Translations under genes and position numbers: made by a program
Shown here: positions 1 through 10,545 of the stretch, piece by piece
How positions within the stretch are numbered: position 1 is the stretch's first letter
Layout: each line of letters begins with the position of its first letter
Notes under the pieces: generated by a model
What the model saw: only the letters and a program-made list of their open reading frames with translations
The model's database searches: none
What the model was told of the DNA's origin: nothing
Source: a virus
Reading direction: 5' to 3' (one strand)
UHGV virus genome: UHGV-1711741
DNA length: 10,545 nucleotides

Positions 1-4
1 TTTA

Positions 5-244
5 ATGGAAGGTTTAATTGAAGCTATTAAATCAAACGACCTCGTAGCCGCTCGTAAATTATTTGCTGAAGCCATGGCTGCAAGAACGACTGATTTAATT
101 AAAGAAGAAAAAATCGCTATCGCTCGTAATTTCTTAATCGAAGGTGAAGAACCTGATGACGAGGATGATGACGAAGACGAAGATAGTGATGATAAAGACG
201 ACAAAAAAGACAAAGACTCTGACGAAGACGAGGATGATGAATAA
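5..244 (+). CDS. 67: Prohead core protein gp67 (T4 gene 67-like); may be 5'-truncated by the window edge
   Basis: 79-aa ORF whose C-terminal ~30 residues are almost entirely Asp/Glu ([28 protein letters not shown]). Sits immediately upstream of the 68-21-22-23 cluster, as in T4. Stop overlaps the next start (TAATG at 242-246). The ATG at 5 is only 4 nt from the window start, so the true start could lie upstream. Confidence 0.75.
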
Positions 245-669
245 TGCTTCTGATCCCTGAAACTCATGAATTAGTTCTCGAGAATGTCGAAGCACTTATT
301 CCTGAAGCACAGGGTCGCTTTGACGAATTGTCTTCTGCTTTAAATAAAGACGATATAAATACAATTGTCGAGAATATGCTTGATGATGAAACTGATTTAG
401 CGGTTGCATTAGCTTCTATTAATGAAAATATGCCGTTAAATGAATTTATCGTTAAACATGTTTCTGCCCGTGGTGAAATTACTCGCACTAAAGATCGCAA
501 AACCCGCGAACGTAATGCATTTCAAACTACCGGGTTGTCTAAAGCAAAACGTAGACAAATTGCTCGTAAAGCTACCAAAACGAAGATTGCCAATCCAGCA
601 GGTCAATCTCGTGCTCAGCGTAAGCGTAAAAAAGCTCTTAAACGCCGTAAAGCATTAGGATTAAGCTAA
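244..669 (+). CDS. 68: Prohead core protein gp68 (T4 gene 68-like)
   Basis: 141-aa ORF, the length I recall for T4 gp68. Strongly basic Lys/Arg-rich C-terminal tail. Start overlaps the gp67 stop and its own stop overlaps the gp21 start (TAATG at 667-671), indicating translational coupling. Confidence 0.75.
354..361 (+). promoter_or_regulatory. Internal TATAAATA motif within gene 68 (possible late promoter or chance match)
   Basis: Exact 8-mer, but about 307 nt upstream of the next start and inside a coding region. Roughly one chance hit per strand is expected in AT-rich DNA of this length. Confidence 0.2.
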
Positions 670-1307
670 TGAATGAACCCCAATTACTAATTGAAACTTG
701 GGGTCAACCTGGCGAAATTATTGATGGCGTACCAATGCTTGAATCTCATGATGGAAAAGACTTAGGTTTAAAACCGGGTTTATACATCGAAGGAATATTC
801 ATGCAAGCGGAAGTCGTCAATAGAAATAAACGTCTTTATCCAAAACGTATATTAGAAAAAGCGGTAAAAGACTATATTAATGAGCAAGTTTTAACTAAAC
901 AAGCTCTCGGAGAATTAAATCATCCTCCACGCGCTAATGTTGACCCGATGCAAGCCGCTATCATTATAGAAGATATGTGGTGGAAAGGAAATGACGTATA
1001 CGGACGAGCTCGTGTTATTGAAGGTGACCATGGTCCTGGAGATAAATTAGCAGCTAATATTCGTGCCGGATGGATTCCAGGAGTTTCTTCTCGTGGATTA
1101 GGTTCATTGACTGACACAAATAAAGGTTATCGTATCGTAAACGAAGGATTCAAATTAACTGTAGGTGTTGATGCAGTATGGGGTCCAAGTGCTCCAGATG
1201 CATGGGTAACTCCTAAGGAAATTACCGAATCACAGACGGCGGAAGCCGATACAAGTGCCGATGACGCCTATATGGCTCTCGCAGAGGCCATGAAAAAAGC
1301 GTTATAA
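669..1307 (+). CDS. 21: Prohead core protein and protease gp21 (T4 prohead serine protease)
   Basis: 212-aa ORF. His85 (ELNHPP) and Ser140 (IPGVSSRGLGS) fall exactly where I recall the catalytic His/Ser of T4 gp21. Position between 68 and 22 matches T4 synteny. Confidence 0.9.
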   Translation: MNEPQLLIETWGQPGEIIDGVPMLESHDGKDLGLKPGLYIEGIFMQAEVVNRNKRLYPKRILEKAVKDYINEQVLTKQALGELNHPPRANVDPMQAAIIIEDMWWKGNDVYGRARVIEGDHGPGDKLAANIRAGWIPGVSSRGLGSLTDTNKGYRIVNEGFKLTVGVDAVWGPSAPDAWVTPKEITESQTAEADTSADDAYMALAEAMKKAL

Positions 1308-1310
1308 ATA
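1303..1310 (+). promoter_or_regulatory. T4-type late promoter motif TATAAATA for gene 22
   Basis: Exact TATAAATA overlapping the gp21 stop codon (1305-1307), ending 27 nt upstream of the gene 22 ATG. Confidence 0.7.
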
Positions 1311-1337
1311 TTATTATCTAAACAACAGGACTACAAA

Positions 1338-2147
1338 ATGCTTAAAGAACAACTGATTGCTGAAGCGCAAAAAATTGATGCTTCCGTTGCTCTTGATAGT
1401 ATTTTCGAATCAGTTAATATTTCTCCGGAAGCAAAAGAAACTTTCGGCACTGTATTCGAAGCTACCGTCAAGCAGCACGCCGTTAAATTAGCTGAATCTC
1501 ATATCGCTAAAATTGCTGAAAAAGCAGAAGAAGAAGTAGAAAAAAATAAAGAAGAAGCCGAAGAAAAAGCTGAGAAGAAAATCGCTGAGCAAGCTTCTAA
1601 ATTCATCGACCATCTTGCGAAAGAATGGCTCGCTGAAAATAAATTAGCAGTTGATAAAGGCATCAAAGCCGAACTGTTTGAATCCATGCTTGGTGGATTA
1701 AAAGAGCTCTTTGTTGAACACAACGTTGTTGTTCCAGAAGAATCAGTTGATGTTGTAGCTGAAATGGAAGAAGAGCTGCAAGAACATAAAGAAGAATCAG
1801 CTCGTCTGTTCGAAGAACTCAATAAGCGTGACGCATATATCAATTATGTGCAGCGTGAAGTGGCATTGAGCGAAAGTACTAAAGATCTGACTGAGTCTCA
1901 AAAAGAAAAAGTCTCTGCTCTGGTCGAAGGTATGGATTATTCAGATGCATTCTCAAGTAAATTGAGTGCCATCGTAGAAATGGTGAAGAAGTCTAATAAA
2001 GATGAAAGCACTATTACTGAGGGTATAAATACTCCTGATACTGAAGCAGCCGGACTGAATTTCGTCACTGAAGCTGTAGAAGATAAAGCTGCACCTGGTG
2101 CAGAAGATATTGTAAGTGTATATGCGAAAGTCGCATCTCGTTTCTAA
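1338..2147 (+). CDS. 22: Prohead scaffolding core protein gp22
   Basis: 269-aa ORF. Highly charged Glu/Lys/Ala-rich sequence typical of a coiled-coil scaffold (AEKAEEEVEKNKEEAEEKAEKKIAEQ). Preceded by TATAAATA and a Shine-Dalgarno (AGGAC). Lies directly upstream of the major capsid gene. Confidence 0.85.
   Translation: MLKEQLIAEAQKIDASVALDSIFESVNISPEAKETFGTVFEATVKQHAVKLAESHIAKIAEKAEEEVEKNKEEAEEKAEKKIAEQASKFIDHLAKEWLAENKLAVDKGIKAELFESMLGGLKELFVEHNVVVPEESVDVVAEMEEELQEHKEESARLFEELNKRDAYINYVQREVALSESTKDLTESQKEKVSALVEGMDYSDAFSSKLSAIVEMVKKSNKDESTITEGINTPDTEAAGLNFVTEAVEDKAAPGAEDIVSVYAKVASRF
2024..2031 (+). promoter_or_regulatory. T4-type late promoter motif TATAAATA inside the 3' end of gene 22 (candidate gene 23 promoter)
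   Basis: Exact TATAAATA 134 nt upstream of the gene 23 ATG. No closer consensus motif is present. A chance occurrence in AT-rich DNA is possible. Confidence 0.5.
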
Positions 2148-2165
2148 TTTTAAAGGTTAACACAA

Positions 2166-3731
2166 ATGACTATCAAAACTAAAGCTGAACTTTTGAACAA
2201 ATGGAAGCCATTACTGGAAGGTGAAGATTTACCGGAAATTGCTAATAGCAAACAAGCGATTATCGCTAAAATCTTTGAAAACCAGGAAAAAGATTTCCAG
2301 ACAGCTCCAGAGTACAAAGACGAAAAAATCGCTCAGGCGTTCGGTTCTTTCTTAACAGAAGCTGAAATCGGTGTTGACCACGGTTACAACGCTACTAACA
2401 TTGCTGCTGGTCAGACTTCTGGCGCAGTAACTCAGATTGGCCCAGCTGTTATGGGTATGGTACGTCGTGCTATTCCTAACCTGATTGCTTTCGATATTTG
2501 CGGTGTTCAGCCGATGAACAGCCCGACTGGCCAGGTATTCGCATTGCGCGCAGTATATGGTAAAGACCCAATCGCTTCCGGTGCTAAAGAAGCATTCCAC
2601 CCAATGTATGGTCCAGATGCAATGTTCTCTGGTCAGGGTGCTGCTAAGAAATTCGCTGCTTTGAAAGCAAGTGATACTCTTAAAGTTGGAACTATTTACA
2701 CCCACTTCTTCCAGGAAACTGGTACTGTATATCTGCAAGCTACAGAAGTTAAGAAAATTGATACTAGTGCATCTGACGCAGCTAAATTAGATGCTGAAAT
2801 TAAGAAACAAATGGAAGCTGGTGTACTGGTAGAAATCGCTGAAGGTATGGCTACTTCTATCGCTGAACTTCAGGAAGGTTTCAACGGTTCTACCGATAAC
2901 CCATGGAATGAAATGGGCTTCCGTATCGATAAACAAGTTATCGAAGCTAAATCTCGTCAGCTGAAAGCTGCTTACTCTATCGAATTAGCACAAGACCTCC
3001 GCGCTGTTCACGGTATGGATGCTGATGCTGAACTGTCTGGTATTCTGGCTACCGAAATTATGCTGGAAATCAACCGCGAAGTTGTTGATTGGATTAACTA
3101 CTCCGCTCAGGTTGGTAAATCTGGTATGACCCTGACTCCGGGTTCTAAAGCTGGTGTATTTGACTTCCAGGACCCAATCGATATTCGTGGTGCTCGCTGG
3201 GCAGGTGAATCCTTTAAAGCTCTGTTGTTCCAGATTGACAAAGAAGCAGTTGAAATTGCTCGTCAGACTGGTCGCGGCGAAGGTAACTTCATTATCGCTT
3301 CCCGTAACGTAGTTAACGTTCTGGCTTCAGTTGATACCGGCATTTCTTATGCTGCACAAGGTCTGGCTACTGGCTTTAACACTGATACTACCAAGTCAGT
3401 ATTTGCTGGTGTTCTGGGTGGTAAATACCGTGTATATATCGACCAGTATGCTAAACAGGATTATTTCACCGTAGGTTATAAAGGTCCGAACGAAATGGAT
3501 GCTGGTATTTACTATGCTCCATATGTAGCTCTGACTCCGCTGCGTGGTTCTGATCCGAAGAACTTCCAACCGGTAATGGGATTCAAAACTCGTTACGGTA
3601 TCGGTATCAACCCATTTGCAGAATCCGCTGCTCAGGCTCCGGCTTCTCGCATCCAGAGCGGTATGCCTTCTATTCTGAATAGCCTTGGTAAAAACGCTTA
3701 CTTCCGCCGTGTATATGTTAAAGGTATCTAA
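2166..3731 (+). CDS. 23: Major capsid protein gp23 precursor (HK97-fold)
   Basis: 521-aa ORF beginning MTIKTKAELLNKWKPLLEGE, which I recognise as the T4 gp23 N-terminus. The motif L63-T64-E65 sits at the position of the known gp21 maturation cleavage after Glu65. Codon usage is GC-richer than the neighbours, as expected for a highly expressed gene. Followed by a strong hairpin terminator. Confidence 0.95.
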   Translation: MTIKTKAELLNKWKPLLEGEDLPEIANSKQAIIAKIFENQEKDFQTAPEYKDEKIAQAFGSFLTEAEIGVDHGYNATNIAAGQTSGAVTQIGPAVMGMVRRAIPNLIAFDICGVQPMNSPTGQVFALRAVYGKDPIASGAKEAFHPMYGPDAMFSGQGAAKKFAALKASDTLKVGTIYTHFFQETGTVYLQATEVKKIDTSASDAAKLDAEIKKQMEAGVLVEIAEGMATSIAELQEGFNGSTDNPWNEMGFRIDKQVIEAKSRQLKAAYSIELAQDLRAVHGMDADAELSGILATEIMLEINREVVDWINYSAQVGKSGMTLTPGSKAGVFDFQDPIDIRGARWAGESFKALLFQIDKEAVEIARQTGRGEGNFIIASRNVVNVLASVDTGISYAAQGLATGFNTDTTKSVFAGVLGGKYRVYIDQYAKQDYFTVGYKGPNEMDAGIYYAPYVALTPLRGSDPKNFQPVMGFKTRYGIGINPFAESAAQAPASRIQSGMPSILNSLGKNAYFRRVYVKGI

Positions 3732-3744
3732 TCTTTGACGATTT

Positions 3745-3776
3745 AAGGGACCTTCGGGTCCCTTTAGTTGTTTTTA
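3745..3776 (+). terminator. Rho-independent terminator after gene 23
   Basis: Perfect 8-bp stem AAGGGACC / GGTCCCTT closed by a UUCG tetraloop (3753-3756), followed by a T-rich tract (TAGTTGTTTTTA). Confidence 0.8.
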
Positions 3777-3779
3777 TGG

Positions 3780-3787
3780 TATAAATA
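3780..3787 (+). promoter_or_regulatory. T4-type late promoter motif TATAAATA for gene 24
   Basis: Exact TATAAATA immediately after the gene 23 terminator hairpin, ending 27 nt upstream of the gene 24 ATG. Confidence 0.75.
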
Positions 3788-3814
3788 AATCATATAAACT
3801 GAAAGGAAAGCGCA

Positions 3815-5098
3815 ATGGCTAAAATCAACGAACTTCTGCGCGAATCAACCACAACGAATAGCAACTCAATCGGTCGCCCAAATCTCGTTGCTTTGACTCG
3901 CGCTACCACTAAATTAATATATTCTGACATTGTAGCAACGCAAAGAACTAATCAACCTGTTGCTGCTTTTTATGGTATCAAATACCTTAACCCGGATAAC
4001 GAATTTACATTTAAAACTGGTGCTACTTACGCCGGCGAAGCTGGGTATGTAGACCGAGAACAAATCACAGAATTAACAGAAGAGTCTAAATTAACTCTCA
4101 ATAAAGGTGATTTATTCAAATATAATAATATCGTTTATAAAGTATTAGAAGATACACCATTTGCTGATATTGAAGAAAGCGATTTAGAATTAGCTCTTCA
4201 GATTGCAATTGTTCTTTTAAAAGTTCGTCTATTTTCTGATGCTGCAGTAACAAGCAAATTTGAAAGCTCTGATAGCGAAATTGCGGATGCTAGATTCCAG
4301 ATTAATAAATGGCAAACCGCAGTTAAATCTCGTAAACTTAAAACTGGCATCACAGTCGAATTAGCACAAGATTTAGAAGCAAATGGATTCGATGCTCCTA
4401 ATTTCTTGGAAGATTTGCTTGCAACCGAAATGGCAGATGAAATCAATAAAGATATTCTGCAGTCTTTGATTACAGTGTCAAAACGCTATAAAGTTACAGG
4501 AATTACTGATACTGGATTCATTGATTTGAGTTATGCATCTGCGCCTGAAGCTGGTCGTTCATTATACCGAATGGTGTGTGAAATGGTTTCACATATCCAG
4601 AAAGAATCAACTTATACAGCAACGTTCTGTGTTGCTTCAGCTCGTGCCGCTGCGATTCTTGCTGCATCAGGTTGGTTAAAACATAAACCAGAAGATGACA
4701 AATATCTTTCACAAAATGCCTACGGGTTCTTAGCTAATGGTTTACCGCTTTATTGCGATACCAACAGCCCATTAGATTATGTAATCGTTGGCGTAGTAGA
4801 AAATATCGGTGAAAAAGAAATTGTTGGATCAATTTTCTATGCTCCGTATACAGAAGGTCTTGACTTAGATGACCCTGAACATGTAGGTGCATTTAAAGTT
4901 GTAGTTGATCCAGAAAGTTTGCAGCCATCTATCGGTTTATTAGTTAGATATGCTTTATCTGCAAATCCTTACACTGTAGCAAAAGATGAAAAAGAAGCAA
5001 GAGTAATTGATGGTGGAGACATGGATAAAATGGCGGGTCGTTCAGATTTGTCTGTTTTATTAGGTGTTAAGCTACCAAAAATTATCATTGATGAATAA
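3815..5098 (+). CDS. 24: Capsid vertex protein gp24 precursor (paralog of gp23)
   Basis: 427-aa ORF with clear internal similarity to gp23 (shared ELAQDL block and surrounding residues). TATAAATA lies 27 nt upstream of the ATG, with an AAGGA Shine-Dalgarno. N-terminal L8-R9-E10 fits the L/I-x-E protease cleavage motif. Confidence 0.9.
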   Translation: MAKINELLRESTTTNSNSIGRPNLVALTRATTKLIYSDIVATQRTNQPVAAFYGIKYLNPDNEFTFKTGATYAGEAGYVDREQITELTEESKLTLNKGDLFKYNNIVYKVLEDTPFADIEESDLELALQIAIVLLKVRLFSDAAVTSKFESSDSEIADARFQINKWQTAVKSRKLKTGITVELAQDLEANGFDAPNFLEDLLATEMADEINKDILQSLITVSKRYKVTGITDTGFIDLSYASAPEAGRSLYRMVCEMVSHIQKESTYTATFCVASARAAAILAASGWLKHKPEDDKYLSQNAYGFLANGLPLYCDTNSPLDYVIVGVVENIGEKEIVGSIFYAPYTEGLDLDDPEHVGAFKVVVDPESLQPSIGLLVRYALSANPYTVAKDEKEARVIDGGDMDKMAGRSDLSVLLGVKLPKIIIDE

Positions 5099-5102
5099 AA
5101 CA

Positions 5103-5130
5103 AAGGGACCGAAAGGTCCCCTTTTTATTT
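5103..5130. terminator. Bidirectional terminator between convergent genes 24 and rnlB
   Basis: Stem GGGACC / GGTCCC with a GAAA tetraloop (5111-5114). Flanked by CTTTTTATTT on the plus strand and a T-rich tract on the minus strand (reverse complement of ATAAAACAAA). Occupies the 30-nt gap between the two stop codons. Confidence 0.75.
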
Positions 5131-6133
5131 AACTTACCAATTCAATCCAAGCCGGACGAAGTACATCTTGTACCATTTTAACTAATTCCTTCTTAATCAA
5201 AGAAGGATTATCCGCTTGAGTTAGAGTAATACCTTCACGAGAAGTTTCTTCCAAAATATCTTGAACCGTTAGTCCCATCACCTTTCCAAAATCTTTTGGA
5301 CCAATTTCACCAATTTTAGAAATAACGTTATTTACTCGGTTCAGTGTAACATAACAAGCTAAAATTCCCAGCAATTTATTATCAGCTTCTGACAACTCAA
5401 CTTTAGCTTTAATAGGCTTATCAGACTTTTTCTTTTCACTAAATTTAGAGTTCTTGCATTTGATGGCTACACGATTGCGATTAGGCAGCCAAGAAGGATA
5501 ACAAGGTTTCAATACATATCCTTCAGCGGTAAATACTTCGCCTTTTGCTTCAGCATTCCAAACGCATTTATTTGCATCAACTAATCCAGCATGATCTACC
5601 GTAAAATTATAATCCTGTACGACAGAATCTAAATCATTTGGCAATTTAATAAGTTCTTCAAATTTACCACGACCTAAAAGTGGAGCCATTTTAAATTTAA
5701 ATGTATTACAGAATGATTCCATCATATAATCATCGACATAAGTTACATCACCACTTTCTGTAGTAACAATAATGTCAAATACATAAAAATCTTTATCACC
5801 ATAATCGACATTCTTCTGAATGCCAGGTCCGGCGAATTCACCAAAGACTTGATAAGATACAACCGCTGAAGTTTCCATAATATCTTGTACTGCTTTAATG
5901 GAATCAGCGTAATTCTTCAAAATAATTTCATACCCAAAGAAATCTTCAGCAGGAAGAATAGGACCAGTTCGTTTAGCACAAGTTACTTTATCACGCTCAA
6001 TAATTAATGAGAAATTTGTGCCATGAATCTTTTCACGAGCTACCCATTCGCCACCAGTCAATCCTAAACTATAAAGTTTTTCAATGAATTTAGAATTGTA
6101 ATGATTTTCAAGACTGCTATACTTTTTAAACAT
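5129..6133 (-). CDS. rnlB: RNA ligase 2 (Rnl2, T4 gene 24.1/rnlB-like), ATP-dependent nucleotidyltransferase
   Basis: 334-aa ORF. Motif I K-I-H-G with the lysine at residue 35 (EKIHGTNF), matching the adenylylation lysine I recall for T4 Rnl2. Convergent with gene 24, as in T4. Confidence 0.88.
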
Positions 6134-6142
6134 AATTAATCC

Positions 6143-6421
6143 TCAAAATGTAATTTCTAACCAATCACCATCACGCTGATCACTATTGACTTTAAAGCTA
6201 AATCCTTCTTTTCTCAGCCAATCGCCAATTTCTTCAGTAATCAATTTATCGCGAGCAGTACAATAATAACTAAAATATGTTTTACCTTGTTCAGCTGCTT
6301 TATTAGCAAGTTCCGAAAAATCTTTAATAAAACACTCTAGCTTAAACTGTTTACTTTTAAGTGCTTTTTCGCGTAATCGATTAGCAAAAGATTCATTTTC
6401 ATAAAGATCATACTGTTCCAT
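6143..6421 (-). CDS. 24.2: Hypothetical protein (T4 24.2-like by synteny)
   Basis: 92-aa ORF, tightly packed between the 24.3-like ORF (3-nt gap) and rnlB (9-nt gap) on the minus strand. No recognisable motif; named only by position. Confidence 0.6.
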   Translation of the reverse strand: MEQYDLYENESFANRLREKALKSKQFKLECFIKDFSELANKAAEQGKTYFSYYCTARDKLITEEIGDWLRKEGFSFKVNSDQRDGDWLEITF

Positions 6422-6424
6422 TTT

Positions 6425-6622
6425 TCACCTTTTATTAATATGTCTTTTTCTATAGACAACTTTTTCTCGAGTTTCAAATTTATTTTTAGCAGTCATAGCT
6501 CGAGCCCATAATACAGCCACTTCTTTCGCCTGTAAGTTTAATTCACGAGCAATTTCAATGAATGACTTTCCAGACTCATGAAGAGTAAACACCACAACCT
6601 CAGTTCTCATAATCAATCTCAT
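6425..6622 (-). CDS. 24.3: Small hypothetical protein with a possible helix-turn-helix (T4 24.3-like by synteny)
   Basis: 65-aa ORF. The segment SGKSFIEIARELNLQAKEVAVLWARA resembles an HTH DNA-binding motif, followed by a basic C-terminus. First gene of the minus-strand 24.3-24.2-rnlB block. No obvious Shine-Dalgarno at the annotated ATG, so the start is uncertain. Confidence 0.5.
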   Translation of the reverse strand: MRLIMRTEVVVFTLHESGKSFIEIARELNLQAKEVAVLWARAMTAKNKFETREKVVYRKRHINKR

Positions 6623-6680
6623 GTTATCGAGTTGGTGCCATTATATACATCATTTTCTGATTGTGTTTTGTGTGCTTTCA

Positions 6681-6707
6681 AAATGAAGAAAGGGGCCGAA
6701 GCCCCTT
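6681..6707 (-). terminator. Candidate terminator or stabilising hairpin downstream of hoc
   Basis: Stem AAGGGGC / GCCCCTT with a 4-nt loop (6697-6700) just after the hoc stop. The minus-strand tail (TCTTCATTTT) is only moderately T-rich. Confidence 0.5.
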
Positions 6708-6711
6708 ATGA

Positions 6712-7563
6712 TTATGGATAGGTATAGATGATACCAGTTTCTAAAGCAGTTTTATGAATGATGTATCCATTACGCGATTCTTGAACATCAACTTCTTGAT
6801 AGTCTTTCATCATCTTCTGAAGAGTGTAACGATGCAGGTAGTATTTACTGTCTGGATCTTCAGTTTTCCAATCTTTACCTTCTTCGGTCATTTTTTGGAT
6901 TTCATCCATAACCCACCAACCGCACCAGATATAAGCTGAAGTACGATGTGGAAGAGGATGAACATAAGGCAATTCACCTTCTGGTTCCGGAGCAACTTTA
7001 TCAGTTACCTGAACTTGGCCTGTTGCTTTAACTGTTTTACTATCATAGTCGGTTGCTGTAACGACAGCAGTAACTTCAATAGTTTGACTTCCAATAGATG
7101 AGGTGTCAACGGTGTATACGTTAGTTGATCCTTCTACAGGAGAACCGTCGACGTGCCATTGATACGTAGCAGATGCACCTGGCGGCTGTGAATCTAAGGC
7201 AGCAGTAAATTGAACTGGAGTTCCAATTACTCCAGCTGAAGGACTATTAGGAGTTACTGTTATTGTAGTAGTCTGTGTCTTATTTTGAACTGTGATAGTT
7301 GTCGTAGTTTCTGCTGTTTCAGGTTCAGCTTCAGATTCTGGAACTGTATTTGTTGCAACCACCTTAATAGTCTTTTGACCTGCAGGTCCTTTTAGTACAT
7401 AGCTAAAAGTTGCTTCAGCTCCATCCTGTGGAACATTATCTACACTCCAAGCATAGGTAATAGTTCCACCTTCAGTTTGACCACTGGGTGCAGCAGTAAA
7501 CTGCTTGGTTTCATCAATAACTCCTGTTGGGGTTTTAGGAGTTATATCAACTGTAAAAGTCAT
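6712..7563 (-). CDS. hoc: Hoc, highly immunogenic outer capsid protein (Ig-like decoration protein), short 283-aa form
   Basis: N-terminus MTFTVDITPKTPTGVIDETKQFTA. Two internally repeated Ig-like modules (TYAWSVD vs TYQWHVD; GVIDETKQFTA vs GVIGTPVQFTA), Thr/Val-rich beta-strand composition, and a conserved C-terminal capsid-binding region (YIWCGWWVMDEIQKMTEEGKDWK). Start lies 9 nt downstream of the inh stop. Confidence 0.85.
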   Translation of the reverse strand: MTFTVDITPKTPTGVIDETKQFTAAPSGQTEGGTITYAWSVDNVPQDGAEATFSYVLKGPAGQKTIKVVATNTVPESEAEPETAETTTTITVQNKTQTTTITVTPNSPSAGVIGTPVQFTAALDSQPPGASATYQWHVDGSPVEGSTNVYTVDTSSIGSQTIEVTAVVTATDYDSKTVKATGQVQVTDKVAPEPEGELPYVHPLPHRTSAYIWCGWWVMDEIQKMTEEGKDWKTEDPDSKYYLHRYTLQKMMKDYQEVDVQESRNGYIIHKTALETGIIYTYP

Positions 7564-7572
7564 AAGTTATCC

Positions 7573-8253
7573 TTATTTTAATGTTACGAAAGAAGAATTG
7601 CGTGTTTCACGAATTAGAACTGATCCATCACGATTAATGTAGTAAATTAAGCTAAATAACGTTTGGTGCGCCGACGCGTGTTCAAAACTAGTTGGGTGAG
7701 ATTTCCAATCAGGAGTTTCAGCAATCCATTGATAAATCCACCAAGGAACAGTACAGAATCCTGGATTTTTTCCAATCAGCTGAAGATTCGGACTAAAGTT
7801 TTCCGGAAGAGTAAATACAGACGGCTTTTCAGATTCAATAATCTCAGCTACAGCCTGTTCAAATTTTTCTTCAACAAATGGAGTATCTTCAATCAAAACA
7901 TCGGTATTTTCAGGAATTTTATCTGTTTCTACTACTTCAATTTTAATGTCAGATTTAACCGGAGAATCAATCAAAAGTGCTGCTTCTGGATTGACTTCTT
8001 CATCGTCATATTTTAACCCCTCTGCAGCATCAGCAGCATCAATTAAGTCTTTAATAGATAACCCATCAGTCTCCGGCATAGGTTCACTAGCGAGCTTCTG
8101 GAGAGCTTCTTCAATATCATTAACGATATTATCAAAAGATTTATTCTTTTTGACCTTTATACCAAACTGTTCAGCATATTCAGCTAATTTAGCTTTAGCT
8201 TCTTTATTATCATCAAGAGCCTTCAGCTCTGCAATATAATCTTTATCTATCAT
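7573..8253 (-). CDS. inh: Inh-like protein (inhibitor of the prohead protease gp21)
   Basis: 226-aa ORF directly upstream of hoc on the minus strand, as I recall for T4 inh. Good Shine-Dalgarno (GAGGA) before the ATG. Acidic, non-repetitive protein. Assignment rests on synteny and recalled size only. Confidence 0.65.
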   Translation of the reverse strand: MIDKDYIAELKALDDNKEAKAKLAEYAEQFGIKVKKNKSFDNIVNDIEEALQKLASEPMPETDGLSIKDLIDAADAAEGLKYDDEEVNPEAALLIDSPVKSDIKIEVVETDKIPENTDVLIEDTPFVEEKFEQAVAEIIESEKPSVFTLPENFSPNLQLIGKNPGFCTVPWWIYQWIAETPDWKSHPTSFEHASAHQTLFSLIYYINRDGSVLIRETRNSSFVTLK

Positions 8254-8266
8254 AATATTTCCTCAG

Positions 8267-8274
8267 TATAAATA
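8267..8274 (+). promoter_or_regulatory. T4-type late promoter motif TATAAATA upstream of the homing endonuclease gene
   Basis: Exact TATAAATA in the 49-bp inh-segE spacer, ending 28 nt upstream of the segE ATG. Confidence 0.6.
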
Positions 8275-8280
8275 TAGATA

Positions 8281-8288
8281 TATTTATT
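8281..8288 (-). promoter_or_regulatory. Candidate variant late promoter (AATAAATA on the minus strand) for inh-hoc
   Basis: Plus strand reads TATTTATT, i.e. AATAAATA on the minus strand, one mismatch from consensus. It ends 27 nt upstream of the inh ATG, the same spacing as the gene 22 and gene 24 promoters. Confidence 0.4.
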
Positions 8289-8302
8289 ACTCGGAAAATA
8301 GT

Positions 8303-8920
8303 ATGTACCACTTTGTATATGAAACAACAAATCTAATAAATGGTAAAAAGTATATAGGAAAACACTCTACTGATGACTTGAATGATGGTTACCTTGGTTC
8401 CGGTAAGGCAATTCAGCAGGCTATAAAGAAATATGGTGAAAACAATTTCTCTAGAACAATACTAAAAGAGTTTAAAACTTCCGAAGAAGCGTACATGTAT
8501 GAAGAAGAAATTATAACTCCTGAAATAATAAAAAGCAAAAATTATTATAATATGAAACCTGGTGGAATTGGTGGAATTGTTATGACTACAGAGGTTATAG
8601 CAAAGATGAAAGAATCTTCCGCTAAGAGATTTGAAAACTCACCGGGCACGGTATTAGGTACAACTTGTTACACTAATGGAACTAAAAATATTTTTATTAA
8701 ACCTGGAGAACTTGTTCCAGAAGGATTTGTAAAAGGGATGGTTCATCCTAATAGAAAGTCCAGAAAAGGATGTAAAGTCAAACCGACTACCACAGGAACT
8801 TTTTGGGTCAATAATGGCGTAATAAATAAATTAATACAACCAGACGGTATTATTCCCGACGGATTTATTAAAGGTCGTCTCATGAAAAGAGATTCTAAAG
8901 GCAAATTTAGTAAGGCATAA
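8303..8920 (+). CDS. segE: GIY-YIG homing endonuclease (SegE-like free-standing endonuclease)
   Basis: 205-aa ORF. N-terminal GIY-YIG module (F-V-Y at residues 4-6, K-Y-I-G at 16-19, about 10-residue spacing). C-terminal half has two tandem ~22-aa repeats ending in P-[ED]-G-F-[VI]-K-G, typical of modular DNA-binding regions in phage homing endonucleases. Very AT-rich. Sits between inh and uvsW, where I recall T4 segE. Confidence 0.8.
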   Translation: MYHFVYETTNLINGKKYIGKHSTDDLNDGYLGSGKAIQQAIKKYGENNFSRTILKEFKTSEEAYMYEEEIITPEIIKSKNYYNMKPGGIGGIVMTTEVIAKMKESSAKRFENSPGTVLGTTCYTNGTKNIFIKPGELVPEGFVKGMVHPNRKSRKGCKVKPTTTGTFWVNNGVINKLIQPDGIIPDGFIKGRLMKRDSKGKFSKA

Positions 8921-8922
8921 TT

Positions 8923-10431
8923 ATGGATATTAAAGTACATTTTCACGACTTCAGTCATGTACGCATCGATTGTGAAGAGAGCACGTTCCACGAATTAAGA
9001 GATTTCTTTTCGTTTGAGGCCGATGGATATAGATTTAACCCTCGCTTCAGATATGGCAACTGGGATGGACGAATTCGTCTTTTAGATTATAATCGCCTTC
9101 TTCCATTCGGTTTAGTCGGGCAAATTAAAAAGTTCTGCGATAACTTTGGCTATAAAGCCTGGATTGACCCACAGATTAACGAAAAAGAAGAATTATCAAG
9201 AAAAGATTTTGATGAATGGCTTTCTAAATTAGAAATCTATTCAGGAAATAAAAGAATTGAACCGCATTGGTATCAAAAAGATGCAGTGTTCGAAGGATTA
9301 GTTAATCGTCGTAGAATTCTTAATCTTCCAACATCCGCAGGTAAATCTTTAATTCAAGCTTTGCTTGCACGTTATTATTTGGAAAATTATGAAGGTAAAA
9401 TTCTTATCATTGTTCCAACAACTGCTCTAACAACTCAGATGGCTGATGACTTCGTTGACTATCGTTTATTCAGTCATGCAATGATAAAGAAAATTGGTGG
9501 CGGAGCATCAAAAGATGATAAATATAAAAATGATGCACCAGTCGTTGTTGGTACATGGCAAACTGTAGTAAAACAACCGAAAGAATGGTTCTCACAGTTT
9601 GGAATGATGATGAATGATGAATGCCATCTTGCTACAGGAAAAAGTATTTCATCTATCATATCAGGTTTAAATAACTGCATGTTCAAATTTGGTCTATCTG
9701 GTTCATTACGTGATGGCAAAGCCAATATCATGCAGTATGTTGGAATGTTTGGTGAAATATTTAAGCCAGTAACGACTTCTAAGTTAATGGAAGATGGACA
9801 AGTAACTGAGCTAAAAATTAATAGTATTTTTCTTCGCTATCCCGATGAGTTCACTACTAAATTAAAGGGAAAAACTTATCAAGAAGAAATAAAAATTATT
9901 ACGGGGCTTAGTAAAAGAAATAAATGGATCGCTAAATTGGCTATTAAGCTTGCACAAAAAGATGAAAACGCTTTTGTCATGTTTAAACATGTATCACATG
10001 GTAAAGCTATTTTCGATTTAATTAAAAATGAATACGATAAAGTTTATTACGTATCAGGGGAAGTTGATACCGAAACCCGCAATATAATGAAAACCTTAGC
10101 TGAAAATGGTAAAGGAATAATTATAGTAGCTAGTTATGGTGTATTTTCTACTGGTATTTCAGTTAAAAATCTGCATCACGTTGTTTTAGCGCACGGTGTT
10201 AAATCAAAAATCATTGTATTACAAACAATCGGTCGTGTATTACGTAAGCATGGTTCTAAAACAATCGCAACAGTCTGGGACCTCATAGATGACTGTGGTG
10301 TCAAGCCAAAATCTGCTAATACTAAAAAGAAATATGTTCACTTGAACTATCTTTTAAAACACGGCATTGATCGTATTCAGCGCTACGCAGATGAAAAATT
10401 TAATTACGTAATGAAAACAGTTAATTTATAA
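8923..10431 (+). CDS. uvsW: UvsW DNA/RNA helicase (SF2, DExH box), as a 502-aa ORF
   Basis: Walker A motif LPTSAGKS with Lys141 (the residue I recall as the T4 UvsW ATPase lysine). DECH motif II (MMNDECHLA). Motif VI-like QTIGRVLR. Start is 2 nt after the segE stop. Confidence 0.9.
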   Translation: MDIKVHFHDFSHVRIDCEESTFHELRDFFSFEADGYRFNPRFRYGNWDGRIRLLDYNRLLPFGLVGQIKKFCDNFGYKAWIDPQINEKEELSRKDFDEWLSKLEIYSGNKRIEPHWYQKDAVFEGLVNRRRILNLPTSAGKSLIQALLARYYLENYEGKILIIVPTTALTTQMADDFVDYRLFSHAMIKKIGGGASKDDKYKNDAPVVVGTWQTVVKQPKEWFSQFGMMMNDECHLATGKSISSIISGLNNCMFKFGLSGSLRDGKANIMQYVGMFGEIFKPVTTSKLMEDGQVTELKINSIFLRYPDEFTTKLKGKTYQEEIKIITGLSKRNKWIAKLAIKLAQKDENAFVMFKHVSHGKAIFDLIKNEYDKVYYVSGEVDTETRNIMKTLAENGKGIIIVASYGVFSTGISVKNLHHVVLAHGVKSKIIVLQTIGRVLRKHGSKTIATVWDLIDDCGVKPKSANTKKKYVHLNYLLKHGIDRIQRYADEKFNYVMKTVNL

Positions 10432-10445
10432 GGGCTTCGGCCCTT
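10430..10445 (+). other. GC hairpin with UUCG tetraloop overlapping the uvsW stop codon (no T-tract)
   Basis: AAGGGC-TTCG-GCCCTT. The stop codon at 10429-10431 lies in the 5' arm. Followed by a Shine-Dalgarno (GGAG) and the uvsW.1 ATG rather than a U-run, so more likely an RNA structure or processing element than a terminator. Confidence 0.5.
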
Positions 10446-10456
10446 TGGAGAAAAAG

Positions 10457-10545
10457 ATGTTACTAGAATTTAAACAATTTCTTTATGAAGCTTCTATTGA
10501 TGAATTTATGGGTAAAATTGCCTCTTGTCATGTTTTTTTCCTCAA
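10457..10545 (+). CDS. uvsW.1: uvsW.1-like ORF (5' part only; runs off the window), possibly the C-terminal extension of UvsW
   Basis: ATG at 10457 preceded by GGAG at 10447-10450. Reads MLLEFKQFLYEASIDEFMGKIAS... and is in the +1 frame relative to uvsW. Truncated by the window end. Confidence 0.6.
   Translation, partial: MLLEFKQFLYEASIDEFMGKIASCHVFFL

Follow-up and report, generated by a model that had tools for sequence, protein, structure and literature searches.

The open reading frame for the surface protein Hoc in a 10,545-nucleotide stretch of viral DNA (UHGV virus genome UHGV-1711741; this whole stretch is referred to as the window) codes for 283 aa, and an earlier note on this DNA had read it as a Hoc with two Ig-like domains in place of the three of phage T4. 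This raises the questions of whether such a short allele exists in natural phage populations, by which event it might have come about, and whether its product could still act as a capsid fibre.

The hoc locus and the layout of its product

As revealed by whole-window megablast and an ORF map, the window is Tequatrovirus DNA with a top match that is 97-98% identical. The plus strand carries, in this order, genes 67, 68, 21, 22, 23 and 24, and the minus strand rnlB, 24.2, 24.3, hoc and inh, with segE and uvsW being located back on the plus strand past the minus-strand block. When compared to the T4 annotation, this gene order matches that of T4 except for segD, which is missing between genes 23 and 24. 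The gap between these two genes comprises 83 nt (window 3732..3814) at the site where T4 has the GIY-YIG homing endonuclease gene segD, so that the window comes from a phage without segD. Like in T4, segE (205 aa, GIY-YIG) resides between inh and uvsW (window 8303..8920). It is absent from the genomes carrying a second short allele of 281 aa (see below) and the closest long allele, respectively, where uvsW adjoins inh. According to the T4 annotation and to the genes called on metagenomic contigs, hoc is located between inh and 24.3/24.2/rnlB as in T4, in the block next to genes 23 and 24.

The features of the gene and its surroundings are given below, D1 to D3 denoting the successive Ig-like modules of the long forms and P0030 the closest long allele found (378 aa, metagenomic, ERZ16268256 scaffold_29).

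6712..7563, minus strand: hoc gene, 283 codons plus the TAA stop codon at 6712..6714, matching T4 Hoc
7570..7574, minus strand: Shine-Dalgarno sequence AAGGA as read from the sequence, which overlaps the stop codon of inh and precedes the hoc ATG by 6 nt
7288..7563, minus strand: Ig-like domain D1 (aa 1-92) with the acidic linker PESEAEPETAE, collinear with D1 of T4 and P0030
7135..7287, minus strand: N-half of the hybrid Ig domain (aa 93-143), D2-type (…ATYQWHVDGSPV), 48/51 identical to P0030 D2
7136..7144, minus strand: deletion junction with the sole remaining copy of the 9-nt direct repeat TTCTCCTGT
6997..7134, minus strand: C-half of the hybrid Ig domain (aa 144-189), of the last-module D3-type and including D153, 46/46 identical to P0030 D3
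6715..6996, minus strand: C-terminal capsid-binding domain (aa 190-283), carrying P256Q, as aligned to T4 Hoc
6690..6707, minus strand: GC-rich hairpin AAGGGGCTTCGGCCCCTT plus T-run, resembling an intrinsic terminator and starting 5 nt past the hoc stop codon

In phage OE5505 a terminator is annotated at the position matching this hairpin. With respect to promoters, the window contains five exact copies of the T4 late-promoter motif TATAAATA, all of them on the plus strand (354, 1303, 2024, 3780 and 8267), a number that compares to about 1.1 expected by chance and was reached in 1/200 shuffles. Ahead of hoc or inh, the minus strand contains no exact copy of the motif.

The reading frame is intact over its entire length. 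A phmmer search of PDB chains matched its product to T4 Hoc (5vf3_Z, 376 aa) at E = 6e-169, the match consisting of two overlapping stretches in which residues 1-179 of the query correspond to residues 1-178 of T4 Hoc and residues 87-283 to residues 181-376, and thus the middle of T4 Hoc is missing from the query. T4 Hoc itself does not have the length of the window protein, as T4 hoc comprises 1131 bp coding for 376 aa in NC_000866. The difference of about 93 aa given in the earlier note is correct as a net value; compared to P0030 it amounts to 95 codons, since T4 lacks two residues of the linker between D1 and D2. Likewise, the domain boundaries proposed there (1-95, 96-190 and 191-283) deviate by no more than three residues from those found here (1-92, 93-189 and 190-283). 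Mosigvirus alleles share with T4 the linker that is two residues shorter, and a 6-bp (Glu-Ala) indel in the same acidic linker (window ~7327..7334) separates the two short alleles from each other. The capsid-binding domain (residues 190-283) aligns to residues 283-376 of T4 Hoc with about four substitutions. One change in this domain, P256Q (window 6796..6798), results in KDYQEVDV vs KDYPEVDV and is rare, as Pro occupies this column in 117 and Gln in one of the 118 clusters examined.

The Pfam PKD match of the protein reached 22.1 bits, slightly below the cut-off of 23.5. In an AlphaFold2 run based on an alignment of 60, mostly parental, sequences the protein is modelled with two beta-sandwich domains at residues 4-93 and 101-187, with block pLDDT values of 79-94 for D1 and of 71-89 for the hybrid. 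D2 and D3 of P0030, when modelled from the same sequences, reached 78-94 and thus values above those of the hybrid. The hybrid domain is therefore predicted to keep the Ig fold, albeit at somewhat lower confidence than the parental domains. For the C-terminal domain, pLDDT was below 50 in the window protein as well as in the parent, the alignment being shallow and made up of closely related sequences. When compared to the PDB by Foldseek, the protein aligned over about 200 columns with structures of two Ig/PKD/FN3 domains in tandem, one of them being RB49 Hoc (3shs; E = 4.5e-7). Together, the two methods predict two Ig-like folds plus a C-terminal domain, in line with the earlier count of two Ig domains and not the three of T4.

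Deletion junction and parental allele

Across all aligned positions the window gene is 98.1% identical to P0030 hoc at the nucleotide level, and the sole length difference between the two is an exact gap of 285 bp, i.e., 95 missing codons that comprise the C-half of D2 and the N-half of D3. As P0030 also shares the linker, the D2 subtype and an identical C-half of D3 with the window protein, it is the best model of the parent, from which the short allele differs in that P0030 keeps the 285 bp between two copies of TTCTCCTGT. In P0030 hoc these copies are found at position 420 in D2, covering G-S-P-V codons, and 285 bp further on at position 705 in D3 (S-S-P-V), while both the window gene and P0107 contain a single copy and no other rearrangement.

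To the left of the repeat the window DNA is identical to D2-type sequence (D2 of PYps32T), and to the right it follows D3-type sequence with one synonymous difference from the long alleles (GGA vs GGG). The same partition is seen in the protein, where the N-half of the hybrid is identical to the N-half of P0030 D2 at 48/51 positions (94%) but only 41% identical to the N-half of D3, and where the C-half is identical to the C-half of D3 at 46/46 positions (100%) but only 38% identical to the C-half of D2. The second module had indeed been described beforehand as the start of one domain joined to the end of another. With 51 + 46 = 97 aa, the hybrid is one residue longer than the 96 aa of each parental module.

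Direct repeats in the parental gene do not exceed 10 nt, and the 9-nt repeat ranks among the longest of them. It is one of the few that are spaced about one module (285 bp) apart, which is why the product is in frame and in structural register. Since D2 and D3 are only about 41% identical at the protein level, the event was a microhomology deletion and not ordinary homologous unequal crossing-over. Of the earlier proposal of a recombinational in-frame deletion between tandem Ig repeats, the in-frame deletion between D2 and D3 is thus borne out by the nucleotide alignment, but the exchange made no use of extended homology and maps to the 9-nt TTCTCCTGT. The nucleotide and protein alignments show an in-frame deletion via microhomology between the two TTCTCCTGT copies together with the parentage of either half-domain.

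Based on these comparisons, the parental hoc had a D2 of the '…QWHVDGSPV…' subtype and either three Ig modules, as in P0030, or possibly four or five. By an illegitimate deletion at short direct repeats, the DNA between TTCTCCTGT in D2 and TTCTCCTGT in the last Ig module was lost, amounting to 285 bp in the case of a three-Ig parent. As both repeats encode Ser-Pro-Val after the strand with the core Trp, in frame and in structural register, the result is a chimeric Ig domain of 97 residues with the first strands through the Trp strand from D2 and the remaining strands from D3, while D1 before it and the capsid-binding domain after it are left unchanged. The number of Ig modules in the parent may be three but possibly also four or five, because a PYps32T-like parent would give the same product; in PYps32T it is the first D2-type module that carries the TTCTCCTGT repeat.

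Such an origin has a precedent in the classical deletion studies on the rII genes of T4, in which deletions between short direct repeats reportedly leave one copy of the repeat while the intervening DNA is lost. However, the rII deletions are null mutations obtained in the laboratory, whereas the deletion in hoc results in an in-frame and in-register domain chimera in natural populations.

The Hoc protein of T4 (highly immunogenic outer capsid protein; PDB 5vf3/8t1x; PMC10385173) is encoded at the same gene position and has an almost identical D1. It differs from the window protein by having three Ig modules, where the window protein has two with the second being a D2/D3 chimera, and by the lack of the two extra residues in the linker between D1 and D2. 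In addition, D2 of T4 reads YVDDSQV and has no TTCTCCTGT repeat, and T4 itself could therefore not make the exact deletion.

Naturally short Hoc proteins are also found in the Shigella phage SP18 (282 aa), in the Klebsiella Jiaodavirus KLB2 (280 aa) and as the second Hoc of the Serratia phage Muldoon, the latter having two Ig domains and 314 aa (PMC10385173). These are, however, diverged orthologues (52-58% identity) with a second module that is wholly of the D3-type, and not products of a recent chimeric deletion. As two-Ig forms exist in sister genera, namely in SP18, consisting of D1, a D3-type module and the C-terminal domain, and in KLB2, a short ancestral Hoc is plausible at deeper levels, and one might ask whether the two-Ig form of the window, too, came first and gained a module by insertion or duplication to give the three-Ig alleles. 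Given the sequence pattern at the junction, this is extremely improbable: the two halves of the hybrid are 94-100% identical to two different modules of P0030, as opposed to 38-41% for the complementary halves, whereas a duplication of the hybrid would give two near-identical modules. Moreover, the second module of SP18 is D3-type throughout and no hybrid, and a repeat that is single in the short and double in the long form is the signature of a deletion.

Occurrence and origin of the short allele

The window is 100% identical to two contigs from human-gut metagenomes, ERZ1304296 NODE_23 (167,713 bp) and UMIC01022929.1, while a k127 contig of ERR414484 deviates from it by a single nucleotide; these three agreeing assemblies may share the same or related read sets, and the coverage of the long contig is about 4x. 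The sequencing project PRJEB5224 has been used again in meta-analyses of human-gut disease. A second genome, ERZ18533996 NODE_16, with a coverage of about 19x, codes for a Hoc of 281 aa with the identical junction and 96.7% nucleotide identity. The two short alleles differ at 28 of 846 aligned nucleotides, in addition to the 6-bp indel in the linker. Apart from lacking segE, this second genome has an rnlB gene (RNA ligase 2) that gene calling splits into ORFs of 94 and 205 aa (6426..7430), which suggests a disrupted or interrupted gene.

Searches of the window by blastn and tblastn with the deleted 285 bp and 95 aa, respectively, returned only weak paralogous matches to D1 and D2. A frameshift, with the missing domain encoded in another frame or elsewhere, was therefore rejected as a candidate explanation, in accordance with the intact frame. 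A collapsed tandem repeat was rejected, too, because TRF detected no tandem array in the window gene and the similarity between D2 and D3 is too low.

Repeat-containing genes are nevertheless the classic site of assembly collapse, and with an allele that is known from metagenome assemblies only, the longest contig being covered about 4x, the deletion might have been created by an assembler merging tandem Ig repeats and be carried by no phage at all. However, the 9 identical nucleotides that D2 and D3 share at the junction are far below any assembler k-mer, and one of the contigs is a product of k = 127, whose graph cannot be collapsed by a repeat of 9 nt. TRF detected no tandem repeat in the gene, and the three assemblies agree. 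In particular, the same junction is present in an independent, diverged genome at about 19x, which renders an assembly error unlikely; taking all these observations together, an artefact is very unlikely. We therefore consider it highly probable that the window carries a genuine natural hoc allele of a human-gut Tequatrovirus, made by a microhomology deletion that gave rise to a chimeric Ig domain.

The short allele is rare. A scan for the junction pattern gave no match in IMG/VR and none in GTDB genomes, the one match in JGI/ENA metagenomes was the source contig of the window itself, and no INPHARED phage record contained the exact junction. A comparison of the two short alleles gave a dN/dS of 0.20 overall and, for the hybrid domain, of 0.25. 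These values are compatible with continued constraint, although recombination with long alleles may account for part of the variation.

With P0030 either short allele shares 98.1% identity, compared to 96.7% between the two. The nearest neighbours of the individual half-domains among 118 clusters point to the group of P0030, P0033 and P0034 for both of them. As to a closer long parent for the 281-aa allele, the best phage record is 97.1% identical. To judge from these identities, the deletion may have occurred once, long ago, with recombination thereafter, or twice at this repeat in separate events. That both genomes share the junction although either one has a long allele as its nearer relative is in keeping with independent origins. 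Accordingly, the D2/D3 hybrid could be imagined as a selected and recurrent short-fibre form, either with the in-register 9-nt repeat serving as a deletion hotspot or with the allele being spread by recombination, although we regard this as rather unlikely. If it were true, Tequatroviruses of the gut could switch the reach of Hoc and gain a new chimeric glycan-binding surface, in a process complementing the expansions by 288-bp unequal crossing-over behind the four- and five-Ig forms.

Ig copy number, function and relevance of the short fibre

The three Ig domains from which the earlier note started hold for T4 with its 376 aa, but for T4 only, since close relatives have two, three, four or five modules. 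Of the 120 best protein clusters, two are 281/283 aa long, 88 fall within 376-378 aa and 30 within 468-472 aa, and hoc genes with verified lengths of 1137 bp (ESh25), 1425 bp (PYps32T) and 1713 bp (UGKSEcP2, 570 aa) were found. Amongst 50 locus matches, drawn as an evenly spaced sample from the full-length Tequatrovirus/Mosigvirus locus matches and with the number of modules inferred from the span, one was two-Ig (PNJ-9), 26 were three-Ig, 20 four-Ig and three five-Ig (about 2, 52, 40 and 6%, respectively). Thus, Hoc is copy-number polymorphic in Tequatrovirus and Mosigvirus, with two to five Ig modules. In the five-Ig hoc of UGKSEcP2, TRF detected a tandem array of 3.1 copies of a 288-bp unit consisting of D2-type modules (571..1452); going by this repeat structure, the expansions are 288-bp tandem duplications of the D2-type module. 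Unequal crossing-over among D2-type modules stops at three Ig modules, so that a two-Ig form needs an illegitimate event. Hoc homologues with 1, 2, 3 and up to 10 Ig domains have been listed (Fokine et al. 2023, PMC10385173). Among the papers searched, none on Ig copy-number polymorphism within the Hoc of Tequatrovirus was found, the most specific ones being Fokine 2023 and the papers on PNJ-6/PNJ-9.

Variation at this locus also includes records in which the gene is broken. The hoc gene of OE5505 (301..1437) contains an in-frame TAA in D3, in the T2 record PV648364.1 hoc is annotated in three fragments, and in MZ375356.1, a 151.8-kb 'T4' record, it is mostly missing. All three are natural or laboratory hoc-defective alleles.

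A published protein of similar architecture is the Hoc of the Mosigvirus PNJ-9 (PQ100635), likewise from a T-even coliphage and consisting of 283 aa with two Ig domains and the capsid-binding domain. It belongs to a phage of another genus with 84% nucleotide identity over the locus, and it has kept a complete D2 and lost D3 cleanly at the linker (…SLTVN|DKVA…), whereas the junction in the window lies in the middle of a domain (GSPV|EGSTN). Through its Hoc, PNJ-9 adheres to MUC2 and to the mucus of the intestine (Fu et al. 2024, J Virol, PMC11853027), the MUC2-binding residues of the protein being S183-L184-T185 (PMC11853027). These residues sit in the segment that is deleted from the window Hoc (NEVSLT linker). 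With the two-Ig Hocs of PNJ-9 (PMC11853027) and Muldoon (PMC10385173) having been described already, the two-Ig architecture as such is less unusual than had been assumed. However, the hybrid-domain junction differs from the published two-Ig Hocs, and it is therefore the allele that is new, in a protein that is known and length-polymorphic.

In T4 Hoc, residues 281-376 form the domain that binds the gp23* hexamer (PMC10385173). By analogy, the short Hoc would still dock at the centres of gp23* hexamers via its C-terminal domain, and its fibre should be one Ig module shorter than the ~180 Å of T4 Hoc. The hybrid lacks the C-half of D2 and the 'NEVSLT' linker and retains the D3 segment NVYTVD153TSS, in which D153 is the equivalent of D246 in T4. 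With the D246N exchange, T4 binds fucosylated glycans less strongly and has a mild advantage in a gut-on-a-chip (PMC9271167). Folding, capsid binding and adhesion of the 283-aa Hoc are inferred.

Even with the deletion being real, the chimeric Ig domain might be misfolded and the allele a transient variant with loss of function or partial function. Hoc is dispensable in the laboratory (PMC10385173), so that an allele with a badly folded product could be retained for some time, and natural nonsense and fragmented alleles do exist in the isolates OE5505 and T2. The lower AlphaFold2 confidence of the hybrid compared to the parental domains, the unusual P256Q in the capsid-binding domain and the fact that the allele is very rare would fit such a fate as well. 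On the other hand, the frame has remained intact in two alleles that differ at 28/846 nucleotides and show a dN/dS of 0.2-0.25, the junction is in exact structural register (97 aa compared to 96 in each parent), and AlphaFold2 still gives a complete beta-sandwich, so that a decaying gene appears unlikely.

With variable Ig counts and a functional two-Ig Hoc having already been published, the natural allele described here does not overturn the current understanding and will not come as a surprise to specialists. It is useful for work on Hoc and glycans and provides an example of a microhomology-mediated domain fusion in a natural phage population. Hoc is a surface fibre of T4 that has been implicated in mucus adherence (BAM model), immunogenicity and antigen display, and the length of the fibre and its exposed Ig surfaces are therefore relevant to persistence in the gut, phage therapy and vaccine scaffolds. 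As a natural in-register domain swap, the hybrid could help to locate the regions of D2 and D3 on which glycan binding depends. Finally, the polymorphism of two to five Ig modules, in which the three-Ig form of T4 is but one state, may turn out to be more useful than the single allele.

Follow-up and report, generated by a model that had tools for sequence, protein, structure and literature searches.

The locus

The window, by which we mean the whole stretch of 10,545 nucleotides that was analysed (UHGV virus genome UHGV-1711741), corresponds to the head-gene region of a T4-like phage. Mapped against the T4 annotation, its ORFs are in order genes 67, 68, 21, 22, 23 and 24 on the plus strand; these are followed by rnlB, 24.2, 24.3, hoc and inh on the minus strand, and then by a 205-aa ORF and uvsW, both on the plus strand. 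The last three reading frames form the locus considered here:

7573..8253, minus strand: inh (hoc.1), left neighbour, from the ORF list and the T4 annotation
8303..8920, plus strand: segE coding sequence, an intact ORF of 205 aa with its ATG at 8303 and a TAA stop at 8918-8920
8923..10431, plus strand: uvsW helicase gene of 502 aa, right neighbour and host gene of the target site, from the ORF and the T4 annotation

Position 8254 is the first base past the inh start codon, so that the interval 8254-8922 is made up of a 49-nt spacer, the ORF and a 2-nt gap. The distance of 2 nt between this gene and uvsW, which the original prediction had emphasized, can be read directly off the sequence, where the stop codon of the ORF is followed by TT and then by the uvsW ATG at 8923.

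The neighbourhood has some further features of its own. Genes 23 and 24 lie only 83 nt apart (3732-3814 of the window), with the consensus TATAAATA at 3780-3787 between them; in T4 this junction is occupied by the homing endonuclease gene segD, which is 672 nt long and runs on the opposite strand. Since segD is missing between 23 and 24, the window phage is segE-plus but segD-minus, and represents a natural empty site for segD. The hoc gene (6712-7563, minus strand) encodes 283 aa, versus 376 aa (1131 nt) in T4, and is therefore shorter by about one immunoglobulin-like domain; a single weak PKD-domain match, under the Pfam cut-off, was found in its product. As for uvsW, the window gene has 502 codons, versus 587 aa annotated in the T4 RefSeq record (12678-14441 of the retrieved T4 stretch), which itself flags sequence discrepancies within the uvsW stretch. 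Phage ESh27 has a helicase ORF of 504 aa and, after it, a distinct ORF of 76 aa (4778-5008 of the retrieved ESh27 stretch). Given the 502-aa uvsW of the window and the split ORFs of ESh27, uvsW and uvsW.1 seem to have been fused in the long T4 annotation.

Identity of the gene

The ORF product is identical to T4 SegE (NP_049795) at 201 of 205 aa, with no gaps (E 1e-153), and the four substitutions relative to the T4 protein are I75L, E97D, T120K and V173A. In T4, segE is located at 112057-112674, between inh and uvsW, with the orientation and the 2-nt gap seen in the window, and the 49-nt spacer after inh is common to both genomes. The same gene is annotated as segE in RB3, RB5 and RB6, and the product of phage vB_Eco_F25 is 100% identical to that of the window. 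The window as a whole has no identical record in the phage collection, the best being that of vB_EcoM_G4507, at 98.0% identity.

Protein identity and genomic position and orientation both match, and on these grounds the ORF is the ortholog of T4 segE. The stretch 8303-8920 can thus be assigned with high confidence to segE, the gene of a free-standing homing endonuclease of the GIY-YIG class, in a T4-like phage (Tequatrovirus). Precisely such a free-standing seg gene had been predicted at this place, between inh and uvsW, and the 98% aa identity to T4 SegE bears this out; what had not been recognised is that segE is already known, as a named and experimentally characterised T4 gene. Intronless homing has had segE as its textbook case since 1997, and this copy, at 98% identity to it, carries little weight as a discovery. 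Its value is rather that of a clean illustration, in that the comparison of filled and empty sites shows what travels with an endonuclease gene.

The nuclease domain

The amino-terminal part of the protein is accounted for by one domain:

8303..8572, plus strand: GIY-YIG nuclease domain, aa 1-90, from Pfam, family alignment, AlphaFold and Foldseek

The catalytic motif had been placed at V5-Y6 and Y17-I18-G19, and these positions are exact. In profile searches the protein exceeds the cut-off of the dedicated Pfam model SegE_GIY-YIG (PF19835), with 37.6 bits where 25 are required (E 3e-9); with the generic model GIY-YIG (PF01541) it reaches 20.9 bits, just short of that model's cut-off of 22.6, and TIGR01453 scores 33.7, below its cut-off of 56. 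The protein also matches PHROG 314, 'homing endonuclease' (E 9e-44). Across 58 full-length homologs the residues Y6, Y17, G19, D28, Y30, G32, S33, G34, K43, G45, N83, G87 and G88 are invariant, and E67 is conserved in at least 90%; all of the family-invariant residues are present in the SegE of the window. The GIY-YIG assignment therefore holds on a profile above its cut-off and on an alignment in which the catalytic tyrosines, Glu and Asn are all present.

A profile built from the 58-homolog alignment matches the I-TevI catalytic domain in the PDB with Y6, Y17 and G19 in register; N83 aligns to I-TevI N90, and E67 falls within one position of I-TevI E75. No SegE residue is aligned to the catalytic Arg27 of I-TevI, the R27 segment falling in a gap of the profile alignment; what SegE-type proteins have instead are the invariant residues D28, Y30, G32-S33-G34 and K43. 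The AlphaFold model of SegE has a mean pLDDT of 85.7, with values of 95-98 over aa 1-80, and its best PDB matches in Foldseek are 1mk0 and 1ln0, both of the I-TevI catalytic domain, with a probability of 1.00.

Distribution and empty sites

The presence of segE was assessed by megablast of phage records with the inh-segE-uvsW 5' region (7573-9400) as query, carriage of the gene being defined as query coverage of at least 80%. Matches were found in 683 phage records, and 159 of these (~23%) reach that coverage. The distribution is sharply divided at the protein level, as a tblastn search with SegE returned 159 records with at least 95% identity, 10 with 60-80%, and none with 80-95%. In an evenly spaced sample of 60 records, segE was present in 14 and an empty site in 30, the latter recognised by 65% query coverage with inh followed directly by uvsW. 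The RB30 record Y13611, in which hoc.1 and uvsW are annotated, belongs to the empty-site records, and RB18 and G4498 are also empty. More distant homologs occupy the same locus in the Gelderlandvirus NP4 (65% identical) and in the Mosigvirus ESh27 (47% identical), and away from the inh/uvsW locus no non-segE homolog in the phage records reaches 60% identity. With 159 carriers in 683 records and many empty sites, segE is optional, in agreement with what had been said of such genes among T-even phages. The inh-uvsW junction is empty in many close relatives, and the comparison of this interval that had been proposed as a check yields the patchy pattern, with insert-free relatives, expected of a mobile element.

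Two of the records examined hold additional features. In NP4 (Salmonella phage vB_SenM-AKM_NP4), uvsW is annotated in two pieces split by a 291-aa ORF (4089-4964 of the retrieved stretch), which matches NUMOD3 and a TnsA-like endonuclease N-terminal domain, both weakly and below the cut-off. Located downstream of the SegE homolog, this ORF may represent another free-standing nuclease gene that splits uvsW. In phage vB_EcoM_G10400 (MK327937.1, 109315-111319), the match to 7573-9400 spans 2005 nt, versus 1828 nt in the window, and is broken into two pieces, which suggests an additional insertion of ~177 nt somewhere within inh-segE-uvsW.

What is known of SegE activity comes from T4. The original study (Kadyrov et al. 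1997, FEBS Lett 415:75) reportedly places the cleavage site at the 5' end of RB30 uvsW, and T4 DNA is reportedly cut too, less efficiently. A review lists segE as free-standing, GIY-YIG and demonstrated mobile, with inh/uvsW as its insertion site and uvsW as its cleavage site (PMC2988022). Another paper, on SegB, which sums up the 1997 work, locates the T4 SegE cleavage site between hoc.1 and uvsW in the segE-less phages RB30 and RB52; it describes homing as almost 100% efficient and as requiring intact segE and homology, with co-conversion of the flanks (PMC2330249). The two sources differ slightly on the position of the cut ('uvsW' in PMC2988022 versus 'hoc.1-uvsW intergenic region' in PMC2330249). 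The inh-uvsW junction of insert-free phages had been predicted as the target, and the literature places the cut of T4 SegE there or at the uvsW 5' end, in phages that lack segE. By analogy with T4 SegE, from which it differs at 4 residues, the allele of the window would be expected to cleave and to home likewise.

Boundaries of the inherited unit

The extent of the sequence that is inherited together with segE was delimited by aligning four empty sites (RB30, RB18, G4498 and G2285) with the window and with T4. Two nested features resulted:

~8291..9058, plus strand: co-inherited segE cassette, from the junction alignment, the identity profile and the codon comparison
8923..9058, plus strand: divergent 5' block of uvsW, codons 1-46 or about 47, ~139 nt

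On the left, the flank is the same as in the empty sites through 8290, and the first difference occurs at 8291; the inh flank taken whole has 97-99% identity to RB18, G4498 and RB30, and is hence near-identical in segE-plus and segE-minus phages. On the right, uvsW begins with a block that is ~73% identical to the segE-minus allele (21-23 of 30 nt) and then returns abruptly to 98-100% (28-30 of 30) in the comparison with RB18, G4498 and RB30, the last difference from G4498 being at ~9058. Relative to the segE-minus allele, the first 47 codons of uvsW have 22 synonymous and 5 non-synonymous changes, and codon 2 (Thr) is lost. Within this block the window and T4 differ by one base. From the identity through 8290 and the divergence up to ~9058, the co-inherited unit can be placed at about 8291-9058; it contains the segE ribosome-binding region, the segE ORF and the divergent 5' block of uvsW. 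Judged by these alignments, the inherited unit exceeds the ORF, since besides segE it takes in the initial ~139 nt of uvsW.

In segE-less phages, the homologous counterpart of this uvsW 5' block is the stretch with the SegE target. The block would represent a segE-linked version of the target that is poorly cleaved, and that is carried along by co-conversion. A different origin for its divergence agrees equally well with the comparisons and is a serious possibility: the block might be donor flank brought in by co-conversion from a more distant phage, and not the product of selection for resistance to cleavage. The abrupt end at ~139 nt, where identity returns to its high level, is what such a transfer would leave; moreover, uvsW of NP4, whose SegE homolog is 65% identical, also lacks codon 2 and has a similar stop-TT-start junction, and flank co-conversion is documented for SegE (PMC2330249). 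The two origins are not exclusive, however, and the excess of synonymous changes (22 of 27 changed codons) fits either of them. The choice touches a single step, that of selected resistance, and leaves the identity of the gene as it is.

In the empty site of RB30, the region reported to include the target of SegE contains a 27-nt direct repeat (712-738 and 758-784 of the retrieved stretch), 74% identical and 46 nt apart. Its core, AAAGTACATTT, occurs twice, and the second copy is changed to AGAGCACGTTC in the window by synonymous substitutions; the repeat may be due to chance. A pairing of one SegE protein repeat with each copy of the DNA repeat was considered and rejected as unlikely, because the DNA copies are 46 bp apart whereas the protein modules are joined by ~16 residues, and because short two-copy DNA repeats often arise by chance.

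The C-terminal repeats

Beyond the nuclease domain, SegE consists of a linker and two repeats:

8588..8638, plus strand: linker helix, aa 96-112, from AlphaFold
8648..8737, plus strand: repeat copy 1, aa 116-145, from self-alignment, with a model beta-hairpin at 120-124/129-132
8786..8875, plus strand: repeat copy 2, aa 162-191, from self-alignment, with a model beta-hairpin at 167-170/175-178 and pLDDT of 92-95

Two C-terminal repeats of ~22 aa had been predicted. They are real and their coordinates are exact, nt 8672-8737 translating into TNGTKNIFIKPGELVPEGFVKG and nt 8810-8875 into NNGVINKLIQPDGIIPDGFIKG, but the unit is longer than that and comprises 30 aa, namely TVLGTTCYTNGTKNIFIKPGELVPEGFVKG at aa 116-145 versus TTTGTFWVNNGVINKLIQPDGIIPDGFIKG at aa 162-191. 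The Smith-Waterman score of the repeat is 71, while shuffled sequences have a mean of 22.1 (sd 4.5, maximum 47), and none of 5000 reach 71. At the nucleotide level the copies have 43 of 66 nt in common. The segment that joins the two beta-hairpins, 150-158, is modelled with low confidence.

The two copies differ in their distribution. Copy 2 is near-universal in the family, with G165, W168, G172, G191 and R192 conserved in at least 90% of the 58 homologs, and PHROG 10820, 'HNH endonuclease', matches SegE at aa 154-199. Copy 1 is confined to close relatives, and many other homologs carry NUMOD3 motifs in the linker instead: NUMOD3 (PF07460) is found at the linker-equivalent position in many full-length homologs, while the SegE of the window has no NUMOD3 match.

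Homologs of the C-terminal 91 aa were sought with a word index, which yielded 2 candidates and was uninformative. An exhaustive HMMER search with aa 116-205 gave 689 cluster representatives at E ≤0.001, 99 of them at E ≤1e-10, with 2-7 matched stretches per protein. Among the best 149 of the 689, Pfam domains were NUMOD3 in 30, SegE_GIY-YIG in 25, GIY-YIG in 17, HNH in 6, and HNH_3 and zf-His_Me_endon in one each; the majority of these 149 have no Pfam match whatever. A pattern count found 585 distinct modules of ~31 aa in 200 of 269 proteins, at 1-8 per protein and with a spacing of mostly 30-50 aa. The module has the consensus xxGxxW(I/Y)(T/N)NGxxNKxIxxxxxIPxG(W/F)xKGR, and its fold is predicted from the model to be a beta-hairpin.

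Being joined to GIY-YIG, HNH and NUMOD3 units in variable copy number, the SegE repeat behaves like a nuclease-associated modular repeat, one that falls outside the Pfam NUMOD families. The NUMOD-type module that the original prediction had proposed to look for is thus borne out in behaviour but not in family, since no Pfam NUMOD model matches: the profiles NUMOD1 (PF07453), NUMOD3 (PF07460) and NUMOD4 (PF07463) gave zero matches to SegE at E values up to 10. More generally, no model in Pfam or NCBIfam matches the SegE C-terminal repeat. In Foldseek, the whole model searched against the PDB returned nothing credible for the C-terminal half, the matches being to the I-TevI nuclease domain only, and a profile of 100 repeat modules gave nothing significant against all PDB sequences (best E 0.43). 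A literature search for NUMOD2 found no paper, and the GIY-YIG phylogenomics paper contains no description of the SegE C-terminus.

A role of the repeat in DNA binding would follow from its partner domains and from the way GIY-YIG homing endonucleases are built, as proteins of two domains in which the DNA-binding one is C-terminal (PMC3664794). That the repeats act in some other way, for instance in folding or in contacts with proteins, is improbable. The failure of solved structures and named DNA-binding families to provide a match would agree with such a function, but the module occurs in hundreds of proteins, and those with a recognised Pfam domain are nucleases of the GIY-YIG or HNH type, frequently equipped with DNA-binding motifs of the NUMOD3 kind; within SegE, moreover, nothing else offers itself as a DNA-binding domain. 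On the DNA-binding interpretation, we suggest tentatively, as something possible and not as the likelier case, that the SegE repeat is a DNA-binding module hitherto unnamed and structurally undescribed; it may also have been described already, e.g. among the NUMOD types of Sitbon and Pietrokovski 2003. If the suggestion is correct, the copy number and order of the modules could set target length and specificity in many phage homing endonucleases. The module, widespread in phage nucleases, is the sole part of this locus that could repay further work.

Expression signals and the proposed course of homing

Two putative signals flank the coding sequence of segE or lie at its end:

8267..8274, plus strand: late-promoter consensus TATAAATA in the inh-segE spacer, an exact motif match with predicted function
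8911..8915, plus strand: Shine-Dalgarno-like TAAGG for uvsW in the last segE codons, 7 nt before the uvsW ATG, with predicted function

T4 late genes use TATAAATA, not sigma-70 promoters. A scan of 8100-9100 for sigma-70 promoters and terminators gave fewer sites than shuffled sequences and nothing relevant. The motif at 8267-8274 is the only exact late-promoter consensus near segE; within segE there is no exact copy, one-mismatch variants being found at 8422, 8683 and 8821 only. The same TATAAATA stands before uvsW in empty-site phages, ~37 nt ahead of its ATG, from which it follows that the insertion put segE between uvsW and the uvsW late promoter. To judge from these sequences, the insertion of segE would have taken over that promoter and supplied uvsW with a new ribosome-binding site. 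It is reasonable to expect, as the original prediction did, that gain or loss of segE would change uvsW expression. According to the review, the promoter of segE lies upstream in non-coding DNA, and segE itself contains a promoter for the gene downstream (PMC2988022); the segE sequence, with its one-mismatch variants only, does not confirm the latter.

That segE is a decayed or domesticated remnant, no longer cutting and kept for the promoter and ribosome-binding site of uvsW, is highly improbable: the TAAGG within segE, the position of the sole exact TATAAATA before uvsW upstream of segE, and the view of the review that embedded expression signals favour the keeping of such genes (PMC2988022) could all be cited for it, but the ORF is intact and 98% identical to an active T4 enzyme, every family-invariant residue is retained, and 159 phage records have a product with 95% identity or more.

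For segE as a functional homing endonuclease gene, the following course can be proposed. In T4, according to the literature, SegE acts in mixed infections with segE-less phages: it cuts the competing genome at the inh/uvsW junction or at the 5' end of uvsW, and break repair from the segE-carrying genome copies segE and its flanks into the competitor, with an efficiency of almost 100%. The allele of the window would do the same. The mostly synonymous changes of the uvsW block would lower cleavage of the carrier genome, and the block would travel with segE by co-conversion. In the carrier, segE and uvsW would be read from one late transcript, and translation of uvsW would start from the ribosome-binding site within the end of segE.

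Comparison with known systems

The closest counterpart is T4 SegE itself. The two proteins are equal in length, and their genes agree in locus (between inh, or hoc.1, and uvsW), in orientation, in the 2-nt gap and in the upstream spacer with TATAAATA. The allele of the window differs from it by the four substitutions and by its host phage, which is not T4; in addition, the window is without segD between 23 and 24.

The T4 enzyme I-TevI (PDB 1ln0, 1mk0) shares the catalytic fold of SegE, with a TM-score of 0.57-0.63 normalised on the target. Its GIY/YIG tyrosines and the C-terminal Asn align with those of SegE, and in both proteins the nuclease domain is followed by a separate C-terminal region. 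However, the identity is only ~25%, and SegE is free-standing whereas I-TevI is intron-encoded. The Arg27-bearing helix of I-TevI is replaced in SegE by a conserved D28-x-Y30-x-G-S-G loop, and the C-terminal region of SegE has, with no zinc finger or helix-turn-helix match, two beta-hairpin repeats instead.

The SegE repeat resembles the NUMOD modules in its small size, in its variable copy number and in being attached to both GIY-YIG and HNH domains, often beside NUMOD3; it differs from them in being a predicted beta-hairpin, not a helix. At the level of the locus, SegE resembles other free-standing T4 homing endonucleases that show intronless homing, namely SegF, SegG, SegB and MobE. Their genes are likewise intergenic, they cut in or near the neighbouring gene of an endonuclease-less phage with co-conversion of flanking markers, and the endonuclease gene and its neighbour have expression signals in common. 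They differ from SegE in the loci that they occupy and in the targets that they cut.

Follow-up and report, generated by a model that had tools for sequence, protein, structure and literature searches.

Late transcription of T4 starts at promoters with an 8-bp box placed at −13 to −6 (PMC1524935). Recognition of this box by the phage sigma factor gp55 takes place on the melted non-template strand, at −12, −9 and −8 (PMC7892883). Fifty late sites are listed for T4: 32 of them are perfect, an A in place of T at −13 occurs in 9 of the 50 and is the commonest variant, and an A+T-rich segment lies downstream of the box, with the caveat that activity in vivo has been demonstrated for not all 50 sites (PMC2988020). 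Our own count of exact TATAAATA in the T4 genome also gave 32. For the genes of interest here, a late promoter has been named upstream of T4 inh, segE is described as transcribed from a promoter in its own upstream non-coding region (PMC2988022), and a late promoter is also given for the expression of UvsW (PMC3016281, with reference to Derr and Kreuzer 1990). Time-resolved RNA-seq and proteomics place T4 inh, segE and uvsW among the genes with late RNA and late protein, and the three proteins make their appearance together at late time points (PMC9697503, supplements). Late expression of the endonuclease is already an experimental fact for T4, and the late timing of the three genes is taken from this published work throughout.

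The closest described promoter pair is that of T4 itself, where the late promoters of inh (112035-112042, minus strand) and of segE/uvsW (112021-112028, plus strand) serve the same genes, in the same orientation and at the same distances, as at the locus presented here. Two other T4 junctions are comparable. The gene 4/53 junction (77349-77371) has the same face-to-face, interleaved layout, with the arrangement TATAAATA-N7-TATTTATA in a 47-bp spacer and distances of 28 and 26 nt to the ATGs. The gene 26/51 junction likewise has two late boxes in a 50-bp divergent spacer, with late structural genes leading away in both directions, but its boxes are truly back-to-back, overlap by 4 bp (TATTTATAAATA) and lie only 21 and 17 nt from the start codons. 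The overlapping divergent late promoters of gene 26/51 were reportedly described by Scarlato et al. (1989, Virology 171:475).

The DNA analysed here, called the window below, is the whole stretch of 10,545 nt from virus genome UHGV-1711741. From the open reading frame listing and megablast it is a Tequatrovirus head-gene block, with the following genes:

244-669, plus strand: gene 68
669-1307, plus strand: gene 21
1338-2147, plus strand: gene 22
2166-3731, plus strand: gene 23
3815-5098, plus strand: gene 24
between gene 24 and hoc, minus strand: rnlB, 24.2 and 24.3
6712-7563, minus strand: hoc
7573-8253, minus strand: inh, the gp21 prohead protease inhibitor, 226 aa
8303-8920, plus strand: segE, a GIY-YIG homing endonuclease, 205 aa
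8923-10431, plus strand: uvsW, helicase, 502 aa

In megablast, the region 7400-9100 matched T4 at 97.5% identity and other isolates at up to 98.4%; a shorter stretch of the window reached 99.3% identity to phage ACG-C40. Genes 55, 33 and 45 lie outside the window and are present in T4. Apart from the divergence of about 2.5% in this region, the window differs from T4 in two places. The segD homing endonuclease, which T4 has between genes 23 and 24, is absent here (3732-3814), and the 83-bp spacer has nothing but the late box of gene 24 and, at about 3745-3775, a G+C hairpin with a T-run. Hoc has 283 aa compared with 376 aa in T4, and from the BLASTP alignment it is one Ig-like repeat shorter, apparently through recombination between repeats. 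The uvsW product has 502 aa in the window, 503 aa in T2, RB32 and Lutter, and 587 aa as annotated in the T4 record AF158101.6. We take the 587-aa version to reflect probably an old fusion of uvsW and uvsW.1 in that record rather than a real difference.

The feature under study is the divergent spacer between inh and segE, which in our alignment A1 was identical to that of T4 base for base. Its elements are:

8254-8302, no strand: inh/segE divergent spacer, 49 bp, corresponding to T4 112008-112056
8261-8264, minus strand: inh Shine-Dalgarno sequence GAGG, 7 nt before the ATG
8267-8274, plus strand: late box TATAAATA, consensus, positions −13 to −6, 28 nt (8275-8302) before the segE ATG
8275-8280, no strand: inter-box segment TAGATA, 6 bp, holding both predicted transcription starts
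8288-8281, minus strand: late box AATAAATA, variant with A at −13, 27 nt (8280-8254) before the inh ATG
8293-8297, plus strand: weak segE Shine-Dalgarno sequence GGAAA, with the GGA core at 8293-8295, 7 nt before the ATG

The start codon of inh, read on the complement, occupies 8251-8253 and the segE ATG 8303-8305. Between them the spacer is used completely: 13 nt, a box, 6 nt, a box and 14 nt accommodate two late boxes and two ribosome-binding sites, with an A+T content of about 80%. The plus-strand letters at 8281-8288 are TATTTATT, which read on the minus strand give AATAAATA. The 14 bp downstream of the boxes are TAGATATATTTATT and TATCTATATTTATA, each with 13 A/T out of 14, because in each case the partner box sits there. 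Among relatives a GAGG- or GAGA-like element is kept at the place of the inh Shine-Dalgarno sequence. Scans of 8254-8302 found neither a sigma-70-like promoter nor a terminator. Each box thus combines an accepted gp55-type sequence with an A+T-rich downstream segment and an orientation towards its gene, with no sigma-70 site nearby.

The sequence-only reading had described exactly these two motifs, at 28 nt from segE and 27 nt from inh, as a pair of divergent late promoters, and had concluded that the homing endonuclease is expressed late and divergently from the protease inhibitor. Both motifs were confirmed letter by letter. The interpretation as two late promoters is well supported by the identity of the spacer with that of T4, by the T4 literature and by retention of the pair in every relative that we examined, and the late, divergent expression of the endonuclease agrees with the late RNA and late protein classes of segE and inh in T4. 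GenBank records carry promoter features on both boxes in phage Lutter and on the plus-strand box in fPS-90 (annotated as 'predicted late promoter'); the T4 record AF158101.6 has no promoter features. Taken as a whole, the explanation of the spacer as a compact, bidirectional T4-type late-transcription unit is very probably correct. The plus box at 8267-8274 should drive segE and, by read-through, uvsW; the minus box at 8281-8288 should drive inh and probably also hoc. The feature is a textbook T4 late-promoter pair that was already known, in a strongly conserved layout. The window thus carries the standard late-transcription signals of T4, and its value lies mainly in serving as a positive control for the reading of such motifs. 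As an example of a point-mutated late box we may give the change from TATAAATA to TATGAATA.

Further late boxes are distributed over the window:

354-361, plus strand: exact TATAAATA inside gene 68, 307 nt before gene 21
1303-1310, plus strand: gene 22 late box, exact TATAAATA, with a gap of 27 nt to the ATG at 1338
2024-2031, plus strand: P23, which serves as the reference among T4 late promoters; exact TATAAATA within the gene 22 coding sequence, with a gap of 134 nt to the gene 23 ATG
3780-3787, plus strand: gene 24 late box, exact TATAAATA, with a gap of 27 nt to the ATG at 3815
8821-8828, plus strand: AATAAATA within the 3'-terminal part of segE, with a gap of 94 nt to the uvsW ATG

The P23 oligonucleotide sequence published in PMC7892883 matches the window at 2024-2031. 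The window has five copies of exact TATAAATA, all of them on the plus strand, against an expectation of 1.12 from shuffles; only one of 200 shuffles reached five. AATAAATA taken alone was not enriched, with two copies in the window against 1.71 expected, and its occurrence at 8281-8288 is non-random because of its position, its orientation and its conservation. One might argue that in A+T-rich intergenic DNA such motifs are chance matches, since the spacer is about 80% A+T and AATAAATA does occur at its chance frequency. The five copies of TATAAATA, however, always lie on the coding strand of late genes. Across T4, 25 of 47 [T/A]ATAAATA sites (53%) are found at most 40 nt upstream of a start codon on the same strand, compared with 6.4% of composition-matched 8-mers. 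Furthermore, both boxes are kept in every relative while their flanks diverge, which already contradicts a chance origin. We consider the probability of chance matches to be negligible.

A more restricted doubt concerns the minus box. In principle, only the plus box could be functional, with AATAAATA as a by-product of its A+T-rich downstream region and inh transcribed from elsewhere. The missing enrichment of AATAAATA would fit with such an arrangement, as would the fact that not all listed T4 late sites have been proven active (PMC2988020). Against this, the box on the inh side is a perfect TATAAATA at the same place in other lineages, and A at −13 is the commonest accepted variant of the T4 box (PMC2988020). 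In addition, the minus strand upstream of inh runs antisense to segE and uvsW and has no late box nearer to inh; in T4, the next lies at 114694. RNA and protein of inh are both late in T4 (PMC9697503), and a review names a late promoter upstream of inh (PMC2988022). A silent minus box is therefore very unlikely, and we retain the reading of two working promoters.

The geometry of the pair needed correction. The sequence-only reading had called the promoters back-to-back, whereas the plus box lies to the left of the minus box. The boxes thus face each other across 6 bp (TAGATA, 8275-8280) and the two promoters are interleaved. From the placement of the box at −13 to −6 (PMC1524935), transcription is predicted to start at A8280 (plus strand; T4 position 112034) and, for the minus strand, at the A opposite 8275 (T4 position 112029). 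The predicted leaders have 23 nt on the segE side and 22 nt on the inh side, and each box occupies positions +2 to +9 of the other promoter's predicted transcript, that is to say, it lies in its leader. A dRNA-seq study of T4 with 150 start sites is available (bioRxiv 10.1101/2024.04.04.588121); the starts given here for this spacer are predicted from the box position.

In the mechanism that we propose, E. coli RNA polymerase with gp55, aided by gp33 and the DNA-loaded sliding clamp gp45, would recognise either box and initiate about 6 nt downstream of it. As for T4-type late promoters in general, no −35 element would be needed, and activity would depend on DNA replication as well as on gp55, gp33 and the clamp. 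The plus box would give rise to the 23-nt leader from A8280 for segE, followed by uvsW through read-through, and the minus box to the 22-nt inh leader from the A opposite 8275. Each box would at the same time supply the A+T-rich melting region for the opposing promoter. The open complexes would overlap, sharing roughly 8274-8281, so that only one polymerase at a time could be accommodated on the unit, and simultaneous occupation of both promoters appears implausible.

Conservation of the pair extends well beyond the close relatives of T4. The unit [T/A]ATAAATA-N6-TATTTAT[A/T] was present in one Mosigvirus, one Gelderlandvirus and one Klebsiella phage. Among 19 diverged IMG/VR loci, found with an Inh profile and encoding Inh relatives of 50-100% identity, all 19 had [T/A]ATAAATA-N6-TATTTATA directly upstream of inh. 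In other genera the box on the inh side is a perfect TATAAATA. The inter-box segment was 6 bp long in 19 of the 19 loci and variable in sequence (TATCTA, TAACTA, TAGTTA, CATTTA, CAAACA, CATACA, CAATCA and CATCTA). In all 19 loci the segment follows a YA-NN-YA pattern. Both promoters thereby have a pyrimidine-purine step at their predicted −1/+1 positions, in indirect support of the predicted start sites. The constant length of 6 bp is weak evidence in itself, given that indels in such a place are rare anyway.

The gene 4/53 junction offers a useful comparison. There, too, the pair of boxes was kept in relatives (27 loci examined, L032-L058), and the boxes were found 6, 7 or 10 bp apart or in back-to-back overlap as TATTTATAAATA. 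The inter-box distance at gene 4/53, 7 bp in T4, is therefore variable in relatives, whereas at inh/uvsW it was 6 bp at every locus examined. An invariant 6-bp spacing as a general rule for such pairs was rejected on the basis of the gene 4/53 junction.

Another observation concerned the origin of the promoter upstream of segE. Among 534 matching phage records, 159 carried segE. In most records that lack it, the match spans 885 nt instead of 1501 nt and inh and uvsW are direct divergent neighbours. About 340 of these segE-less relatives have the same box pair in the gap from inh to uvsW, among them T2, RB32, Lutter and fPS-90, whose inh-uvsW spacer of 50 bp holds both boxes. Compared with segE-less phages, alignment A1 showed identity from inh through 8290 and divergence from 8291 on. 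The DNA specific to segE thus starts at 8291, directly behind both boxes, and the segE Shine-Dalgarno sequence falls within it. From this boundary it follows that the segE cassette lies between the uvsW start codon and a late promoter of uvsW that was already present. The comparison of sequences identifies the plus promoter as the ancestral uvsW late promoter, which by this evidence did not evolve for the endonuclease. The segE cassette, which brings its own weak ribosome-binding site, is inserted just downstream of this promoter, and the endonuclease thereby inherits late timing. What has been called the segE promoter is a captured uvsW late promoter, which accounts for a late endonuclease and is useful to know in the annotation of T4-like phages.

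The timing of UvsW matters because the helicase switches replication away from origins. It would survive the insertion because of read-through from the plus box and because of a conserved box embedded in segE. The latter, at 8821-8828, probably acts as a second, internal late promoter of uvsW. Three diverged segE homologues retain it over their I-N-K codons (ATA AAT Aaa), and all three have A or T at the third codon position just before it. In relatives the embedded box was found at 2029-2036 of locus L010, again 94 nt before the uvsW ATG, and, on the reverse complement, at 1851-1858 of locus L017, 58 nt before the stop codon of the segE homologue. This agrees with the statement on embedded promoters in a published review (PMC2988022). 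Free-standing homing endonucleases are known to be expressed from promoters of their host genes, as with segG before gene 32, and segE likewise precedes its target gene. The likeness goes further, with segE lying in a late transcription unit and a promoter of the target gene embedded in the segE coding sequence. A difference lies in the classification, since the review assigns segE to those endonucleases whose upstream non-coding region holds a promoter (PMC2988022). The comparison with segE-less phages shows that the promoter upstream of segE is older than the insertion.

The segE-less relatives also bear on the inverted symmetry of the spacer. The two boxes form part of a perfect 9-nt inverted repeat (8268-8276 and 8279-8287, ATAAATATA-N2-TATATTTAT), and the whole spacer is an imperfect palindrome. 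Such a repeat could mainly be the binding site of a dimeric protein, be it an operator for autorepression by SegE or the target of another late regulator, with its likeness to promoters being secondary. There is precedent in the intron-encoded endonucleases of T4, such as I-TevI, which repress their own late or middle promoters via overlapping operators (PMC2988022). The identical palindrome is found, however, in about 340 relatives without segE, and cannot be a SegE operator in origin; we rejected this candidate. Moreover, an inverted repeat is the automatic outcome of two opposed copies of one motif, and between genera only the 8-bp boxes and the −1/+1 steps are kept, whereas the centre varies. 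Taken together, a primary role as a dimer-binding site is most unlikely, and a pair of opposed late promoters is the reading that we follow below.

The distance between box and start codon deserves separate consideration. In addition to the two distances at the spacer, the sequence-only reading had pointed to the same 27 nt at genes 22 (1303-1310) and 24 (3780-3787), which is correct, and had proposed from these four genes a fixed distance reflecting a constrained leader. The boxes at 354-361 and 2024-2031, absent from that account, break the pattern. The 25 proximal sites in T4 covered a range of 13-35 nt, with distances of 13-18 nt at e, 19, t, 51 and I-TevII, and P23 lies 134 nt from its gene. 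Late genes thus do not share one common distance. There is, however, a preferred and evolutionarily kept one: 12 of the 25 T4 sites lie at 26-29 nt, compared with 10.5% of the controls. For this band, a binomial test, chosen post hoc, gave 2.6e-6 and a scan statistic against a uniform distribution over 13-35 nt gave p = 0.007. In relatives the box lay 28-30 nt from the start codon of uvsW or segE and 27-34 nt from that of inh; for the pair between genes 4 and 53 the values were 27-30 nt for gene 53, with a single outlier of 42 nt at a TTG start, and 25-30 nt for gene 4. The constrained leader consequently holds as a preference and fails as a fixed length.

This preference need not reflect a function. 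If two ribosome-binding sites and two boxes are fitted into a divergent spacer of minimal length, 27-28 nt might result from the packing by itself: the spacer is indeed used completely, genes in T4 are densely packed, and the T4 distribution has a sharp upper edge, with only 2 of the 25 sites above 29 nt. Distances of 27-29 nt, however, are also found at non-divergent late promoters of T4 (genes 22, 24, 18, 20, alt and soc), and the working distances of 13-18 nt show that a box can lie much closer than 27-28 nt. Between genes 4 and 53, furthermore, the distance stays at 25-30 nt regardless of whether 6, 7 or 10 bp separate the boxes or they overlap back-to-back. The distance is thus better conserved than the geometry of the pair, which on these comparisons argues for some selection on leader length. 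We regard packing alone as a possible but rather doubtful explanation. If leader length is indeed selected, the reason may be that a distance of about 27-28 nt leaves just enough room in the leader for a complete ribosome-binding site, as about 21-25 nt would fit an A/U-rich 5' part, a Shine-Dalgarno sequence and its spacing. In practice, the preference for about 26-30 nt may be used as a prior in the prediction of promoters and start codons in T4-like phages.

A more speculative possibility arises from the symmetry of the complete spacer. The junction may be a symmetric module of Shine-Dalgarno sequence, box, N6, box and Shine-Dalgarno sequence, which would combine a selected distance of about 25-30 nt across Straboviridae with insulation of translation in both directions. 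RNA that reads through from either side would fold such that the downstream Shine-Dalgarno sequence pairs with the complement of that of the other gene, whereas RNAs initiated inside the palindrome would lack the 5' arm and stay open. For read-through RNA of both strands (8225-8330) the folding energy was predicted at −12 to −14.5 kcal/mol for the window; 16 relatives gave −7.7 to −17.3 kcal/mol, while RNA from the predicted late starts was unstructured (0 to −3.7 kcal/mol). Compared with shuffles the read-through fold was only modestly better, with z = −1.1 and −1.7 in the window, and the pairing results automatically from the symmetry of the spacer. On the uvsW side of the T2 type there is no clear Shine-Dalgarno sequence. 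Between uvsY.-2 and uvsW of T4, no terminator turned up in a simple scan. For T4 e and I-TevI it has been reported that longer read-through RNA folds over the Shine-Dalgarno sequence and that late-initiated RNA does not (PMC3014915). The module would resemble this escape from an inhibitory mRNA hairpin but would act in both directions; unlike at e and I-TevI, the hairpin is here only predicted and weak to moderate, and the read-through RNA is hypothetical. On balance we consider such a module unlikely. If it did exist, it would confine synthesis of Inh, SegE and UvsW to late times despite early-strand transcripts crossing the junction.

A minor observation concerned the border of genes 21 and 22. 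The stop codon TAA of gene 21 (1305-1307) lies inside the gene 22 box at 1303-1310. The same arrangement, a stop codon TAA within the TATAAATA of the next gene, occurs in T4 at 17/18 (98500-98507) and at 38/t (160196-160203), so that at 21/22, 17/18 and 38/t one 8-mer doubles as stop codon and promoter.
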